Virus record (IMG/VR): IMGVR_UViG_3300037455_000100 | Span: 39,305-103,304 of that record | DNA: 64,000 bases | From: a virus | Lineage: Duplodnaviria; Caudoviricetes | Reading direction: 5' to 3' (one strand) | Shown here: in pieces, positions 1 through 64,000 of the stretch | Position numbering within the stretch: the first letter of the stretch is position 1 | Layout: each line of letters opens with the position of its first letter | The notes under the pieces: model-generated | Database searches by the model: none | The model's input: the letters and a program-made list of their open reading frames with translations, nothing else | What the model was told of the DNA's origin: nothing | Position numbers and translations under genes: made by a program

Positions 1-458
1 TAGATAATTTAAAGCGATATAAACAGTGTATAAGTATTTATGACTTTACAACAAAATATCAAAGGTCATTGTCAAATATATTTACTGGAAAGTATATACA
101 CAGTGAAATTGATGAATGTGTATATCGCTATTGCACGGATGATTCGTATAGTAACATTGTTTCATTGTATAATAAATATGTAAGAGCTGATTCTACAATA
201 TTGATAAATGACAAAAAAGATTTAAAAGAGTTGTATGAATATTACATAAGTAAGAATTGGCTTAATGTGAGTATGATTGAGTCAATGATGAATGATGATT
301 TTATAAAATACGGTAAATTCTTGCATAGAATTGGTCCAAACAGATATTTAAGGGGCATGTCTGAAATTATTGCTATAAATTATTTTGTATACAAACATAA
401 TATAAAAATAGGCAATATAAATAAGATAAATGCGTATAAAGTATTAAAACGTATATGA
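1..458 (+). CDS. 3' end of a gene starting upstream of the window, possibly rIIA-like
   Basis: Frame is open from position 3 to TGA at 458, so the TTG start at 69 is probably internal. rIIA is inferred only from its position directly before an rIIB-like gene. Confidence 0.45.
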   Translation, partial: DNLKRYKQCISIYDFTTKYQRSLSNIFTGKYIHSEIDECVYRYCTDDSYSNIVSLYNKYVRADSTILINDKKDLKELYEYYISKNWLNVSMIESMMNDDFIKYGKFLHRIGPNRYLRGMSEIIAINYFVYKHNIKIGNINKINAYKVLKRI

Positions 459-459
459 T

Positions 460-1608
460 ATGGTTAAAAATGTTTTTAGACTTGGTAACAGTTTAGTTGT
501 TACTATGGACAACGGAAAAGAATATAGGACAAATAGCTGTAATGATGAATTTTATGAAAAAGTCACGAAAGCAATTAAAAATGGTTGTAATCTTGACGAT
601 ATATTCTTTCCAAGTAATAAAGAAAAACTACAACTAAAAGAGAAAATTGAAAACTCAAGCATAATCACTGTTGAAGGAAATTCTGCATATATACCATCAA
701 TATCAAAATTATCATTACCAAAGATACTAGTTGATAAAATATTAGAAGCAGAAGGTAATAATAAGATAGATGCAGTTACTGCATATAAGAATTTCTGGAC
801 ATTGTTAAGCTTAAATCCAAACTCTAGAGTAAGGGATAATCTGTTTTGGTTTTTGGATAAATGGGGTATGTCTATATGTAAGTCTGGATTATTCGTAGCA
901 TATAGGAATGTGGAGTTAAAAACCGAAGGTCTTGAATATAATAAGGAGTTAACCAGCTATGTAAGTGAAAAATATTACTATGTAAAGAATAACATAAACA
1001 AGAATCCTAGTAATTATTATGTTATAATTGTACCTGATAAAGGATATGATATAACTGATAAAGAAGGTGATAATGATGTTATATATATAGGTAATCTTGA
1101 GGAGCTGTATAAAAATATTGTATATTGTAGTAATGAAGCTGGTACTGTATATACTGACAATTATACTAAAAAGATGATTATTAGACTTGGTCATATTGTG
1201 AATATTCCAAGAAGTAAATGTGATGAGAATGTAGAAACAACGTGTAGTTCTGGATTACATGTTGGTGGTAAAGGATGGTTAAAACATAACTATTGTGGAA
1301 ATATTGGATTAAAAGTTCTTGTAAATCCAGCTGATGTGTGTAGTTGTCCAAAAATGGATAATTATGGTAAGTTGAGAACTTGTGCATATTATCCTATACA
1401 GGTTATAGGATTTGATGATAATGATAACGTAATTGATGATACTATACAAGACGGATTTGAAGTCGATTTTATTAATAAGATACGTTATAAGGGAACTATA
1501 AATAATGAAGATATAGATAATTATGAGTTGAATTTACCAAAAGATGACTCTGAAAACATCTATAAAAATTTAAAAAATATAGCATTATCTATAAACAGAA
1601 GAGTTTAA
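460..1608 (+). CDS. rIIB-like protein
   Basis: C-terminal rIIB-type motifs: PRSKCD...TCSSGLHVG, VLVNPADV, KLRTCAY. Confidence 0.8.
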   Translation: MVKNVFRLGNSLVVTMDNGKEYRTNSCNDEFYEKVTKAIKNGCNLDDIFFPSNKEKLQLKEKIENSSIITVEGNSAYIPSISKLSLPKILVDKILEAEGNNKIDAVTAYKNFWTLLSLNPNSRVRDNLFWFLDKWGMSICKSGLFVAYRNVELKTEGLEYNKELTSYVSEKYYYVKNNINKNPSNYYVIIVPDKGYDITDKEGDNDVIYIGNLEELYKNIVYCSNEAGTVYTDNYTKKMIIRLGHIVNIPRSKCDENVETTCSSGLHVGGKGWLKHNYCGNIGLKVLVNPADVCSCPKMDNYGKLRTCAYYPIQVIGFDDNDNVIDDTIQDGFEVDFINKIRYKGTINNEDIDNYELNLPKDDSENIYKNLKNIALSINRRV

Positions 1609-2258
1609 TGGCTAGTTTGATTGAGAAGTTAGGAAAATGGTATGATTTTTTTGATAAAGAAGATTTTAACTATTTGCTTGACAGGTTAAGAATGGAATAT
1701 AAAGGTTATGTAAATATATTACCAGATTCACACGTTATATTTAAAGCATTTGAACTGTGTAATCCAGATGAATGTGATGTGGTTATGCTTGGACAAGACC
1801 CATATTTCCAAAAAGGAGTTTCCACTGGTATAGCATTTGGCAATAAGGCTGGAACTTTAAAAGCTAATTATTCACCTTCTTTATCAAAATTACTCGAACC
1901 TTACGAAATTGACGATTCATTTGACTGCACTCTTGAAAGTTGGTGTAAACAAGGAGTACTCATGCTTAATAGTTCATTGACTGTAATGGAGAACAGTCCT
2001 AACTCACACAGTTTTATATGGAGATATTTTATGACAAGATTTTTAATAGAATATTCAACATATAAAAAGGATATTATATATGTACTGTTTGGCACTAAAG
2101 CACAAAACTTTAAGTGGTATATAAAGAATAGTGCAAATATAATAGAATGTAATCATCCATCTTATATGTCAAGAAGTAACATACCAATGCCTAATATATA
2201 CAAAGAAATTAATATCAATTTATTAAATCAAGGTAAAAACATAATTAGATGGGTATAA
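1608..2258 (+). CDS. ung: Family 1 uracil-DNA glycosylase
   Basis: GQDPY, SPSL, QGVLMLNSSLTV and HPS motifs. Confidence 0.95.
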   Translation: MASLIEKLGKWYDFFDKEDFNYLLDRLRMEYKGYVNILPDSHVIFKAFELCNPDECDVVMLGQDPYFQKGVSTGIAFGNKAGTLKANYSPSLSKLLEPYEIDDSFDCTLESWCKQGVLMLNSSLTVMENSPNSHSFIWRYFMTRFLIEYSTYKKDIIYVLFGTKAQNFKWYIKNSANIIECNHPSYMSRSNIPMPNIYKEININLLNQGKNIIRWV

Positions 2259-2259
2259 T

Positions 2260-2718
2260 ATGCCAGAGATAAAAAATGCTACACCAACTTGGTATAATGG
2301 AGTTAAGTATCGTAGCAAACTAGAGGCTAACTGTGCAGAGATTCTTGATAAAGCTGGTATAGAGTTTAAATACGAATCATTAAAGTTTGAACTCTTACCA
2401 GCTTTTGTTTATATGGGTAAGAAATATCAACCTTGGACTTATAAGACAGACTTTATAATATTTAATAATATTATACTAGAAGTCAAAGGTTTTAAAAAGG
2501 CTGATAATTATACTAATAAACGTAAAATGATTATGAAGCATATATTAGATAATCATCTACCGTATGCTTTTTATGAAATATATTCAGAATCTCATCTTAA
2601 AAACATACTTAACAAATATGCTAAATTAAATTCATTTCATGATGCTTATATTGAATGTGACAATGAATTAAAAGCTAAAAAGAAAGCTAGAAAAAATAAA
2701 AAGAAATTAAAGAAATGA
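2260..2718 (+). CDS. PD-(D/E)XK endonuclease (T7 endonuclease I / DUF1064-like)
   Basis: YRSKLE ... Y.TDF ... ILEVKG pattern. Confidence 0.75.
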   Translation: MPEIKNATPTWYNGVKYRSKLEANCAEILDKAGIEFKYESLKFELLPAFVYMGKKYQPWTYKTDFIIFNNIILEVKGFKKADNYTNKRKMIMKHILDNHLPYAFYEIYSESHLKNILNKYAKLNSFHDAYIECDNELKAKKKARKNKKKLKK

Positions 2719-2891
2719 GTAAAAAGGATAATCTAATAGCGTTTAAAAATGACTTGCTGTCACGTAGATGTGAAGAAGTGCATTTAATATGGAGTAATGG
2801 ACAGAAAGCTGGTATAGGTAATCCTAAAGCAATAGACATTATTATTAAAGCATTACTTGAAGAAATTGATAAACAAATAAATGAGTTATGA
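2715..2891 (+). CDS. Small hypothetical protein (58 aa, MSKKDNLIAF...)
   Basis: Not in the ORF track. ATGA overlaps with both neighbours suggest translational coupling. Confidence 0.65.
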   Translation: MSKKDNLIAFKNDLLSRRCEEVHLIWSNGQKAGIGNPKAIDIIIKALLEEIDKQINEL

Positions 2892-3934
2892 AATCTTTAT
2901 ATGATATTTCATGGAAAATCTCAGAAAAAGAGTATCGTGAAGATAAGGCTTTATCACAATCTACTTTAGGTAGGTTTGACAGAGAAGGGTTTTCCAAACT
3001 TGCTAATATACACGATACGATAGAATCCCCTAGTCTTACTTTTGGGAAGATTGTAGATACTCTTATAACTGGTTCGCAAGAAGAGTTTGAGAATACATTT
3101 GTAGTATCCAACAAAATACTTGACGAAGAGACTGCTGATATAGTTAAAACTATATATGATAATTATAAGGATATGTATAAAAACTTTATACAGATTCCTA
3201 TAACACAAGTATCACAGACAGCTAAACAATGTGGATTCTGGCCAGCAGATAAATGGTCTGATAACGCTAGATATAATGGTCTGTTAAAGAAAGGTGATAT
3301 TGAAAGATATTATCAACTTCTCAGACAGAGTGAAGATAAAATTGTAATAGATAACGAGACTCTTACTGACGCTTTAAAGTGTGTATCCATTCTTAGGATA
3401 TCGGAAGCTACTAGATTCTATTTTGCTGAAGATACTGAGAGTGTAAAAAGATTTTATCAACTTAAATTTAAAGCAGTACTTAAAGGTATAGAGTATAAAG
3501 GTATGCTAGACAATTGTTTAGTAGATTATACAAATAAGAAGATTTATCCTATAGACCTCAAAACATCAAGTACTCCAGAGTATGAGTTTTATAAATCATT
3601 CGTTAAATATGGTTATTCTCACCAAGCAAGATTGTATTATAGACTACTTGGGAATGCCATAAAAGATGATGAATATTTTAAAGATTTTGAGATAGAAGAT
3701 TTTACATTTGTAGTTGTTAATAGATATACTCTTACACCTCTTACATGGAGATTCAGTGATACTAAAACTCTTGGTACTTTAGAGTATGGTACTACTAAAC
3801 AAATTGTATTTAAAGACCCATACGAACTAGGTAGTGAGTTGAGTTATTATCTTACACATGAAGAGTGCAAAGTTCCAATTGGTATAAATTACAATAAAAC
3901 AAACTCTTTGGTAGAATATTTAAATAAAATGTAA
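2888..3934 (+). CDS. PD-(D/E)XK exonuclease (RecE/ExoVIII-like)
   Basis: LSQS, FG...D, KGMLD, IDLKTS and YxxQARLY motifs. Confidence 0.8.
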   Translation: MKSLYDISWKISEKEYREDKALSQSTLGRFDREGFSKLANIHDTIESPSLTFGKIVDTLITGSQEEFENTFVVSNKILDEETADIVKTIYDNYKDMYKNFIQIPITQVSQTAKQCGFWPADKWSDNARYNGLLKKGDIERYYQLLRQSEDKIVIDNETLTDALKCVSILRISEATRFYFAEDTESVKRFYQLKFKAVLKGIEYKGMLDNCLVDYTNKKIYPIDLKTSSTPEYEFYKSFVKYGYSHQARLYYRLLGNAIKDDEYFKDFEIEDFTFVVVNRYTLTPLTWRFSDTKTLGTLEYGTTKQIVFKDPYELGSELSYYLTHEECKVPIGINYNKTNSLVEYLNKM

Positions 3935-3965
3935 AATTTAACTTTTCTAAATAAACTATTAATTG

Positions 3966-3975
3966 TAACTTTGCA
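3966..3975 (+). promoter_or_regulatory. Bacteroidetes -7 promoter element upstream of nrdD
   Basis: TAACTTTGCA matches TAnnTTTG, 25 nt before the ATG. Confidence 0.7.
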
Positions 3976-3999
3976 TCCTTAACTAAAATCTTAAAATAT

Positions 4000-6198
4000 A
4001 TGCAAGTTATTAAACGTGACGGTACTACTGTGCCTTATGATAGTAACAAAATTACTAAGGCTATAAAATCTGCATTTAAAGTTACTAATGAGGAATATAA
4101 TTCTAAAGATTTAGAATTATTTGTTGACACTATTCCAGCATCTGTTCAGATTGCTAATGATGGAGAGATTAATGTCGAAACTATACAAAATATGGTTGAG
4201 AACTGGCTTATGATGAATAGATATTATAAGACAGCTAAAGCTTATATTTTGTATCGTGATGAACATAAGAACATTAGGTTTATTAAAGAACGTATTGATT
4301 ATATTCAAAGTTATGTAAGTAGTAATGCTAATGCAGCAAGCTCTTCTGAAACAGATGATAATGCTAATGTACTACTGAAGAATGTAGCTAATCTTAATGG
4401 TGAAGTTTATAAGAGTATTAACAGGCAAATTCAACGTCGTAGAATGAAACAGAAGCTTGCTGAAATGTATAGTAATAAGCTTAGCAATCAGTATCTACAT
4501 GACCTTGAGAGTCATATAATTTATGCTCATGATGAAAGTTCGTTTCCTGTTGTAATGCCTTATTGTAGTGCTTATAGTTTATATCCTTTGCTTATTGAGG
4601 GTGTTGGTAATATTGATGGAGTAACTCCTAACGCTCCTAAAAAGCTTGATAGTTTTTGTGGTCAGTTTGTAAATCTTGTATTTTTGTTAGCTTCACAAGT
4701 TAAAGGTGCTGTTGCTTTTGGAGGACTATTTGTTGCTTTTAATTATTACTGTGTTAAAGAATGGGGCAATGATTATTATAAGAAACATAACTACAATGTG
4801 TTCACTTCTATCAATAAAACTCAAAGAACTGTAGAGAATCAAATAGTACAATATTTTCAACAAATTATTTGGGGAATTAACCAACCTGCTGGCAACCGTA
4901 GCAGTCAAAGTCCTTTCACTAACGTAAGTTATTATGATAAGAATTATTATACTGCTGTGTTTGAAGATTTTGCTTATCCAGATACTACTAAACCTACTTG
5001 GGAACAAATAGATTATCTTCAAAGATTGTTTATGAGAACTCTTAACAAAGAAAGACTTACTTCAGTAATAGCATTCCCTGTTGAAACAATGTGTTTATTA
5101 TCAGATGGTAAAGAAGATATTCTTGACAAGGATTATAAAGAATTTACTGCACAGATGTATGCAGAGGGTCATAGCTTCTTTACTTATATTAGTGATAGTC
5201 CTTCTTCGTTAAGTAGTTGTTGTAGGTTGAAATCTGAAATTACTGAAAATATATTCAGCTTTACTAACGGTTTAAGTGGTCTCAAGACTGGTAGTTGTAA
5301 TGTAATTACTCTTAATTTAAATAGAATTATCCAAAACTATTTTAGAAAAAATATGTCTAATATCGAAGATATACAAGAACTTTGGAATAATTCTCCAGAT
5401 GAATACAAACATAAGATGAGAGAAGGTCTTCAAGAGTATCTTATTGAAATTCTAAAACGAATCTATAAATATCATACAGCATATAAAACAATGCTTTATG
5501 AACTTGAGGAGAAAGGTATGCTTAACGCTAGTAATGCTGGTTATATTAGAATTAAAGATTTATATTCTACTATAGGTCTAAATGGTATCAATGAAGCAGC
5601 AATATTCTTAGGTCTTGAAGTGTCTTATAACAAAGAGTATATTGAGTTTTGTAAGTTAATTACTTCTACAATTAAAAAACAGAATAAACTCCACACTACT
5701 ACAAAATTTAAGTTCAATCAAGAATTTGTACCAGCAGAATCATTAGGTATCAAGAATTTTAATTGGGATAAAGAAGATGGTTATATAGTTCCTGATGATG
5801 GTAGAGTTCTTTATAACAGTTACTTCTATGATGCTCACGATGACACTAGCATATTCGATAAGATAAAACTTCACGGTAAAGAAATGACCGAAACACTTGA
5901 TGGCGGTGTAGGTTGTCATCTAAATCTTGATGAACATCTTAGTAAAGAGCAATACTTGAAAATTATTGATTATGTTGTTAAAGTAGGGTGTACATATTTT
6001 ACATTTAACATTCCTAATACAAAATGTGATGATTGTGGTTTTATTACAAAACATAATATAGACAAGTGTCCTAAATGTAGTAGTGAAAACCTTACTAAAT
6101 ACACACGTATTATTGGCTATCTCAGACCTACTAAAGCCTTTAGTAAAGGTAGACAAATTGAAGAGAAACAAAGAACTTATAGTAATGAAATTATTTAG
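4000..6198 (+). CDS. nrdD: Class III anaerobic ribonucleotide reductase with ATP cone
   Basis: N-terminal VIKRDG ATP cone, SCCRL active site, CxxC...CxxC zinc site, RIIGYL glycyl-radical loop. Confidence 0.95.
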   Translation: MQVIKRDGTTVPYDSNKITKAIKSAFKVTNEEYNSKDLELFVDTIPASVQIANDGEINVETIQNMVENWLMMNRYYKTAKAYILYRDEHKNIRFIKERIDYIQSYVSSNANAASSSETDDNANVLLKNVANLNGEVYKSINRQIQRRRMKQKLAEMYSNKLSNQYLHDLESHIIYAHDESSFPVVMPYCSAYSLYPLLIEGVGNIDGVTPNAPKKLDSFCGQFVNLVFLLASQVKGAVAFGGLFVAFNYYCVKEWGNDYYKKHNYNVFTSINKTQRTVENQIVQYFQQIIWGINQPAGNRSSQSPFTNVSYYDKNYYTAVFEDFAYPDTTKPTWEQIDYLQRLFMRTLNKERLTSVIAFPVETMCLLSDGKEDILDKDYKEFTAQMYAEGHSFFTYISDSPSSLSSCCRLKSEITENIFSFTNGLSGLKTGSCNVITLNLNRIIQNYFRKNMSNIEDIQELWNNSPDEYKHKMREGLQEYLIEILKRIYKYHTAYKTMLYELEEKGMLNASNAGYIRIKDLYSTIGLNGINEAAIFLGLEVSYNKEYIEFCKLITSTIKKQNKLHTTTKFKFNQEFVPAESLGIKNFNWDKEDGYIVPDDGRVLYNSYFYDAHDDTSIFDKIKLHGKEMTETLDGGVGCHLNLDEHLSKEQYLKIIDYVVKVGCTYFTFNIPNTKCDDCGFITKHNIDKCPKCSSENLTKYTRIIGYLRPTKAFSKGRQIEEKQRTYSNEII

Positions 6199-6628
6199 CA
6201 ATCAAATAACATTTAGTGAAGTGCCTGGATTAGTTTCCAGATGCTTTGCTATATCTAATTGCGGAGGAAATTGCCCATCTTGTCACAGTCCTGAATTAAG
6301 AGAAAATATTGGTGAAGAATTTACTGATGAAATGCTTTATAACTTTATAGCGCATGATTATGATAATATAGATTGTTATGTATTTCTTGGTGATGGGCAA
6401 GACCCTAAAAGAATGATTGAACTTCTTAAAATATGTAAGCAACGTAAATTCAAAACGTGTCTTTATGTAGGTAAAGATGCAACAAACTGGGAATATTTAC
6501 GTTATCTAGATTATCTAAAACTTGGTAGTTATATTAATGCTTTAGGTGGTTTAGACAGTAAAATGACCAATCAAAGAATGTATAAAATAGAAAATATTAC
6601 AAATCAATTTCAAAATAAAAATATATGA
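6185..6628 (+). CDS. nrdG: Anaerobic RNR activase (radical SAM)
   Basis: CGGNCPSCHS (CxxxCxxC), DYLKLGSY, TNQRMY. The ATG at 6185 overlapping the nrdD end is preferred over the track start at 6083. Confidence 0.9.
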   Translation: MKLFSNQITFSEVPGLVSRCFAISNCGGNCPSCHSPELRENIGEEFTDEMLYNFIAHDYDNIDCYVFLGDGQDPKRMIELLKICKQRKFKTCLYVGKDATNWEYLRYLDYLKLGSYINALGGLDSKMTNQRMYKIENITNQFQNKNI

Positions 6629-7014
6629 AAATTAAAATTAATGGTAAAGAAGTAGAAGCATCTGAGATTACTTTACAAGATGCAATTGAAAGTGTTTTTG
6701 GTAAACAGTTTGAAGATATTCCTGATATTCATGACAGTCCGTTTGAATATCTTGCATTAAAAGGTTTAAACCTTACTATTACAAAATGTGATACAAAAGA
6801 GAAAGTCAATGATTTGTCAAAGAAGCTTAAAGAAAGACTTGTGTGGATTAATAAGCATAAGACTGGATATAAGTATAATGAGGTAGTAGATTTCTTAAAA
6901 GGTAACGCTGAAGAAATCACTAATGGTATTGAAGCTTTAAGCAATGCAGTTGATGCTTATAAGCTTGTATTGGGATATATTAATAGTGTAATTGAGACAA
7001 CGAAGAAGAAATGA
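6625..7014 (+). CDS. Hypothetical protein
   Basis: 129 aa ORF coupled to both neighbours. Confidence 0.7.
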   Translation: MKIKINGKEVEASEITLQDAIESVFGKQFEDIPDIHDSPFEYLALKGLNLTITKCDTKEKVNDLSKKLKERLVWINKHKTGYKYNEVVDFLKGNAEEITNGIEALSNAVDAYKLVLGYINSVIETTKKK

Positions 7015-7526
7015 AAATAAAGATTAAGCTTTTTGATGGTCAGGTAATGCCTGAAATTAATAAAAATGGTGATTGGATTGACTTGATGGCAAATAAAGAT
7101 ATTAAACTAAAATCACCATTTGCCAATACTTTAAATGGTAAGAGAGACAGAAGAAATGTTGAGTTCGATAACGAACTGATTCCACTTGGAATAGCTATGG
7201 AACTCCCGAAAGGATTTGAAGCAATCGTACTGCCTAGAAGTAGTACTTATAACAAGGTTTCAGTCTGCTTAGCCAACTCCCAAGGAATTATAGATAATAA
7301 ATTTAGGGGAGATAATGACCAATGGTTCTTCAACGCTATAGCATTTAAAGATACTACCATCTACAAAGGTAATAGAATTTGCCAGTTTAGAATACAACTA
7401 AGTCAGTTTGCAACAGTTTGGCAAAAGATTAAATGGTTGTTTTGGAACGGTAAGATTAAATTTGTAAAAGTAGATTCATTAAGTAATCCTGACAGAGGTG
7501 GACATGGAAGTACTGGATTAAATTGA
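7011..7526 (+). CDS. dut: Trimeric dUTPase
   Basis: IDL, PRSS, GIID, RICQ and RGGHGSTG motifs. Confidence 0.95.
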   Translation: MKIKIKLFDGQVMPEINKNGDWIDLMANKDIKLKSPFANTLNGKRDRRNVEFDNELIPLGIAMELPKGFEAIVLPRSSTYNKVSVCLANSQGIIDNKFRGDNDQWFFNAIAFKDTTIYKGNRICQFRIQLSQFATVWQKIKWLFWNGKIKFVKVDSLSNPDRGGHGSTGLN

Positions 7527-7557
7527 TTTGTGTTTCATATTGTACTTTATTTTACTA

Positions 7558-7589
7558 GGGACATTGTTGTGAAACGGTGTCCCATTTTT
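7558..7589 (+). terminator. Intrinsic terminator after dut
   Basis: GGGACATTGT-TGTGAA-ACGGTGTCCC followed by ATTTTT. Confidence 0.75.
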
Positions 7590-7614
7590 AACTAACATTG
7601 CTAATTTAAACTAT

Positions 7615-8061
7615 ATGGAGAAAGTAATTACTGAATTAAAACGAACCGCTGCCAATATACCTTATATAACAGTAAAACATAATAATGTTGAATTTAACTT
7701 TATTGTAGATAGTGGATGTACTATATCATGTATTGATGAAAATGTGTTAGATTTATTAGTACATACAGATACAGGAGAATTATCTGATGGAGTATTATTT
7801 GCTAACGGTGAAGGTACTAAAACTAATAAAATAATAAAATTATCTTTTAAATTAAACGATAAAGAATTTACTGAGACATTTAATGCATTAGATTTTTATA
7901 GTATGACCAAACAAGTTAAAGATAATTTTGGTATTACTGTTAGAGGATTACTTGGTAGTGAATTTTTATATAAAAATAAACTTATATTAGATTTTGATGA
8001 ATCTATTATCAAATATAGAGACAATAACCAATTAGAGTTGAATTTAAATGAACAGTCATGA
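7615..8061 (+). CDS. Retropepsin-like aspartic protease
   Basis: FIVDSGCTIS catalytic D-S-G, flap-like ANG, and GLLGSEFL motif. Confidence 0.8.
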   Translation: MEKVITELKRTAANIPYITVKHNNVEFNFIVDSGCTISCIDENVLDLLVHTDTGELSDGVLFANGEGTKTNKIIKLSFKLNDKEFTETFNALDFYSMTKQVKDNFGITVRGLLGSEFLYKNKLILDFDESIIKYRDNNQLELNLNEQS

Positions 8062-9263
8062 TTTACTTGGTATCATTACAACAAAGAATACATTCAGATG
8101 AGATAACTTTAATATCTGTAGAAGAATCTTTAAAACTTTTAAGTTCTTTAACCGTAGTAGGATTAGATACTGAAACTAGAGGAATGGACCCTTATACTAA
8201 AGAGTTATTATCTGTGCAACTTGGCTGTAATGATTTCCAAGTAGTCATAGATTGTTCTTCAATAGATATAAAATTTTATAAAGAATATTTAGAATCCGAT
8301 AGACTTTTTATAGGGTGGAATTTAAAATTTGACTTAAAGTTTTTATTTCATAAAAACATTTATCCCAAGAAAGTATATGATGGGTATCTAGCTGAGAAAC
8401 TAATGTGGTTAGGCTATCCAGCTGGTATGCACAGTATGTCTTTGAAATCTGCTGGTGTACAATATTTAGACATTGAATTAGATAAATCTGTACGCGGTAA
8501 AATACAGTGGGCAGGATTAACAGATGATGTTATTATATATGCAGCATACGATGTAAAATATTTGGATGATATACGTCTTAAACAATTAGACTTACTTAAA
8601 GAGAAGGATTTATTAAGAGCAATAGACTGTGAGAATCAGTTTATACTTCCTTTATCTTATTGTGAATATTGTGGTGTTAGATTGGATGTAGACAAATGGA
8701 AAGTTAAAATGCATAAAGATGAAGAAAGAGTTAGTAAAGCCTTAGTTAAGCTTAATGAATGGTTTCTTAAAAATGAGCCAAACTCTTCTTATATAGTAGT
8801 AGACAGACAAGGTGATTTATTCAGTGGGTTTGATTTAACACCTAAAGTAACTATAAATTGGAACAGTGCTAAACAACTTATACCTATTTTTAAAAAGTAT
8901 GGGATAGATGTTACTGTAGAAGATAGAGATAAAGGAGGAACTAAAGACAGTATTGATGCTAAACAATTAGGACCACAAAAAGATAAGTGTGACTTGATAC
9001 CTATATATTTAGACTATAAAGAAGCTGTTAAAGTTACCTCAACTTATGGTAAAAACTTTCTAGACCAAATTAATGTTGACGGTAGAATCCATACAAACTA
9101 TAATCAATTAGGAGCTGATACTACAAGAATAACTTCTGGAGGTAAAGATAAAAGCAATAATATTGATTATGTAAATCTTTTGAATTTACCAGCAGATGCC
9201 GAGACTAGAGCCTGTTTTGTAGCCGAAGAAGGTAATAAATGGATAAGTATTGATTATTCGGGT
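8058..9263 (+). CDS. polA: DNA polymerase family A, exon 1 (3'-5' exonuclease and start of polymerase domain)
   Basis: Exo motifs DTET, NLKFD and YAAYD; TTRITS; ends in motif A DYSG at a U before an in-frame TAG. Confidence 0.92.
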
Positions 9264-9309
9264 TAGCAAATAAATCGCTTATAAATTTGTGTATATGGAT
9301 TATTTTTCT

Positions 9310-9319
9310 TATATTTGCA
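9310..9319 (+). promoter_or_regulatory. Intron-internal promoter for the LAGLIDADG gene
   Basis: TATATTTGCA with TTTG about 25 nt upstream, followed by hairpin CACATTAT-TTA-ATAATGTG (9318-9336) just before the ATG. Confidence 0.7.
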
Positions 9320-9341
9320 CATTATTTAATAATGTGAATAT

Positions 9342-10163
9342 ATGAAAAAATTTAGCAAAGAAACTGAATTAGAAATAGTTAGCCTTTATAATAGAGGCTA
9401 TACTCAAAAGGAAATTGCAGATAAATTGGGAACATTTAATACTTCTATTAGAAGAGTTTTATTACGTTATAATGTATTTTTAAAGGGCAATGACAAACAG
9501 CAGAGATTGTGTAAGCATAATCCTTTTAAAAATAATGATGAATATTCTGAATACTATTTAGGATTACTCTTGACTGATGGCAATATAGACTATAAGAGTA
9601 AAAGAAATAGAATCAGATTATCACTTAACGAAATAGACGGTTATTTAGTAGAAGAGTTTTTAAATTGGTCTGCTCCTGAAGCAAAAGTTACTAAGACTTT
9701 ACAAAAGATAAACAATTCTTATATGTGGAGTGCTGCTATAACTAATAGAGAAGCTTTAGAATGGCTTGAAAGAAAAGCAAGTTTTCATAATAAAAGCTTC
9801 GATGCTAAATTATATACTCCTATAACATACAACATATTAAGAGGAATAATAGATGGTGATGGGGGATTCTACCCTCAAAACAAAAATGCTATTAAAATCT
9901 CTATTTGCGGTAAGTCCTTAGTATTTCTAAAACAAATTCAATTCTTTTTAAACAAAGAAGGCTATCACTCCAGTTTATTTGAGCATAATAATTTATATTA
10001 TATTCAAATAATGAGGGTGGAAGATGTTTTAAAATTAGGCACAAATTTATATGAAAATGCCCATATTTTCTGTAAAAGAAAGTATGAAAAATGGCTCGCC
10101 TTCTATGAAAGTAGAAGGGCAAACACCTTAAATTCAGGGAAAAAGATGGCAATTCAACCCTGA
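9342..10163 (+). CDS. Intron-encoded double-motif LAGLIDADG homing endonuclease with N-terminal HTH
   Basis: YYLGLLLTDGNI and ILRGIIDGDGGF motifs; TQKEIADKLG HTH. Confidence 0.9.
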   Translation: MKKFSKETELEIVSLYNRGYTQKEIADKLGTFNTSIRRVLLRYNVFLKGNDKQQRLCKHNPFKNNDEYSEYYLGLLLTDGNIDYKSKRNRIRLSLNEIDGYLVEEFLNWSAPEAKVTKTLQKINNSYMWSAAITNREALEWLERKASFHNKSFDAKLYTPITYNILRGIIDGDGGFYPQNKNAIKISICGKSLVFLKQIQFFLNKEGYHSSLFEHNNLYYIQIMRVEDVLKLGTNLYENAHIFCKRKYEKWLAFYESRRANTLNSGKKMAIQP

Positions 10164-10285
10164 GCGAAACCTACTCACCTTATGGTAATAATTAAAGAAG
10201 TAGGGACGTGCAGAGACTATAATAGGTGCACCTAAACATATTTATTATGCATGGTGAAGGGATAGTCCAACCTACGATTTGGTTG

Positions 10286-10472
10286 CAGGAAACGTACCTT
10301 ATGGCTTCTATAGCTAATGACGAGGCTATTATAGATGAGTTAACAAATGGTAGTGGGGATATTCACAGTCTTACTGCATATATGTCTTATAAAGAAATTC
10401 CTAGGAATACTCCTATTAAGGAGATTAAGAAGAAGTTTCATAATCTTAGACAAGAGGCTAAAGGTATAGAGT
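10286..10472 (+). CDS. polA: DNA polymerase family A, exon 2
   Basis: QETYLMA...GDIHSLTA...RQEAKGIE plus the first base of the Phe codon. Confidence 0.9.
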
Positions 10473-10537
10473 AAACATAAATAGTAAGTTTTGATTATTA
10501 TTATATTTAACTATTTGTCTATTTTAAAAATTAATTG

Positions 10538-10547
10538 TATATTTGCA
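10538..10547 (+). promoter_or_regulatory. Intron-internal promoter for the GIY-YIG gene
   Basis: TATATTTGCA with upstream TTTG. Confidence 0.7.
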
Positions 10548-10565
10548 AAATAAAATTTACAAGCT

Positions 10566-11486
10566 ATGATTATTAAAGTAGATGATTTAGAGTTACTTAA
10601 GAAGAAAGGTATATATAGTATTACTAACATATTAAATAATAAAAAATATATTGGAAGTACTGCTAAATCCTTTCAATCAAGACTTACTCAGCATTTAAGT
10701 AAACTAAGATTACAAAAGCATCATTGTGTACATTTACAATATGCTTGGACTAAATACGGTGAAGATAATTTTATATTCACTATTGAAGAGGTTTTAGATA
10801 ATGTAGATAATTTATTAGATAAGGAAGCTGAATATATAGCTAAGTATGATAGTTATCATTCTGGCTATAATGCTAATCCAAACCCTAATACATCCCCTAT
10901 GTTTAATGTAAATTCTAAAGAGAAAAGTTCTTTAACTCATAAACAACAATGGGAAAATCTACGAAATTCTATGACCGAAGAAGAATATCAGTCTTTTGTT
11001 AAAGATAGGTATGCTTTTCGATATGGAATTTCTCCGGCAAATAAGGGTAAAAAGGCTTCAGAAGAAATTAAAGTTAAAATGAGAAAGCCTAAGGTAAACG
11101 GAGTCACATCAGCCATGAAAGCTGTACATATTAAAAATGCAGAACTTATCAAAGATAAATCTGATTATATTTTAGTTTACGATATAAATAAAAATTGGAT
11201 TAATACTTTTAGGTGTAATTCGGACTTAGTATGGTATAGTAAATCGGAGTTTAATGACCTACCAATGATTCTTAAAAAGAATAGTAGTAGGTTCTTAGAC
11301 CCCTCCAAAATTGCTAACCATATTAAAGACGGAAGACCCTATAAAGGATTATATTTCGTGCGAGCTCCCAAGAGTAGGAAACTCTCTTGTGCAAATGGGA
11401 TGAATTCATGGAAAGCTGAAAAGCCAATCATGAGCCAAGCAGGAAGTACACTTTCTGAAGGTGCAGAGACTACTGGAGAGGTTTAG
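10566..11486 (+). CDS. Intron-encoded GIY-YIG homing endonuclease
   Basis: GIYSITNILNNKKYIGS, conserved R, E and GYN; NUMOD-like basic C-terminal segments. Confidence 0.92.
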   Translation: MIIKVDDLELLKKKGIYSITNILNNKKYIGSTAKSFQSRLTQHLSKLRLQKHHCVHLQYAWTKYGEDNFIFTIEEVLDNVDNLLDKEAEYIAKYDSYHSGYNANPNPNTSPMFNVNSKEKSSLTHKQQWENLRNSMTEEEYQSFVKDRYAFRYGISPANKGKKASEEIKVKMRKPKVNGVTSAMKAVHIKNAELIKDKSDYILVYDINKNWINTFRCNSDLVWYSKSEFNDLPMILKKNSSRFLDPSKIANHIKDGRPYKGLYFVRAPKSRKLSCANGMNSWKAEKPIMSQAGSTLSEGAETTGEV

Positions 11487-11579
11487 CCCTCTTAATAACC
11501 AGCTAGAGCGTCCCACACCTAAACATATTTATTATGCATGGTGATGATATAGTCCAACGGGTGAATGCTGCACCCTATG

Positions 11580-12217
11580 TCGCTATTAATTATGGAGGAG
11601 ATGCTAATACTATCTCTAAAAACAAGGGTATTCCTATAGAAGAGGCTAATACTATCTATAATAGTTATATGGAAGGCTTTAAAGGTCTTAAGAGATATCA
11701 AGACTTTAGAAGAAAAGATTGGTTTGATAAAGGATATATTCTATTAAGTCCTATTACTGGGCACAAAGCTTATATATATGACTGGAAAAAACTTAAAGAG
11801 GATAGAGCCAAAATGTCTGAGGAAGGATTTTGGGATGGATATAAAGATTTAAAAATGTTCTATCCAGAGCATTATAAAGTGCAAATGGTAAGAAATTTCT
11901 TTAAAAGAAAATCTGCTTCAGAGAAACAGTCAATTAATTACCCGATACAAGCAGCTGGCTCATTTTGTTTAAGATTATCCCTTGTATACTTCTTTAATTA
12001 TATTAGACAAAATAATTTATTAGGAAAGGTAAAAATATGTGTAACTCCTTATGATGAAGTTAACTGTGAAGCTCCTGAGAGTATAGCTGATACAGTAGCA
12101 GATGTATTATATAAATGTATGGTAAAAGCAGGCTCTTTCTTTTGTGATAAATGTAAATTAGATGCTGATATAAGCAAGCTAGATGACGGAACGTTACCAA
12201 CATATTGGATTCATTAA
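11580..12217 (+). CDS. polA: DNA polymerase family A, exon 3
   Basis: AINYGG, NYPIQ, motif C variant PYDE. Confidence 0.92.
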
Positions 12218-12229
12218 AAACATATTAAC

Positions 12230-12457
12230 ATGGAAAACAAATTATTTGACAATATAAATAATCCTTCGCATTATTGTGAAGGCAGGCAATATGAGCCTAT
12301 AGCCGTAATTAAAGATTGGAATTTAGATTTCAATCTTGGTAACGTAGTTAAGTATATCTCTAGAGCAGGTAGGAAAAATGATGCTCTAGAAGACCTCAAA
12401 AAAGCTAAATTTTATCTTGATTGGGAGATAGAATACTTAGAAAGTATAACTAAATAG
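12230..12457 (+). CDS. DUF3310 / T7 gp1.7-like protein
   Basis: NPSHY, FNLGNVVKYISRAGRK, EDLKKAKFYL. Confidence 0.85.
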   Translation: MENKLFDNINNPSHYCEGRQYEPIAVIKDWNLDFNLGNVVKYISRAGRKNDALEDLKKAKFYLDWEIEYLESITK

Positions 12458-12509
12458 AAATTTTTTATTATTGATTTGTAACAAGTTATAAGAAGATTTA
12501 AAAATAAAT

Positions 12510-12542
12510 TTTGGTAGTTTAAAAATATGTCATATCTTTGCA
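12510..12542 (+). promoter_or_regulatory. Bacteroidetes sigma-A promoter preceding the non-coding region
   Basis: TTTG (-33, ~12510) and TATCTTTG (-7, 12533-12540). Confidence 0.75.
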
Positions 12543-12545
12543 AAC

Positions 12546-13060
12546 GTAATCAAGACGAAGCTGGTTACAGATAATAAAAATTGAACCCTTATTTACCTGA
12601 TAAGCCTAATGGCATAAAAAACCCCTGTAATCCAGCTTCGTAATATGATTGCAGGGGAATTTTATTTCCATTAGGCTTTTTATTAAGCCAAAGACATATT
12701 AAAATGCTGATTCTTTAACTAGAAATCATGTGGTAAGAGCTGACGTTATAGAGAAGATAAGCCATCAACGCTGAGGTTATCGGTGAATCGAACGTTTACT
12801 CAGTAGGATGTAAAGAACCTCTGAAAGGAAAAGGGATGTACGCACGAACAGAGGCAGCAGGTCAATAAGGGTGCTGGTGCATGAGTGGATTTCATAATGC
12901 CTGAAAGTTGAATAGTGAACCACCATTTTATTCAACGCATGACACACTGAATTATACTGTGTAACAGTTGTCATAGATACCATCCTATGCTCTAAGCTGC
13001 TTTTCTTACAGTTAAAGAAAAGAAGTAGCTGGAGTTTAGGGGATGGTATGCAATCACCTG
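12546..13060 (+). ncRNA. Candidate structured non-coding RNA or cis-regulatory region, family unknown
   Basis: No sizeable + strand ORF, raised GC, consecutive stem-loops with G-U pairs, own promoter. Confidence 0.55.
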
Positions 13061-13113
13061 AATTACCTGTGTAACAATTTAAGAGTTAAACAATTAATAT
13101 AGAATAATATAAC

Positions 13114-13350
13114 ATGATTATAGACACAGATAAGTTTAAATACAAACCGCAAGATGAATTTTGGCTTATGGCTGACAATGAGCCTGCATGTATAAAAATA
13201 CACTCTATAAGCATTCAATATATAAATTGGATAATTGAAAGTGTTGAGGTTTTTTATAGGTGTACTAACTCTAGAACATATACAGAACAATATTTAGATT
13301 CGTTATGTCGTACTAAAGAAGAATTATGTAAGAGAGTTTTTAATGTATAA
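13114..13350 (+). CDS. Hypothetical protein
   Basis: 78 aa ORF with AT-rich leader. Confidence 0.65.
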   Translation: MIIDTDKFKYKPQDEFWLMADNEPACIKIHSISIQYINWIIESVEVFYRCTNSRTYTEQYLDSLCRTKEELCKRVFNV

Positions 13351-13357
13351 TTGATTT

Positions 13358-13501
13358 ATGGATAAAGAAGAATTTATTAAAAACGCTACTCAGATATTAC
13401 AAGACTGTGGTTTAACAGAATCTCAATCTGAAGCACTGGCAAATCTTACTATAACATCTGAAAAGAATAAGATTAAGCAATTGATAGATGATACCGTATA
13501 A
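13358..13501 (+). CDS. Small hypothetical protein (47 aa, MDKEEFIKN...)
   Basis: Not in the track; fills the gap between neighbouring genes. Confidence 0.55.
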   Translation: MDKEEFIKNATQILQDCGLTESQSEALANLTITSEKNKIKQLIDDTV

Positions 13502-13916
13502 TAATATAACAAAGCATGATTTTGTACCTGTAGATGTATGTAAAACTATGCAAGAAGCTGGTGTTCCTACAGATGATGCATATTACTTTATTACTAAGTA
13601 CAGATTCTATAATCATTATGAAATCCATACTAAAGAAGAAGTGTCTAAATTAGTACTACAACCAGATGAAATATACCCTACTTATACTCTATCACAGCTT
13701 TTATATAAATTAGATGAATGGCATCCAGATTATAAAGGACTTACGTTTTATAAAGATGCTCCGTTCTATTTCTTCTTATATGAAGACGCTAAAGATGAAT
13801 CTGAGTTTAGTTTAGTAGCTGATAGTCCTATTGTAGCTGCTGCCTATCTGCTTATAAACTGTGTTAAAGAAGGTTTTGGTTGTGTTAAAAATATAAATAG
13901 TAAATATGAATCATGA
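13488..13916 (+). CDS. Hypothetical protein
   Basis: 142 aa ORF, PTYTLSQLL motif. Confidence 0.7.
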   Translation: MIPYNNITKHDFVPVDVCKTMQEAGVPTDDAYYFITKYRFYNHYEIHTKEEVSKLVLQPDEIYPTYTLSQLLYKLDEWHPDYKGLTFYKDAPFYFFLYEDAKDESEFSLVADSPIVAAAYLLINCVKEGFGCVKNINSKYES

Positions 13917-14073
13917 TATAGTACATTGTATTGGTACAGACTGCCCTAAAAAAGATAAATGTTATAGGTTTAGAGCTTTACAGGATATTAATAAACCTAT
14001 ATACATAAATATTATGAACAGTGAATCTTGTATTAAAATTAATTATAAATTATTCTATAGTTATGAAAATTAA
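13906..14073 (+). CDS. Small Cys-rich protein (55 aa, HCIGTDCPKKDKCYRF)
   Basis: Not in the track; CxxxxCPxxxxCYR pattern plus a fourth Cys; overlaps both neighbours. Confidence 0.65.
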   Translation: MNHDIVHCIGTDCPKKDKCYRFRALQDINKPIYINIMNSESCIKINYKLFYSYEN

Positions 14074-14617
14074 AACGTTAGAGATAAGTGGGTTTCATAG
14101 TGCTTTAGAAGCATTAAGATTACCATATAGTTTACCACCAAGAAGTATAGGTACTAATAGTATAGATTTGTCAGGTAGTGTAAATAATGAAATTGATAAT
14201 GTAATCACTAATATTAATGTTGTATCTGTAAATAAGAAAGACTTAAATTTACTGTCAACATTAGTTAAAAGAGGTCCAGAACACGCTAAAGTACTTAGAG
14301 GTATTGTAGTATATGCTAAAATTACAGCTCCTATCTATATATGGTGTGAAATTGAGACGTACACAGTAGGACATTATAGACTATCAAGTGAATCTACTAT
14401 GCACACTGATTGTAAAGGATTATCTGGAGAAGAACTTCAATTAGCTAAAGCTTCTATTCCTATGGGTAAAGAACTTACTAAAGTAGATATGTTCAATTAC
14501 CAATCCTTACGTAACATTTATTTTCAACGTAGAAATCACAGATTACCTGAATGGCATGAATTCTGTGATTATATTACTACACTTCCTTATGCAAAAGAAC
14601 TAATAACTATAGAATAA
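14063..14617 (+). CDS. Divergent ThyX-like (Thy1-fold) protein
   Basis: H.K.LR, APIYIW, SSESTMH, NYQSLRNIYFQRRNHRLPEW. ATG at 14063 preferred. Confidence 0.6.
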   Translation: MKIKTLEISGFHSALEALRLPYSLPPRSIGTNSIDLSGSVNNEIDNVITNINVVSVNKKDLNLLSTLVKRGPEHAKVLRGIVVYAKITAPIYIWCEIETYTVGHYRLSSESTMHTDCKGLSGEELQLAKASIPMGKELTKVDMFNYQSLRNIYFQRRNHRLPEWHEFCDYITTLPYAKELITIE

Positions 14618-14618
14618 T

Positions 14619-15077
14619 ATGAGTTTAGATGTTTACGCTAAAATAGATGATAGGAAGATATTAGAAGGTAAACAGTATGGTACTTCGTATTATTATTGGA
14701 GTAGAGACGAAAGAGAAACTATTCAATATTTAACAGATACTGTATTATGGATTAATATAACACATAATCTTGGTGATATGGCATCCCATGTACCAATAGA
14801 GTTTTATGATGATTGTGGTAATTATTATAAAACTGATTTATATCATATAATGTGGAGACCAGAAGAAGTGTTTGTTAATAAAGAGAACATTAAACTAGCT
14901 GATGTTAGAGAGCCAATTGAAATAGGATTAAAATATGTACTATCAAACGAAGAAGAGTTAAGTAAATATAATCCTGAGAATGGTTGGGGTCATTATGATA
15001 ATTTCGTATATTGTTTGCCTGAGTATATCAGAGCTTGTTATAAATATCCTAACGCAACAATTACAATTAGCAGATAG
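14619..15077 (+). CDS. Hypothetical phage protein
   Basis: MSLDV, NITHNL, YNPENGWG motifs. Confidence 0.7.
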   Translation: MSLDVYAKIDDRKILEGKQYGTSYYYWSRDERETIQYLTDTVLWINITHNLGDMASHVPIEFYDDCGNYYKTDLYHIMWRPEEVFVNKENIKLADVREPIEIGLKYVLSNEEELSKYNPENGWGHYDNFVYCLPEYIRACYKYPNATITISR

Positions 15078-15097
15078 TTAAGTCTAATTTATGTGAA

Positions 15098-15132
15098 GGT
15101 TATACTCTATATGGGTATAACCTATTTTTTTT
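15098..15132 (+). terminator. Intrinsic terminator
   Basis: GGTTATACTC-TATAT-GGGTATAACC followed by a T-run. Confidence 0.8.
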
Positions 15133-15148
15133 ATTAATATTAAAAGTT

Positions 15149-15430
15149 ATGGAATACTTACAATTTCCTTTTGTAGAATTTAAATATAAGAATAGAAAAT
15201 ATGTATATCCTATAAATTATTCAGACCTTACATTCCAAGACGATAATGATGACTGGTGGGATATATGGCTTAAAGTTGGTAAGCGTGTGTATCAGATATG
15301 TGGAAAATATGAAGATGGTATAAGGTATATTGATGATATTATAATGTATGTATATAATAGTGATGACGATTTGACTGATGAAAATAGAATAGATACAATA
15401 ACTGATTGTAGAATAATATATGATAAATAA
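15149..15430 (+). CDS. Hypothetical acidic protein
   Basis: 93 aa ORF. Confidence 0.65.
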   Translation: MEYLQFPFVEFKYKNRKYVYPINYSDLTFQDDNDDWWDIWLKVGKRVYQICGKYEDGIRYIDDIIMYVYNSDDDLTDENRIDTITDCRIIYDK

Positions 15431-15501
15431 TTATTAACACAGTAGTAAATAATATTAATTTACTTTATTTTTATATTATACATATCTATATCATAAAAAA
15501 A

Positions 15502-15514
15502 TAGTAATTTTGCA
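15502..15514 (+). promoter_or_regulatory. Promoter of the RNAP gene
   Basis: TAGTAATTTTGCA. Confidence 0.7.
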
Positions 15515-15542
15515 CACGATTTATAACATAAATTTATAAGAT

Positions 15543-18500
15543 ATGATACACTGTATAAGTAAGAATAGTATTTATAATTCTGAAGATTTAGAACAGTTTA
15601 ATAAGATTCAAGAGTATTTTAATTGGTCTGATAGTGTTGCTGAAGCTAAAATAGGAACTTGGATGTCTATACACAATACTGCTGAATTTCCTACTATAGA
15701 CCAAATGAAATATTATATAGAAGATAGTGCTAGAAAACAATCTGAGAAGAATGGTTATACTACTGAAATGCAACAAATAAAAGACCAAGCCGTTACTGAT
15801 GGTACTTTTATGAAAGCGCCTAATGGCAAACCTACTAATCTTAATGAAAGACAATGGTTACAAGTTAGAACTAAAGCTTTTAAAGAATGGTTTGGTGATT
15901 GGGAAAGTTTAGCAGAAAGTCATTTAAATACTTTAGAAATACTCAATGAAGACGGTAGTATTAATTTTGATAAATTAGAAGAACTATCTGATGAATATTT
16001 CAAAAATGCTGATGAAAGTTTATTCAATAAAGGTCGTAAAACATTAAGAGAAAGACAAGAACATCACAAAGGAGAAAATAACACTTTAGAACATATACAA
16101 AATGTAGTAAAATCAGCACAACAATCTAATATTTCTGATAGTCTTAAACAGCATGTCGTTATAGCAGCTGCATTACATGATTTAGCAAAACCATTTCATG
16201 CTGGAAATAAACATGGTTTTCAAAGTGAAGGATTACTTAATAAGATATTTAAAGGTAAAGTAAGTGGTCTTGCTAGATTTGCTATAGCACATCACATGAT
16301 GACTATAGAAGAAGGACAAGAATTTACTAAAGAAGACGCTGAAAGAATTGTAAATGATGCTATAAATAGAAATTTAGATATTAATGAAGCAATAGACGTA
16401 TTAATAGCATTGCATATAGCTGATATTACAAGAGGAAGAAATCTTGAAGATATTGATGAGTATTCTAATAAATCTATACGTGAGTTTATTAATAATGAAG
16501 TTGAAAATAAAAGACAATTACTTAAAGAAGCTGCAAATACTAAAGAAGTTAATAGCGTTTCTAAAGTAGTTGATAAAAATGGCGAGCCTTTGGTGGTTTA
16601 TCATGGAAGTAATAAAAAGTTTTCTGAATTTGCAAAAGGAATTGCTATTTACACTACTAGCATAGAAATGGCAAATTCTTATTACTATAGTGAAATAAAC
16701 GCTGAAGAAGATTCTGAATTATTTTATTATAATGGTAAAGAAGAAGATTATGGTCTTGCTAGAGAAGGAGATTATGAACGTGCTTTGTTATTCTTAAATC
16801 AAGATAAAGAATTTCTACAACACTTATACTTTACAAATCCTAATGAAGTACCTAAAATACAAGATGACTTTGAAAATTTTATAGGACAAAACTATCCTGA
16901 ATATGCTATTGTTGAAACAGAGGATAAAGAACATTTAGGAACTGTTTATGGTGTGCTTTATAACAAAATACCAAAAGATAGATACAAAGAAATAGCTAAC
17001 GCTTTTGCTGAAAGTCAACATCCTTCTAATCCTGTTGATTATTATTATAATAAAATTACTGGAAAAAATTATGATTTATTTAATAATATAAAAAACCCAT
17101 TAATAGTTGATGCTGAAGATAAATGGTGGGATGAAATCTATTTTAACGGAGAACTACTACAGTCTACTAGAGATATAGAAGAGTATGCTAGAAAACATGG
17201 TTATGACGGCTTTATAGTATATAATGTAAAAGATTATGGTGGATATTCATTAGAAGAAAATTATGTTGGTTCTCAAAACATTTATGTTGCATTTAATCCT
17301 AATCAAACCAAATCTGCTACTGATAATATAGGTACTTTTAGTAAAGAAGATGATAATATTTATAAAAGTGAAGATTTTTCTAAAAAATTAAAATCTTATA
17401 CAGAGCGTTGGACGACTGAATTACAAGAATTAATTGATATAAATCCAGATAGAGCAAATGCTGTCGTAGCGGATTTTAATGAAAAACATTTTAATGTTAA
17501 TTTTGGAGTATACAATGGTAAGGTAACTGATAAAAATTTAAAAATAGATAATATTTCTATTGATAATCCAGAAGCTATTTTACAACATTTTAAAAATAAA
17601 GCCAAAAGTAAAGAGATTGAAAATATTATTTTTAATACTGTTTATGAAAGTCTTATAGGTGATACGATTAGTAAATCATCTAATGCTCATTTAAAACATA
17701 TATTTAATAGTATACGTAATAAGTTTGTTAAAAATGGTATAGAATTTTCCTTTGAATATAACACCTCTATAGAAAGTTCAATGGCTTTTCAGTGGAGAGA
17801 AGGTAAACCTGTAATATTTATAAATCCGAATAATTTAAGAGCAGAATTAACACTTTCCGATAATCCTTTAGAAAGATATACAGAACTTATAATTCACGAA
17901 TTAACTCACGGATTAATGTCTAGTTTGTTGGAAATTAACGAAGAAGATATAAAGAATTTATCACCTGAAGCACAAAAATGTTATAATGATATCTACGATT
18001 TATATAACTCTATAAAAGATAAATTACCAGAGAGTTATGGAAAAACAACTATCCACGAATTTATATCTGAGGCTCTTTCTAATAAAGAGTTTCAACTAGA
18101 ATTAGCTAAAATTAAATATGATAATACTAAATCTTTATTAGATAGATTTATAGAAAAATTCGTTAAAATTGTTTCTGAGTATTTAGGTATTGATATAAAA
18201 GATTCAGCATTAGAAAAAGTATTACAAATAACTTCTAATTTTACACATACTGAAGATAGTTTAGAATTAATCAATTTTTTATCTGATAACAACTCCATTT
18301 ATAATTCACAAACTATTATAAATCCTATATTTAAAGAAGAGTCTTCTAGTGGATATAGAGAGAGAACTATTAAAAATGCTAAAGCTGATGCTACAATAGC
18401 TTTTGCTGTAGATTTTAACTCTGCTGGTGAAAGACTTACTAAAAAAAGTGTTTTACAACAAAATAAAAAATACATACCTATAGATACTAACAATCCTGAA

Positions 18501-21500
18501 ATATCTGATGAATTAGTAGAATCTACTGTTAATCAATTAAATGCAGTAAACGCAAAATCTTTAAATATTGCTGGTAATGGTATTTATACTTTAAAAGGTA
18601 AATATACACAAGAACAAGTTGATGAGTACGTCTATAATCTATTAAATAGAGTAATAAATCATCCCAATCTTAAAACTAAAATTGAAACTATTAGAAGCGG
18701 TGGTCAAACTGGTTACGATGAAGCTGGTATTAAAGCCGCTATGAGATTAGGTATCACAAGTGGCATATTAGCTCCCAAAGGTTGGAAATTTAGAAATGTT
18801 GAAGGAAAAGATATTTCTGATGAAAAAGCTTTTAAAGATAGATTTAATCTTACAACACAACAATCTTCTACTATAAAAACTACAGAACAACCTATTAATA
18901 CCCATCAAGAATTTACTCCAGTCAACACTACTCTTGAACAACAAATGAAACAAGAGTGGACTCCTCAAATTGTACAATTTAGGACGTTACGTATTGTGTC
19001 AGAGTTTAAGAAATGTGTTAACAATCTTGAAAGAAAATTAGACGCTTCTGAACAATTAGCTACACAATCTGCTACGAGACAATATTTAATTACTACTAAA
19101 TACGGTACTAGTAAGATATTAGGTAAAGTTAAAGATAGTATTACTAAAACATACGCTAATTTAGACTGGGTTACTGATTTTGTGCATGATTTATATGAAG
19201 AAGAGGATTGGAATACTAAAGAAGTGATAGATAAAATAAATCATATTTATGAACAAGGTCAATTAATGCTTAAATATTTTGAGCCTTTATGTTTTGAAGC
19301 TAGTATGTATATTAAAAACATGGAGGGTGTATCATTACTTACCAATGATGGAGAATTAGTTGAGATTGATGATGAAACTACTATTGATGAAGAAGATTTC
19401 ACTAAGCATGAAGAAGGCTGGTTTTACAATGCTCACGAACAATCTGTAGAAAGTCAGATTAGTGCTGAAACTAAAAGTGTACTTCAAAATCTTTATGAAA
19501 CAGATGAGTATGGAGAACCAGTACAATATGATGATTTAGAGCAGTCTCTTACACTGGATTATAGGATGGTGCTTGGTACTGTTCTACAACTTGTAGGTAA
19601 ATGTACTTCTAATAGTCAAATGATTCCTACTATTAAGAATGAAGTTGCTAAACATGGCTGGATGCAACAGATTCTTGATATATTAATGGGTAAAGACACT
19701 AATTTCTCACAGATTTACAAAGGACTGTCTAAAGAAGATATTGAGCTTAAAGCGTTTAATTTACGTGCATTATTCTGGAAGGATATGCATAAAATCTTTG
19801 TAAATATTGCACAGCAAACTATTACAGATAAAGGAGATATTGAAACAGATATAGTTAATCATAAAGAAGGTGCTGATGCTTTAATGGCACAATTTGAAGA
19901 TGATTGTTATGATTGTAAACCTATATTTGATGAAAATCATAAACATTATAAGACTGTATATAAAGCGGATGGTTCTTTTGACCGTTCTATATACAATTCT
20001 TTACATGAAGAGGTCAGTAAATCTAATCTTTATAAATCAATAATAGATGGTACTTGTACATCTGAAGAAATAGACTTGATAGACAAAGTATTAAAATCTT
20101 TTGGTGTAAATATTACTAAAAATACTATTGAACAATTAATTAAAGGTGGTGAAGAAACTAAAAACTCTCGTGATAATTTAAAAAATGTAATATTCGGTTT
20201 TTATGCTAAAAATATAGACAACAATCAGCCTTTACAATCAGTAATTAAAGAGAATGTTAATATATTTGACGCTTTTAGAGATAATTATAAAAAGATTGCC
20301 GAAATATTTGCTGATAATACTGATGGCTATGATGAATCTTCTGCTAGAGTTGAAGTGGACAATGAATCAAAATCTTTGTTTAGTAGAATATTTCCTAATC
20401 CTATACATACAATATTTAACAAACTTAAAAATAATGATAATTTAAACGAAGAAGAGTATCAGAAACGTATAGATGATGAATATGGTCATAACTGGTGGTT
20501 TGCTCCTATACGTAAAAATGATAGAGGAATCTTTGGTAAAGGATTATTAAATGATATACTTACTAATTTAGGTGTTAGGAATGGTTTAAGAATTAAAACT
20601 CTTAAAGCTTCACAAGGAATATCATACGGTCATGAGATTGATGCTCAAGCTGAAGAGACTAGACTTAATGAATTTGAAGCAAGTAATCGTAACGTGTTAG
20701 GAGTGGCTTTTAGAGATTTTTCAGTACCAACATTCTCAGATACTGGTGAAAGTTATTATATAAGTATGCCTTATTTTGATATTCATAATGATAATCAACG
20801 TAAGGAACTTATAGATAGACTTTGCGAAGTATTTAAACAAGAAATGCGTCGTATTAATGTAGTTGAGAAGAGGGCTAAAGCTGGTATTAAACCTATTGCT
20901 AGTTTTGATATTGAATTTAAGTTTAATCCTAAAACTGGTAAAAACGAAAGAGTTGAAAGTACTACTGACGGTTCTAATTTCCACTTCTTTAAAAATCTTA
21001 ATAAAGATAAAAAGAATATTATTGAACAGTATAATAGTTTAAGTATAGATATTAACGCTCAGGATAAATATATAAGGGATTTAGTCAGACAGTCTTTAAA
21101 TGAGGAATTTATTAAATACTTAAATCACTATAATAGTTGTCAAGTTAATCAATTACCTAAAGGTAAACACACTGAAAAAGATAGGAAGCAGTTAATATCT
21201 TTTATTAATAAAACTGTTGATAATAGAAAGAATATACCTCTGACCGATGACCAAAAGAGAGTTATTGATAATATCCTTCATATACTGCAAAACGATACTA
21301 TTACAGAAGAAATCTTTAACGATTTAAAAGAAACTCTTAAAACTACTCTCACTGAAGGATTAGTTCAAAATGAATTTACTGCTAATATTATAAGAACTAT
21401 AGATTCGTTTGCTCTAAATACTGAAAACCTTGAAAAACTTAAAGATTATTTCTATAATAGTTTCTACGCTACTACACAAATTATAGAATTAACCATGAGA

Positions 21501-24500
21501 GATCCAGCTTTCTTAGGCACTAATGATAAGTTTCAGAAGCGTTTTAAAATGTTCTATAGTCCTGTACAAACTTGTTATACTACAGAATACGATTTACAAC
21601 GTTATAATGAAACAGGCGAGATTGTTGAGTTAGATTCTAATAGAAAAAATGCTTTATCAAAAGATACTGAATACTCTTTAATATTAGTTGATGATGAGAT
21701 TACTCAAGCAATGTCGTTTGATAATATTAAATCTGCTATTGAAAAAAGATTTCAAGACGGTTATCTTAACAGGACTCAAGCAGATGAGATATTAAAGAAT
21801 ATGAAAGATATTAATGTAGCTGATGCACAATGTTACAGAACCTTACCTTCATGGCAGAAATGTCTTAATATGATTGGTAAAGGTTATAACAAGAAGATGC
21901 AACAGTCTATTAATAGATTAATGGATGGAACTTGGTCTTATGAAGATTATCATAATGTCTGGGAGATATTTAAACCTTTTGTAGCTTCCTATAGTAATAT
22001 TGAAAGCGGTATTACCGAGGAGCTGGGTGAGCAATATTCTAATATAGAAGTTCCTATAATGCACAAGAATGCTGAGTTCTTATTATTAGCTATGTACACT
22101 CAATTAAGCGGTGTTATGAAAACTAATGAGAAGCTCAAAGCACTTAACGAGTTTATGGTTAAACATGGTATCGATAAGGTTCAGTTTGAATCTGCTGTAA
22201 AGGTAGGTAGTCAAGCACCTATTAATATTAATGTATGTAAGACTGCTGATGAAGTAACTTCTACACTTGAGATTGCTACAGGACTAAAAGATAATATGCA
22301 AGCTAATGAAGGAGACCAACAAGTAGTACATTCTATACCATTCTCTGATTGGGGTATTTCTACCTCAATGCCTGAGCATTTACTTGACCACGAAGAATCT
22401 TCTATGGGTACTCAGCTTATGAAGATTATTATGGAAGGTCTTTCGGAGAATCCTAATAAGAAAGTTAGAGTTGGTAATACTACTAAGACTTATAAACAAT
22501 GGTTAGAACTTTATCAAGCTATTCATGTACAGAATCTTAAAGATGCTTTTAAAGAAGTAGGTAAGATATTTAATTCTAATGAAGAACTTGCTGAATATCT
22601 TAAAAAGCAAATTCTCAAACAAAATAAATATAGCCATGATTTAATTAAACATCTTAAAGTTGTAAATGGTAATTTTGTATATCCCATTATCGACCCTCTG
22701 CTGAGAAGTCAATTTGATTCTTTATGCTCTTCTTTAGTTAGAAATACTGTAACTAAAAGAATGATGCGTATGGGAGCATTACCTCAAGTAGCTAGTTATG
22801 GATTTGAAGAAGAACTTCAACTTAGGTTTACTGATAGAAATGGTAAACTAATTCTCACTGAGAAAGAGTTTAATGAGGAAGGCTCTAATATAGAAGGTAT
22901 TGAAACTTGGGAAGCTTATAAAGAGTACGCTAAGGATAACTGCACAAATCTTGCATATATGGAAGTATATTTACCTCCATTCGATACTACATTGATGCGT
23001 AAGATTAATGATGCTTGTATATATAAAGAAGATGTATATGATAAGAACGGTAAACGTATTCATAGAAGTGGGGAATTTAATGATAAACTTTTCAATAAAA
23101 TCTTTGCTAAAGAGTTACTTGAAGGATTGGCAAACCGTGTACCTACTGAAACTAAACATAGTATAATTCCTATATATGTAAAAGGATTTTTACCAGCTCA
23201 AAATAGCTCGTGTGTTATTATACCAGCTGAATGGATTGCTATATCAGATTCTGATAATGATGGGGACAAGTTATATTGCTATTTCTATCATTCTAAAGCT
23301 GACTGGAATATTAACCAAATGAAGAGAGATTATGCAAGCCATTATGGTTGGAAATATCTAACAAAATCTCAAAGAGAGGAAAATATTAAAAATCTTTCAA
23401 ACTTTAAAAATAAAAACTATAAAAAATCTGAAGAACTTGATATATTATGGAACAGTGTTCCAAGATTAGCTGACCCTAATGACCCTGTTTGGCAATTAAT
23501 AACAAAAGAAGTTATTGACGATGATGATGATGCTAATGTTATAGGAAGCTCTACACTAAATACAAAAGTTACTAAGTTTAAAATAGAGGATGATGAAGAG
23601 TTCAGAAGAGTTAAAGAGTTTTACAGACAAGCGTATTTAATGTATGAAAAGTATTGTAAAATTAAACCAGTAGAATTTAAAGAAGTTGGATTAGAGAGAT
23701 TAGAAAATGAGTCTGATGAAGATTATCAACAAAGAATTGATTTAGCTAGTATAGAATCCAATAATCGTGAAGCTAGAAATAATAAGTTACTTGAACTTAT
23801 GATTTCTATATGTAGAACTGATGATAACACTGCTCAAATATTAATTCCTGGTGGTTTCCCAATTATAAAACAAGTAGCTAAAGATATGAAGGAATTATCT
23901 GGTGTTACTGATGATGATATGAGTATTTGTAACCCTGCTGTAAGAACTATACAACAGATTAGAAATATGGCTGGTGCAAATCTTATTGGTATTTATGCTA
24001 ATCATAGAAGTTTTAGACCTCTTCTTGAGCAAGCTAAATGTACAGTATATCAAGAAAATAGACCTATTGTTAATGGTAATAAATCACTGCTTAAAGATAA
24101 AGCTACTAAACAACCTACTTGGTCATTAAGCTCTGAGAAGAATGCTAGAGGTGAGTTTATATCTGATAATATAAGTAACTTCTCAGGTGCTTCAGTAGAT
24201 AATGCTAAAGACCCGTTATTAAGCCATATAGGTCAAAATGAAGTAACTGCCCCTATAAGTATGTTCTTAATACATTGTGGATATACTATCAGAGAAGTTG
24301 CAGCATTTATGAGACAGCCAGCTATCGAGGATTGTGTAAGAGAATATTTATTGTCTGGCAGAAAAGGAACTCTGGATTCTATTATTAAAGCTAAAATAGC
24401 ATCATTACCGTCTTATGCTAATATATCTGAAGATATTACTAATCTTAGTCTAAATTTACTTGACAACCAAATTAGACGTAAAGCTAAAGGTATTTTACAA

Positions 24501-26015
24501 ACAAATGAAGATTTAGTTATTCAAAGAATAGTACTTGAGAACTTATTAAAGATACTACCAGCAAGCAGAGCTATTCAAAACTTAATTACCGTTACTAAAG
24601 CTGATACTCAAGTAGGTGCTTTAAAAGCTAGGAGTTCTGAAAATAAAACTAAGCTCCAACTATTTGAAAGAGTTGAAGATAAAGTACTTGATGATGATTA
24701 TCCTATTCAAGGTGCTGAAAGATTAGTTCCTATGTTAGATGATGAAGAGAGTATAACCGAGAGTGCTATACCCCAAACTTCAGCATTTAGATATTATGGT
24801 ATTGAATCTATAGCAGATTTTATGAAGAATATCTCTATGACATTTAACGCTCTAGTTAACTCTGTACATAATGTAGCACTTGCTAACTATGATGGATTAA
24901 ATCTTGATGCTGACACTATCGATAGATTAACAGATGCAACAATATCATACTGTTTTTCTAATATAGCTACATTTAATAATGGCGATAGAGCTGAAATGTT
25001 TGTAAAGACAATTAAAACTCTTAAAGATATTAAGCAAAGAGGATTGCTTCAAGATAACAAGTTAATTAAAGACTTAACTGTTAATATTCAAGGCAACAAA
25101 TATAGTAGAAACTTTCCTTTTATTAAACTTACAAAGACAACTAAACGTAACTATTTAGCTATTGCTGAGTATCAAAGAGCTTGGGAATCTTTAATAGTTA
25201 ACGGTGATAAGACTATAACTCTATCAGATGGTACAATTACATATAAACAACTGTCCGATATGTTATTAAACTATTGTTTCAGATGTAGAGGTTTATCTAT
25301 AGGTGGAGTATCATTTATTAATTTATTCCCTGTTAGTTGTATAGAAACAATCGATGGTTATAACAATGTGTTACAACATTTAAATGACTTGCAGCCTAAC
25401 GAACAATTAGCTACTAAAATATTTGAACAATATATAGCAAATCATCCTGAAGATTATCATTTTGTACATAGAATAGATTCTAAGAAGTTTAATATTCAGA
25501 ATATTCTTGACAAAAGTAAGGTAGTGCCTAATATATTCATAATTAGTAGTAATAATGAAGAAGTAGTTGAGAATATAGGTGATGAGTTACATCCAACACT
25601 AGTTCCTTATAATTATATAACTTTTACAGATAGTGCTGGCAGAAGATATTTATATGAAGGAACTGTCATAGAAGGTAATATTGCTTATCAAAGAATGCAA
25701 GTATTGGGTAATGCTAAAAATGGATTTTTAGAAGAGTATGATAGAGCAGCTAAAAGCATTCTGTTTGGAGATACTAATAGTCCGCTTTCTATGTTATTAT
25801 CTAATGATAATATGATTATTGATACTACCATCACTGATAAACTTGATGAACAAGCCCAAGCTGTAGCTAAAGAAGGCAGAGACCTTACAGAAGTTGAAAA
25901 AATTCAAATTATTAAGGGGATGATTGGTCAAGATGTTAGAACTGATATAGTACTTAATAATTATACTCCTAAAGATACTGATAGAACTGGTATGGTTTTA
26001 TGTGCAATAATTTAA
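15543..26015 (+). CDS. crAss-type virion double-psi beta-barrel RNA polymerase with N-terminal accessory domains
   Basis: RVP (23136) followed by DNDGD (23253-23267), later GIYAN and SVDNAKD. N-terminus has ART-like, HD, HELTH zincin and SLOG-like motifs. Confidence 0.85.
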   Translation: MIHCISKNSIYNSEDLEQFNKIQEYFNWSDSVAEAKIGTWMSIHNTAEFPTIDQMKYYIEDSARKQSEKNGYTTEMQQIKDQAVTDGTFMKAPNGKPTNLNERQWLQVRTKAFKEWFGDWESLAESHLNTLEILNEDGSINFDKLEELSDEYFKNADESLFNKGRKTLRERQEHHKGENNTLEHIQNVVKSAQQSNISDSLKQHVVIAAALHDLAKPFHAGNKHGFQSEGLLNKIFKGKVSGLARFAIAHHMMTIEEGQEFTKEDAERIVNDAINRNLDINEAIDVLIALHIADITRGRNLEDIDEYSNKSIREFINNEVENKRQLLKEAANTKEVNSVSKVVDKNGEPLVVYHGSNKKFSEFAKGIAIYTTSIEMANSYYYSEINAEEDSELFYYNGKEEDYGLAREGDYERALLFLNQDKEFLQHLYFTNPNEVPKIQDDFENFIGQNYPEYAIVETEDKEHLGTVYGVLYNKIPKDRYKEIANAFAESQHPSNPVDYYYNKITGKNYDLFNNIKNPLIVDAEDKWWDEIYFNGELLQSTRDIEEYARKHGYDGFIVYNVKDYGGYSLEENYVGSQNIYVAFNPNQTKSATDNIGTFSKEDDNIYKSEDFSKKLKSYTERWTTELQELIDINPDRANAVVADFNEKHFNVNFGVYNGKVTDKNLKIDNISIDNPEAILQHFKNKAKSKEIENIIFNTVYESLIGDTISKSSNAHLKHIFNSIRNKFVKNGIEFSFEYNTSIESSMAFQWREGKPVIFINPNNLRAELTLSDNPLERYTELIIHELTHGLMSSLLEINEEDIKNLSPEAQKCYNDIYDLYNSIKDKLPESYGKTTIHEFISEALSNKEFQLELAKIKYDNTKSLLDRFIEKFVKIVSEYLGIDIKDSALEKVLQITSNFTHTEDSLELINFLSDNNSIYNSQTIINPIFKEESSSGYRERTIKNAKADATIAFAVDFNSAGERLTKKSVLQQNKKYIPIDTNNPEISDELVESTVNQLNAVNAKSLNIAGNGIYTLKGKYTQEQVDEYVYNLLNRVINHPNLKTKIETIRSGGQTGYDEAGIKAAMRLGITSGILAPKGWKFRNVEGKDISDEKAFKDRFNLTTQQSSTIKTTEQPINTHQEFTPVNTTLEQQMKQEWTPQIVQFRTLRIVSEFKKCVNNLERKLDASEQLATQSATRQYLITTKYGTSKILGKVKDSITKTYANLDWVTDFVHDLYEEEDWNTKEVIDKINHIYEQGQLMLKYFEPLCFEASMYIKNMEGVSLLTNDGELVEIDDETTIDEEDFTKHEEGWFYNAHEQSVESQISAETKSVLQNLYETDEYGEPVQYDDLEQSLTLDYRMVLGTVLQLVGKCTSNSQMIPTIKNEVAKHGWMQQILDILMGKDTNFSQIYKGLSKEDIELKAFNLRALFWKDMHKIFVNIAQQTITDKGDIETDIVNHKEGADALMAQFEDDCYDCKPIFDENHKHYKTVYKADGSFDRSIYNSLHEEVSKSNLYKSIIDGTCTSEEIDLIDKVLKSFGVNITKNTIEQLIKGGEETKNSRDNLKNVIFGFYAKNIDNNQPLQSVIKENVNIFDAFRDNYKKIAEIFADNTDGYDESSARVEVDNESKSLFSRIFPNPIHTIFNKLKNNDNLNEEEYQKRIDDEYGHNWWFAPIRKNDRGIFGKGLLNDILTNLGVRNGLRIKTLKASQGISYGHEIDAQAEETRLNEFEASNRNVLGVAFRDFSVPTFSDTGESYYISMPYFDIHNDNQRKELIDRLCEVFKQEMRRINVVEKRAKAGIKPIASFDIEFKFNPKTGKNERVESTTDGSNFHFFKNLNKDKKNIIEQYNSLSIDINAQDKYIRDLVRQSLNEEFIKYLNHYNSCQVNQLPKGKHTEKDRKQLISFINKTVDNRKNIPLTDDQKRVIDNILHILQNDTITEEIFNDLKETLKTTLTEGLVQNEFTANIIRTIDSFALNTENLEKLKDYFYNSFYATTQIIELTMRDPAFLGTNDKFQKRFKMFYSPVQTCYTTEYDLQRYNETGEIVELDSNRKNALSKDTEYSLILVDDEITQAMSFDNIKSAIEKRFQDGYLNRTQADEILKNMKDINVADAQCYRTLPSWQKCLNMIGKGYNKKMQQSINRLMDGTWSYEDYHNVWEIFKPFVASYSNIESGITEELGEQYSNIEVPIMHKNAEFLLLAMYTQLSGVMKTNEKLKALNEFMVKHGIDKVQFESAVKVGSQAPININVCKTADEVTSTLEIATGLKDNMQANEGDQQVVHSIPFSDWGISTSMPEHLLDHEESSMGTQLMKIIMEGLSENPNKKVRVGNTTKTYKQWLELYQAIHVQNLKDAFKEVGKIFNSNEELAEYLKKQILKQNKYSHDLIKHLKVVNGNFVYPIIDPLLRSQFDSLCSSLVRNTVTKRMMRMGALPQVASYGFEEELQLRFTDRNGKLILTEKEFNEEGSNIEGIETWEAYKEYAKDNCTNLAYMEVYLPPFDTTLMRKINDACIYKEDVYDKNGKRIHRSGEFNDKLFNKIFAKELLEGLANRVPTETKHSIIPIYVKGFLPAQNSSCVIIPAEWIAISDSDNDGDKLYCYFYHSKADWNINQMKRDYASHYGWKYLTKSQREENIKNLSNFKNKNYKKSEELDILWNSVPRLADPNDPVWQLITKEVIDDDDDANVIGSSTLNTKVTKFKIEDDEEFRRVKEFYRQAYLMYEKYCKIKPVEFKEVGLERLENESDEDYQQRIDLASIESNNREARNNKLLELMISICRTDDNTAQILIPGGFPIIKQVAKDMKELSGVTDDDMSICNPAVRTIQQIRNMAGANLIGIYANHRSFRPLLEQAKCTVYQENRPIVNGNKSLLKDKATKQPTWSLSSEKNARGEFISDNISNFSGASVDNAKDPLLSHIGQNEVTAPISMFLIHCGYTIREVAAFMRQPAIEDCVREYLLSGRKGTLDSIIKAKIASLPSYANISEDITNLSLNLLDNQIRRKAKGILQTNEDLVIQRIVLENLLKILPASRAIQNLITVTKADTQVGALKARSSENKTKLQLFERVEDKVLDDDYPIQGAERLVPMLDDEESITESAIPQTSAFRYYGIESIADFMKNISMTFNALVNSVHNVALANYDGLNLDADTIDRLTDATISYCFSNIATFNNGDRAEMFVKTIKTLKDIKQRGLLQDNKLIKDLTVNIQGNKYSRNFPFIKLTKTTKRNYLAIAEYQRAWESLIVNGDKTITLSDGTITYKQLSDMLLNYCFRCRGLSIGGVSFINLFPVSCIETIDGYNNVLQHLNDLQPNEQLATKIFEQYIANHPEDYHFVHRIDSKKFNIQNILDKSKVVPNIFIISSNNEEVVENIGDELHPTLVPYNYITFTDSAGRRYLYEGTVIEGNIAYQRMQVLGNAKNGFLEEYDRAAKSILFGDTNSPLSMLLSNDNMIIDTTITDKLDEQAQAVAKEGRDLTEVEKIQIIKGMIGQDVRTDIVLNNYTPKDTDRTGMVLCAII

Positions 26016-26026
26016 TTTAATGATAT

Positions 26027-29000
26027 ATGTCTAATAGTTGTAGAATAACCCCACATGTTAAAAACAGTAGTGGTCAGGAAGTAGAAAGTAAACTCTATAA
26101 CGATTTAAAAGGATTAATGACATTTATAGGTAAAGGTGGGAGAGCTAATGTTCTCCCCCTTTATCAAAAAACTTTAAATCCGCAGTTTACTAAAGATATG
26201 GAAGATAAAGGTGCTACATTTGATGAAAACGGTGAAGTATCTTTATATGATTTTTGGAATCTTACTGACATAAGTCAGGATATTTCAAGAGAAACTATTT
26301 TAAATTACCTAAACTTTTCAAATGATTTTATTAAGAATGGTAGTCCTGTTGAATATTCAAAACACGATGCTTTTGATAAAATAGAGGATTTTAATAGCTC
26401 TCCTTGGAGTAAACAGTTTACTGCTAAATTAAAAAGGTCTGGTAAAAAATTTACTATTTCTATAGAACCTTTAGATACTGATTATAAGTTGCAGTCAACT
26501 TATTTTGGTAGACTAAGTAAAAGACTTACTCAACTTCTTGAAGGATGGGGAGTAGGTATTGATGAACTGACTGATTTGGAAAGTAGGTTTACTAATGGTT
26601 ATACAGATTTTAGTAATAATCTTAAATTACCGAACGGTTTAATAGGGCTTATTAAATTAGCTAAAGGCAAAGCTGGACGTAAAGCTTTACCTGAAGAGTT
26701 CTCACATCTTGTAGTAAGAAGTTTGAAAAATACTCCTCTTATTGTTAGAGCTTTAAATCAACTTAAACAAAATGATATTTATAAAGCTGTATTAGGGGAT
26801 AGCATAGATATTTATAGACATGAGTATTATGATAATCCCAATAATCATGAACAATCTTTAGAAGATTACTTAGCAGAAGAAGCTTTAGGTCATATATTAG
26901 CTGATAAAATTGAAAACGTTTGGGTTGAAACACATCTTATAGATAGAATATTTAATACTTTTAAAAACATTTTTAATAAATATGATGAAAACAAAATTAA
27001 TCAAATTGTATTAGAATGCGATAAAGATTTAAATATTCTTGCTAATAATTTGCTTAATGGAAGTTATACTAATTTAGATATAAAAAATTTAGGCACAAGT
27101 AAATTTAATCAGTTTCACATTAAATATCAAAAGACTAAAACAGCTTGGGATAATTTTTATGAAACAATGGTACGTACAAGTGCTATTTATACTAAGCGTG
27201 CTAAAGAGTTAGGTATAGCTTCTAATCAAGAGGATAAACTGGAATTTGAAGGTAATCAAACAGAGCTTTTACAGAAGCTAGATATAGCTGCACACCACGA
27301 TTGGATAAAACCTTATGAAGAGCGTCGTAATGGTATTGTAACTCAGAGAACTAAGGAAGAGTTTAGACTTAATACGGCTGTATCTCTTATAGGATTTGCT
27401 CTACAAAATATGAAGAGCATTCAGCAAAAAGTTAATGAACTGAGACAACTTGTTGAGTCTGGTTCTTATAAAGGCAACTGGAATAAAGCTTGTGCTTTAA
27501 TTAAATCTGTTGGAGATTATATAGCTGCTTATGAGCAAATTTTACATGATTTTGACGATGTATTACAAGAAGCTTCTAATGACCCAGTATTAGCAACTTT
27601 TCCTGAGATAGATAGAATTAAATCTGAATTAAGTTCTCAAGCAAAAGAACTCGAAGAGCTTATGAAAGAATTAAAAAATGATACGTTTCCCTCAGAAAAT
27701 AATATTAAGGATAGGACTAAGAAATCTTATAAACATCCTTTAGCTTTACAAGTATTAATACAAGCGTTTCAGCAATTAGTACCTGAACAAATGATGCTTC
27801 ATATAGGCACCAACTTTGAAGGTGAGATACTTACTTTGGAAGAAATGTTATTATTCTCAGATGAAGATATATCAGTGGCTTCTGCTTGGTTAAATTCTAT
27901 GGCTAATACATCTGACCCAATATTAAGAATGTATGATGCCGTAGTTAAGAAGCAAAAAGATATTGCTCGTCAAGAATGTATAGACATTCAACGTACTATT
28001 AAAGCTGCTGGTAAGAAATTAGAAAAATTTGGATTTAGTTTAAGAGACCATTCTTGGGCCTATGCTAGATATGAAAATGATGTTATTGACGATGCTGGTA
28101 ATGTAATCCATAACGCAGGAGACGTAGTAGTAGATAATCAAGGTAATCCTAAGTATATAACTCCATACGATGAAGAAGCTGCTATAGCTGATTTTAAAAG
28201 ATATAAGAATGAATTAAAAAATGACAATACTTTATCTGATGAAGAAAAACTTAATAAACTAAAAGAGTTTAAAGAAGAAAGATGGGTTGAGCGTAAAGGG
28301 GAAATATTTCCTAAAGAAGAGTATTATCCTAGCAAAGAATGGCAAGCTCTTACGAATGAACAGAGAGAGTTTATGACTACCTTCTTCGATTGTAAACGTA
28401 GGCTTGATAAATGGATTCCTTTATATACTGGCGACTCTACTAAAGCTATTATAGTTAGGAAGAGCGGACTTCAAAGATTATTCTCTGCTTTTAAATTAAA
28501 TAAGACAGAGTTTGATGCTGGTATTATGGAGAATATTAAAGATGCTCTAGGAGATTTAACTAAACGTAAAGATACTGATGAAGAGTTTGGTGAAACTAGT
28601 ATTCTTATGAATCTTCAAGGTAAAGAAGTTAAAAAGATTCCTATTTATCACACGTCTAAAAGTATTAATACAAAAATATCTAGCCTTTCTCATAATTTAG
28701 TAGCAAATATGTGTATATATGCACAAACCGCTACTAATTATAAGGCTATGGCTCAAATCATCAATATACTTGAATTAGGAAAAGATGCTTTAAGTTTTAG
28801 ACAAACTGTTAAGAGAGACGGTATTAAAGCTTTATTTAACCCAGTAAAGCATAATAAAAATTCCTTTAAAACTTATTTATATCTTGATGGTGATAAAACT
28901 AATTGGTCAAAACGATTAGATAATTATCTTGATATGCAAGTATATGGCAGACTTAAAGTAGGTGAAATTTCTAAAACAGCTGATTTATTTGGTAGAGCAG

Positions 29001-30412
29001 TAGGATTGTTTACTACTGCTGTAAACATACTTGTGGGTATTACTAATATCTTACAAGGTTTAAGTCAGATTAATATTGAAATGTTTGCTGGAGAACATTT
29101 TACTATGGGTGATTTAATTAAGGCTAAATATTATTATTGGAAAAATATTTTACCTGTTATAGTAGATTCTCAAAAGATGATAAAAGATTCTAAATTATCA
29201 TTACTTTCCGAGGATTTTAATGTAATGCAAGAATTTGAACGAAATACAAAGGATATGGGTCAATATGAAAAAAATCCTTTGTATCGTAATAGTTTAAGCA
29301 GCACTTTATATTTACTTAATCATATAGGTGAACATTATATGCAGCACATTACTTTCTTAGCGATGATGTATCACGAGAAAGTGTATAATCAAGATGGTAT
29401 AGCTGTCAATATGTTAGACCTCTTTGAGGTAAAACCTTTGGATAGTTCTAATAAAAGTTTAGGTTCTTATTTATCTATAAAAAAATATAAACACAATGGT
29501 TATGACTCTCAAGTTTATAAAACTAAAGATGGTCAAACTATTGTGACTATGGAGCAATTAAAAGCTAGACAACAGGGTACTAAATATGACTTATATTCAC
29601 CTAAACTGTTACACGATAATGAAATTGCTGAATACGATTTTAAACATAAACTAAGTAGAAAATCTGCTAAACTTAACCAAGATATGCACGGTATCTATAA
29701 TGAAGATGATAGAAACCAGTTACAACAAAAAGCTTGGGGAGGTTTGTTTATGATGTATCGTAAACATATTATGCCAAACTTGATGAAACGTTGGAAGCAA
29801 AGTTATTATGATGCTGATTTAGATACATTTACTACAGGTTTTCAGCGTACATTATTATTTAATAAAATATTTTCAACTAAATTAGATGAAGTAACAGGCA
29901 ACAGGAAATGGGCATTAATATCTACATGGACACCACAAGAACGTAGAAACTTAATGCGTAATTTAGGACAAATGTTTAATTGGGTTACAAATAACTTATT
30001 TATTACATTGTTAGAAAATTGTGCAGACGATGATGATGATTTATGGATTAAATTGTTATTAATTTCAGCATATAGAAATAAAACAGAAAATTCTCCATTT
30101 GAGTTGCTTTCTTTATTATCCAAACACAACCTACTTAAAGAGTGGTTGCGTCTTGCAGACCAGCCTGTTGTTGGTACTAGTATTGTAGAAAAATATTCTA
30201 ACTTGTTTAGCTTATTAGACCCCAGTGTATATGTAGATGAAGTTAAAAGTGGTCCTTATAAAGGTAAGAAGAAAGCTGTAAAAGTATTATATGAATGTGT
30301 TCCAACAATGAAGCAATTCATATCATTTAAAGACCCAGATAAGAGTTTACAATACTATAGACGTGATGTTGGAGAAAGTTTTATAATATCTAAAATTATG
30401 AGAAATGATTAG
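26027..30412 (+). CDS. Large ejection/cargo-type virion protein
   Basis: Follows the RNAP; PEEFSH...AEEA zincin-like segment; helical, with hydrophobic C-terminal segments. Function inferred from context. Confidence 0.6.
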   Translation: MSNSCRITPHVKNSSGQEVESKLYNDLKGLMTFIGKGGRANVLPLYQKTLNPQFTKDMEDKGATFDENGEVSLYDFWNLTDISQDISRETILNYLNFSNDFIKNGSPVEYSKHDAFDKIEDFNSSPWSKQFTAKLKRSGKKFTISIEPLDTDYKLQSTYFGRLSKRLTQLLEGWGVGIDELTDLESRFTNGYTDFSNNLKLPNGLIGLIKLAKGKAGRKALPEEFSHLVVRSLKNTPLIVRALNQLKQNDIYKAVLGDSIDIYRHEYYDNPNNHEQSLEDYLAEEALGHILADKIENVWVETHLIDRIFNTFKNIFNKYDENKINQIVLECDKDLNILANNLLNGSYTNLDIKNLGTSKFNQFHIKYQKTKTAWDNFYETMVRTSAIYTKRAKELGIASNQEDKLEFEGNQTELLQKLDIAAHHDWIKPYEERRNGIVTQRTKEEFRLNTAVSLIGFALQNMKSIQQKVNELRQLVESGSYKGNWNKACALIKSVGDYIAAYEQILHDFDDVLQEASNDPVLATFPEIDRIKSELSSQAKELEELMKELKNDTFPSENNIKDRTKKSYKHPLALQVLIQAFQQLVPEQMMLHIGTNFEGEILTLEEMLLFSDEDISVASAWLNSMANTSDPILRMYDAVVKKQKDIARQECIDIQRTIKAAGKKLEKFGFSLRDHSWAYARYENDVIDDAGNVIHNAGDVVVDNQGNPKYITPYDEEAAIADFKRYKNELKNDNTLSDEEKLNKLKEFKEERWVERKGEIFPKEEYYPSKEWQALTNEQREFMTTFFDCKRRLDKWIPLYTGDSTKAIIVRKSGLQRLFSAFKLNKTEFDAGIMENIKDALGDLTKRKDTDEEFGETSILMNLQGKEVKKIPIYHTSKSINTKISSLSHNLVANMCIYAQTATNYKAMAQIINILELGKDALSFRQTVKRDGIKALFNPVKHNKNSFKTYLYLDGDKTNWSKRLDNYLDMQVYGRLKVGEISKTADLFGRAVGLFTTAVNILVGITNILQGLSQINIEMFAGEHFTMGDLIKAKYYYWKNILPVIVDSQKMIKDSKLSLLSEDFNVMQEFERNTKDMGQYEKNPLYRNSLSSTLYLLNHIGEHYMQHITFLAMMYHEKVYNQDGIAVNMLDLFEVKPLDSSNKSLGSYLSIKKYKHNGYDSQVYKTKDGQTIVTMEQLKARQQGTKYDLYSPKLLHDNEIAEYDFKHKLSRKSAKLNQDMHGIYNEDDRNQLQQKAWGGLFMMYRKHIMPNLMKRWKQSYYDADLDTFTTGFQRTLLFNKIFSTKLDEVTGNRKWALISTWTPQERRNLMRNLGQMFNWVTNNLFITLLENCADDDDDLWIKLLLISAYRNKTENSPFELLSLLSKHNLLKEWLRLADQPVVGTSIVEKYSNLFSLLDPSVYVDEVKSGPYKGKKKAVKVLYECVPTMKQFISFKDPDKSLQYYRRDVGESFIISKIMRND

Positions 30413-30431
30413 TTTTTAAATTGTTATTATG

Positions 30432-30468
30432 AATAAGGGGAGTAGAAATACTCCCCTTATTTTTTTTA
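30432..30468. terminator. Terminator between convergent giant genes, possibly bidirectional
   Basis: AATAAGGGGAGTA-GAAA-TACTCCCCTTATT followed by a T-run. Confidence 0.85.
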
Positions 30469-30482
30469 TTTAGTTCGTACTA

Positions 30483-33400
30483 TTAACAATTTAATACATT
30501 CTCACGTTCTTCATCTGTCAGTTTATTATACTCTTCTTCATTAAAACCTTTCTCATCTAACTTCTGTTTATATTCAGAATTTAGTTGACCATAAGGCAAT
30601 CTTGCTACAGATTTAATTGTATTGTCAACTCTATTATGAGATACAACCCAATATTCATCTGAGTTCTCAGTTTCAGGAATATGCTGCACTATAATTTCAT
30701 TTTTATCAATACCGTCAGCAATTAAATTGTTAACATATTCCTGCATATTAGATTTAACAAAAAACTCTTCAGAAATCATTGATGTAACATTATCAGGTTC
30801 AACTTTTTCTTGAATAGGTGTAGTAGGCTTAACTTCTACAGGAGTTCTATCTTTAGCTCTACGTTTTCTACGAGGAAATTTGTCAGTTAAGTCTGTTTCA
30901 TCTTCATCTAATTTAGGCTCAACTTTTGGTTGATTTGTAGTAGTTGAAGTGGGATTATTTGAGCTTACAACTGGAGCAGCCTTTGGAGTTTCTTTAGGTT
31001 CTTCTTTAATTTGCGTAGTTTCAGTAGTTTTAGTAGGAGTAGTAGATTCTCCTAAAGAAGCACTAAATCCTACATTCTCCATACCAAATCTAGCATTTAT
31101 AGCATTAGGACACCATAACATTCCATCATCAATAAGATTATCAAGTATGGAATTATTATCCTTTATAGCTTCCATGTTTATACGTACTGTAGCATTTACA
31201 TCTTCATTAGTAACTAACTGTTCTAAATAGATTTTACACAATTCGTCAATACTATAACCTTTACCATTATTATCGTCTATAACGTTTAAAGCGTTATTAG
31301 GTTCAACTATAAACCATTTGTCTCCTCTTTTAATAGCACTAGTTAGAGTAGTATTACCTTTGTTGTTTCTATAACCTAAATCAAGTCTACTGTGATTTCT
31401 ATCGTATAAAACATATTCACTAGTTCCTCTTGTAAAACCTAGATAATCACTAAATGCTGTAAGATTTTTAATATCACTTATATGATTTTTAATCTTTTCA
31501 ACTAAAGCTTTGCCTATAGAACCATTTTTAATAGATTCTCTATATTTATCAACAGCGTTGGGTAGGTTTCTCTTTAAAGAATATACTGAGAACATAGATT
31601 TATAACCACTGACTGTAGGCACTACTAACATAACTTCTTCAGTAGCTTGACCAGTTCCATATTTAGTTTTTAATACATCTATATTCTCTATAGGCCTAGT
31701 CTTAATCGTTTTAACAGTACCATTAGATTGAGTTCTTGACTGTATTAAAACTACAGGCATGTGTACATTCTTACCAGTTTTTCTACTAAAGAATTTTATT
31801 CCCCATTTACCATTCTTTTTAGTAAATCCTTTATTAAGATTGTTGGTTTCGATATTAGAGTCTGAATTATGTTGAACCTCTTTATCATTAAAAGGTATTA
31901 TACCTTCTGTTATAGATGTAACAGCATAAGCCTCTTTATCATATAAGAGACTATCAGGTTTGCCCGCTTCATTATAAGCAGCTCTAATTCTGTCAATGAG
32001 TTCTTTACGTTTACCTTGAGCGTTAGTTTGGTCAAGAACACTTAATACTTGCTTGCCTTTAAACTTACTATTTTTATCAATTTGTTTATCTTTAGGCTCA
32101 GTAACTTCCCAAATAACCACTTGAGTAGGACCGTCAGGCATTTGTTCTTGAGATACTACAAATTCAATTTTATCTCCTACTTGTAAAGCACCGCTATCTC
32201 TATATTCAAAAGCACCTTCAGCTTCTAATTGGTTATCAATATTAGCACGGTCTGTATTACCTAATCTAGTAAACTCTTTACCTTCTTCTTTAGCTTTATA
32301 ATCTTTACCTTGAGGCATAAATTCTGCCGATATTTCATTCCTAGCAGGAGTAATATTCTCATTTAATCTTTGCTGTTGAGCCTCGGTACGATTAGTTTTG
32401 ACAATAGGCTTATTAGATTCTACTTTAAGAACTTCTTGATTGGTAGTATTACTAACAAATTTAGGTCTATCGTAGTTAGCTAATTCTTCAAGACTCTTAG
32501 TATAATCTTTAGGATTAGCTTCTCTACGTTTATTAAACTCCTCAATAGATATTATTTCAAGAGGACCAGTAGTACCAGTATGAACTTGACCATTTCTATC
32601 AGTGTAAGAAGTTTCTGCCCTGTCACCATCTTGTACTTCTTCATCACGTATAGCAAATGTATACGGTTTACCATCTTCAGAATATTTGCCAACAGCTATT
32701 TTAGTAACGCTTCTAACATCATTATCAGGATAAACATCTAATGACTTGTCAACTGGAACTATATCTTCATACTCTATAGTAAGTCCCTCAACAGATTCTT
32801 CACTCAACTGCTCAATTTCTTTTTCAGGCTCAGTTAAAGTTTGATTTTGACTTTGGTTAGAAGATTCTTCTTTTTTAACTAATACACTTAAAGCACCTAC
32901 TTCAAACGCTGGTCTAAACTCATAACCGAAAGGAACCCTTTTCCATAATTCTTGACGTAATTCAACAGCATTATTCCAAGCTTCTGAATCTAATACTGGA
33001 AATCCATTTAAATCAAATTCTACAACAACAGAATTTTCTAAGTCGTTTAACTCTTTAAGTTTCTCATTAAATTCATCGACAGTATAGGGAACTAAAGCTT
33101 TATCATTTACTGGAGCAGCAGTATCAATATCTTTATCATCTAAATCTGTAGTATTTGGAACTGGTTCGCCAGATTGTTCAGTTATAGGATTTTCATCAAC
33201 AGTATTATTAATAAAACTACTATCAGATGCTTCTCTTAATATATCTGTAAGAATGCCTGCAACATCATCTACCATGTCTGGAGATACATGATAATTATAT
33301 CTAGATATATCAAGTAATTCATCAGCACTATTAATATTGCTAGAAAGTTCTTCCAATTGGTTTATCAAAGATTCTTTAGTATCATTAGGTAAAGAAGATT

Positions 33401-36400
33401 GTTCAATACCATTGACTATAGCGTTGGCAGTCTTTTCAATTCTATGAATCTCTTCAATTTTTTGTTTTACCCGTGGGTCTGGATTATTTTCTAAAATTTT
33501 TCCAATATCGAATTGAGCACGTTCTCTTCGGGTGTTATTAACAGCATCTTCTTCTGCTAAAATTCGCCATAATTCTGATACAGTTCTAGCTTTAGAAACT
33601 CTCTCATTAAATCTTCTAATGTTAGCTTCTCTACCAAACCCTTTCTTAACCTTAGAAGTCTTATCTTTGACACGTTTAGATTGCCAATCAGGGGTTTCTA
33701 AAGACTTTTTATACTCATTTTGAATAATCTCTTTATTACGAATTTCTTGAGCAATTTGGTCTATAACTTTAGTACCATCTTCATTGATACTATTAATAGC
33801 ATTAACAGTCTGCTCAATAATTTGTTGTTGCTCACTATTGAACTGTCCTCTACGAGAAGGACTAAAAGCAAATGCTCTCTTAATCGGGTCTAATTTTAAT
33901 AAATCTTGACCGCTTAAATGCCAGTCTTTATGAGCAACTTTACCACTATTAACCTTATCAAAATCACTAGTAGATTTACCTAAATCTATATTAGCAATCT
34001 TACTAGAAATATCGTTTATAAGATTATTCTTTTCAATAATGCGTTCATTAAGATTTTCTTGTGCAAATTTATTAAATAGTTTAGCACTAACTTGTTGCCA
34101 GTTTAAAGTACCTTCACCGTATTTGGAATTAATAGATTGGATTTCTTGAGATACTTTATTATACATATCAAGTACAATATTAGCACTTCTTTCCACTAAG
34201 TCTAATATTTCTCTATCAGTTAAATTTCTCACAGCACTATTTCCAGCAGCCTCTGAGAGTACGGCGTCTATAGCTTGTTGTTGTTGTTCTCTACTAGCAG
34301 ATTTAATAGATGCCATATTAGACAGCCATTGGAGTCTATTCTGAGCAAACGAAGAAGTGCTATTATTAGCTAACATAATAGCCTCTGATAATGTTCTAGA
34401 GAATACATCATTATTATAAGCTACCTCATCACCATCAATAAGGTCAGCAATCATTTTATCAGAATAATTTTGAACTCCAATAAATCCTCTAGTATTAGAT
34501 TGATTATTGGCATCAAGACCCCATCTATTAATATAATCAACAGCTGCCTGAGCTTCTTTATTATGTACACCTATATTGTATAACTGGTGTCCTAAAGTAG
34601 TTTTGATAGGTGCTAAATAATGACCAACTTCTAATGCTCTAGAAATCCAAGATTGATTAGTACCTCTCTTAGATAAACCACCTCTCCAGCCACCAAGCAC
34701 TGGCATTAAAGGTGTTGTAAGTAATGTTTGTAAAATAGTTTCCTTTATGGCAGCGTCTCTAGAAAATTCTTCACCGTTAAGATTCCACAATCCTTCATAA
34801 GTAGTAGCAGCCCACGACATCAAACCATTACCATATAATTGGTTCTCAAGAAAGCTATCCACATTATGTTCAGCTATCTGTTTAGTTATAGCAGAACCAC
34901 TTTGCTGACCAACTTCTGTAATAGTTTCCATTATAGGATTCTGTGTTACAGACCATAATTTCTTTCCTACTTGTTTATTAAGTTTAAGATTACCTATTTT
35001 AACACCATTAATACGATTCTTTAAGTCAGTAAAACTTAAAGATTTTCTACCCATAGCATAATCTAAAGTCCACTTATCAAGACCTCCAAATAATTTATCA
35101 AAACCAAATAATAATGTTGTTTGAGTAGCCAAATCTATGTTAGCTTTTAATTTAGCATTAAGTGCTACATTATCATCATAATTAGGATGTTCTATATTAA
35201 ATTTATGTAAACCTTCTGCTCTTAAATAAATACGATTTTTATATTCATTTATATCTTCTGGTGCAATATTTGTTATGCCGTTTTGATAATCTCTCCAAGC
35301 TGGAGTCATTGGGTCATGCTCTAAACTTTGATTAAATTCATCTTCAGTAAATGAAAATTCATAATCATACTGTCCTGTCTGAGTCTCTTGATTATATACC
35401 ATTTGAGGCATATTTTCTGGAGTATATTTATCAACTAATTCCCATTTCTTACTCTCTCCTTGTTCATAAATTTGTCTTTCACCTTCAAGAGCTTGTTGAG
35501 CAGCTTCACCATAATTAGCTTTGAAAAGATTGAGATTTTCAATAGATTTATTCAATTGAAGTTCCCTTTTAGCAATATTACCCTCATTAACAAACTTTTG
35601 TAATTGAACTCTTTTAGTAGCAGTGGCACTTTTACGTAATAATTTTCTAGCAGCACCAGCTTCTAAACCGCCTGCCCAGAACATTAATAAATTACCTACT
35701 TGCGCTCCAGCAGTACCCGAAGCTTTTAGTAGATAACTATCAAAATCATGACCATATATAATATTATTATTATTAATTTCAGCAGCCCAATCTGATACAT
35801 TTTGATTATTGGCAATAGGTATCCAGTCGTTATGTAAAGTATTATCTAATGCTCTATCAAGAAATCCCATACCACTTTCAGATTGTAAATGGGTTGGAAA
35901 AAACGCTTCACCAATACCTACAGCTAAAGAAGGTAAGAAAGTAACACCTTCAGTTAAACTTTCTACGCCCATAGCCATAAACTGATTAGCAGCGGCTTGT
36001 ACTGAACCGTAATGTCCAAGACCATCAGTTCCAAAAGCTTTTTGGTGTACATCAATTACATCGTCTTCAATAATCTTATCCATCTGATATATAGCTTCAG
36101 CTATATGACCAGACTCCCATAAGTCTTTAGTACGTTCATATATTTTATTATAAGGAATATCATTAACAGGCATCCAAGCACTACCTTTAAATTCATCATA
36201 TAATCCACTATATGTTTGTACTATTTTCTTCATATCGTTAGAAGAAATGCCATTAGCAAATGGATTATCTTCTTTAGGTATAGTATAGTTTTGACGTTCA
36301 AAAATACTATTAGCTTCCTCAGCATACTGTGCCGCATTATCATTAATACTTTGCAGACTAAACCTTAATTTACCTTCAGCATTAATCCTCCAAAAAGGTT

Positions 36401-37688
36401 CAAGTCCTCCTTTAAACATATCTTTATAAGATTGAGCATAGATTGCCTTACGTGCATTAGCGTTATCATACTCTCTCTTTTCTTGAGGAGTCATGTGAGC
36501 AATTTTATCTTGCTCTTTTGCATATTCTCTAGCAGCTTTCTTACGATTAATTAAAGGATTATTATAAGTACCAGTACCAGTATAAATATTTACAGGATTA
36601 GTTTTATACCACTCTTCTTCATATTTTTTTAAACGTTTCTCTTTATCGGCATACTCTTTACTTTTTCTATCAATGTCCTCTGCAAATCTATCCCAATCTT
36701 CTTTTGTAGTTAATTCCATATTTCGTATAAAGATGGGATTGTAGGCAGTACTTTCAGGAATTTCTTGATGTTTTGGTGTAAAATCTATTGTATCTAAATT
36801 AACTATAGTATCAAACGATTGCATACCAGCAGGATTCATAATACTTCCTGTATTAGCATTTAAATTAGTAGGAGTATCAGAATTAGATACATTTAATTGT
36901 TGAGCAGCATATTTACCTTTACCAGCTTCAAATACTCTTTCAAAAGAATTTAAGAAATAGTCTTTTATTTCCTCATCAGAAGTAAAAGAAGTTCTTCCTA
37001 ATAATTCAGGATATTCTTTAGCCGCTTGCATAAATGTTCCAGCACCAGTATTTTTTACATCCCAATCGTCATAGAATTTTTTACGTTCTTGTGGTGTCCA
37101 ATTATCCGAAAAACCTTCTCCAAATATATAATTTAATTGACCATTTATTTGAGCATCTTGCAATCCTTCAGGATTATTCTCATAAGAATAATCTAATTTC
37201 TCTTTTAATTTTTTTGTTTTACCTTGTTTTATTGCTCCTCCAATAATAGCAAGAATATTTGCGGCTTTAGTATTATATTGAGGTATTTCTTTTTTATTAG
37301 AGCCTTCTACTTTCTTTTTTTCTTTAAATTCCTCTAAACTCTTTTTAAATTCTTCAGTTTGAGTTCTGCCATACCAACGAGCTAAGTATGAATCAGCCTC
37401 ATTATCTGACATACTTGCTAAATCAGAATAATTAGGTAAATGTCCAAAAGTCTTTTTGAACATTGCATTTCTATATGTTCTTTCTAACTTAACATCATTA
37501 AATTCACCTCTTTTGTTTATGCTATTATCAGAAGTATATTGAGAATATTTATTAATACCTTCATCATTCCACCATTTTTCACGAGCAGATTTATCTGTTA
37601 TTTTATATGTATTATTAGTTTGGGTTCCTTTAGCTGGTTTTATAGGAATTTGCTCAATAGATGTTATATTTAATTGATTATCTTCCAT
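30483..37688 (-). CDS. Giant (2401 aa) ejection/cargo-type virion protein
   Basis: Size, Gly/Ala-rich hydrophobic central region, low-complexity linkers, position next to the RNAP cluster. Confidence 0.6.
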   Translation of the reverse strand: MEDNQLNITSIEQIPIKPAKGTQTNNTYKITDKSAREKWWNDEGINKYSQYTSDNSINKRGEFNDVKLERTYRNAMFKKTFGHLPNYSDLASMSDNEADSYLARWYGRTQTEEFKKSLEEFKEKKKVEGSNKKEIPQYNTKAANILAIIGGAIKQGKTKKLKEKLDYSYENNPEGLQDAQINGQLNYIFGEGFSDNWTPQERKKFYDDWDVKNTGAGTFMQAAKEYPELLGRTSFTSDEEIKDYFLNSFERVFEAGKGKYAAQQLNVSNSDTPTNLNANTGSIMNPAGMQSFDTIVNLDTIDFTPKHQEIPESTAYNPIFIRNMELTTKEDWDRFAEDIDRKSKEYADKEKRLKKYEEEWYKTNPVNIYTGTGTYNNPLINRKKAAREYAKEQDKIAHMTPQEKREYDNANARKAIYAQSYKDMFKGGLEPFWRINAEGKLRFSLQSINDNAAQYAEEANSIFERQNYTIPKEDNPFANGISSNDMKKIVQTYSGLYDEFKGSAWMPVNDIPYNKIYERTKDLWESGHIAEAIYQMDKIIEDDVIDVHQKAFGTDGLGHYGSVQAAANQFMAMGVESLTEGVTFLPSLAVGIGEAFFPTHLQSESGMGFLDRALDNTLHNDWIPIANNQNVSDWAAEINNNNIIYGHDFDSYLLKASGTAGAQVGNLLMFWAGGLEAGAARKLLRKSATATKRVQLQKFVNEGNIAKRELQLNKSIENLNLFKANYGEAAQQALEGERQIYEQGESKKWELVDKYTPENMPQMVYNQETQTGQYDYEFSFTEDEFNQSLEHDPMTPAWRDYQNGITNIAPEDINEYKNRIYLRAEGLHKFNIEHPNYDDNVALNAKLKANIDLATQTTLLFGFDKLFGGLDKWTLDYAMGRKSLSFTDLKNRINGVKIGNLKLNKQVGKKLWSVTQNPIMETITEVGQQSGSAITKQIAEHNVDSFLENQLYGNGLMSWAATTYEGLWNLNGEEFSRDAAIKETILQTLLTTPLMPVLGGWRGGLSKRGTNQSWISRALEVGHYLAPIKTTLGHQLYNIGVHNKEAQAAVDYINRWGLDANNQSNTRGFIGVQNYSDKMIADLIDGDEVAYNNDVFSRTLSEAIMLANNSTSSFAQNRLQWLSNMASIKSASREQQQQAIDAVLSEAAGNSAVRNLTDREILDLVERSANIVLDMYNKVSQEIQSINSKYGEGTLNWQQVSAKLFNKFAQENLNERIIEKNNLINDISSKIANIDLGKSTSDFDKVNSGKVAHKDWHLSGQDLLKLDPIKRAFAFSPSRRGQFNSEQQQIIEQTVNAINSINEDGTKVIDQIAQEIRNKEIIQNEYKKSLETPDWQSKRVKDKTSKVKKGFGREANIRRFNERVSKARTVSELWRILAEEDAVNNTRRERAQFDIGKILENNPDPRVKQKIEEIHRIEKTANAIVNGIEQSSLPNDTKESLINQLEELSSNINSADELLDISRYNYHVSPDMVDDVAGILTDILREASDSSFINNTVDENPITEQSGEPVPNTTDLDDKDIDTAAPVNDKALVPYTVDEFNEKLKELNDLENSVVVEFDLNGFPVLDSEAWNNAVELRQELWKRVPFGYEFRPAFEVGALSVLVKKEESSNQSQNQTLTEPEKEIEQLSEESVEGLTIEYEDIVPVDKSLDVYPDNDVRSVTKIAVGKYSEDGKPYTFAIRDEEVQDGDRAETSYTDRNGQVHTGTTGPLEIISIEEFNKRREANPKDYTKSLEELANYDRPKFVSNTTNQEVLKVESNKPIVKTNRTEAQQQRLNENITPARNEISAEFMPQGKDYKAKEEGKEFTRLGNTDRANIDNQLEAEGAFEYRDSGALQVGDKIEFVVSQEQMPDGPTQVVIWEVTEPKDKQIDKNSKFKGKQVLSVLDQTNAQGKRKELIDRIRAAYNEAGKPDSLLYDKEAYAVTSITEGIIPFNDKEVQHNSDSNIETNNLNKGFTKKNGKWGIKFFSRKTGKNVHMPVVLIQSRTQSNGTVKTIKTRPIENIDVLKTKYGTGQATEEVMLVVPTVSGYKSMFSVYSLKRNLPNAVDKYRESIKNGSIGKALVEKIKNHISDIKNLTAFSDYLGFTRGTSEYVLYDRNHSRLDLGYRNNKGNTTLTSAIKRGDKWFIVEPNNALNVIDDNNGKGYSIDELCKIYLEQLVTNEDVNATVRINMEAIKDNNSILDNLIDDGMLWCPNAINARFGMENVGFSASLGESTTPTKTTETTQIKEEPKETPKAAPVVSSNNPTSTTTNQPKVEPKLDEDETDLTDKFPRRKRRAKDRTPVEVKPTTPIQEKVEPDNVTSMISEEFFVKSNMQEYVNNLIADGIDKNEIIVQHIPETENSDEYWVVSHNRVDNTIKSVARLPYGQLNSEYKQKLDEKGFNEEEYNKLTDEERENVLNC

Positions 37689-37722
37689 ATAATATTATTT
37701 TTAGATTAGATACTAATAATTA

Positions 37723-38595
37723 TTATCTTGATGTATTATCACCATATCCACCTTGGTCTCCAATACTTCGGCCTCCTTGAGGATTTTCTTCACCTTTTTT
37801 ACTATTCTTACCTTGAGGTATTCTACTACCACTTACCTTATTAGGTTTTACGTGAGTAATAGCTCCTTGTAAACCATAAAGTAATATTTTCTCTTGTTGT
37901 TCAGGAGTTCTCATATTATAATTAGTCTGTTGTTTAAATAAATCAACAGCACGTTGTAATTCTGGTGTAACTCTGCCATTACCTTCACCTGTAAAAGCAG
38001 TATAAATATCTTCTTGAGTATAACTTTGAGGAATTTCTATATAATTATAAACTCCATCAGTAGTTCTGACAGGAGTGTTATCAAATTGACTCAATCCTTT
38101 AAATAAATCCTTGGCAGTATTATATACAGATTTACCAGTAATATAAGACTCTTTATCAAGAGCTGCATTATATTCTGGATGTTGTAATATATAATTAAAA
38201 TCTACATCATTACCTATAATATCATTTTTATAATCCTTTTGACGTTGTGTCATAATAGTATTATAAGTACTTACTGCTGTCTTAAAAGGTTTGGATACTT
38301 TATTATAATCTCTGTGTAATTTTGCTAAAGCATTACGATTAGTGCTACTTAAACCATTAGTATAAAAATCATCACTTGCTTTATTAAAATCATTAACAAA
38401 GTTTAAATATTGTTTGGAAGCTTCTGAATCAGGATACATTCTAGCATACTGTTCATAGTCTGCCATAGTAGCTGATAATTGTTGAAACTTCTTTTCCTTG
38501 TCTTCATAAGCATTATTATACAACAACGGAATCTTTAACATTTCATCCATTGACATAGGATTATAAGTAGTATTTACACTTAAAAATCTAGCCAT
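37723..38595 (-). CDS. Putative virion cargo protein
   Basis: 290 aa helical ORF with its own promoter at 38626-38638. Confidence 0.55.
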   Translation of the reverse strand: MARFLSVNTTYNPMSMDEMLKIPLLYNNAYEDKEKKFQQLSATMADYEQYARMYPDSEASKQYLNFVNDFNKASDDFYTNGLSSTNRNALAKLHRDYNKVSKPFKTAVSTYNTIMTQRQKDYKNDIIGNDVDFNYILQHPEYNAALDKESYITGKSVYNTAKDLFKGLSQFDNTPVRTTDGVYNYIEIPQSYTQEDIYTAFTGEGNGRVTPELQRAVDLFKQQTNYNMRTPEQQEKILLYGLQGAITHVKPNKVSGSRIPQGKNSKKGEENPQGGRSIGDQGGYGDNTSR

Positions 38596-38625
38596 AATCT
38601 TTAAAATTTATCACTTAAAATTATT

Positions 38626-38638
38626 TGCAAAATTACTA
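38626..38638 (-). promoter_or_regulatory. Promoter
   Basis: TAGTAATTTTGCA on the minus strand. Confidence 0.7.
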
Positions 38639-38717
38639 AATATTATTCAATTAGCACATATATTATAAAAAATAAATACTCTAATAAATTAATATTAGAG
38701 TATTACACAAACTTTTA

Positions 38718-38870
38718 TCATTCAAATTCACAACTATAAATATTATAACTTACTTTATCAGTTTCATTATCTTTACAATATTTCTCTGCATCATTTTTAT
38801 TTTTAAACACCTTAACTGGGTATTCTTCTATAAAATCAGATGTAGTTACTACATGTACTATATTACCCAT
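38718..38870 (-). CDS. Small hypothetical protein (50 aa, MGNIVHVVTT...VKVFKNKNDAEKY)
   Basis: Not in the track; ATG to TGA, followed by inverted repeat 38676-38704. Confidence 0.55.
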   Translation of the reverse strand: MGNIVHVVTTSDFIEEYPVKVFKNKNDAEKYCKDNETDKVSYNIYSCEFE

Positions 38871-38945
38871 AATCAAAACTAAGTAAATATTAAATATATT
38901 ATAAGATATATTATACTCAACACTGTTATAATAATATCTATTTTA

Positions 38946-41132
38946 TCATCTAGTGACATTCTCTGGAATTGTTTGAATAACATTGTCATTAAACGTTCCA
39001 TACCCTGCACCAATCCACCTAATAATATCATCTATACCTCCTTGTCTATTATCAGTTATACGTGTAGGAAATAATCCAACCGAAGTATTAAAATAATCTT
39101 TATAATTAGCATCTTCTGGATGATTTACAATTCTATTCAACGAAGCTCCCCCTTGTACTGCATCAACTGTTTGACCATATAATCTTAGAGCTGCTCCTAA
39201 TCTATTTGATATCGGGTCTTTAGCGTCACTTAGAAAATTTCCAATTATCGCAGCAGTATTACCACTATTATCTAAAAACTTATTAAATTTTGGATGTGCA
39301 TCTAAATAATTCTCAATAGATTGTTTGTCGTTACTCTCTAATGCTCTGTCTGTAATATATGATATTCCTGTAAGACCAGCGTTTGTATACATTTCATTCT
39401 TAAACATTTGTGGAATTTTAGACCACATTTTTGCTCCAAGTAATCCATATAATATATTTAGATTAATAGTGTTATTCTCCTCAGTAGCATCTTTATCAAA
39501 TTTCTCAACACTCTTCTTTAGTATTTGTTCTCTAGCTATTTCTGATTGACTTTTAGGAGATTTACCAACTTCTACTTCAGGTTCATAGTTATAAGGATTA
39601 TAAACAGTAGCAGTACTAGAAGTTTGTGGAGTAGTGCCTGGAATAGAACCTTTCTTTATCATTAAGTCTCTACCATCTTGCGCTTTATGGCTTAAAGGAT
39701 ATTCAGTTACATAATTACCATTAAAGTTATAATCTAACCAAGGTAACATTAGTTTAGTATCACCTGTATTAGATACACCTAATACTGGATAATTAACACC
39801 TTGCATAGTAATATTATTACTAGGTATAGTAGTTACTTGATGAGGATATTGCCATTGACCGTATGGAGTTATTTTACCAAGAGTACCGCCATTAGCTGCA
39901 TAGTTAGAAGTGTTATCTTGAGTATTATTTTGAGCTACTTCATTAAATAATCTTACCTTATCTTCGTCAGAAATATTGTTCAGATAATTACCTTTAAATA
40001 AATCTTTATGCTCCTTAACCCACTTTAATGTAATCTTTTGCTTAGGATTTAATTTATTTTTATATCTAAACTCTTGTAAAGCACCGTATAACTCTTTCGC
40101 ATTATATTTATTATCTCCAGTTTGGTAGCCCGTAACTTGTGGTATATCTCTATCTTTAAATATCACTTTACGTATATAATCTTCCTGTTGTGTTGGATGT
40201 GATGCGTGTGTAAACTCATGTATCTTTACAGCAGGGTCAACATTCTGTCCAGCAAATACTACAAAATGACTACCTTTGTTATTCCAAGGGTCTGCTTCAA
40301 CATAAGCACCTTTAGTATCATACATATAACTACTTCCTCTACCTATTTCAGTCTTAGGAGTATTAGCAGCATTCTCTATTTGAGCATAAACTAGTTTATT
40401 AACTCTGTTTTGCTCTGGAGTATAACCTTTAAAATACACAAATGGATTAGGTGTGTTATAATAGTCATCCCTATTCCATCCAGCTTCTCTTACATCACCT
40501 ATGTTATTCTTTGGATAATATTTACTATAGTTCCAAGTAGTAGCTCTAGCATTATCTGTTAAAATATCTCTCCTCGACATTAACCAATTCTTCATCCAAT
40601 TGATTTGCTCTTGGTCTTGAGGTCTGTTATTAGTAGGTAATCCGTTATCGGCAGTACCACCATCTTGATATTGGTTAGGAAATCTATTATATATTCTCTG
40701 TTCAGTATAATCACCTTCTCTATTATATATATTAGGATAAGTCTGTCTATTAATTACTGAAGGAGTGAATGTGTCGTTATTATTCCAACTTCCTCCCATA
40801 ACAGGACCACGTGAATATATGGATTCGTTACTGAAAGTAGGATGATTAGGTAATTTATAAGTATCAGGAAAGTGTTGTAAATTACTTAATTGTTTTACAG
40901 CATCATTATAATGATTCTTAAAGTAGGTCTCATAATCATATCCAGCTTTATTATTATCCATTTCAATATCTGGATATTTAGACTGCATTTGAGACTTCCA
41001 CTGTTCAAAAGTTAATTTACCACCTGACTGATTATAATGTGCTTTAATGGTATCTAAGTTATAGATACCATTTTGCACATATAATTTTATTAACTCAGCT
41101 TTTGAGCTTATATCTAAATCATTCCAATCCAT
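38946..41132 (-). CDS. Modular protein with HExxH zincin module and xxGG linkers
   Basis: IHEFTHA...ELY; HFPDTYKLPNHPTFS module; GQW...ITMQGV...EYP module. Confidence 0.65.
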   Translation of the reverse strand: MDWNDLDISSKAELIKLYVQNGIYNLDTIKAHYNQSGGKLTFEQWKSQMQSKYPDIEMDNNKAGYDYETYFKNHYNDAVKQLSNLQHFPDTYKLPNHPTFSNESIYSRGPVMGGSWNNNDTFTPSVINRQTYPNIYNREGDYTEQRIYNRFPNQYQDGGTADNGLPTNNRPQDQEQINWMKNWLMSRRDILTDNARATTWNYSKYYPKNNIGDVREAGWNRDDYYNTPNPFVYFKGYTPEQNRVNKLVYAQIENAANTPKTEIGRGSSYMYDTKGAYVEADPWNNKGSHFVVFAGQNVDPAVKIHEFTHASHPTQQEDYIRKVIFKDRDIPQVTGYQTGDNKYNAKELYGALQEFRYKNKLNPKQKITLKWVKEHKDLFKGNYLNNISDEDKVRLFNEVAQNNTQDNTSNYAANGGTLGKITPYGQWQYPHQVTTIPSNNITMQGVNYPVLGVSNTGDTKLMLPWLDYNFNGNYVTEYPLSHKAQDGRDLMIKKGSIPGTTPQTSSTATVYNPYNYEPEVEVGKSPKSQSEIAREQILKKSVEKFDKDATEENNTINLNILYGLLGAKMWSKIPQMFKNEMYTNAGLTGISYITDRALESNDKQSIENYLDAHPKFNKFLDNSGNTAAIIGNFLSDAKDPISNRLGAALRLYGQTVDAVQGGASLNRIVNHPEDANYKDYFNTSVGLFPTRITDNRQGGIDDIIRWIGAGYGTFNDNVIQTIPENVTR

Positions 41133-41134
41133 AA

Positions 41135-43681
41135 TTATCTACCGTATGGTTTACCAAACATATTAGAAAGTAAATAAGGAAATCCTTCTATAGCACCATC
41201 TTCTATAGCTTTATTAATCAATCCATATTGGTAATTCTCTTTACCTATGGCAGCGAGACTATTAAGAAGGTTAGTAACAGCTTGAGACCTATTTTGTGAA
41301 GTTATAGAAGTAGCATTATCTCTAGCTTGTGCAGCTTGTGCTAACATATTAACACGTTTATCATTTATAGCACTATTAATCTTATCATACTCTTGTGCTA
41401 GATTTATGTTAGCTTGGTCAATACCTAAATTATATTGGTCAGTAGCTAATCTATTAGCCTCATTAGCTTGTTGCCATTGTAAATTCCTAGCAGCATTATC
41501 TTTAGAATATGCATTAAATGTTGCTATATTAGCAGCAGTTTGAGCAGCCCTATTAGTATTTTCTCTATTAGCTCTCTGCATAGAAGCTAGTTGAGCCATA
41601 CCCTCATTGTTAGCTAAATTAACATCGTATGGATTATATCTTCTATAACCACCTAAAGCAGGTGCAGCTATAGGTGTATACATACCAGCAAGTCTATCTA
41701 ACTCATTAGCATAAGTAAAATCTGTAGGTGATGTAAATGCACCTAAACCACTAAGTAATTGAGCATATCTTAAAGGATTGTCTTTTATATTAGACAAATC
41801 TTTTTTTGTAGTAGTTACATCATCTTTTACAGATTTCTTAATTATATCATATTCATATTCTGGTCTACTTTTAGGAATAGTACTTTTTTTATACAACGGG
41901 TTTTGTAATAATAATAATGCTGGAGCGTGTTTTATTCCGAACAAACCATCTTTCATTAAAGTATTATCGCCTGCCCATTCAAGATATTTCGATGTCTCTG
42001 CTATAGTACCAGTTGGATTATATTTGTTTTTAAATTCCCAAGTCGCATTATCACTCCAATCCGTATCTTTATCTCCCCACTGATTCATCAGCATGTGAGC
42101 CAAAGCTTCTGCTTTCGTTGCGTCTTCACCGTCAGATGCTCCGACAACCCTCAAATTCCTAACAAAATTACGTGCTTGTTGTCCAGTCAAATACGCTTTA
42201 TTTACATTACTACCATTTCTTTCGTTCTTAGGTAAGCTATTCCAATACTTAGTAAATTCGTCTTTATAAAAAGTATTCAAATCTTCTTGAGTCTTCCAAG
42301 GAGATAAAACTTCTGAAGGATTTTGGAGAATATTAAGAGGTATATATTCTTTCTTAATTAAAGGAGTTGTTTCATAGCTCTCTTGCGGAACAAATTCAAG
42401 ACCCCAGTATGGAGAATCAACTCCACCGTTTTGTAATAAATGACCACCATCACCATGTTTCCACTTCTTCGCGTTTAAAGCAAAGGTTGCCATTTTCTTC
42501 TGTTCTGGAGTACCATGCTCTTTAAACCATGTAGCAGAATGACCAGTTCTTTCTTTAAGAGCTGTAAACTTACCACGATTTTCAGGCTTAATATAAATCT
42601 TACCACCAGAAGCATATTGTTCAAGACTAGGATTAAATTCTTCTTGTGGTTGCATTATAAGTTGCTGTGGTATCATCTGAGCTAATCCAGACTTATCTTC
42701 AGGTGATAAGCTGTTAATAAATCTATTTAATAGACGTTCCTCTTTCTTAGCATTATACTCTTCTTGAGCATTGGCTAACCTACCCATCATTTCATCTAAA
42801 GTAGAATTAGATATAGGGTCATTAGGTCTAGATTCAGATTCCTTCTGTAACTTTTCAGCTACTTCAGCAAATTTTTTACCAGCATATTTCTCAGGTAAAT
42901 TATACTTCTTTAATAAAGATTCAGATACTTTATTACGTGCTGAATATATATAATCTTTATATTTAATTTCACCTTCCTCAACTAAGTTAGGTTTACCATC
43001 ATAAGCAATACCTTGTTGAATACCATCGTATGGATTTTGCTGATGAGTACCACCTACATTAAACATTGTGATATTATTATCTGCTGGCATATAACCACCT
43101 TCTGCAAATACATTGTATAAATTATTTCTCAACTGTGTAGCATCATTCTTACCAACAGCATCATAAAAACTATTTAATGATTTATTATAAGCATAATCAC
43201 CAGCTTTATTCAGAGCGTATGCTACTGCTATTTGTCTAGGATTACTACTTTGATTAGGTGTTATATAATCTAATTTAGGAGAAAATTGATACCAAGCATT
43301 CTCCATATTAGCGTTATTCTTCACATTAGAGAAATCCATAGCTTGTGATTTTCTCCAATCAACAGCTTGCTGAATCTCCTTATCTTCAGAAGTTTGACCC
43401 CATAAACCATTACCTGTAAGAATAAGTTCTTTTAAACCATTACCTACAGTTCTATCTTCAGCAGTACCTCTCATAGCAATATCATCATATAAATTATTAT
43501 ACTGCTTTTCTGAATTATATACAGCATTATTTAAAGAATCAGCAATATTTATAGCAGTTCCAACAATACCTAAATCATTTTGTAAGCTGGATAAATCTAT
43601 TTTATTATCAAGAGTACTTTTACCTAAACTTTGCATTTTTGCTAATTGTTGTTGTAATATGTAATTATCATAAGGACTCAT
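41135..43681 (-). CDS. Modular cargo-type virion protein with xxGG motifs
   Basis: GGTHQQNPYDGI...VEEGE module, IKPENRGKFT...FALNAKKWKH module, Ala/Gln/Asn-rich C-terminus. Confidence 0.65.
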   Translation of the reverse strand: MSPYDNYILQQQLAKMQSLGKSTLDNKIDLSSLQNDLGIVGTAINIADSLNNAVYNSEKQYNNLYDDIAMRGTAEDRTVGNGLKELILTGNGLWGQTSEDKEIQQAVDWRKSQAMDFSNVKNNANMENAWYQFSPKLDYITPNQSSNPRQIAVAYALNKAGDYAYNKSLNSFYDAVGKNDATQLRNNLYNVFAEGGYMPADNNITMFNVGGTHQQNPYDGIQQGIAYDGKPNLVEEGEIKYKDYIYSARNKVSESLLKKYNLPEKYAGKKFAEVAEKLQKESESRPNDPISNSTLDEMMGRLANAQEEYNAKKEERLLNRFINSLSPEDKSGLAQMIPQQLIMQPQEEFNPSLEQYASGGKIYIKPENRGKFTALKERTGHSATWFKEHGTPEQKKMATFALNAKKWKHGDGGHLLQNGGVDSPYWGLEFVPQESYETTPLIKKEYIPLNILQNPSEVLSPWKTQEDLNTFYKDEFTKYWNSLPKNERNGSNVNKAYLTGQQARNFVRNLRVVGASDGEDATKAEALAHMLMNQWGDKDTDWSDNATWEFKNKYNPTGTIAETSKYLEWAGDNTLMKDGLFGIKHAPALLLLQNPLYKKSTIPKSRPEYEYDIIKKSVKDDVTTTKKDLSNIKDNPLRYAQLLSGLGAFTSPTDFTYANELDRLAGMYTPIAAPALGGYRRYNPYDVNLANNEGMAQLASMQRANRENTNRAAQTAANIATFNAYSKDNAARNLQWQQANEANRLATDQYNLGIDQANINLAQEYDKINSAINDKRVNMLAQAAQARDNATSITSQNRSQAVTNLLNSLAAIGKENYQYGLINKAIEDGAIEGFPYLLSNMFGKPYGR

Positions 43682-43699
43682 AACATTATAATTTTATTT

Positions 43700-43712
43700 T
43701 GCAAAATTACTA
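43700..43712 (-). promoter_or_regulatory. Promoter
   Basis: TAGTAATTTTGCA on the minus strand. Confidence 0.7.
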
Positions 43713-43749
43713 AATAATTATAATATACAAACAATTAATATAAAAATAA

Positions 43750-43779
43750 TTGAGGCAATACATTTTAGCATTGCCTCAA
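43750..43779 (-). terminator. Terminator after muzzle gene
   Basis: TTGAGGCAAT...ATTGCCTCAA inverted repeat. Confidence 0.7.
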
Positions 43780-43784
43780 CCTAA

Positions 43785-46700
43785 TTATTTTACATCAAAA
43801 TACACTTCAAAATCTCTTAATATAGCTCTATTATAATTTACTCCGTATGGTACAGAATCAAAATTTTTTTCTGGGTTATTATTAATTAATTTAATATAAG
43901 AGTATGTATCTCTTATCCTGTCACGTCCTGTTTTAAGAGTACCGTCTGATTGCAAATATGTTGCTCTAGGTATCATTACTCTCCATATATTAAACTTTCT
44001 CTCAGCTTGCCAGGGATAATCATGATATTCATCTTGATTTAAGGAAGTATATGATTGGGTAGTAGAATCATAATTGTTCTTAGGTAAATATCTGCCATCA
44101 ATCTTAAACTCTTTATACATCTGATAACCATTATAAGCAGCTATATCTGTAAATAAATGTACATTAATCATGTTAACATTATCATTGAGCACTGGAGCAT
44201 TTTCATTAAATAAGTCACCTTTAAACTCTATAGTGTTAAATACTTTATCAAGTGTTGCATAATTATTTTTATCATCAGCACCACCGTTTGATAATAATGT
44301 AATCCAGTATGGTTTTGGAGTACCAAAGAATTTATTGTAAGAATCATCTTCTCTAGCTGAATGAAATGTTATTGTATCTCCATTTAAATATATCATCAAA
44401 CAATGTTGAGATATATTACATATATAATGAGTTTTATTATAATCATAAAATGAAGTAAAGGTATTGGTAACTTCATTCCATGCTAAACAATAGTCGTTAT
44501 TTATATAATAAATATCCTTACTTATATTATCATAATAAGTTACAAAATTTGATAATGTCGATTCATTATAAAAATCTTTAGGACTCCATATAGTATTTTT
44601 ACCCTCAAGATTGTTTATAAAGAACGCATCAAAGCCGTTTTGTGTAGATATTGGTATAGGACTATTCTCACCAAATGTAAATAATTGTCGTCTATTGTCA
44701 TCAATCCAAAAGATACCGTTTTTATTGTTATTGATAGACCATTTATTTTGACAACCTATGTTCTTAGTGTAATAGTCAATACCTGTAAACTTACCACTAT
44801 TTGCTATCTCTAAAGGAACTCCTTTTTCTGTACTTAATGCAGTCTTTTCATTATAACCTATAGTAGCAATACCATTCTCTTGAAATAATATAAGACTATT
44901 CTTATTATTACATATTTTAGTAATCTTACCTAAAGTACCTTCTGCATCAGCTACATTTGCTAATGTTATATTAGTCCAAGTATCAATCTCTTCACCAGCA
45001 TTTTTAGTTTTAGTCCAAGTAATTTGATTAGTAAACTTATCTAAATTTGCAGTATTTTCATCAAGTATTCTATAGTTGAAGAAGTTATCATCTTGAGTAT
45101 ACGACTTATTAATTATATTAAAGTTGGTATTATCTATAAGTGTATTATCTATCAAACCTCTATTAGTATCACACCTACCATCAAGGTTAATATGTGACTC
45201 ACACATAAATGACATTATTTCAACAATACCATTGGTACTTTCTCTAGTATAAGGATATGTCTTTAGGTTGTCATATCTCATATAGTAAGTATCACCTACA
45301 TCACCTACTAATATAACATCTGTTCTTGTAGACTGTCCACCAGAAGTATCATACTGCTCTAAATCAACAGCTTCACCACATGGTAAGAATACATTGTTAA
45401 GTAGAGCATCTGTTGATTTACCACCAAATCTTTGGTCTTGTGTAATATCACGATGTAATTCAGCTAAACATAATGTTCTATTGGTATAGGATAAATCAGC
45501 GTTTAGTTCTATTACACAGTGCGGCGTTGATTTATATGACATTTTTATAGGGTCTGAAGATACTCCAATTTGAACAGGTTGTTCATCTATATTGTATCTG
45601 TTAGATGTACTTTTTATACGATAATCTCCCTTGTATTTTGTTATAACATCATCAGAGTCTTCATCACAACCACCGATAGTACTATCGATAGTTTGTATAT
45701 AGTAGGGGTATGAAGCTTCATGAAATAGTCCTTGATTTACATATATTTCAGTATCTAATTTATCTCCAGTATATAACGGTACTATTGTATCCACATTACC
45801 ATAATAAAGTTTTCCATCACTAAATTTTAAAGGTGCGACATTGCCATAATCAAATATCAAACATTCTTTACTACTAATATTTGTAGCATTGTTAGCGTAC
45901 GTGGTATTTTTACTACAGAATAATTCACTGTATATTTTATTATTAATTATAGATGACTCTTCTACAGTAAATCCGTCTTTCACATCCTTTCCATTATTAA
46001 TAATAACAGGTCTTTTTAAAGTACCCATAAAATTATTTAAATATTTTCTTTGAAAAGGATATATTATATAATTATATTTAATATAATCTATTTGAGCTTT
46101 TCCAGTACTAGCTTCGTTTTCTTGTCTTAGTGTTAGATTTGCATTATATACATCTATATCATTCCAATAACAATTTTGTCTATATACATCATTACTTATA
46201 TTGTTACTAAGCCAAGTGTCGCGATTTGTATCTATTCCATCTCCTTTATTACCTAAATAATCTTCTGCTTTTTTACTATAGTCTAAATATAACTTTGAAG
46301 CATAAGACATGTTAGATATTTCACCAATCTTCTTTAATTGTATATTAGAGAAGTCTAATGTTTCTAAAGATTCATTAAATTCTATATCAGGTGAATGTAA
46401 TGTGACTAATTCTTTAAACTGGAAGAAGTTTGAATCATTTGGAGATAATTCAGACTGTTGATTTAACTCATTATTAGTATAAGTTTCTCTTATCGATTGT
46501 ATATCATTAATTATTAAATTGTCTGGTAAATTGTCAACTCTGTAAAACCAATCACTAATATAATCAGGTAAATGTTTTTCATTCCATTTTTTATTATATA
46601 CTGTAGTGTTTAATACACCTTGAGCTAATATACTTTTATCACTGTTAGAAGGATAACAACATACAAGTCTAGCTTTTCTATAACCATTACTGGTTAGAGT

Positions 46701-48134
46701 TATAGCATCGTCTTTATCTATTGTATATTTAAATATAGGAAATAATTTAACCCTTCCTATATCACTTGGTGTTGTTGTATTTATATAATCATCGATATAA
46801 ACCACATCTGACCATACTCCTGTCCTATCTTGACATTGAATACCAAATCTATAGTATTCATTGTATTTAAATATTTTAGGACTTTCAAGAGTTGTTCCTA
46901 TTTTGGCAGTTTGGTTTGTTGTATTTCCTCTATATACTAATACATTACCATTCAATTGACTTTTATATGGATATAGCATATTTGTCGATTGAAGATTTAC
47001 TGATTTACCATAGACTATATTAGTAGTTGTAACATTATCATCTACAATTGACTCTGTTTCAGTATGAAATGCTCCGTTAATAGTTGGGAAAGAAACATTT
47101 AAACTTTCTAAAGATTGTGTTTTTAATCCTATATTGCCTAAGAATAATACATTATCTTTTTGGTCAAATGTTTCGGCAGTTATTTGTACACCACCTACAT
47201 AATTAAGTATGGTAGGGTCTATAATCTCACCAGTAGTATTACTGTCATAAAATGTTATAGAATTATCTGATGATGATATATCTTTTATAGATTTATTCTC
47301 TACAATCCTTACTATAGGAGTAGCGTTATTAGTAGTTCTTACAATAGAATATAATCTTATATAGTCAAAATTATGAGTAATGTCTACATTGTTAACAGTT
47401 ATAACAAATGTATCGCCTGATAATTCACCTTCTTTTAAACCTCTCTCACCTTTGGTGGGATAAAATAAAGTAGATGTCCACGCTATATTACTTTCTTGAC
47501 CATATTTATTATAATAAGTAATAGCATACTTTACTGTACAGGGAGGAAATTGACCATTACCACCTTGTTGTTTAGCTACTACAACATTTTCTTTTAAAGA
47601 CAACTCTTTAACAAAATCAAATTGCCAATCAACTGGATATGTATTGTTAGTAAAGTTTTCTAGAAATTCATCAGATATATTTATGACTCTAGGCTGATTA
47701 AAACCATCAGTCCAATATACTTTTTGTATACTGTCATTCTCATAAAATACAATTGTTTCTAATGGATGTTCCGCATTCAGATTAATATTACCCTCATAAA
47801 GAATCTTTGCTTTTAAAGTAGTATTATTCTTATAAGTGAGTTTTATAATTCTATCGGCATTTCCTAACGAAGAAGTGATAAATAATATCAACTGATTATT
47901 AATAACTGCCTGACCTACAGGTATCTGTTTGTCGAGATAAGTATTTTCTGGTAATCCTTCTACAGTTAATTCTAAAGTACTTTGTTCAGTAGTCCAAGAT
48001 GCTGTAACATAATCTCCTTGCGTATTAAATCTAAGATTCTTTATCTCATGTGCAAACTGACTAGATTTGACATTATTTATCAAACCGTCTTGCATCATAC
48101 CAATAGGTTGTATATGTTGTTTTCTTATAGGCAT
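43785..48134 (-). CDS. Tail stabilisation / muzzle protein
   Basis: GM.QD...NLR N-terminus, VYWTDG.NQPR.IN, beta-rich, FTSFYDY, RKFNIWR...PR...R.R C-terminus; adjacent to ring genes. Confidence 0.8.
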   Translation of the reverse strand: MPIRKQHIQPIGMMQDGLINNVKSSQFAHEIKNLRFNTQGDYVTASWTTEQSTLELTVEGLPENTYLDKQIPVGQAVINNQLILFITSSLGNADRIIKLTYKNNTTLKAKILYEGNINLNAEHPLETIVFYENDSIQKVYWTDGFNQPRVINISDEFLENFTNNTYPVDWQFDFVKELSLKENVVVAKQQGGNGQFPPCTVKYAITYYNKYGQESNIAWTSTLFYPTKGERGLKEGELSGDTFVITVNNVDITHNFDYIRLYSIVRTTNNATPIVRIVENKSIKDISSSDNSITFYDSNTTGEIIDPTILNYVGGVQITAETFDQKDNVLFLGNIGLKTQSLESLNVSFPTINGAFHTETESIVDDNVTTTNIVYGKSVNLQSTNMLYPYKSQLNGNVLVYRGNTTNQTAKIGTTLESPKIFKYNEYYRFGIQCQDRTGVWSDVVYIDDYINTTTPSDIGRVKLFPIFKYTIDKDDAITLTSNGYRKARLVCCYPSNSDKSILAQGVLNTTVYNKKWNEKHLPDYISDWFYRVDNLPDNLIINDIQSIRETYTNNELNQQSELSPNDSNFFQFKELVTLHSPDIEFNESLETLDFSNIQLKKIGEISNMSYASKLYLDYSKKAEDYLGNKGDGIDTNRDTWLSNNISNDVYRQNCYWNDIDVYNANLTLRQENEASTGKAQIDYIKYNYIIYPFQRKYLNNFMGTLKRPVIINNGKDVKDGFTVEESSIINNKIYSELFCSKNTTYANNATNISSKECLIFDYGNVAPLKFSDGKLYYGNVDTIVPLYTGDKLDTEIYVNQGLFHEASYPYYIQTIDSTIGGCDEDSDDVITKYKGDYRIKSTSNRYNIDEQPVQIGVSSDPIKMSYKSTPHCVIELNADLSYTNRTLCLAELHRDITQDQRFGGKSTDALLNNVFLPCGEAVDLEQYDTSGGQSTRTDVILVGDVGDTYYMRYDNLKTYPYTRESTNGIVEIMSFMCESHINLDGRCDTNRGLIDNTLIDNTNFNIINKSYTQDDNFFNYRILDENTANLDKFTNQITWTKTKNAGEEIDTWTNITLANVADAEGTLGKITKICNNKNSLILFQENGIATIGYNEKTALSTEKGVPLEIANSGKFTGIDYYTKNIGCQNKWSINNNKNGIFWIDDNRRQLFTFGENSPIPISTQNGFDAFFINNLEGKNTIWSPKDFYNESTLSNFVTYYDNISKDIYYINNDYCLAWNEVTNTFTSFYDYNKTHYICNISQHCLMIYLNGDTITFHSAREDDSYNKFFGTPKPYWITLLSNGGADDKNNYATLDKVFNTIEFKGDLFNENAPVLNDNVNMINVHLFTDIAAYNGYQMYKEFKIDGRYLPKNNYDSTTQSYTSLNQDEYHDYPWQAERKFNIWRVMIPRATYLQSDGTLKTGRDRIRDTYSYIKLINNNPEKNFDSVPYGVNYNRAILRDFEVYFDVK

Positions 48135-48137
48135 GGT

Positions 48138-48866
48138 TTATCTATTTAAAGGGTCTGTAAATTCAAAACTAGGAAGGTTGTTATGTGGTATATCAGGTAA
48201 TTCATCACCTATATTTTTAAATCCTGTCTTTCTAGCATTACATCTGAATATAAAACTATTCATCATTCTAGCTATATTATTCAACTCATCCTCACTAGGC
48301 ATAGTTAATCTATTAGTAGCTTGAGCTATATTGAATTCATAATTACGTTCAACACGTTCCATAATATTCTCGTTAGGTAATCTACCATTAATATAATTAC
48401 TATATACTCTCTTATATATAATATAACTAACTAATGCTCTAATGAATGTTTGGTCGTTAACTATCATAGGATAACCGTCATCATCTACTTTAACAGCAGT
48501 ATAAGCTATTTGTATATATCCTTCTTCTTTAGAGAATTTAATAATATCTCCATCTATTCTATATGTAGTAACTAATGTTCTACTGTCTGTAACATCAAAC
48601 TTATCTGTTGAAGCGTTTAACGGTCTACCACAATCTTTTAAAGCAATCAAATCAACAAAATCACATGGTAATGCTGCTCTATACTTTTTTACAATTAGAG
48701 TATCATATTTAGTTTCAAATAATTGTGGTACTCCTACAATACCAAGTAATTCTATAGTATCAAGTACAACATCATCTTCAGTTAAGTCTTCTACTATATC
48801 ACCACCATCTTTATATACTCTATTAATTATTTCTTTAAGTGAAATATACCTTATATTTCTATTCAT
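48138..48866 (-). CDS. Tail ring (tubular) protein
   Basis: YRAALPCDF, AY..V.VDDDGYPM pattern; crAss synteny. Confidence 0.7.
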   Translation of the reverse strand: MNRNIRYISLKEIINRVYKDGGDIVEDLTEDDVVLDTIELLGIVGVPQLFETKYDTLIVKKYRAALPCDFVDLIALKDCGRPLNASTDKFDVTDSRTLVTTYRIDGDIIKFSKEEGYIQIAYTAVKVDDDGYPMIVNDQTFIRALVSYIIYKRVYSNYINGRLPNENIMERVERNYEFNIAQATNRLTMPSEDELNNIARMMNSFIFRCNARKTGFKNIGDELPDIPHNNLPSFEFTDPLNR

Positions 48867-49308
48867 AGAACATTATGTTTTTATTATTTATTACATCAAA
48901 ATATAATTGTTTTCTTAATGAACGTAATGGTAAGAAGTTATAGTATGATAAATTAATTGATTTCTTTCTATTAGCCCACGAGTATTTTACATATTTGTTA
49001 TAACTTAATACTCTTACCAACTTCTTCGTTTGTTTAGCTTTATTATCTTTAGACCATAATTCTTTAGTAGCTTTCCAATCTATAGCATAATTCTTTATAC
49101 TGTCATTCTTTCTATTACATAAAGATATAGTAATTTTACCTAATCCATAACCTAAATCAATATAACCATTTTTATACAATTGAGCTACTTTTAATTCAAA
49201 AATTCTATTGATAATATCGGTATATTTAGTATCTCTAATACACTTATACTTACCATTATCATTCTTCAATATATCTCTAACTATAGTCTTTAAGAAGATA
49301 GAGTTCAT
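48859..49308 (-). CDS. IHF/HU-like basic protein of the crAss tail module
   Basis: Highly basic; GLGKI, IDWKATKELW, F.P.RSL; lies between ring genes. Confidence 0.65.
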   Translation of the reverse strand: MNSIFLKTIVRDILKNDNGKYKCIRDTKYTDIINRIFELKVAQLYKNGYIDLGYGLGKITISLCNRKNDSIKNYAIDWKATKELWSKDNKAKQTKKLVRVLSYNKYVKYSWANRKKSINLSYYNFLPLRSLRKQLYFDVINNKNIMFYE

Positions 49309-50054
49309 TGTTCATTTTGATTAGCTTTATTACCTTGCATCATCCTCTTAAATGCATTATTTGTATAGAGACTGATTTGTCTAGCAAGTTGGTCAGAATC
49401 ATCATTAGCATCATTCTTTTCATCACGTAACATATTAGTACCCTTAATCAAATCGTTGACTACATACTGCATTAATACCCCTATAAAAGCATCCTCTAAA
49501 GGAAATCTTGCATCTAGATAACTACACTCATTATTACCTGTCTTACATTGTAACTCAAGTATTGAAGCTTTCTGAATATCTTCAAAAATAGCCTTAAACT
49601 GTATTTTCTCCAAATATATAAAATTTTCATTATTGCTTTTAATATATAAATGATTATCAGGTGCTATTGATACATAGATATTATTTCTAGTAAAAGTATT
49701 GCCTACATAAGGAAGTCTGTTGATAGATATGTATGAAAATTTATTTTTACTACCATACATTCCTGTAGGATAGGCTTGTTTAATACCTATAGGCATAGTA
49801 AAAGGTACTTCTTCAACACTTTTTAGCATATTATCACTAGGACAAATGTCTGGTATATTAGGACATAATGTCAAACATATAAGCTGGTAATTAGCATCAT
49901 TAATAGTTTTCTTACCTGTAAGATATTGTTGATTTAATATAGTATTTCTATACTCACTGCATAAGAAAGCAATATGTTCTTCATTGAAGTTACTATCATC
50001 ACTAAACTGTTTAGTAATGTCTTCAATTATATAGATTATTTCTCTCCAAGTCAT
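49305..50054 (-). CDS. Tail ring protein
   Basis: SDDS, IFED, FPLE, D..NDA.D motifs; synteny. Confidence 0.65.
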   Translation of the reverse strand: MTWREIIYIIEDITKQFSDDSNFNEEHIAFLCSEYRNTILNQQYLTGKKTINDANYQLICLTLCPNIPDICPSDNMLKSVEEVPFTMPIGIKQAYPTGMYGSKNKFSYISINRLPYVGNTFTRNNIYVSIAPDNHLYIKSNNENFIYLEKIQFKAIFEDIQKASILELQCKTGNNECSYLDARFPLEDAFIGVLMQYVVNDLIKGTNMLRDEKNDANDDSDQLARQISLYTNNAFKRMMQGNKANQNEQ

Positions 50055-50066
50055 AACTAAATTTTT

Positions 50067-50079
50067 TGCAAAAGTACTA
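50067..50079 (-). promoter_or_regulatory. Promoter
   Basis: TAGTACTTTTGCA on the minus strand. Confidence 0.7.
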
Positions 50080-50108
50080 AAAATATTTTGATTATACGTA
50101 TATATAAT

Positions 50109-50136
50109 AAAAGAGGATGATTTCTCACCCTCTTTT
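50109..50136 (-). terminator. Terminator after the capsid operon
   Basis: AAAAGAGG...CCTCTTTT inverted repeat. Confidence 0.7.
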
Positions 50137-50156
50137 ACTTTAGTTTATCACACTTC

Positions 50157-51299
50157 TTAGTCAGCAAGAATTGCAGTAAGAATAGCATTGGCTTGTGCTT
50201 CAGTACCAGGAACAGCAATACTAAGCTGTTTGTCACTGTGGTAGGTATAACCCTGTGTATCACTGAAAGCATAATCAATATCGATAATATAGTAAGACTG
50301 GCTCATACTAGTAACATGAGTCTTATTAAGAATCGAAGTATTGAAATTAGATGTCAGGTCATACAGGTCAGCTCTGTTACGCATGAAGTAAAGCTCCATA
50401 TCCATAACTTTGCTAGCAGCACTTACATACACATTAGCAGTTTCAGTTGCAGTAATACGTTTCTTATTGTTACCCCAAATCTCATTGGTGCTACTGTCAT
50501 AAGTACTGAGAGTTACATCATAAACATAAGGATTATCATGCATTCTGTAAGCAAACTCATCAAGCTTTTTGAAGGTATTGCTATTAGAATTTTCAGCAAC
50601 AATAATAGCATTGTTATTTACAGTAAAATCATTAGCTGAGTTATCAAATACATAAGTAACCTTGTTGCTTCCCTCATGTTTGACAAGAGTGTACTTCTTA
50701 CCACTAGTCGTACCGTTAGCTTTCGCAAGACTCTCAGTATCTGTACCAGCTGTCCAGCTAGCACTGGAGGAAGTAGGAGTTACACCAAACAGCATTTTAC
50801 CGTCACTAACGCTCATAGTACCGTCAAGAATAGTAACAATAAAGTCATTTTTAAGAGGAGTGTCAGAGTATGTAGGATTAAGTTTTCCATTCAAATCCTC
50901 TTTAAGCTTAGCCATAACAAAAGCTGGAGTATCAGTAGTGTTACTTCCAGTAGTATAGCTAGAAACCAAATCCCATCTATCCTGCAAGCCGAAGCCATAC
51001 ATATTCTCAAGATAAAAATAGAGGCTATAGGTAGTGTCAGAAGCAACATGTCCTTCAGACACAGCACTCATAGGATTGACAACCCACATACGATAGTAGG
51101 TAGGCTTCACTTGCTTAACCGACGTTCTCTTGACAAGCTTCTTGTTAATAATATCGCTAGTCTCATTACCGTCACTATGGACAGCAATAAAACGTCTTAG
51201 AGCTGCATCTTGTGCTTTCTTTACAAGATAATTAGTAGTTGCAGTATATCCGTCAAGGACATAAAACTGTTTTGTTTGAAGGTCAGAGTATGTACTCAT
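50157..51299 (-). CDS. Auxiliary capsid protein
   Basis: Same codon bias as the MCP gene; DMELYF...R.D, IDIDYA...SDKQLSI; synteny. Confidence 0.6.
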   Translation of the reverse strand: MSTYSDLQTKQFYVLDGYTATTNYLVKKAQDAALRRFIAVHSDGNETSDIINKKLVKRTSVKQVKPTYYRMWVVNPMSAVSEGHVASDTTYSLYFYLENMYGFGLQDRWDLVSSYTTGSNTTDTPAFVMAKLKEDLNGKLNPTYSDTPLKNDFIVTILDGTMSVSDGKMLFGVTPTSSSASWTAGTDTESLAKANGTTSGKKYTLVKHEGSNKVTYVFDNSANDFTVNNNAIIVAENSNSNTFKKLDEFAYRMHDNPYVYDVTLSTYDSSTNEIWGNNKKRITATETANVYVSAASKVMDMELYFMRNRADLYDLTSNFNTSILNKTHVTSMSQSYYIIDIDYAFSDTQGYTYHSDKQLSIAVPGTEAQANAILTAILAD

Positions 51300-51365
51300 C
51301 TTTTTAAAAGTTTTTAATTAAACATTAAGTTAATTGACTATATATAAATTAATATTAATTTAATT

Positions 51366-52031
51366 TTATGATTTGTAATCTTGGTAAGCTAATTTAGCTG
51401 CTATTTCAATTATCTGCCTGTGTAAAGATTCTGGTAAGATACAATTCATTTGTGTAGTATATCCATCTATCTGTTCATTATCATATAAATCTTCAAGTAT
51501 AATAGGTGTAGGATTCTTTATATATCTAATTTGGTAATAGTTTACATTAGTGTCTTTAGTTATAATTTCTATATAAGAACTATTATTCTTTGACGCATCT
51601 AGTCTAAACGCTCTATTATAATTGAATTTAAATGGATTCTTTATTAATTTATCTATCTCATCGTGAGTAGCTGGTTTAATATCTATAAACTTATCGCGTA
51701 TGCATACATTAGCATTACTGTTCATCTTCAGCTTCTCATTAATAATATATCTTAACTTACTAGGTTGTTCAAATGCTACAGTATACTCTGGATATATAAA
51801 ATCTGAATCACTTAAAGTGGATAATTTACCAAGCTGTTCAGTTGCTACAAGTACAGATAATTTACGTCTAGCTTCCTCAGATGTTTCAAAATTTTCATAT
51901 ATAGAATCAACTAAAGCATTCTGACCCTTAGTAAGATATACACTAATCTCGTATGGGGTCAATCCTGCTGCTTGATTAGAGGCAAGATTATTAAACGCTA
52001 AGTTAAATTCACTTTGAAAATCTGTATACAT
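51366..52031 (-). CDS. Head-tail ring/adaptor protein
   Basis: EISVYLTKGQ, RYIKNP, CILPESLH..I. Confidence 0.65.
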   Translation of the reverse strand: MYTDFQSEFNLAFNNLASNQAAGLTPYEISVYLTKGQNALVDSIYENFETSEEARRKLSVLVATEQLGKLSTLSDSDFIYPEYTVAFEQPSKLRYIINEKLKMNSNANVCIRDKFIDIKPATHDEIDKLIKNPFKFNYNRAFRLDASKNNSSYIEIITKDTNVNYYQIRYIKNPTPIILEDLYDNEQIDGYTTQMNCILPESLHRQIIEIAAKLAYQDYKS

Positions 52032-52942
52032 TATTTAATACTTTTAGATAAATCGAAATATAATTCTTGGTTTGCCACATCAGCAAGATATTTGGCAGCA
52101 TTGTTCAGATTAGGCTCTTCATAATCGTATGCAATTTTGTTGCCAGTATCAGCCTTGTAGTAATATCCGTTACGCTCGGAGATAATACCTTTCTCAGTAC
52201 CAATAATAATCACTTTCTTCTGTTCAAGAAGTGTATCAGTAAGTACCTTATTAAGCTTCTTGCTCTCAGTCTCCATATAACTGACAACTTTTGCTTTCAA
52301 TACATCAAGCTTAGTAAGAGGTGAGGACTTTCTCTTTTCATGCAGATAAAGAATAGTTCTAAGCATGTTAATATCCTCTTTATACTTAGCATAGTATTCA
52401 AAGTTTTCAAGTTTAATATCTGCAATAGCACCAGCACTCTTTGCAGCAGCACCTTCATTAGACATTACAAATCGGTAAGACGGTTTTCTAGCGTTTTCAT
52501 AAGCCTCTTGACTAGGACAAATATGCTCGTTGTTTACTTTCAAGATAGCTACTTCAATATAATCCTTGGGTACACTGAGGTCAAATCGTTTAGTAGATTT
52601 ATCGAGAGTAACCCTATTAATATAACCCATACCGTATGTAGTCCAGTAGTTATTAGTGGTTTTCATAGGTGACATAGTTCCAGATTCAAGTCCAAATAAC
52701 TTTTCAAAGAAGGTCTGCTCTTCTGGTGTAAGAACCTGTGCTAACATACCATTCTTATAAGGTACAGCGTATGTAATTGATGCAGCTTCAGCCAAACCTC
52801 CATCTACTGGAGACTCTGGATTATCATTATACATCTTACTTGTTGAACGGATATACTTCACTTCAACAATTTCCTGTTTTAAAGGATTAAACTCTGTAGA
52901 TTCTGTAGTAGTAGGTCTACCTCTTTTAACTTTTTCTTCCAT
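52031..52942 (-). CDS. Conserved capsid-module protein downstream of MCP
   Basis: Synteny; NNYW, FDLS.P.DYI. Confidence 0.6.
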   Translation of the reverse strand: MEEKVKRGRPTTTESTEFNPLKQEIVEVKYIRSTSKMYNDNPESPVDGGLAEAASITYAVPYKNGMLAQVLTPEEQTFFEKLFGLESGTMSPMKTTNNYWTTYGMGYINRVTLDKSTKRFDLSVPKDYIEVAILKVNNEHICPSQEAYENARKPSYRFVMSNEGAAAKSAGAIADIKLENFEYYAKYKEDINMLRTILYLHEKRKSSPLTKLDVLKAKVVSYMETESKKLNKVLTDTLLEQKKVIIIGTEKGIISERNGYYYKADTGNKIAYDYEEPNLNNAAKYLADVANQELYFDLSKSIK

Positions 52943-52991
52943 TTTTAATCTGTTTTAATTAATAATATAAGTTCTTAAAGTTTTTAATTAG

Positions 52992-53023
52992 AACCTATAG
53001 AACAGTCTCCTATCCTATAGGTT
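52992..53023 (-). terminator. Stem-loop after the MCP gene
   Basis: AACCTATAG...CTATAGGTT. Confidence 0.55.
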
Positions 53024-53032
53024 GAAGATATA

Positions 53033-54595
53033 TTAAGCCACCAAACCAGCGGGCAGGTAGTTAAGACATCTTGTCGGGTCAAGAATGCAAGCACCCAAGC
53101 TTGTCATAGTGTGAATGCTAGAAGAATCCTCGTCGTTTGAGATAATATTACTCTTGATACCCCAAGGATTACGCATACCAATCATGTAACGAGCACTGTC
53201 ACTATACTGACTACCTTCAAGCTTGCAGCGATAAATGTTAGGCTCAGTAGAGTTACCCATATCAATTACACGGAATGCTCTAGAAGAGAGTACTCCACGT
53301 CCGTCATTAGCCATAATCTTATTACGAACAGGGTCATCAAAGCTCATATCAAGAACAAACTTAATATGCAGACCATTAGGACCAATATATTCAGTGAACT
53401 GACCTTCATTATAGGTATAAGTATTCTCACCATTCTTCTTAACAAGACCAAGGGCAACAGCATCAATCTCGACATTGTTAGCATTGATTACACCGCTACC
53501 GACAGGAATAAATCCGCTAGTAGTCTTATTGATAGCACGGCTAGCCATAGTCATACCCTGAGTACCAGTAAGAACCACAACATTACGCTCACTTATAGGA
53601 ATATTACCATTAGTAAAGAGGAGGTTCAAAAAATCAACAAAGTCATTAATATTGAACTCACCACCACTGTAATAAGCGGTATGACCAGACTCAAGCTGCG
53701 GCATAATACCATTACCCTTACGGATAACATTGCCAGACTTACCAAAGTCCACATACTGACCATTGGGAGTACGGTTATCGCGTGAGTACATTTCGGCTTC
53801 ATTATTCTCTCTATACCACTCATTCCAGAATACCCACTCCTCGTATGTGAACCAGACATCAGTATCTTTAGTGACAACATTATTATTCTTGCCAATAACC
53901 TTCACAGGAATAGTACAGCCAAGTTTTTGCTGAGTATCAGCAGCACCAGTGAACTTCTTGTCCTTACGGATAGTAGTCCAACCGTTACGCATTTCAGTAG
54001 GAGTACTGGTAACAATATTACCAACACGTCTTGAAAGCTGATTCTCAACAGGTGCGTAGCTACGGCTAAATCTCATACCAGGCTTCAAGTCCTCAGCAGG
54101 GCAACCGTCGTATGCATTACCCATAAGAACAGCATTGACAACCCAGTTAGAACCCTCAGCAAATCCGTCACCAATCACACGGAAAGGATACATTTCATTA
54201 TGCTGACCAAGAATCTGAGTACCATCACCAAAATAAGCTTTATCAAAGACAAACTGAACCATAGCACCGTTAGCACCAATCATAGTAGTGTCATCAGTAG
54301 CAGCAGTAATAGCATTACCAGCCTCATCACGAACCTCAATAACAGGAATATTACGATAAGAAGAACCCTGAATCTTCCAATTATAATCATTCTCTGTCAC
54401 AAAAGTCATAGTGTGAGCATACTTATCAATAAGAGTACTAATAACAGGACCATAAGAATCCGACCACATACGAACAACAGTACGCTGAAGATTCTCAGGC
54501 TGAATCATACCCAACTCAGCCAGAGTTTTCATCTGGGTGATAGGGGTTGCAAGCATCTGAGCTTGTCTAATTTTTAACTTGTTTACTGTAGGCAT
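53033..54595 (-). CDS. Major capsid protein
   Basis: 520 aa; Y.W.I.G, G.G..PQ.E, TG..G, D.SFDD, DPTR C-terminal pattern; strong codon bias; crAss capsid-module order. Confidence 0.85.
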   Translation of the reverse strand: MPTVNKLKIRQAQMLATPITQMKTLAELGMIQPENLQRTVVRMWSDSYGPVISTLIDKYAHTMTFVTENDYNWKIQGSSYRNIPVIEVRDEAGNAITAATDDTTMIGANGAMVQFVFDKAYFGDGTQILGQHNEMYPFRVIGDGFAEGSNWVVNAVLMGNAYDGCPAEDLKPGMRFSRSYAPVENQLSRRVGNIVTSTPTEMRNGWTTIRKDKKFTGAADTQQKLGCTIPVKVIGKNNNVVTKDTDVWFTYEEWVFWNEWYRENNEAEMYSRDNRTPNGQYVDFGKSGNVIRKGNGIMPQLESGHTAYYSGGEFNINDFVDFLNLLFTNGNIPISERNVVVLTGTQGMTMASRAINKTTSGFIPVGSGVINANNVEIDAVALGLVKKNGENTYTYNEGQFTEYIGPNGLHIKFVLDMSFDDPVRNKIMANDGRGVLSSRAFRVIDMGNSTEPNIYRCKLEGSQYSDSARYMIGMRNPWGIKSNIISNDEDSSSIHTMTSLGACILDPTRCLNYLPAGLVA

Positions 54596-54614
54596 AATTT
54601 AAAATATTTTAATG

Positions 54615-55763
54615 TTAAATGTCAAAACCGACTATCTTTTCAGTATCATTAATAGCACCAAGACCTGACTTAAAATTTAATGAACCGTCTGTTCTATAAG
54701 TTTGGTTAAGCAGTCTTTCAAGATTCTTATTACTTTCCCTAACCTGCTTCTTTACAGCACCTTTAAAAACACCATCAAGTTTAGTAAATCCCTCTGTTAA
54801 AACATACATTGTACCAAACATTTTAAGAGCTTCGTTAGGCTTCTCTCTCATATATTTCTGAATCTCTGTAAGCTGAGAACCATCTTTAAGTTTAATAGGT
54901 TTAGTAACAGTTTCATAAATTTTCTTTCTAATATTTTTACTTACATCAAGACCAGAATAGAAATCGTCGTCATTCATTATAGAAGTTTCAAGCTCTTCTA
55001 ACTGTTTCTTCTGCTTCTCTATAAATTTCTCTTGTTCTTTCTTACCTTCTTCAACTTCCTTATCGTATGAATTTTTATAGAATTTCTTTAAAGAAGCTAA
55101 AGCTTTCTTTGCATCATTCACATCATTACCACTCTCTATAGAACGTTCCACCATTTCTCTTGCATCATCTTCATCAAATCCTTTAGCGATATAGTTTTGA
55201 TAGATAAGATTCTTTCTATAATCTTCATATTGTTCACCTTCTTTCTCAATAGTTTCATCGGTTACTTGGTCAAGGCTATTAATAACTTGTTCATACTGTT
55301 GAATTTTATTAGGCTGTAATCCTGCATTTAAAGCATCATTAACTCTCTTCTGTACTTCTGTAAGTTGACTGTCTACCCTGCTATCAATATCCTCTCTAAA
55401 AGCTTCAATCAAATCTTCAGTAGTATTAACCTTTTTCAATCTTTCTTTATCAAGAGTTTGAAGAACCCCGTTGTCTGCAAGGGTAAAGGCAATGGAAGAA
55501 CTTATATTATTAGGAGAACCTTTATCACTTACATCATTGGGGTTCTCCCCACTTTGATTATCTTTTACTTCTTCATTTTCTTTAACCTCTTTAACCTCTT
55601 TAGTCTCAGTAGTCTCAGTATCTTCTGGAGGATTTTGATTTACTTCTTCATTTTCTTTAGTTTCAATTTTATTAATTTTGTCGTTTTCCTGACTATTCTC
55701 AGGAGTTAAGATGCCTAGTTTTGTTGCATCTTCAAAGTTAATGTTAAAAAATTCTTCTTCCAT
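54615..55763 (-). CDS. Putative scaffolding protein
   Basis: Acidic low-complexity N-terminus and coiled coils, directly upstream of MCP. Confidence 0.65.
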   Translation of the reverse strand: MEEEFFNINFEDATKLGILTPENSQENDKINKIETKENEEVNQNPPEDTETTETKEVKEVKENEEVKDNQSGENPNDVSDKGSPNNISSSIAFTLADNGVLQTLDKERLKKVNTTEDLIEAFREDIDSRVDSQLTEVQKRVNDALNAGLQPNKIQQYEQVINSLDQVTDETIEKEGEQYEDYRKNLIYQNYIAKGFDEDDAREMVERSIESGNDVNDAKKALASLKKFYKNSYDKEVEEGKKEQEKFIEKQKKQLEELETSIMNDDDFYSGLDVSKNIRKKIYETVTKPIKLKDGSQLTEIQKYMREKPNEALKMFGTMYVLTEGFTKLDGVFKGAVKKQVRESNKNLERLLNQTYRTDGSLNFKSGLGAINDTEKIVGFDI

Positions 55764-55787
55764 AATTTAGTTCTCCTATAAATTTGT

Positions 55788-55797
55788 TGCAAAAATA
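55788..55797 (-). promoter_or_regulatory. Promoter of the capsid operon
   Basis: TATTTTTGCA on the minus strand. Confidence 0.65.
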
Positions 55798-55857
55798 ATA
55801 TCTTTTAAAGATTTATATTGTTTATATAATTAAAATAGTTTAAACTTATAACTAATT

Positions 55858-56220
55858 TTATTTATTATTTTCCTTGTCAGCAAGCCAAGAATGATAGTTG
55901 CCGTTCAAATATTCTTCCATATAACCCACCTTCATTTCAACCTTTTCTAGTCGTTCATCTATCCTCGTAAGCTTGTTAATAATTTGGTCTTGATTAGAGA
56001 AATTCTTCTCATTTGCTTGTTTTACAGTCTCTACCATAGCAAGCATTTCCTCCTTAACTTTAACAATCAAGTCAAGTCGTGCTTTTTGAGCTTCTACATC
56101 AGACACGGTAGCTTCACTGTCTTTAATAGTTTTATTTTGCTTTCTATAAGCTATAGCAGCTACAATACTACCTACAGTAGTACCTGAAAGCAATGTTAAA
56201 ATAATTGTAGTCCAATCCAT
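55858..56220 (-). CDS. Membrane-anchored coiled-coil protein (holin- or spanin-like)
   Basis: N-terminal TM followed by a coiled coil. Confidence 0.55.
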   Translation of the reverse strand: MDWTTIILTLLSGTTVGSIVAAIAYRKQNKTIKDSEATVSDVEAQKARLDLIVKVKEEMLAMVETVKQANEKNFSNQDQIINKLTRIDERLEKVEMKVGYMEEYLNGNYHSWLADKENNK

Positions 56221-56221
56221 T

Positions 56222-56638
56222 TTACTTAAATAGTTTAATAATTATTTTTATAAAGTTCTTAATAATTTCTATAAATTTAGTCTTAGTAATTAATAGGTAT
56301 AATAATACAATACCCAATGATAACCATACTGGCCACCATTGGGGTTTATTTACTATTTCAGTAACAACAGTTTCTGTGTTCACTATTTGTGGAATAGTGT
56401 CATGAGTAACCAGACTATCATGTACAGTTTTACCTACATAAATTGTCCTAATATGCTCTTTATAAACAGTATCACCGTTTATGAATATTATAGTAGAATC
56501 AGTAGTGTGTGTAGTGTCATGTACATACTCAGTCTTATACTCAGTACTGATTACTTCTATAGGAACTTCTACTATCTCTTTAACATGTTTACAGCTAACA
56601 AAAGCTATACAAACTAATAAAATTAAAATCTTTTTCAC
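56222..56638 (-). CDS. Lipoprotein with C-terminal TM (unimolecular spanin-like)
   Basis: MKK + hydrophobic stretch + FVSC lipobox, DT/DS beta repeats, C-terminal TM helix. Confidence 0.65.
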   Translation of the reverse strand: MKKILILLVCIAFVSCKHVKEIVEVPIEVISTEYKTEYVHDTTHTTDSTIIFINGDTVYKEHIRTIYVGKTVHDSLVTHDTIPQIVNTETVVTEIVNKPQWWPVWLSLGIVLLYLLITKTKFIEIIKNFIKIIIKLFK

Positions 56639-56661
56639 TATAAATACTAATTATTTCTTTT

Positions 56662-56671
56662 TGCAAAAATA
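56662..56671 (-). promoter_or_regulatory. Promoter of the lysis-like genes
   Basis: TATTTTTGCA on the minus strand. Confidence 0.6.
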
Positions 56672-56694
56672 CAACTTTTTTATAAAATAGATAA

Positions 56695-56723
56695 AGTTCC
56701 TAAAATATTTCATTTAGGAACTT
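56695..56723 (-). terminator. Terminator closing the CCC operon
   Basis: AAGTTCCTAAA...TTTAGGAACTT. Confidence 0.7.
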
Positions 56724-56744
56724 ACTAATGTTACTTATAAATTC

Positions 56745-57047
56745 TTATAGATTTTTGTAAAATCTATAAATATTCTGTGCGATATAACCTATAAGATATG
56801 CAGCATCTTCTGAATCTTCTTTAACATTATAGTATTTACATATATGTGATTGTAAATGCTTTAACTCATGTATTAAAGTATTAAAGAATTGCTCAGACGA
56901 AGAAGATGTTGAAATAGCTACAATACTTCTCCTTTTACTATAATCAGTATAAGTAAATCCAGTATCGAGCTCTCCCAGATAAACATTATATAATATGATT
57001 ACTTTCCAATAACCATTTATATCAATATTTTGCCTATAACATTTCAT
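56745..57047 (-). CDS. Small HExxH zincin-like protein
   Basis: TLIHELKH...SEDAAYLIG. Confidence 0.7.
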   Translation of the reverse strand: MKCYRQNIDINGYWKVIILYNVYLGELDTGFTYTDYSKRRSIVAISTSSSSEQFFNTLIHELKHLQSHICKYYNVKEDSEDAAYLIGYIAQNIYRFYKNL

Positions 57048-57438
57048 ACCAATCTATAGGGATTCCTTGTAGACACATGTCAGCATAGAATCTGTTGAAT
57101 ACCTGACCATCTACTGCATCAGGGTCATCAATCAAATCCTTTACATACATGGCTTGTCTAGCTTCATCTATAACAGACCTTCCTAAGAAATCTGCTTCAC
57201 ACATAGACCATACATAACATCCATCATAAAGTGCATCATTGTTAAGCTTTATACCATACTGTTGCATCTTTAACTTGAATGTTTCTTTAGTGACAGGATT
57301 TACAGGTTGATTGTTTGCTTTATACATATTAGATACAGCAAACTCATACATCTTTTTACTGAAATGTCTGCCATTGTGTGACAGATACATTTCCATATCT
57401 TCTGGTATAATATATTCTAAAGAATCTCTTTTTCTCAT
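57034..57438 (-). CDS. Hypothetical protein
   Basis: YL..NG.HF, AD, DDPD, F.RFYADM...G.PIDW. Confidence 0.7.
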   Translation of the reverse strand: MRKRDSLEYIIPEDMEMYLSHNGRHFSKKMYEFAVSNMYKANNQPVNPVTKETFKLKMQQYGIKLNNDALYDGCYVWSMCEADFLGRSVIDEARQAMYVKDLIDDPDAVDGQVFNRFYADMCLQGIPIDWYEML

Positions 57439-57480
57439 AACTAAATAAAATTAAAGGGGATATTGCTATCCCCTTGATTA

Positions 57481-57666
57481 TTACATTCTACGAAACTTCT
57501 TTGAATAGCGATTATCTTCTTCATCATCTTCATAATGACGACTACGCTCTTCATACTCAGAATCTTCTATACACTCAACAATCATAGAAGCATACTCTTC
57601 CATTTTACGAGCTTTCTCAAGAAGATGTTCTTTATCTCTTTTAGTTCTGAATGAAACCATTACCAT
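57481..57666 (-). CDS. Small charged protein
   Basis: ATG at 57666 preferred; followed by hairpin 57454-57475. Confidence 0.6.
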   Translation of the reverse strand: MVMVSFRTKRDKEHLLEKARKMEEYASMIVECIEDSEYEERSRHYEDDEEDNRYSKKFRRM

Positions 57667-57679
57667 AATATTCCTTTCT

Positions 57680-58150
57680 TTAATTAGAGTTTCCAAGTTT
57701 CTCAAGTAATATCTTAATACTATCTTGAAGTGTATTTACCTGACTTTGTAAACTTTCTATAGCTTTATTATCCGTTACATTAGGACTTAACTCGCTTAGA
57801 GCTTCCTCATAATCAGCTACTAATTTCTCATGTTTCTTCATACTATTAAGAATAGTTTTACTATTCTGCATCATAGAAGTTATATAAGAACTCAGTGCAT
57901 CTTTATTTTCAGCTATAATAAAAGCCGAATCACCAAAGTTAGCTATTGATGTATTAGGAACTCCTTTAAATTCTCTTCTCTCACCAGCTATATTAGCTAC
58001 AATATCTACAATCATTTCCATATTAGGATTGAATGTATTATATTTAGGTCTTGGAAGAGATACACTTTCTATTGGACCACTTAATACTTTAGGATTGTTA
58101 TTCAAATCCAATACGTATAAAATACTATTTTGAGTTAAATTTGAAAACAT
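57680..58150 (-). CDS. Hypothetical protein with C-terminal coiled coil
   Basis: 156 aa ORF. Confidence 0.7.
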   Translation of the reverse strand: MFSNLTQNSILYVLDLNNNPKVLSGPIESVSLPRPKYNTFNPNMEMIVDIVANIAGERREFKGVPNTSIANFGDSAFIIAENKDALSSYITSMMQNSKTILNSMKKHEKLVADYEEALSELSPNVTDNKAIESLQSQVNTLQDSIKILLEKLGNSN

Positions 58151-58180
58151 AGTTATTAAATTTTAATTGTTAGATTTTAA

Positions 58181-58519
58181 TTAAGCAACAGTCCTAGACA
58201 TTAATGTAAGTAAACCTCTAGTTCTATCATTAAACACTGTTATAACACCAACATTAAGTAATTCAGCAGCAGTGACAGGAGTACCGTTAGGTAAAGTCAA
58301 AGCTCTGGTAGTACCATTCATTGTAAGAGTTATAGGCAATGTAGTTGTAGCATCAGCAGGTATTACGTCATTAATAAGAACTGTCAAATAACCTACTGGT
58401 TGGATTCTACGAAATCCTAAAGCTATATCAATAGTTTCAGTACCTATAGTAGTATTAGTTGAACTAATATAAGGAATACCACCAGCGTTAGTTGCTATAA
58501 TTTGATTACAACAATTCAT
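58181..58519 (-). CDS. Small beta-rich, Thr-rich protein
   Basis: 112 aa, starts MNCC. Confidence 0.7.
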   Translation of the reverse strand: MNCCNQIIATNAGGIPYISSTNTTIGTETIDIALGFRRIQPVGYLTVLINDVIPADATTTLPITLTMNGTTRALTLPNGTPVTAAELLNVGVITVFNDRTRGLLTLMSRTVA

Positions 58520-58543
58520 ACGTTTAACCTCCTATTTCCTCAT

Positions 58544-59494
58544 TTAAAAAATAATACTACCACCGAAACCATTCATATAACCATAACCACCAGCATAAGG
58601 AGTATTATTAACAGCCGTGAGATTAGGCCATGTAATAGGAACAGTGTTGGGCTGTTTTGCAGCAATTGCATCAATCTTATCGTCAATAGCAGCCATAGCC
58701 TTATTGAAAGCTAAAGTCTGGTTATCATTACTAATCTGATTACGCAGTTGAGTAATAATATCACCCTGAGTATTAATCTTATTCTGAAGTTCACGCTCTT
58801 TAAGGTCACAGAATTCCTTAGTAATAAGAGTATTCTGACCAGCAATAGCATTAAGAATACTGTTAGTATTAGCATCAGCCTGTCTTCCTAATGTATTAGT
58901 TTGCTGGCAGACACTTAACTGGTCAGCAGCTTCATTGTTAGCAAGCTGAAGTCTTACATTAGCATCGTTAGCAGCAAGCTGAGAAGTAATAGTATTGGTT
59001 TGCTGACAAGTAGCAAGACGATTCTCACAGCAGCAGCTAGCAAGCTGTTGAGCTAATGAAGCATTACCACTCTGGACAGAGTTGATAACTTGTAAACCAC
59101 TCATACCAACCTGAGAACCAATCTCACCAAGTTTATTATTAACAACATTGATAGCATCCCTAACACTCTCAACACTAGCGTTACTAATCTGAGCAAGCTG
59201 ACCAAGTGCATCAGCACGACCATTAATAGCCTGAAGAATAAGGTCACGACCAGCATCGTTGTTAAGTTGGTTAGCTAAGAACCCAACACCACCGTTATTG
59301 TTGTTACCAAAACCAAAACCATTACCGTTAAACATGTTGAAGAAAGGAAGGATAAAAGGATACATAAACATCATCCACAAAGGATTGTTGAATCCATTAC
59401 CAAATCCTCCATTATTTCCAAGAAGCAAAGCAGTAGTAGGGTCAATACTGTTGTTTCTATTCTCTGGAAACATAAAGACTTTACTGTCATCCAT
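58544..59494 (-). CDS. Gly-rich hydrophobic N-terminus plus coiled-coil protein with CCC motif
   Basis: NPLWMMFMYPFILPFF flanked by GNGFG repeats; QLASCCCENRL; long Gln/Asn/Ala heptads. Confidence 0.75.
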   Translation of the reverse strand: MDDSKVFMFPENRNNSIDPTTALLLGNNGGFGNGFNNPLWMMFMYPFILPFFNMFNGNGFGFGNNNNGGVGFLANQLNNDAGRDLILQAINGRADALGQLAQISNASVESVRDAINVVNNKLGEIGSQVGMSGLQVINSVQSGNASLAQQLASCCCENRLATCQQTNTITSQLAANDANVRLQLANNEAADQLSVCQQTNTLGRQADANTNSILNAIAGQNTLITKEFCDLKERELQNKINTQGDIITQLRNQISNDNQTLAFNKAMAAIDDKIDAIAAKQPNTVPITWPNLTAVNNTPYAGGYGYMNGFGGSIIF

Positions 59495-59531
59495 AAATTT
59501 AAAAATTTTAATTGTTAATGATTAATTTTTT

Positions 59532-59557
59532 GTAAGCTTACGGATGCAAAAGTACTA
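59532..59557 (-). promoter_or_regulatory. Promoter plus palindromic site upstream of the CCC gene
   Basis: TAGTACTTTTGCA (59545-59557) immediately followed by perfect palindrome GTAAGCTTAC (59532-59541). Confidence 0.65.
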
Positions 59558-59599
59558 TATATAATATCTAAATACTAATATTCACTATATAAAAAATAA

Positions 59600-59625
59600 A
59601 CCTCTGATTATCATTAACCAGAGGT
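59600..59625 (-). terminator. Terminator after the HTH gene
   Basis: ACCTCTG...CAGAGGT with a minus-strand T-run. Confidence 0.65.
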
Positions 59626-59647
59626 GAGGTATATTTAGTGAAAAGAA

Positions 59648-59953
59648 CTATTTATATTTACCTATTTTATACTTTTTAGCACATTCTATTACTTCATCTA
59701 AATAAAATCTTTTCTCTTTAAAACCTATCTTCTTAATACCTTTTGGTAATAATCCATCTTTCACTAAAGTGTCAAATCTACTTGTAGATAAACCTATTTC
59801 AATAGCAGCTCTTTCTTTACTTACTGGTTCATGTAATATAGCTGTAAATATTTTTAAAGCTTGTTCTTCTTCTATATCTGAAGTATTAGCTTTAAATTTA
59901 TTAGCTGTTTCTATTAACAAATCTGCTAAGTTATTTCTTAAAACGTCGTTCAT
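59648..59953 (-). CDS. AlpA/excisionase-like HTH protein
   Basis: SKERAAIEIGLSTSRFDTLVKDGLLPKG...RFY. Confidence 0.75.
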   Translation of the reverse strand: MNDVLRNNLADLLIETANKFKANTSDIEEEQALKIFTAILHEPVSKERAAIEIGLSTSRFDTLVKDGLLPKGIKKIGFKEKRFYLDEVIECAKKYKIGKYK

Positions 59954-60326
59954 GTTCTTTAAATTTAAAGTATACTATCAACAATGTTGTAATTCCAGCT
60001 GTAATGAAATCTATTAATACAGTAGATTCATAATACTTTGTAAAGTCTAAATAATAATCTAATATTGTAATTAACCAATTTACAAATATATAATATAATG
60101 GTAATCTATGATATATACAAAACTTAAACACAAAAGAACTTATACACAAGAATAACCAAGGTAATAAAGATATTCCTGCTATATAAGATATTAGTGGAAT
60201 ATCAATATAAAAATAAGATAGAGTTGTATTTAATAAATAAAATATAGCTAATAAATAAGGTATAATTTTTATAATATACAACTCTATCTTATATAAAGCT
60301 TTATTTAGACTTTGAGAGTTTTCCAC
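59931..60326 (-). CDS. Four-TM membrane protein
   Basis: Four hydrophobic segments, FKFCIYHR loop. Confidence 0.75.
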   Translation of the reverse strand: MENSQSLNKALYKIELYIIKIIPYLLAIFYLLNTTLSYFYIDIPLISYIAGISLLPWLFLCISSFVFKFCIYHRLPLYYIFVNWLITILDYYLDFTKYYESTVLIDFITAGITTLLIVYFKFKEHERRFKK

Positions 60327-60438
60327 CGCAACTATAACGTCTACTATTATTATTTCTAGTAACTCCAGCTTTAGGTGTCATAGGACTTCTTTTACTTGTG
60401 GATTCACTCTTTTTACTTGAATTTGTTCTTTTTGCCAT
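60301..60438 (-). CDS. Small basic peptide (45 aa) ending RRYSCGGKLSKSK
   Basis: Not in the track; ATG after an AT-rich leader; overlaps the next gene. Confidence 0.6.
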   Translation of the reverse strand: MAKRTNSSKKSESTSKRSPMTPKAGVTRNNNSRRYSCGGKLSKSK

Positions 60439-60472
60439 AATATTAAAATTTTAAATTAGTATTGTTTTATTT

Positions 60473-63316
60473 TTAATTATTACTAAGTGCAGTAATCATT
60501 GCATCAATTTCAGCTTTGGTATACATACCACTTGGATTACCATTATCATTATACACATTTTTTGTGTCGGTGTTTGATGGTATGAAACCTTCTTCTTCTG
60601 GATTATTTAAATTAAACATATCATTTACTGCCAATATAGCAGCCCTTTGAGCTATTAAAGCATTGGCAGCTGTTATTTGTATAGGAATACCTCTACCATC
60701 GTAATAATCAGCGTCTCCTGGTTGTGGTATTGGTATATTTGTGTTTGTGTAAGTATTACCAAGTACTGTAACATTATATCTAGGAGCAAATAATGCTTCA
60801 AAATACGCACAAGCAGCCACATAATCACCAATATCATCCCTTAGATGAGTTCCGTCGGCAGAAAAATCGTTTTTCTTTGTATTATCAACTGGATCTGTAG
60901 TATTAAGCGTAGTCATACGTAAGTTTTGTACTGCTGTACCATAAGGAATGATAAAATCAATACCATAATCTGATTTTAATTTTTTGACGGCTTTAACTAT
61001 ATTTTGCCAACGCTCTGTAGAATCAGTACCTGTCTGATAACTTGAAGACTTCCAACTTGGATAACTGTGTACAATATAGAAGCCAATTGAAGCTTGTGGG
61101 CAATAAGTTTTTAATATTCGTAGATATTCTGTTAAGCCACCAGCTTCTCCGTCTCCAGTCCAATGTTCATAATCAGTAGAATGTTTCGACTCTTGATGAA
61201 TAATGATTATATCCCAATCATTTTTTAGTAAACTTACAAACCAGCTATTATCAAGTCCACTATAACTGCCAGTGCTAATACCACTAATAGTATCTCCAGC
61301 CTTTTTTTGAACACCGTATGAATAATCATCATTCTCATTATACATATTTACCCACTTTCTAAATGATGAGCCTGCTCTCAAACATTTGTATAAAGAGAAT
61401 CCTGTGGTAATATGTGCAGCTTCTAAAAGTTCGTCAAGATAATCTGTAGTATCACTTGTATAACTATTGCCTAGGTCAAGAATTCTCAAGTTTTGTTTCC
61501 TTAAATTTACTGGAACATTAAACATCTTACTTACAGATATAGGGATATTATCCAGTTCTTCTTGAATATCTTCTATATCACCATTAATAGTAGATATGGA
61601 TGTTTCTAAATTTCCAACACGTTCAACTATACCAAGTTCCCGATTTTTCTTAAATAATGTTGGATTTTTACTTTTATAAGAAGTCATATAAAAGTATACT
61701 TCTCCTTCTTGTGCAGTTACTTCATAAGGAGTGGTATGTATTTCATAATCTTCTGCATGGCGAACAACTACTCCACTACTATTTGCAAAAGACCATAAAC
61801 AGCTATTTACACCAGAACCTCCTTTTCCTGTAAGAATGAATGTATCTCCTAATGCACATGTTATACTATCGCTTGAATTACATACAAAACTTGTATGTAA
61901 ACTCATTGTTGGTGGAGTATATCTTATATTCCAATATCCTTCAACAAGTTCGACAACACTTGTATCTCCTTCCTCCCCATATAATTCCTGGTAAGCAGCC
62001 TCTCCATGAGCTGTAGTTCCTGCAACAGCGTCTATTTCTTCATGAATCTCGGAAAGTTCATTCAAAATACCTTCATAAGAACTTTGTTTTTGCAACTTAT
62101 ACGAATTACTTGTTTTTGCAGTAAAATAAAAATAGGTCGCACCCTCTGGAACATTAATAGTATAATTTTCTTGGGACTCATTAGCTTCTGCCTCCAAAAG
62201 ATTATTACCATTTGCATCAGAAAAAACATAAAGCCTGCTTGAACCCCCTCCACCAGTACCTGTTAGAATGAATGTATCTCCTTCCTTACAAACAGTGACG
62301 TCGTTAGAAATATAACCTGTCAGGTCTCCTCTTGTGTGTTCTGTACGTCTCCAAAAAGTTCCAATAGTGAGAGATTCGTCTATAGTTTTACCTGTATAAC
62401 CATTAATAGTATTATACGAATAATTAGCTTCTTCTCCTACTTCTTGCTCAATCATTAATTCTTTAATAACAGGATGTTCGTTCAGACTCTTCCAAGTTAT
62501 ATCACGATTAAAAGTTAATGATGTTGTAATAGTTCTATTATAACTGTTGTCTTCATGTAATATATAATAACAATAAGAACTTTCTAAAAGAATACCACAA
62601 CCTGCTTTAGCATCATTTATATTATTATAAGCCCTTCTAAATAGTTGTTTCCAAGAGTTATTTATATATAACGACAATAAATTTACATAATCGTCTCCAC
62701 TTTGAGCACAACAATATATCATTACTTTAGTTACACTTGCAATATCTATATAATCTTCACTCTCAGGGTCATCAACGCCTTCTTTTAGTACTATATCTAC
62801 AATAAAATCATTAATGTTATCTACATTACAAAGCTTTATGTCAGCATATACTCCCCCACTTTCTACAAGTTTACTACTCCCAGAAGTAGGTACACTGTCT
62901 ATACCTACATTCTTTTTATCAAGAAATACATAAGTACTACCATTCCAAGCATACTCAGAATAAACATTTGTAGTATATTGTGTACCATCCCAATTACCTA
63001 CTCTATACACAGTATCATCACTACCCGTATTAGGTAAAACATCAGTTACAGTTGTAGTTTGGTCTGTAGCAGCTACAGTCACATAACTTTGTTCTGGTGT
63101 TGTAATAAGATGATTAAGTTCAGATTTGCTGTAAGTCTCTTCTTTATTGTAAACATAACCTTTTGTATATCTATCAGAAAGTGCTACATCTACATCTTGA
63201 TTAACCTCACTTTGTATCTTACCTTTAGTATCATCAAATACTTCGTTAGCACCTGTAACTATATTACCTGTAGCAACACTATGGAGTCTACCTCCTATAT
63301 TAATATTTTCAGCCAT
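60473..63316 (-). CDS. Fibre/receptor-binding protein with SGNH hydrolase (DUF4886-like) domain
   Basis: Fibre-type YTK/YNK/YSK repeats and DSVPTSGSSKLVESGGV; ILDLGNSYT and DGTH catalytic motifs. Confidence 0.75.
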   Translation of the reverse strand: MAENINIGGRLHSVATGNIVTGANEVFDDTKGKIQSEVNQDVDVALSDRYTKGYVYNKEETYSKSELNHLITTPEQSYVTVAATDQTTTVTDVLPNTGSDDTVYRVGNWDGTQYTTNVYSEYAWNGSTYVFLDKKNVGIDSVPTSGSSKLVESGGVYADIKLCNVDNINDFIVDIVLKEGVDDPESEDYIDIASVTKVMIYCCAQSGDDYVNLLSLYINNSWKQLFRRAYNNINDAKAGCGILLESSYCYYILHEDNSYNRTITTSLTFNRDITWKSLNEHPVIKELMIEQEVGEEANYSYNTINGYTGKTIDESLTIGTFWRRTEHTRGDLTGYISNDVTVCKEGDTFILTGTGGGGSSRLYVFSDANGNNLLEAEANESQENYTINVPEGATYFYFTAKTSNSYKLQKQSSYEGILNELSEIHEEIDAVAGTTAHGEAAYQELYGEEGDTSVVELVEGYWNIRYTPPTMSLHTSFVCNSSDSITCALGDTFILTGKGGSGVNSCLWSFANSSGVVVRHAEDYEIHTTPYEVTAQEGEVYFYMTSYKSKNPTLFKKNRELGIVERVGNLETSISTINGDIEDIQEELDNIPISVSKMFNVPVNLRKQNLRILDLGNSYTSDTTDYLDELLEAAHITTGFSLYKCLRAGSSFRKWVNMYNENDDYSYGVQKKAGDTISGISTGSYSGLDNSWFVSLLKNDWDIIIIHQESKHSTDYEHWTGDGEAGGLTEYLRILKTYCPQASIGFYIVHSYPSWKSSSYQTGTDSTERWQNIVKAVKKLKSDYGIDFIIPYGTAVQNLRMTTLNTTDPVDNTKKNDFSADGTHLRDDIGDYVAACAYFEALFAPRYNVTVLGNTYTNTNIPIPQPGDADYYDGRGIPIQITAANALIAQRAAILAVNDMFNLNNPEEEGFIPSNTDTKNVYNDNGNPSGMYTKAEIDAMITALSNN
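61680..62340 (-). repeat. Tandem duplicated beta domain in the fibre gene
   Basis: CKEGDTFILTGTGGGG...YFYFT versus CALGDTFILTGKGGSG...YFYMT; AGAATGAATGTATCTCCT occurs at ~61833 and ~62265. Confidence 0.75.
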
Positions 63317-63318
63317 AT

Positions 63319-63873
63319 TTAAGATATTATAATTGTTAATGTTTCAGCATCGTATGTATTAGAGCTTTTATAATATTTATATTCAGTACTGTCTACAACA
63401 ACATTCATAGGATGCTCTAAAGGAAATGGAAATCCACCTAAAAATGCTTCATTAATATTCATTGAACGTGGTATTAAAAAGTATACACAATCCATAGCAT
63501 GTCTTACAGTAATAGTATAACTTCCTACAGGTGATTGTAATATAGTATTATACTTTTTCTTATTTTCATAGAAATCTTCATAACTATTACCACTTCCATA
63601 ATAAATAGTCATAACAGGAGTATTACTAGTTCCACTTTTTTCACAATTATTATAAGGCGTTAAACAACTACCTTCAACACAAGTATATAATATATTAAGT
63701 AAAGAATATTGTTCTTCTGTAATTGAACAATCATATTTACCTTCCAGTACATCATTAATCCATGATGCTACTATAAGATTGTCTATAGATTTTTTACTTA
63801 CAGTACCAGTTTTTATTACAGTATTATAATACTTTAAAAAACCCTTCTCTAAAGCTTGACTTATCTGTGACAT
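63319..63873 (-). CDS. Putative tail-hub-associated structural protein
   Basis: Helical N-half ending CVEGSCL.PY, beta C-half; inferred from synteny. Confidence 0.45.
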   Translation of the reverse strand: MSQISQALEKGFLKYYNTVIKTGTVSKKSIDNLIVASWINDVLEGKYDCSITEEQYSLLNILYTCVEGSCLTPYNNCEKSGTSNTPVMTIYYGSGNSYEDFYENKKKYNTILQSPVGSYTITVRHAMDCVYFLIPRSMNINEAFLGGFPFPLEHPMNVVVDSTEYKYYKSSNTYDAETLTIIIS

Positions 63874-64000
63874 CCGCAATCATTTTTAAATGTTGTACCG
63901 TTATAAGTTAGATTAAAGAATTTATTCCAGTATAGATTAGCTAATGAAAAATTACCAGATTCTACAGCAAGTTCAAGACCTTTAATCTGCACTATATAAT
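63861..64000 (-). CDS. 3' end of a gene starting beyond the window (ends ...NDCGCHR)
   Basis: Open frame from the window edge; CGCH terminus resembles crAss tail-hub proteins. Confidence 0.55.
   Translation of the reverse strand, partial: YIVQIKGLELAVESGNFSLANLYWNKFFNLTYNGTTFKNDCGCHR

Follow-up and report, generated by a model that had tools for sequence, protein, structure and literature searches.

Does an RNA leader that can adopt two mutually exclusive folds directly behind a promoter decide whether the phage genes downstream of it are transcribed? This question was raised by a locus in a stretch of 64,000 nucleotides (the window). The virus record from which the window was taken is 103,304 bp long and has direct terminal repeats; the window covers its bases 39305-103304. 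The family-A DNA polymerase (PolA) encoded there shares 72% identity with its counterpart in IAS virus and 60% with the one in Bacteroides phage crAss001, both of which belong to the Crassvirales, Steigviridae. Judged by its sequence, the source of the window is a crAss-like (Crassvirales) gut phage. Few viruses of animal guts are more abundant than phages of this kind and, to our knowledge, little has been learned about their gene regulation.

The locus sits within the replication block of the genome, a 30-kb block of genes on the + strand. A complete DUF3310 gene (12230-12457) lies directly upstream of an ORF-free stretch, behind which an orphan ORF of 78 amino acids starts at 13114, followed by further small ORFs up to 15077. 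All six frames of the 656-nt stretch 3' of the DUF3310 gene were closed under genetic codes 11 and 4 and with TAG read as Q, which led us to reject hidden coding (TAG=Q or TGA=W) as well as a decayed gene. The G+C content of the ORF-free region was 0.36-0.42, compared to about 0.30 in its flanks. No tRNA or tmRNA was found in it, and across the window no Rfam model reached its gathering score; the only matches, to miRNA and snoRNA families with E values of up to 10, were of chance level. A group I intron or other ribozyme was also discarded, as there was no Rfam match and the completeness of the flanking DUF3310 gene leaves no exons to be joined; the Rfam negative weighs little in the case of introns, since Rfam also missed both ORF-bearing insertions of the polymerase gene. 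That gene (8058-12217) consists of three in-frame pieces separated by two insertions, whose junctions were placed from relatives carrying an uninterrupted 679-aa gene. Insertion 1 (9264-10285) contains a LAGLIDADG-type homing-endonuclease ORF and insertion 2 (10472 to about 11581) a GIY-YIG-type one, each with its own TAnnTTTGCA promoter box, and neither was recognised as an intron by Rfam. The GIY-YIG insertion is also present in the relative L003, with 77-82% DNA identity and a partly deleted endonuclease ORF.

Pattern matching revealed a promoter of the Bacteroidota sigma-A type on the + strand at 12510-12540, made up of a -33 element TTTG (12510-12513), a spacer of 19 nucleotides and the -7 element TATCTTTG (12533-12540), which in its extended form reads TTTGCAAA. 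The consensus of this type is TTTG at -33 and TAnnTTTG at -7 (PMC7366714), and the leader promoter belongs to it and not to the sigma-70 type. An extended consensus, TTTGGTAGTTTAAAA-N6-12-TAnnTTTGCA, occurred near letter-for-letter in more than 74 IMG/VR contigs of unrelated phages, mostly 20-45 nt before an ATG or before tRNA- or sRNA-like genes; it would seem that phages share TTTGGTAGTTTAAAA...TAnnTTTGCA as a very strong consensus of promoters for the Bacteroidota host polymerase. The motif TTTGCA is also common to six other intergenic promoters of this phage genome. The leader promoter is a strong host-type match and we regard it as credible. Transcription is predicted to start at about 12544-12546, 4-6 nt past TAnnTTTG according to the published consensus (PMC7366714), and G12546, the first paired base of the structures described below, coincides with this position. 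On the - strand, a -7-like box TACGTTTG (12541-12548) stands back to back with the + strand promoter because TTTGCAAA is palindromic; running from 12548 to 12541, it has neither a clear -33 element nor an ORF behind it. CrAss-like phages also encode RNA polymerases of their own, and the use of a host-type promoter at the leader is assumed here; host-type boxes precede several genes of the genome.

The RNA that would start at this promoter can fold in two ways. In the antiterminator, the 5'-terminal strand 12546-12570 pairs with 12625-12652 over 23 bp, including one G.U, in three parts: 12546-12552 with 12646-12652 (7 bp), 12555-12564 with 12632-12641 (10 bp) and 12565-12570 with 12625-12630 (6 bp, U12631 being bulged). 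In the alternative fold, 12602-12678 forms a terminator-like hairpin of 77 nt, with an outer stem of 11 bp (12602-12612 with 12668-12678), an A/U middle stem (12614-12619 with 12660-12665) and a G+C-rich inner stem of 11 bp (12622-12632 with 12647-12657; -15.9 kcal/mol), closed by a 14-nt loop that is large for an intrinsic terminator. Two U-tracts lie within 12658-12685: AAUUUUAUUU follows the inner stem and UUUUUAUU the outer one. The strand 12625-12652 would be paired either with the 5' segment, giving read-through, or within the inner terminator stem, giving a stop, and as both folds use it they are mutually exclusive. The complementarity, the nesting of the hairpin 12622-12657 in 12602-12678 before a U-run, the exclusion of one fold by the other and the location directly after a promoter had all been proposed in the initial annotation, and all of them were recovered here. 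A promoter directly upstream, a G+C-rich hairpin with a U-tract and an alternative pairing that excludes this hairpin, the sequence features of an attenuator, are present together.

Alone, the 5'-terminal strand makes only a weak hairpin (12546-12568; 12546-12551 with 12563-12568, 11-nt loop, -5.3 kcal/mol), the loop of which is complementary to the terminator loop. The A/U-rich linker 12571-12601 is mostly unpaired in both folds, and the 54-nt spacer of the antiterminator fold (12571-12624) makes only hairpins of 5 and 3 bp. Three G.U pairs (U12550.G12564, U12547.G12651 and U12628.G12651) would be A.C mismatches on the other strand. Because these pairs are strand-specific, a + strand RNA is favoured over a pure DNA repeat, and it is the likely functional form of the leader.

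In a 145-nt RNA, the antiterminator fold was the energy minimum (-46.2 kcal/mol, compared to -42.8 kcal/mol for the terminator fold) and made up 77-92% of the ensemble, depending on the number of pairs enforced. When the RNA ended at 12685 the order was reversed, with values of -42.8 kcal/mol for the terminator and -39.5 kcal/mol for the antiterminator. The refolding barrier along the best direct path between the two folds was about 34 kcal/mol, an upper estimate that ignores kissing intermediates. The 145-nt fold had a z of -5.6, and none of 200 shuffles was as stable. The duplex of the 5' segment with its target (-32.0 kcal/mol) was the best non-self partner among 41,306 windows scanned on both strands of the 103-kb genome, for which the mean was -8.1 kcal/mol (sd 2.9) and the next best non-self value -21.7 kcal/mol. 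No second complementary site for the 5' segment was present in the 103-kb genome, and a trans target elsewhere in it was discarded, as none was found. The best upstream partners of 13 other terminator-like hairpins in the window reached only -6.9 to -17.4 kcal/mol. Given the z value, the rank of the duplex and the comparison with these 13 hairpins, the bistable arrangement at 12546-12678 is real and exceptional.

We also analysed folding in the course of transcription. In equilibrium folding at each transcript length, the 5' hairpin formed first, and the antiterminator appeared once 12630-12642 was out and was kept until 12674. In a barrier-limited co-transcriptional walk, transcripts with starts from 12520 to 12548 all ended in the antiterminator, with thresholds of 10, 15 and 20 kcal/mol for the 12546 start and of 12 kcal/mol for the other three. 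Since the walk always ended in this fold, read-through is the predicted default for promoter-born transcripts. Starts upstream of the promoter, taken as a proxy for read-through from the DUF3310 gene, ended in the terminator in four of six cases, and in those four 12462-12487 had already paired with 12560-12580. This + strand segment upstream of the promoter (segment 1) is a tentative candidate for an anti-antiterminator, its pairing with 12560-12580 being weak (-15.4 kcal/mol, rank 218 of 20,653). A 15-codon ORF (12528-12575), present only in upstream-born transcripts, spans the antiterminator strand. Segment 1 and this ORF are only candidate inputs; as regards a sensing input for the choice of fold, neither an Rfam aptamer family nor an antisense partner in the genome was found.

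With moderate confidence, we propose that the leader is a promoter-proximal, default-on transcription attenuator that works through RNA structure alone and serves an accessory gene cassette. Host RNA polymerase would start at about 12546 from the consensus promoter, and the first 25 nt of the RNA would fold into the weak hairpin. Once 12625-12641 emerges, the loop-forming CCAGCUUCGU would pair with the exposed ACGAAGCUGG and the duplex would grow to 23 bp; formed before the synthesis of the terminator 3' arm, this antiterminator would block the stop hairpin, and the polymerase would then continue along the 570-nt leader into the ORFs at 13114-15077. If the 5' segment were held back, the 77-nt hairpin and its U-tracts would form and transcription would stop at about 12665-12685. 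A protein or an RNA could exert this hold by stabilising the 5' hairpin; alternatively, upstream RNA or a ribosome could do so in transcripts coming from the PolA/DUF3310 genes. The in silico work established the pairings and their significance, two folds of almost equal energy with a high barrier between them, and read-through as the default of promoter-born transcripts; the firing of the promoter, termination at the hairpin and the nature of the input signal we infer.

With default read-through and a free 5' segment, the terminator would be idle for promoter-born transcripts. A further reading, rather unlikely in our judgement, is that it discriminates between promoters, stopping polymerases of the PolA/DUF3310 operon and letting pass own-promoter transcripts, whose 5' antiterminator is free. 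In upstream-born RNA, the antiterminator strand would be masked by the 12462-12487 RNA or by a ribosome on ORF 12528-12575. Since the pairing of segment 1 is weak, we put this promoter-specific bypass forward as a hypothesis. If true, a factor-free terminator would tell transcripts apart by their start site, and one compact element would serve as both operon insulator and private gate without a protein factor.

Regarding the genes that the attenuator might control, only four strong terminator-like sites were found between genes of the 30-kb + strand block: those at 7558, 15097 and 30431 and the inner hairpin, which has an A-tract upstream and a U-tract downstream. The only + strand TAnnTTTG between 12541 and 15504 was found at 14163, inside the ORF 14021-14617, and no other intergenic + strand promoter box occurred in that interval; the virion RNA polymerase (vRNAP) promoter at 15505 is the one further intergenic box on the + strand up to 15600. 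The next intrinsic-terminator-like hairpin on the + strand (15097-15123) has a U8 tract and is the likely end of the unit. As there is no intergenic promoter in between and the next + strand terminator is the one at 15097-15123, the block of six or seven small ORFs at 13114-15077 is included in the unit and putatively gated by the leader, and the predicted transcription unit runs from 12546 through the leader and these ORFs to 15097-15123. The initial annotation had suggested gating of a non-coding region rather than of an ORF, which was not borne out: the rest of the leader (12686-13113) is indeed ORF-free over about 430 nt, but the predicted unit reaches the ORFs. Three of them belong to widespread phage-only families, and the ORFs at 13114-15077 are without known function. 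Within the rest of the leader, three hairpins were predicted at 12880-13062 (z -3.6). The 290 nt at 12686-12975 are non-coding and purine-rich, with a G+C content of about 0.42; they folded no better than shuffles (z +1.27), and no relative of them was found.

The closest known logic is that of the pLS20 zipper-type attenuator and of plasmid 'preemptor' leaders, and the leader fits no known family. [quoted passage not shown] The leader has the same weak upstream stem-loop complementary to the terminator 5' stem and loop, the same default and two folds close in free energy. Unlike cATTpLS20, it lacks a long central stem-loop (ext-SL-3), its spacer stems having at most 5 bp, and its transcript starts with the antiterminator strand itself; it is located in a Bacteroidota phage, next to PolA, DUF3310 and small ORFs, and not in a Gram-positive conjugative plasmid, with neither the conAn1/conAn gene context nor sequence similarity. 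As the central long stem is absent and the context differs, the leader resembles cATTpLS20 in logic without being a member.

In the leaders of the plasmids pT181, pIP501 and pAMbeta1, attenuation is driven by antisense RNA. Near the 5' end of these leaders, a 'preemptor' captures the 5' arm of the terminator, so that read-through is the default, and the terminator can form when the preemptor is blocked. The phage leader shares the preemptor logic and the default, so that the likeness to plasmid copy-control leaders suggested in the initial annotation fits. Unlike in these plasmids, no replication-initiator gene lies downstream, there is no countertranscript promoter over the 5' segment, the only - strand -7-like box pointing away from the leader, and there is no complementary RNA elsewhere in the phage genome. 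Phage P1 c4 and P22 sar are antisense regulators, and like them the leader combines complementary RNA segments in one phage transcript, but it has no ant/icd-type target and no occlusion of a ribosome-binding site, and its pairing competes with a terminator and not with translation. The suggestion of an antisense-sensed, P1 c4-like switch found no support, as there is no countertranscript promoter over the 5' segment, no second complementary site in the 103-kb genome and no Rfam match above chance level. The mutually exclusive antiterminator (2:3) and terminator (3:4) also recall the 1:2/2:3/3:4 attenuators of the trp type, as do the candidate segment 1 and the 15-codon ORF over segment 2. However, the leader promoter lies between segments 1 and 2, so that promoter-born transcripts lack segment 1 and the start of the mini-ORF; moreover, this ORF has no run of regulatory codons and the 1:2 pairing is weak. 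An attenuator, as first suggested, offers the best available logic.

Other readings of the same structures were weighed against the attenuator. The locus might be a stand-alone small RNA gene, which we consider improbable, whose RNA, about 120-140 nt long with its end at the hairpin, would act in trans; the 5' stem-loop, an A/U-rich single-stranded seed and the terminator would be the parts of this RNA, and the loop-loop complementarity would give a compact kissing fold and not a switch. Canonical Bacteroides sRNAs have a transcription start and an intrinsic terminator (PMC7366714). At 139 nt the terminator fold was the more stable one. Other Bacteroidota phages (L194/L232/L256 and L213/L231) have short units of promoter, hairpin and terminator that are driven by the same promoter consensus. 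Nevertheless, the complementarity extends past both loops into the stems, which a kissing contact would not need, co-transcriptional modelling puts the antiterminator before the terminator can form, and no trans target stands out in the phage genome.

Quite improbable, in our view, is a plain bidirectional terminator of the PolA/DUF3310 operon, the upstream copy of which would be an inverted duplication at the DNA level (a repeat, a binding site for a protein or the scar of a recombination event) that plays no part in any RNA switch. Strand-specific G.U pairs and a copy that begins exactly at the predicted transcription start speak against it, even though the inner hairpin is terminator-like on both strands, with its A-tract and U-tract, and the relatives L003 and IAS virus end their PolA/DUF3310 module with a plain terminator followed by a promoter. 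The 5' segment is a diverged reverse-complement copy of the hairpin core, and a third related copy at 13024-13045 resembles a second copy of the 5' segment; yet a dimeric operator would have no need for the non-palindromic core ACGAAGCUGG, which has been retained, and a 54-bp spacer is short for an invertible segment. An invertible DNA switch was rejected on that spacer length and because the promoter lies outside the repeats. Very doubtful is a single large structured RNA of about 500 nt (12546-13060), in which the alternative pairings would belong to the architecture or to successive stages of folding rather than to a transcription switch. Genome-wide, the linker 12571-12601 does have its best partner 260 nt downstream (12585-12599 with 12858-12872) and 12622-12641 its second-best at 13027-13042 (with 12622-12637), both within the same ORF-free region, but in energy neither pair stood clear of the genome-wide tail (-20.7 vs -20.0 and -23.8 vs -22.1 kcal/mol). 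The raised G+C content and a whole-region fold with a z of -4.5 are set against the middle 290 nt, which fold no better than shuffles, and the lack of an Rfam match.

In order to find homologues of the leader, BLAST, nhmmer and a covariance model of the terminator fold were applied to about 260 loci from IMG/VR and JGI metagenomes, leaving out contigs of DUF3310 relatives with 81-87% identity (ENA/Logan assemblies), and to five whole relatives, and only the window itself was recovered. No leader homologue was detected in 12 PolA-relative loci, 160 DUF3310-neighbour loci (IMG/VR and JGI metagenomes), the whole records of the five relatives (BLAST and covariance model) or 92 further sources (covariance model), nor by way of the 198-aa ORF; exact 17- and 20-mers from the leader gave chance matches only, and the downstream 78-aa ORF had no relative in 5.8 billion proteins or in IMG/VR. 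Matches in relatives reflected the shared promoter consensus and were rejected as homology. L003, the relative with the most similar PolA C-terminal exon (72% identity), showed marginal similarity between L003:3165-3311 and 12465-12608 (1 of 500 shuffles), which was discarded as it has no -7 box and no equivalent antiterminator, the best equivalent duplex reaching -15.8 kcal/mol compared to -32.0 kcal/mol in the leader. The leader is a singleton that no other known phage carries, a single instance supported in silico. Coming from one uncultured phage alone, the finding has limited practical value. If the attenuator reading were true, accessory gene cassettes of crAss-like phages would be timed or insulated by attenuators of the host polymerase, and the logic of a weak upstream hairpin set against a terminator, as in Gram-positive plasmids, would reach Bacteroidota phages.

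Several other loci attracted our attention in these comparisons. The short units of L194/L232/L256 and L213/L231 look like two small-RNA gene families, one of which shares GGAGGCTACATAAGAAAACTC. In IAS virus (NC_049978.1; L262:3134-3760, - strand), a 766-nt unannotated gap before the 'molybdenum carrier' gene contains an open 208-codon frame with a run of N, then a terminator and a promoter, and is an annotation gap and not a non-coding RNA. Outside the window, genome positions 14500-14840 are G+C-rich and ORF-poor and lie ahead of a tRNA-Leu/Arg/Gln cluster. Finally, the relative G002 (102.6 kb; L178, 46326-46365, - strand) carries the same promoter followed by a 16-bp terminator-like hairpin, a U-tract and a five-tRNA array, and a 10-nt 5' stretch in it shows complementarity to the loop of this hairpin, recalling the leader arrangement in a weaker form.

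Follow-up and report, generated by a model that had tools for sequence, protein, structure and literature searches.

An initial annotation of this DNA had flagged positions 12700-13060 (~360 nt) as a densely structured non-coding element in an otherwise tightly packed genome. The window analysed here, in which all coordinates are given unless stated otherwise, is a stretch of 64,000 nt, from base 39305 to base 103304 of a virus record that is 103,304 bp long and has direct terminal repeats. Giant proteins of the phage match the virion RNA-polymerase block of crAss-like phages, one of its ORFs carries the crAss capsid domain, and all sequencing runs containing the phage sequence are labelled as bovine gut. 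The source of the flagged element, termed W below, is a cattle-gut crAss-like phage. Outside the gap that contains W, the genome is indeed tightly packed, a description that holds within the window. W is located at the end of the replication-gene block, directly after the DNA polymerase gene, and its surroundings are as follows (z-scores, here and below, compare folding energies with those of dinucleotide shuffles, for 120-nt windows and single hairpins).

9342-10163, gene for a LAGLIDADG-like endonuclease in one polymerase intron, with its own host-type promoter at 9286
10566-11486, gene for a GIY-YIG endonuclease in the other polymerase intron, with its own host-type promoter at 10514
12230-12457, DUF3310 gene (75 aa), upstream neighbour of the gap
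12458-13113, ORF-free gap of 656 nt, containing W
12510-12541, plus strand, Bacteroidetes-type host promoter from a pattern scan: TTTG, a 19-nt spacer, TATCTTTG, then CAA
12545-12690, plus strand, bistable leader of ~140 nt (z -5.9)
12777-12983, minus strand, ORF of 68 aa (102 codons from stop to stop), judged spurious
13114-13350, plus strand, g13114, a 78-aa ORFan; first gene after W, in a block that the relative L039 lacks

The family-A DNA polymerase gene (8058-12217) consists of three exons (8058-9266, about 10286-10471 and about 11582-12217) and is interrupted by two group I introns, both endonuclease-bearing. Both of these introns escape the group I model of Rfam, even at E<=10. Like its counterparts in relatives, the DUF3310 gene is intact; the plus strand of its coding region (12240-12440) folds far better than shuffles (z about -4 in 120-nt windows). 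On the other side of the gap, g13114 has no relative in the protein collection searched, and no loci were found in viral contigs for the neighbour genes g13488 and g14021.

W itself extends from about 12690 to 13055 and is non-coding, lineage-specific, accessory DNA. Its local GC content of 0.42-0.47 exceeds both the genome value of 0.313 and that of most other intergenic gaps (0.14-0.29), in line with the GC enrichment reported for the flagged interval, and no sizeable plus-strand ORF was found across 12458-13113, as had also been claimed. About 10 stops are spread across W in the plus frames checked, and codon-position GC is flat in all frames, compared with a GC3 of 0.14-0.25 in real genes of this phage. 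An alternative genetic code was rejected, since every plus frame contains several TAA codons in addition to TAG and TGA. W was likewise rejected as a protein-coding gene or recent pseudogene, as it has no plus-strand ORF, no codon-position bias and no protein homologues in any frame. The flat codon-position GC and the lack of a protein relative in any frame also speak against a decayed coding sequence, which the initial annotation had named as the reading that would speak against an RNA. A flanking direct repeat (TGTAACAA, at 12477 and 13070) was rejected as a target-site duplication, as a repeat of 8 to 12 nt is within chance.

A genuine small protein of 68 aa from the minus strand (12983-12777) is extremely unlikely, even though the open frame of 102 codons includes a hydrophobic C-terminal stretch. 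The length of this frame does not exceed chance (P 0.06), its GC1/2/3 values are flat (0.41/0.36/0.43) and its orientation is opposite to that of all neighbouring genes. The predicted product has no Pfam or PHROG match, its sole match among 1.84 billion representatives is a tandem-repeat artefact, and on three other contigs the ORF was not predicted by gene callers.

Searches for known RNA families and for homologues of W gave a consistent picture. There were zero Rfam 15 matches at or above the gathering threshold in the whole window, so no known family removes the novelty claimed for W, and at E<=10 the only matches were to sub-threshold miRNA and snoRNA hairpins, with no ribozyme family among them. 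The three other contigs that carry the gap are 100% identical over their entire length and are copies of the same phage; therefore, they hold no information on selection or covariation. Relatives were compared in two sets, 12 from IMG/VR (57-72% identity over the polymerase C-terminal exon) and 3 closer ones from ENA/Logan (75-78%), and none of them contains a sequence resembling W. Neither blastn and nhmmer searches of W against 12 + 6 related loci nor BLAST over 10 related phage records returned a match. In blastn searches with the 'distant' settings, a promoter-like stretch of 61 nt in an Elizabethkingia phage was the sole match among GenBank phages, and plasmids gave none. Exact-word scans of viral, metagenome and genome contigs were empty, and a single-sequence covariance model of W recovered only W itself. 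L038:56-68 and 12940-12952 resemble each other over 13 nt, a marginal result (P 0.03). As far as sequence searches can tell, W is found only in this phage among the collections searched.

The presence of two group I introns in the polymerase gene of the same genome, with GC-rich cores that Rfam also misses, raises the question of whether W could be a further group I intron, without an ORF, or a self-cleaving ribozyme of another type, and W is similar to the intron cores in size and GC content. However, the P7 strands AGACTA and ATAGTCC, found in both polymerase introns, occur nowhere in 12458-13113. Furthermore, W has no flanking exons, as the DUF3310 gene is intact and g13114 is an unrelated ORFan, and no ribozyme family was matched even with the permissive cutoff. 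A ribozyme of this kind is therefore very improbable. These results agree with the earlier statement that W shows no tRNA, tmRNA or group I signature: no tRNA or tmRNA was found and the group I P7 motifs are absent.

The predicted transcription start of the unit containing W lies near 12545-12549. The same promoter type precedes both homing-endonuclease genes in the introns and a tRNA pair elsewhere in the genome, and the promoter upstream of W is conserved in the relatives L039 (about 90% nucleotide identity), L033 and L041. The leader that follows is predicted to adopt two folds. In the first, a terminator-type hairpin (12598-12682, 31-bp, interrupted) ends in a U-run; in the second, the first 25 nt pair with the 5' side of that hairpin (12546-12570 with 12625-12652). 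L033 (8076-8226) and L041 (4581-4724) have leaders that agree with it in length and architecture, with stems that share almost no sequence identity, and RNAalifold, applied to these two only, identified 8 compensatory pairs in the terminator hairpin. The place of the leader differs, as it follows the g14021 homologue in L033 and precedes the small-gene operon in L041 and in the window. A leader-pattern scan of viral contigs found nothing. No leader peptide logic was identified, and a 15-codon ORF at 12537 overlaps the promoter. From comparison of these loci, the promoter and the switch-like leader are conserved. The initial annotation had placed a switch upstream of W, and W does lie directly behind a switch-like leader common to three related phages.

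This arrangement resembles terminator/antiterminator leaders such as trp-type attenuators and riboswitch platforms, in which two mutually exclusive folds, including a hairpin that ends in a U-run, likewise lie between the promoter and an operon that is preceded by a long untranslated stretch. Unlike in these systems, W lies after the terminator, and because of this position it cannot sense for the leader terminator. No match to a known aptamer was found.

The folding of W is uneven along its length, and the features considered are the following.

12690-12906, plus strand, 5' part of W; GC 0.41, purines 0.62, no ORF, local stems at chance
12858-12872, plus strand, leader-complementary segment; 14/15 complement to 12585-12599
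12907-12936, plus strand, hairpin H5 (GTTGAATA/TATTCAAC); perfect 8-bp stem plus 3 more pairs, z -3.9
12939-12974, plus strand, hairpin H6 (ATGACA/TGTCAT); z -1.2, not significant alone
12977-13049, plus strand, hairpin H7; 73 nt, 28 pairs with internal loops, z -6.6

All of the stems quoted in the initial annotation, and the 10-nt complement discussed below, are present exactly at the positions given there. The description of W as densely structured and tiled with stems was confirmed for 12905-13050 (z -6.4) and not for 12700-12906, which folds at chance level, although real intron cores of this genome fail the same folding-energy test. The whole of 12700-13060 has a minimum free energy z of -1.67, with 6/100 shuffles folding as well. 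Within 12700-12906, all windows and single hairpins range from z -1.3 to +1; these include 12700-12840 and 12765-12906 (z of about +0.5) and the stems CTGAG/CTCAG (12771-12803, z -0.15), CCTCTG/CAGAGG (12818-12854, z -1.1) and CAGCA/TGCTG (12855-12876, z -1.3), each at chance level. The shuffle test can miss real RNAs, as the cores of the two group I introns also give z near 0.

The last 145 nt of W form genuine RNA-level structure on the plus strand. The predicted folding energy of H7 is -33.8 kcal/mol on the plus strand, where 5 G-U pairs form, compared with -22.9 kcal/mol and no G-U pairs on the minus strand. As the G-U pairs exist only on the plus strand and 11 kcal/mol are lost on the minus strand, H7 is a plus-strand feature at the RNA level and not a DNA palindrome. 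It ends 64 nt before the start codon of g13114, and no U-run or terminator was found 3' of it. In its ~28 bp with internal loops, its location between parts of a transcription unit and its distance shortly upstream of a start codon, H7 is like the RNase III hairpins of phage T7 (R-sites) and of the lambda N leader, a resemblance in shape only.

A long-range pseudoknot had been suggested between TTCTTTAACT (12711) and AGTTAAAGAA (13010), at the tip of H7. As a perfect 10-mer complement occurs in 13% of block shuffles, this pairing does not stand out from chance. A different contact was overlooked at that time. The 14/15 complement between 12585-12599, in the leader, and 12858-12872 is matched in 1% of shuffles (p about 0.01), and this helix closes a multi-branch domain in the full-length minimum-energy fold. 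The fold of the entire 12545-13113 segment, which uses the same long-range helix, has a z of -5.1. No equivalent of this contact was found in L033 or L041. No significant complementarity was found between W and the rest of the phage genome; a perfect 14-nt complement between 12886-12899 and g13488 (13614-13627) has an E value of 0.18.

Relatives reached through the g14021 homologue show what becomes of this position in other phages. In the closest one, L039 (84% on the g14021-homologue protein), the 3' end of the DUF3310 gene is followed by the same start of the intergenic region and by the promoter, and the g13358 homologue starts ~70 nt further on; the leader, W and g13114 (roughly 12545-13335) are missing. 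As this closest relative lacks the leader-W-g13114 block and keeps the promoter, the block is dispensable. L038 encodes a 142-aa protein identical to that of L039, yet has a GC-rich foreign ORF at the slot, and L040 has yet another ORF there. For the L038 ORF, there was no exact record and no tblastn match in phages, and its sequence word was absent from viral contigs; no additional contig was found that continues L038 in the upstream direction. In total, the slot upstream of the g13358 homologue has four contents in four close relatives (L038:1-260, L039:79-235, L040:1-90 and window 12545-13357). As these contents are all different, the position behind the promoter is a fast-turnover cargo slot.

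Such turnover invites the reading that W is inert, a remnant of rapid cargo exchange at a recombination hotspot that consists of decayed or foreign DNA of higher GC content, with hairpins that are incidental or left over from terminators. The differing contents of the slot in all four related contigs agree with this, in particular the difference between L038 and L039 in spite of their identical 142-aa proteins, as do the absence of a homologue of W anywhere searched and the chance-level folding of its 5' 200 nt. However, no frame of W shows coding periodicity or has a protein relative, and H7 is far beyond chance and, through its G-U pairs, specific to the plus strand. The leader complement (p about 0.01) and the tight packing of the genome elsewhere in the window also argue against an inert remnant, which we regard as somewhat unlikely but as the main rival to our preferred interpretation.

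A further element bears on the nature of W. Directly after the leader in L033 (8228-8490) and L041 (4722-4980) lies a 260-nt non-coding element, termed X, which is 78% identical between the two. A covariance model built from L033 and L041 identified a third copy, used as the positive control, in the genome of the present phage but outside the window:

9874-10111 of the genome (G000:C1), equal to L036:2874-3111, minus strand, third copy of X (73.5 bits, E 1e-16)

A TATCTTTGCAA promoter of its own precedes this copy, which lacks a leader and whose terminator consists of a hairpin plus U-run. Across the three copies, both partners differ in 30 of the 56 pairs in 12 helices, and pairing is kept in 99% of cells, compared with 33-45% in slid controls, in an alignment that was fitted to the model and somewhat favours structure. 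X is a well-supported new structured RNA family with members of 240-260 nt. It belongs to no Rfam family, was absent from GenBank phages and 10 more distant records, and a scan of viral contigs for its pattern was empty. In L033, X is followed by a further 900 nt (8500-9410), for the most part poor in ORFs, which include a patch of higher GC content (0.45) and an ORF of 39 aa with a lipoprotein-type signal (LLLASC).

The order in L041 is promoter, leader, X, ~70 nt, and the first small gene of the operon with the g14021 homologue, so X occupies there the exact slot held by W in the window. A structured RNA at the position of W therefore has a precedent backed by covariation. Both elements are non-coding, GC-richer than their flanks, 260-360 nt long and equipped with a host-type promoter. 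They differ in that no similarity of sequence or structure exists between them, and in that X strongly covaries while W is without homologues. With filters off, the best match of the X model to W scored 5.1 bits (E 0.19), so W is not a member of X, and the covariance model of W does not find X.

The precedent of X raises the possibility that W is a stand-alone, trans-acting ncRNA, a non-homologous functional counterpart of X that would be released at or near H7. The promoter-leader module precedes the covariation-supported X in both L033 and L041, X stands apart in the present phage as a unit that has both a promoter and a terminator, tRNA genes are also driven by host-type promoters in this genome, and W is GC-enriched like the intron ribozyme cores. 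Nevertheless, the X model does not match W, no terminator follows H7, no significant complementarity to the rest of the phage genome was found, and W is not conserved. On this evidence, a stand-alone RNA is doubtful. Equally speculative is the broader proposal that the promoter-leader module is a portable cassette for interchangeable ncRNA payloads, of which X would be one and W another, as a new trans-acting RNA (e.g., host-manipulating or anti-defence) gated by the switch and freed at H7.

The initial annotation had also offered a replication origin or primer-RNA template, which in this case would be fired from the upstream promoter as in ColE1 and the R-loop origins of phage T4. In favour of this, W follows the DNA polymerase gene where the replication-gene block ends, and the promoter precedes a stretch whose transcript would be purine-rich; ColE1 RNA II and the T4 origins share with W a promoter some 500 nt ahead of a structured, purine-rich transcript close to replication genes. 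Unlike these origins, W has no skew signal, is dispensable in a close relative and has no origin hallmarks. The GC-skew check that had been proposed shows no turn at the site, as the cumulative skew is monotonic here, with its turning points near 10.5 kb and 70 kb in genome coordinates. No iterons, direct-repeat arrays or AT-rich unwinding element were found, and L039 keeps the promoter and flanks and lacks the whole block with W. Furthermore, the G-U pairs of H7 indicate RNA rather than DNA, and the skew minimum, with its four copies of a 34-nt motif, is a better candidate for a regulatory or origin region. An origin at W is thus highly improbable.

Our preferred interpretation, to which we assign a probability of roughly 40%, is that W serves an accessory operon gated by the switch as its untranslated payload or 5' UTR. 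The unit would run from the promoter through the ~140-nt leader, W and a 64-nt AT-rich spacer to g13114 and further small genes up to g14021. Polymerase that passes the leader would transcribe W as plus-strand RNA. The working part of W would be the three-hairpin block at 12907-13049, above all H7, and the GC- and purine-rich 5' 200 nt would mainly be spacer, with the 15-nt pairing to the leader loop as the one notable contact. Judging from its shape and position, the hairpin block may act in cis on the downstream message, as an RNase III-type processing site or as an element controlling stability or translation. This cis-acting leader reading is weakened by the lack of homologues of W, the chance-level folding of its 5' 200 nt, the lack of the block in L039 and the absence of the leader contact from L033 and L041.

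Two observations are compatible, if weakly, with expression of W. In one bovine-gut metatranscriptome run, 97% of the sampled words of 12200-13400 are present, in contigs only, which could be DNA carry-over. A 1.9-kb contig from another sample, whose library type is not established, ends near the gene boundaries at 12207 and 14081.

W alone is an orphan that offers little to build on yet. More can be gained from its surroundings, and the findings of greater weight concern the conserved bistable leader and the X RNA family. In this clade of rumen and gut crAss-like phages, host-type promoters drive non-coding units, and the conserved leader precedes either X or the unrelated W. If W is a functional RNA, the switch module would carry exchangeable RNA cargo, and phages would have a new means of exchanging RNAs with regulatory or anti-host roles. 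Should W be junk, it records how fast the slot behind the promoter turns over.

Elsewhere in the genome and outside the window, further long ORF-poor gaps lie at G000:C1:11566-13101, 7962-8475 and 14271-15424. Two of these hold tRNA genes (Ile, Asn, Leu and Arg), and a fifth tRNA gene, for Gln, lies at about 15892-15964. For the 1.5-kb gap at G000:C1:11566-13101, no tRNA, Rfam or ORF explanation was found. The four copies of the 34-nt motif (CCAAACAAGTATAAATCAATTTAAT...) are located at G000:C1:10340-11138 (L036:3340-4138), at the cumulative GC-skew minimum and a point of divergent transcription, and could be early promoters of the phage polymerase or origin repeats. Finally, ~2 kb at G000:C1:24621-26780 reach a GC content of 0.69, compared with the genome average of 31%, and could be a foreign insertion or an assembly chimera.

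Follow-up and report, generated by a model that had tools for sequence, protein, structure and literature searches.

A block of nine genes carried by a crAss-like phage is organised as two linked units, a six-gene operon and a three-gene unit, and most likely directs the synthesis of an extra fibre-like protein assembly. The operon encodes the CCC protein, a beta protein, a coiled-coil protein, an acidic peptide, a DUF7841 protein and a mini-zincin (g4 to g9), and the three-gene unit a basic peptide, a 4-TM protein and an HTH_17 protein (g1 to g3). The cassette is best explained, tentatively and with a probability of about 0.4, as a late, self-regulated accessory fibre. Evidence that argues for this includes the fold of g5, the CCC rod, the mosaicism of g5, late and high expression, expression in tiers, the neighbourhood of tail genes and the regulation of the operon. 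An earlier sequence-only reading had described a regulated, membrane-associated nine-gene system without a tail role; its module, separate transcription, regulation and zincin are borne out here, and its exclusion of a tail role and its membrane system fare less well.

The window, that is, the whole stretch of 64,000 nucleotides analysed, makes up the right arm of the phage genome, which is complete at 103 kb. The habitat of this source phage is rumen or gut. The nine open reading frames described earlier are all present on the minus strand as first placed, as are both terminators and the Bacteroidetes-type promoter (Table 1). Overlaps between g1 and g2 (26 nt), g2 and g3 (23 nt) and g8 and g9 (14 nt) would fit translational coupling. 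The listed reading frame of g7 spans 57481-57705, but relatives begin at its internal Met14, so the gene probably occupies 57481-57666. A siphovirus and prophage-like regions of chromosomes carry the six-gene core without the trio of peptide, 4-TM and HTH genes, and the block thus consists of two linked units and not of nine obligatory genes.

Table 1. Features of the block, from high to low position in the window.
Feature	Position	Strand	Description	Basis
g1	60301..60438	-	45-aa basic peptide, conserved C-terminal motif RRYxCGGK	ORF
g2	59931..60326	-	131 aa, four hydrophobic segments (putative 4-TM), GTG start	ORF
g3	59648..59953	-	101-aa winged HTH of HTH_17 (excisionase/AlpA) type, 40-aa helical N-terminal extension	
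Hairpin and T run	59600..59625	-	intrinsic-terminator-like, closes the g1-g3 unit	hairpin scan
-7 box TACTTTTG	59547..59554	-	Bacteroidetes type (consensus TAnnTTTG), upstream of the CCC gene	
Palindrome GTAAGCTTAC	59532..59541	-	perfect, operator-like, at the expected start site; one exact copy in the window	
g4 (CCC protein)	58544..59494	-	316 aa	ORF, phrog_16490 (function unknown)
g5	58181..58519	-	112 aa; flexible 15-residue N-terminus (MNCC...), then beta-sandwich	ORF and AF2
g6	57680..58150	-	156 aa; conserved N-terminal beta-rich domain (MFSNLS...), C-terminal coiled coil	phrog_28898
g7	57481..57666	-	about 61 aa; conserved N-terminal 35 residues, acidic D/E/Y linker, basic R-Y-G-Y-R-R tail	
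Internal GC-rich hairpin and T tract	57454..57475	-	in the g7-g8 spacer	MFE -13.4 kcal/mol, z = -5.3
g8	57034..57438	-	134-aa DUF7841 protein	Pfam PF25223, E 5.5e-26, above cut-off
g9	56745..57047	-	100-aa mini-zincin, HExxH	phrog_1365
Hairpin	56694..56723	-	terminator-like, closes the six-gene operon	hairpin scan
-7 box TATTTTTG	56664..56671	-	next -7 box, after the operon-closing hairpin	

The order of the cassette recurs in thousands of Bacteroidales phages. Co-occurrence elsewhere, on which the module as first described depended, was found with two independent anchors, the CCC protein and DUF7841: 80 IMG/VR loci sampled through the former show these genes in unchanged order, and among 74 loci sampled through the latter and with upstream room, CCC is present in 71, g5 in 69, g6 in 70 and g9 in 55, a recurrence (80 loci and 71/74) far beyond chance. 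The cassette is also carried by a cultured Bacteroides siphovirus (C3_41T2LP) and by Bacteroidales chromosomes, and its carriers are labelled podo-, sipho- and myovirus; it is absent from crAss001. DUF7841 occurs in more than 570 places in IMG/VR and is rare in Bacteroidales chromosomes (2/401). The window's proteins belong to families that lack functional annotation (phrog_16490, phrog_31654, phrog_28898, phrog_38431/DUF7841 (PF25223) and phrog_1365), none of which is mentioned in the literature searched, where no paper describing the cassette as such was found either.

The neighbours of the block had been taken for fibre and lysis genes. The fibre is a 947-aa DUF4886 protein, preceded by a protein with a crass tail-hub-B domain, and the cassette likewise adjoins tail-fibre or large tail genes in the siphovirus C3_41T2LP, at chromosomal locus L096 and in many IMG/VR loci. 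After the cassette, the window encodes a protein with a lipoprotein signal and a C-terminal TM segment, whose homologue adjoins the holin of phage cr116_1, and another with an N-terminal TM segment and a coiled coil; these genes appear lysis-like by architecture only. Flanks vary, the lysis-like gene of the window recurring in 3 of 83 CCC-anchored loci. The probable endolysin of the phage, of the M15 type (134 aa), is encoded on the left arm and, measured across the genome ends, is separated from the cassette by about 12 kb.

The CCC operon forms a transcription unit of its own with a new promoter, as the sequence-only reading had held. A -7 box was seen in 62 of 82 distinct upstream regions (a sigma-70 scan was uninformative, with 32 sites vs 32.9 expected), and a terminator-like hairpin closes the operon. 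Its start is marked by the ends of short public contigs, 12 of 13 of which begin 28-76 nt ahead of the CCC ATG; those of the recoded lineage whose 5' ends could be mapped onto long loci (n = 6) begin 0-9 nt past the palindrome, as assembled mRNAs would. The equivalent of the hairpin that closes the g1-g3 unit is present 3' of g3 in most related loci. Regulation, also proposed earlier, is supported by the operator-like palindrome at the start site, which lies at the same position in related loci with a sequence that differs lineage by lineage. Palindromes are enriched there (25/65 regions vs a background of 0.79 per kb) and are statistically tied to the HTH gene, which they accompany at 33 of the 46 loci that have g3 vs 6 of 36 without it (Fisher p = 6.5e-7); no co-variation with the palindrome sequence was visible in the g3 recognition helix. 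The product of g3 is presumably the regulator of the CCC operon. In recoded relatives TAG=Gln codons fill the operon, as they do the large neighbouring genes, and CCC has the strongest preference for C-ending codons in the window, in common with the capsid proteins. The best reading of these features is that the operon would be expressed late and at a high level. An operon element beyond those first described is the hairpin between g7 and g8. It is probably a partial terminator that sets two tiers of expression. Of 26 distinct g7-g8 spacers, 22 contain a hairpin with an MFE of -6 or lower, the sequences differing from one another.

The CCC protein is the most conserved cassette gene product by identity between loci, and its family, clustered at 90% identity, comprises at least 6,894 clusters, of which not one is named or has a Pfam domain. 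Its layout comprises a head rich in Gly, Asn and aromatic residues with a short hydrophobic stretch, short helices, a long helix and a tail rich in Gly and Tyr. The long helix extends over at least 110 residues from the invariant Cys154-156, as judged from the alignment of relatives and an AF2 model that is all-helical and of low confidence (pLDDT 54). Hydrophobic residues recur with a period of 3.67 (power 49) rather than 3.5 (power 1.2), an 11-residue periodicity; Cys163, 196 and 229 are spaced by 33 residues, and indels among relatives measure exactly 11 or 22 residues, as expected of an extended rod that would alter its length in register.

The fold of g5 is predicted with higher confidence (pLDDT 88) and resembles a tail-fibre bead or knob, at odds with the earlier statement that no product matches a capsid, tail or lysis role, the tail part of which is weakened. 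Its best solved match is to residues 246-337 of tail fibre gp47 of Pa193, bead III of a trimeric fibre (Z 5.3, rmsd 3.2 over 87 residues, vs Z of 3.2 or less for the next rows), a modest likeness, as a Z of 5.3 is below safe fold identity and the Pa193 model is itself an AlphaFold fit. Beyond its own family of 245 representative clusters, matches in BFVD, which are predicted structures, include long tail-fibre, collagen-like, T7-fibre-like and receptor-binding proteins (E 1e-4 to 1e-2). Identity of g5 between loci is bimodal and uncorrelated with that of the other genes (Spearman 0 to 0.19), whereas the identities of g6, g8 and g9 co-vary (0.47 to 0.62); g5 is thus exchanged on its own, without the adjoining genes, as would be seen if a conserved shaft carried a replaceable tip that sets specificity. 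A search for natural fusions of CCC with g5 gave none. The PDB matches of g6 are solely to coiled coils (fibrinogen gamma, E 7.7e-4; P22 tail needle, 4e-3).

Among the remaining products, g8 has 18 invariant residues, including H25, D72, D83, D105, D107, N115, R116 and W130. The HExxH mini-zincin recognised earlier is indeed a zincin-like mini-protein, with H60, E61, H64 and E80 invariant among relatives; its profile matches (M78, SprT, M76 and MPTase-PolyVal) are all sub-threshold. In the three-gene unit, Y35, G38 and G39 of g1 are invariant in an alignment with 13 relatives; g2 has no match in Pfam, PHROG or NCBIfam, and its relatives adjoin the module in 46 of 83 loci. The AlpA-like HTH reported for g3 is confirmed as an HTH and better labelled HTH_17 of the excisionase type, since Pfam HTH_17 is matched by 27 of 31 aligned relatives, the window copy itself falling below threshold.

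On the accessory-fibre reading, the portable six-gene late operon would build a fibre-like assembly in which CCC forms a long oligomeric rod, a hendecad-type coiled coil with a Cys-Cys-Cys cluster at its start and a Cys at the same core position every 33 residues. The beta-sandwich of g5 would serve as an exchangeable bead or knob and g6 as a second coiled-coil subunit or adaptor, and the acidic g7 would be produced as abundantly as these three; DUF7841 and the mini-zincin, behind a leaky internal terminator, would be made in lower amounts and may be assembly or maturation factors. The three-gene unit would supply a DNA-binding protein, the HTH_17 protein, which would recognise the lineage-specific palindrome at the operon start and so time or gate expression. 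According to the crAss001 structure paper (PMC10172136), the head fibres gp21 and gp29 are missing from most crassviruses, and uncharacterised proteins may substitute for them. Neither fibre was detectable in the source genome. Several points count against a virion fibre. An 11-residue periodicity also marks amphipathic helices that bind lipid surfaces, the CCC head is hydrophobic and aromatic, and in C3_41T2LP the cassette terminates an operon of recombination genes and does not lie among structural genes. The range of virion types among its carriers sits uneasily with a part that has to match one particular particle, and no virion docking domain was found in the cassette proteins. A fibre gene is rarely accompanied by a zincin, a DUF7841 partner or a repressor-like regulator of its own.

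A less probable reading, though the strongest rival, is a late cell-envelope complex acting in lysis (its timing, or disruption of the outer membrane) or in exclusion of superinfecting phages, with the hydrophobic CCC head as anchor, the coiled coil as stalk and the 4-TM and HTH proteins as sensor and switch. Lysis genes do often adjoin the cassette: the window's lysis-like genes, the endolysin that follows it in cr272_1, the holin and carboxypeptidase that precede it in cr116_1 and, for DUF7841 alone, the tail fibre and endolysin between which it lies in Parabacteroides phage PD691P3. Most tailed phages have their lysis genes next to those for tail fibres, however, and such adjacency is therefore weak evidence. 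Residues 38-56 of CCC form a hydrophobic helix in the AF2 model, and the protein has weak profile matches to influenza HA2 (E 0.05), but the stretch in most relatives comprises only about 12 aromatic residues, flanked by Gly and Asn and by no positive charges that would give a positive-inside signal. The 4-TM protein appears translationally coupled to the regulator; g5 to g9 contain no signal peptide or TM segment, so that the membrane association once proposed, based only on the 4-TM protein and the CCC stretch, is weakened. No cassette member matches holin, endolysin or spanin families, and the distant endolysin and variable flanks also speak against this complex.

It is improbable that the products form an intracellular, non-virion scaffold, intermediate-filament-like or condensate-forming, on which replication or assembly would be organised inside infected cells. 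The division of CCC into head, rod and tail with G/N/F/Y-rich ends, the acidic linker of g7 and its RYGYRR tail, the absence of export signals, the high expression and the independence of virion type would suit it, but it rests on composition alone, no NTPase or nucleic-acid-binding domain is present, and the tail-fibre-like fold and independent exchange of g5 better fit a surface-exposed specificity element. Still more doubtful is a counter-defence or host-takeover module, in which the zincin and its DUF7841 partner cleave a host factor and the other proteins are decoys or inhibitors. It draws on the annotation of the C3_41T2LP homologue of g9 as a PolyVal-type metallopeptidase, on one relative that touches MPTase-PolyVal (E 0.029) and on the portability of the cassette in variable accessory slots; against it, counter-defence genes are as a rule early, whereas the cassette is expressed late and at levels like those of the capsid, four of its six proteins have a structural look, and the zincin, below threshold in all its family matches, is the least constant member.

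Parts of the cassette recall several known systems. Like the minimal zincins (M78 ImmA/IrrE, SprT-like, M76 and PolyVal MPTase), g9 combines an HExxH motif with an invariant Glu further downstream, within a domain about 100 residues long, but it matches all of them under curated thresholds and has no ImmR-type partner repressor. As in the repressor-operator pairs of phage accessory (moron-type) genes, a small winged-HTH gene lies beside an operon that it would control, with a palindrome over the start site that differs in sequence between lineages; a point of difference is the coupling of g3 to two further genes, those of the 4-TM protein and the basic peptide. Xis/AlpA (HTH_17) proteins, in contrast, mostly bind direct repeats or serve as activators, and the cr116_1 homologue of g3 is annotated "terminase small subunit/excisionase". 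Phage lysis cassettes (holin, endolysin, spanin) are often adjacent and are likewise expressed late; the block studied here also includes a membrane protein, g2, and its cysteine-containing coiled-coil protein is reminiscent of Rz, the disulfide-linked i-spanin. They differ in that the cassette has no family match to lysis proteins, most of its products lack export signals, and the probable endolysin is elsewhere. Compared with accessory fibres (crAss001 head fibres gp21 and gp29, phi29 gp8.5, T4 fibritin, and tail fibres that have a separate tip, such as Pa193 gp47), the cassette showed no sequence similarity to any known fibre. Its rod and knob are separate polypeptides, with four more conserved partners, including the zincin and DUF7841, and the cassette has its own regulator and operator-like site, a Cys cluster and hendecad periodicity. 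With these fibres it shares a small beta-sandwich of the bead or knob kind found in trimeric fibres, a long coiled-coil rod, an exchangeable tip and a place in the late region near genes for tail, lysis and capsid; the gene of crAss001 gp29 is likewise surrounded by lysis genes.

All nine open reading frames of the sequence-only reading were found as it had described them. They comprise a regulatory trio, consisting of a basic peptide (g1), a protein with four putative transmembrane (TM) segments (g2) and a helix-turn-helix (HTH) protein (g3), and an operon of six genes encoding the CCC protein (g4), a small beta-sandwich protein (g5), a coiled-coil protein (g6), an acidic peptide (g7), a DUF7841 protein (g8) and an HExxH mini-zincin (g9). 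The pairs g1/g2, g2/g3 and g8/g9 overlap, and the remaining spacers are 13-42 nt. The six-gene operon can tentatively be read as a late, self-regulated accessory fibre (probability roughly 0.4). CCC would form the shaft, g5 an exchangeable bead or knob and g6 a second coiled-coil subunit or adaptor, with g7 to g9 serving as helpers.

The cassette is widespread and keeps its order while its surroundings change. A scan of IMG/VR anchored on the CCC protein gave 80 loci, with gene order read by tblastn and ORF maps, and the expected co-occurrence across homologue neighbourhoods was borne out: nearly all sufficiently long loci have the order CCC-g5-g6-(g7)-g8-g9 on one strand. The flanks of these CCC-anchored loci vary, with the fibre gene of the window in 4, the capsid gene in 15 and the lysis-like gene in 3. 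With DUF7841 as the anchor, a second IMG/VR scan turned up more than 570 places; among 74 sampled loci with room upstream, CCC is present in 71, g5 in 69, g6 in 70 and g9 in 55, and the order is kept. At 90% identity the CCC family falls into at least 6,894 clusters, all of them unnamed and without a Pfam domain, and the g5 family into 245 representative clusters at 50% identity. Carrier phages are labelled Myoviridae, Siphoviridae and Podoviridae in BFVD. Another carrier is the cultured Bacteroides phage C3_41T2LP, a 74-kb siphovirus with a tape-measure gene, in which the six genes close an operon of recombination genes and run towards a giant tail gene. On Bacteroidales chromosomal contigs (43-55% G+C) the cassette lies beside genes for an integrase, a helicase, a Holliday-junction resolvase and a tail fibre. 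Phage crAss001 has no cassette. Carriers outside the crAss-like phages lack the g1-g3 trio, so the block is a six-gene core plus a detachable regulatory unit; of the proposed self-contained nine-gene module, the co-occurrence stands, but nine obligatory members do not.

Only 2 of 401 sampled Bacteroidales genomes have DUF7841, which also occurs without CCC. In the cultured Parabacteroides and B. fragilis sewage siphoviruses PD691P3 (L217) and BF503P2 (L218) it carries an N-terminal extension of 50-75 residues, and no CCC, g5 or g9 is recognisable; it lies past a giant protein and before the endolysin in PD691P3, and past the tail-fibre gene in BF503P2. In the genome of cr116_1 (L002), the gene labelled 'VOG3488' (6267-6614) sits between those for the HTH protein and CCC. 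Its match to the g9 zincin profile is weak (E 1.4e-4), and this genome seems to lack DUF7841 and to carry a pair of zincin-like genes.

The window, with a G+C content of about 30%, makes up the right-hand 64 kb of a virus record that is complete at 103,304 bp and carries direct terminal repeats. The window encodes a crAss-type major capsid protein (phrog_11589, E 1.7e-69) whose closest relatives, at about 35% identity, are those of cultured and uncultured Crassvirales. The cassette and the flanking genes discussed here all lie on the minus strand within a long late transcription arm. The flanking tail-hub-B and DUF4886 genes, together with a gene for a 221 aa tail ring protein 3/4, fit the crAss-like identity given by the capsid protein. 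The DUF4886 protein and the tail-hub-B protein probably make up a hub-attached tail fibre with an enzymatic head. The 382 aa protein may be the scaffolding protein, since its homologue gp31 is absent from the virion proteins named in the crAss001 structure paper (PMC10172136). The 138 aa lysis-like protein has the layout of a unimolecular spanin, and its homologue in cr116_1 adjoins an annotated holin; neither it nor the 120 aa protein beside it has a family match. The M15-type protein matches Pfam Peptidase_M15_4 at E 0.006 only and is likely the endolysin of the phage.

Features of the cassette and its surroundings, in window coordinates except where a locus is named
Feature	Position	Strand	Basis or remark
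Tail-hub-B protein, 186 aa	63319-63879	-	crassvirus tail-hub-B N-terminal domain
"Fibre", 947 aa	60473-63316	-	DUF4886 domain, residues 611-861, E 4.5e-24
g1 ending RRYxCGGK	60301-60438	-	aromatic/Gly/basic ending
Terminator-like hairpin with T run	59625-59600	-	3' of g3
Bacteroidetes -7 box TACTTTTG	59554-59547	-	between g3 terminator and CCC gene
Perfect palindrome GTAAGCTTAC	59541-59532	-	five bases past -7 box
CCC ending TPYxGGYGY	58544-58650	-	aromatic/Gly/basic ending
g7 ending RYGYRR	57481-57666	-	aromatic/Gly/basic ending
Third hairpin	57475-57454	-	directly past g7 stop codon
Terminator-like hairpin with T run	56723-56694	-	3' of g9
Lysis-like protein, 138 aa	56222-56638	-	lipoprotein-type signal (…FVSC) and C-terminal TM segment
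Protein, 120 aa	55858-56220	-	N-terminal TM segment and coiled coil
Protein, 382 aa	54615-55763	-	just before capsid gene; crAss001 gp31 homologue, 37% identity, E 6e-56
M15-type protein, 134 aa	L219:1363-1767 (about 8.6-9.0 kb of whole genome, outside window)	-	SGYR...N..GG...S.H..G.A.D pattern

The architecture of the CCC protein would suit an elongated shaft. Its head is of Gly/Asn/aromatic type and includes a hydrophobic stretch that is short, spanning about 12 residues in most relatives. Short helices come next, then a continuous helix of at least 110 residues that begins at the invariant Cys154-156 in the predicted model and the alignment, a conserved 'KQPNTVPVxWPNL' segment and a Gly/Tyr tail. 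Hydrophobic residues of the long helix recur with a period of 3.67 rather than 3.5, length differences between relatives are indels of exactly 11 or 22 residues, and Cys163, 196 and 229 are spaced 33 residues apart at the same hendecad position, with self-similarity at lag 33. These features predict an extended coiled coil of the hendecad type, in which core cysteines form layers. The single-chain model of the monomer is poor (pLDDT 54, pTM 0.21); poor monomer models are usual for oligomeric rods. CCC has been deposited as 'spike glycoprotein' and as 'outer capsid protein/viral fiber'; both names go back to weak matches between coiled coils, with HA2 and reovirus sigma-1 as the targets. Related aromatic/Gly/basic endings occur in g1, g7 and CCC (see table), and [YFH]xxGG motifs had been noted earlier in cargo proteins too; such motifs might be sites that the zincin recognises or cleaves.

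A bead or knob is suggested for g5 by its predicted fold. The model is a confident beta-sandwich (pLDDT 88) behind a flexible N-terminus of 15 residues, and among solved structures it is matched best by the Pa193 tail fibre gp47 at residues 246-337 (Z 5.3, rmsd 3.2 over 87 residues), which was the top match in two fold searches and alone exceeded Z 3.2. Judged by position, the matched segment is the third (III) of the beta-sandwich 'beads' of that fibre. In BFVD the matches following the g5 family itself are long tail-fibre, collagen-like, T7-fibre-like and receptor-binding proteins (E 1e-4 to 1e-2). The likeness of g5 to a fibre bead or knob is a fold-level resemblance with a modest Z. The g5 gene also evolves as an exchangeable part might. 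In a set of 35 loci, each with complete copies of the five larger genes, conservation is highest in CCC (mean identity 65%, 74% from the CCC motif onward). Pairwise identity of g5 is bimodal, with 59% of pairs below 40%, and is uncorrelated with that of any other gene (Spearman 0 to 0.19), while g6, g8 and g9 are intercorrelated (0.47 to 0.62). It follows that g5 is exchanged on its own, a behaviour that in this comparison resembles that of receptor-binding tips. A capsid cement role for g5 was discarded: the only cement match by sequence was the KHP-type protein gp16 at E 0.73, and it was absent from the fold searches. Neither g5 nor ten distant relatives matched any Pfam family. The exosporium or appendage proteins BclA (C-terminal domain), BxpB/ExsF and Ena were absent from the PDB fold lists for g5, although absence from a list is not exclusion. 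No longer proteins containing g5 were found, which is weak evidence.

The smaller proteins are conserved in recognisable ways. The g1 peptide is basic and conserved, with the C-terminus RRYxCGGK, and g6 joins a conserved beta-rich N-domain to a coiled coil. Conservation in g7 lies in its N-terminal 35 residues, which are followed by an acidic linker and a basic aromatic tail. The g8 protein scores 91.5 bits against Pfam DUF7841 (PF25223; cut-off 25.2), a result repeated on the whole genome, and has many invariant acidic residues. In g9, H60, E61, H64 and E80 are invariant across 41 sequences, giving HExxH and a third metal ligand. Matches of g9 to M78, SprT, M76 and MPTase-PolyVal all fall below gathering scores (best E 0.0011, to M78, in 3 of 41 relatives), and a profile search of the PDB found no relative of g9. 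A DNA-level search of the phage collection gave no match. Several other assignments were rejected. The automatic cluster name 'PRTRC system protein E', attached to look-alikes of g6 in a protein atlas, has no NCBIfam match. Ten loci appeared to hold natural g8-g9 fusions; each has a single TAG exactly at the junction, and these are two genes joined by translation of TAG as glutamine. A split ArdC-like protein, with g8 as DNA-binding N-domain and g9 as zincin, has no Pfam support, and a search for longer fused forms found none, which is weak evidence.

The operon appears to be transcribed from its own promoter. A -7 box of the Bacteroidetes type lies between the terminator of g3 and the CCC gene, while a sigma-70 consensus scan stayed at chance level in the window, as a host of this group would lead one to expect. 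In IMG/VR, thirteen contigs of just 2.4-3.1 kb span the six-gene operon alone (L013, L018, L019, L027, L030, L034, L035, L037, L039, L040, L046, L050, L062). All but one of them start 28-76 nt upstream of the CCC start codon and extend to g8 or g9. Long DNA loci of the main lineage among them have a common element that ends in TTTTAGTTGCAACT and continues with AGATAC, and the short contigs of that lineage begin with AGATAC, ATAC or GATAT, 0-4 nt past the palindrome. Assembled mRNAs would give such ends and random fragmentation would not, which suggests that these short "viral contigs" are assembled mRNAs (cDNA) filed as virus genomes. The start site to which their ends point coincides with the position predicted by the -7 box. 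The sample identifiers of the short contigs were found in no paper searched. The third hairpin had been missing from the sequence-only reading. In 22 of 26 distinct loci the spacer between g7 and g8 contains a GC-rich hairpin with a T tract after it; the hairpin sequences differ, and because the short contigs read through it, the element behaves as a partial terminator. Such an element would yield CCC, g5, g6 and g7 in larger amounts than g8 and g9.

A candidate operator accompanies this promoter. In locus after locus a perfect palindrome of 10-14 bp lies directly past the -7 box, its sequence varying by lineage (GTAAGCTTAC, TTGTTACGTAACAA, CTGTTAGCTAACAG, AGTTGCAACT, TTCTTCGAAGAA and others); such palindromes occur in 25 of 65 distinct upstream regions, against a background of 0.79 per kb. 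Taking both samples together, the palindrome is present in 33 of 46 loci with a g3-type HTH gene and in 6 of 36 without (Fisher p = 6.5e-7), a p-value that overstates independence because the loci share ancestry and their counts are not independent events. Loci lacking g3 have other inverted repeats over or past the -7 box, and some have a different small HTH-like gene upstream. Four loci (L064, L065, L073, L076) have no g3-type HTH and carry a small HTH-like gene ending in SRATIERAIRRLEGEC directly before the CCC operon; their promoter inverted repeat differs too, which looks like a swapped regulator-operator pair. Alignment with relatives, which share the motif, suggests that g3 is a winged helix of the HTH_17 type, extended at its N-terminus by a helical segment. 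Pfam HTH_17 is matched by 27 of 31 aligned relatives (best E 4.7e-7), and the copy in the window has no match at E <=0.05. A spacerless palindrome is more in keeping with a dimeric DNA-binding protein than with an RNA hairpin, and g3 may be the protein that binds it, although by eye the g3 recognition helix was not seen to co-vary with the half-site of the palindrome. The homologue of g3 in cr116_1 bears a small terminase name from its deposited annotation only; in the window g3 is not adjacent to a terminase gene, and it tracks the CCC operon upstream or downstream. The 4-TM and HTH genes lie directly upstream of CCC in about 35 loci and directly downstream of g9 in a second group, so that the linkage is kept while the side changes.

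Codon usage provides further indications of late expression. According to the literature on recoded phages, TAG codons mark their late genes. Some carriers, a sub-lineage that takes in contigs of 176-183 kb, translate TAG as glutamine (L019, L020, L022, L026, L027, L030, L033-L035, L038-L040, L046, L047, L050, L055, L057, L062, L080, L095). In these, TAG is the sole interrupter of the cassette frames and falls on conserved Gln columns; as many as 13 occur in frame in one CCC gene, and reading them as Q gives full-length proteins. The recoded cassette has 21 TAG codons per 1000 in CCC and 24 in g6, and large neighbouring genes are rich in TAG too. An earlier timing of g2 and g3 in the recoded phages was considered and dropped, g3 having as many TAG codons as CCC and thus no temporal separation. 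Of the 43 genes in the window, it is CCC that most strongly prefers C-ending codons, and in this it falls together with the capsid proteins, a weak signal.

The probability of the fibre reading is held near 0.4 because virion presence is putative, the fold match is modest and no docking domain was found. Similarity to the capsid-binding N-termini of crAss001 gp21 and gp29 was absent too. For a fibre it is also unusual to serve three tail types and to come with a repressor-like regulator of its own and a zincin. The main rival reading, a complex linked to the membrane or to lysis, would suit the recurrent adjacency of lysis genes and the hydrophobic head of CCC. It is less probable than the fibre and is weakened on several counts. 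Export signals are absent from five of the six operon products (g5 to g9 have no signal peptide and no TM segment by eye), and the only hydrophobic parts seen by eye among the nine proteins are the four segments of g2 and the short aromatic stretch of CCC. Moreover, none of the nine matches a holin, endolysin or spanin in Pfam, PHROGs or NCBIfam, and it is the left arm that encodes the likely endolysin, at a distance from the cassette of about 12 kb when measured across the genome ends.

A less probable reading, away from the virion, would make the operon a self-contained, self-regulated six-protein machine of an undescribed kind, working late in or on the infected cell. Its hendecad coiled coil would be stapled by metal or disulfides and would bear an exchangeable head of beta-sandwich type, and a lineage-specific repressor coupled to a membrane protein would switch it on. 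Such a machine might decide how or when the cell opens, or whether a second phage enters, and thousands of Bacteroidales phages from gut and rumen, whatever their tail type, would share it.

No other viruses are as abundant in the human gut as the crAss-like phages, and to our knowledge most of their genes have no known function. The cassette is one of the most widespread of these unknowns and crosses virion types. Should it encode an exchangeable fibre, it would be a candidate host-range or mucus-binding determinant moving between unrelated phages, with bearing on phage-host dynamics in gut and rumen; if not on the virion, it would be a new late-infection machine. No mention of the protein families of the cassette was found in the literature searched. 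New here are the DUF7841-anchored co-occurrence, the putative start site at contig ends, the palindrome-HTH statistics, the conserved internal hairpin, the predicted hendecad and Cys-33 geometry, the apparent independent exchange of g5, and the BFVD and Pa193 fold matches. Either reading is directly testable: a cultured carrier exists in C3_41T2LP, a candidate promoter, start site and operator have been mapped, two predicted expression tiers are defined, and cultured B. fragilis and Parabacteroides phages with DUF7841 alone are also at hand.

Comparison with the solved crAss001 virion bears on the accessory-fibre reading. Homologues of gp21 and gp29 were undetectable in this genome, which is weak evidence at such divergence. 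Most crassviruses are without the gp21/gp29 head fibres, and uncharacterised proteins may take their role (PMC10172136), a remark with which an accessory fibre built by the six-gene operon would fit.
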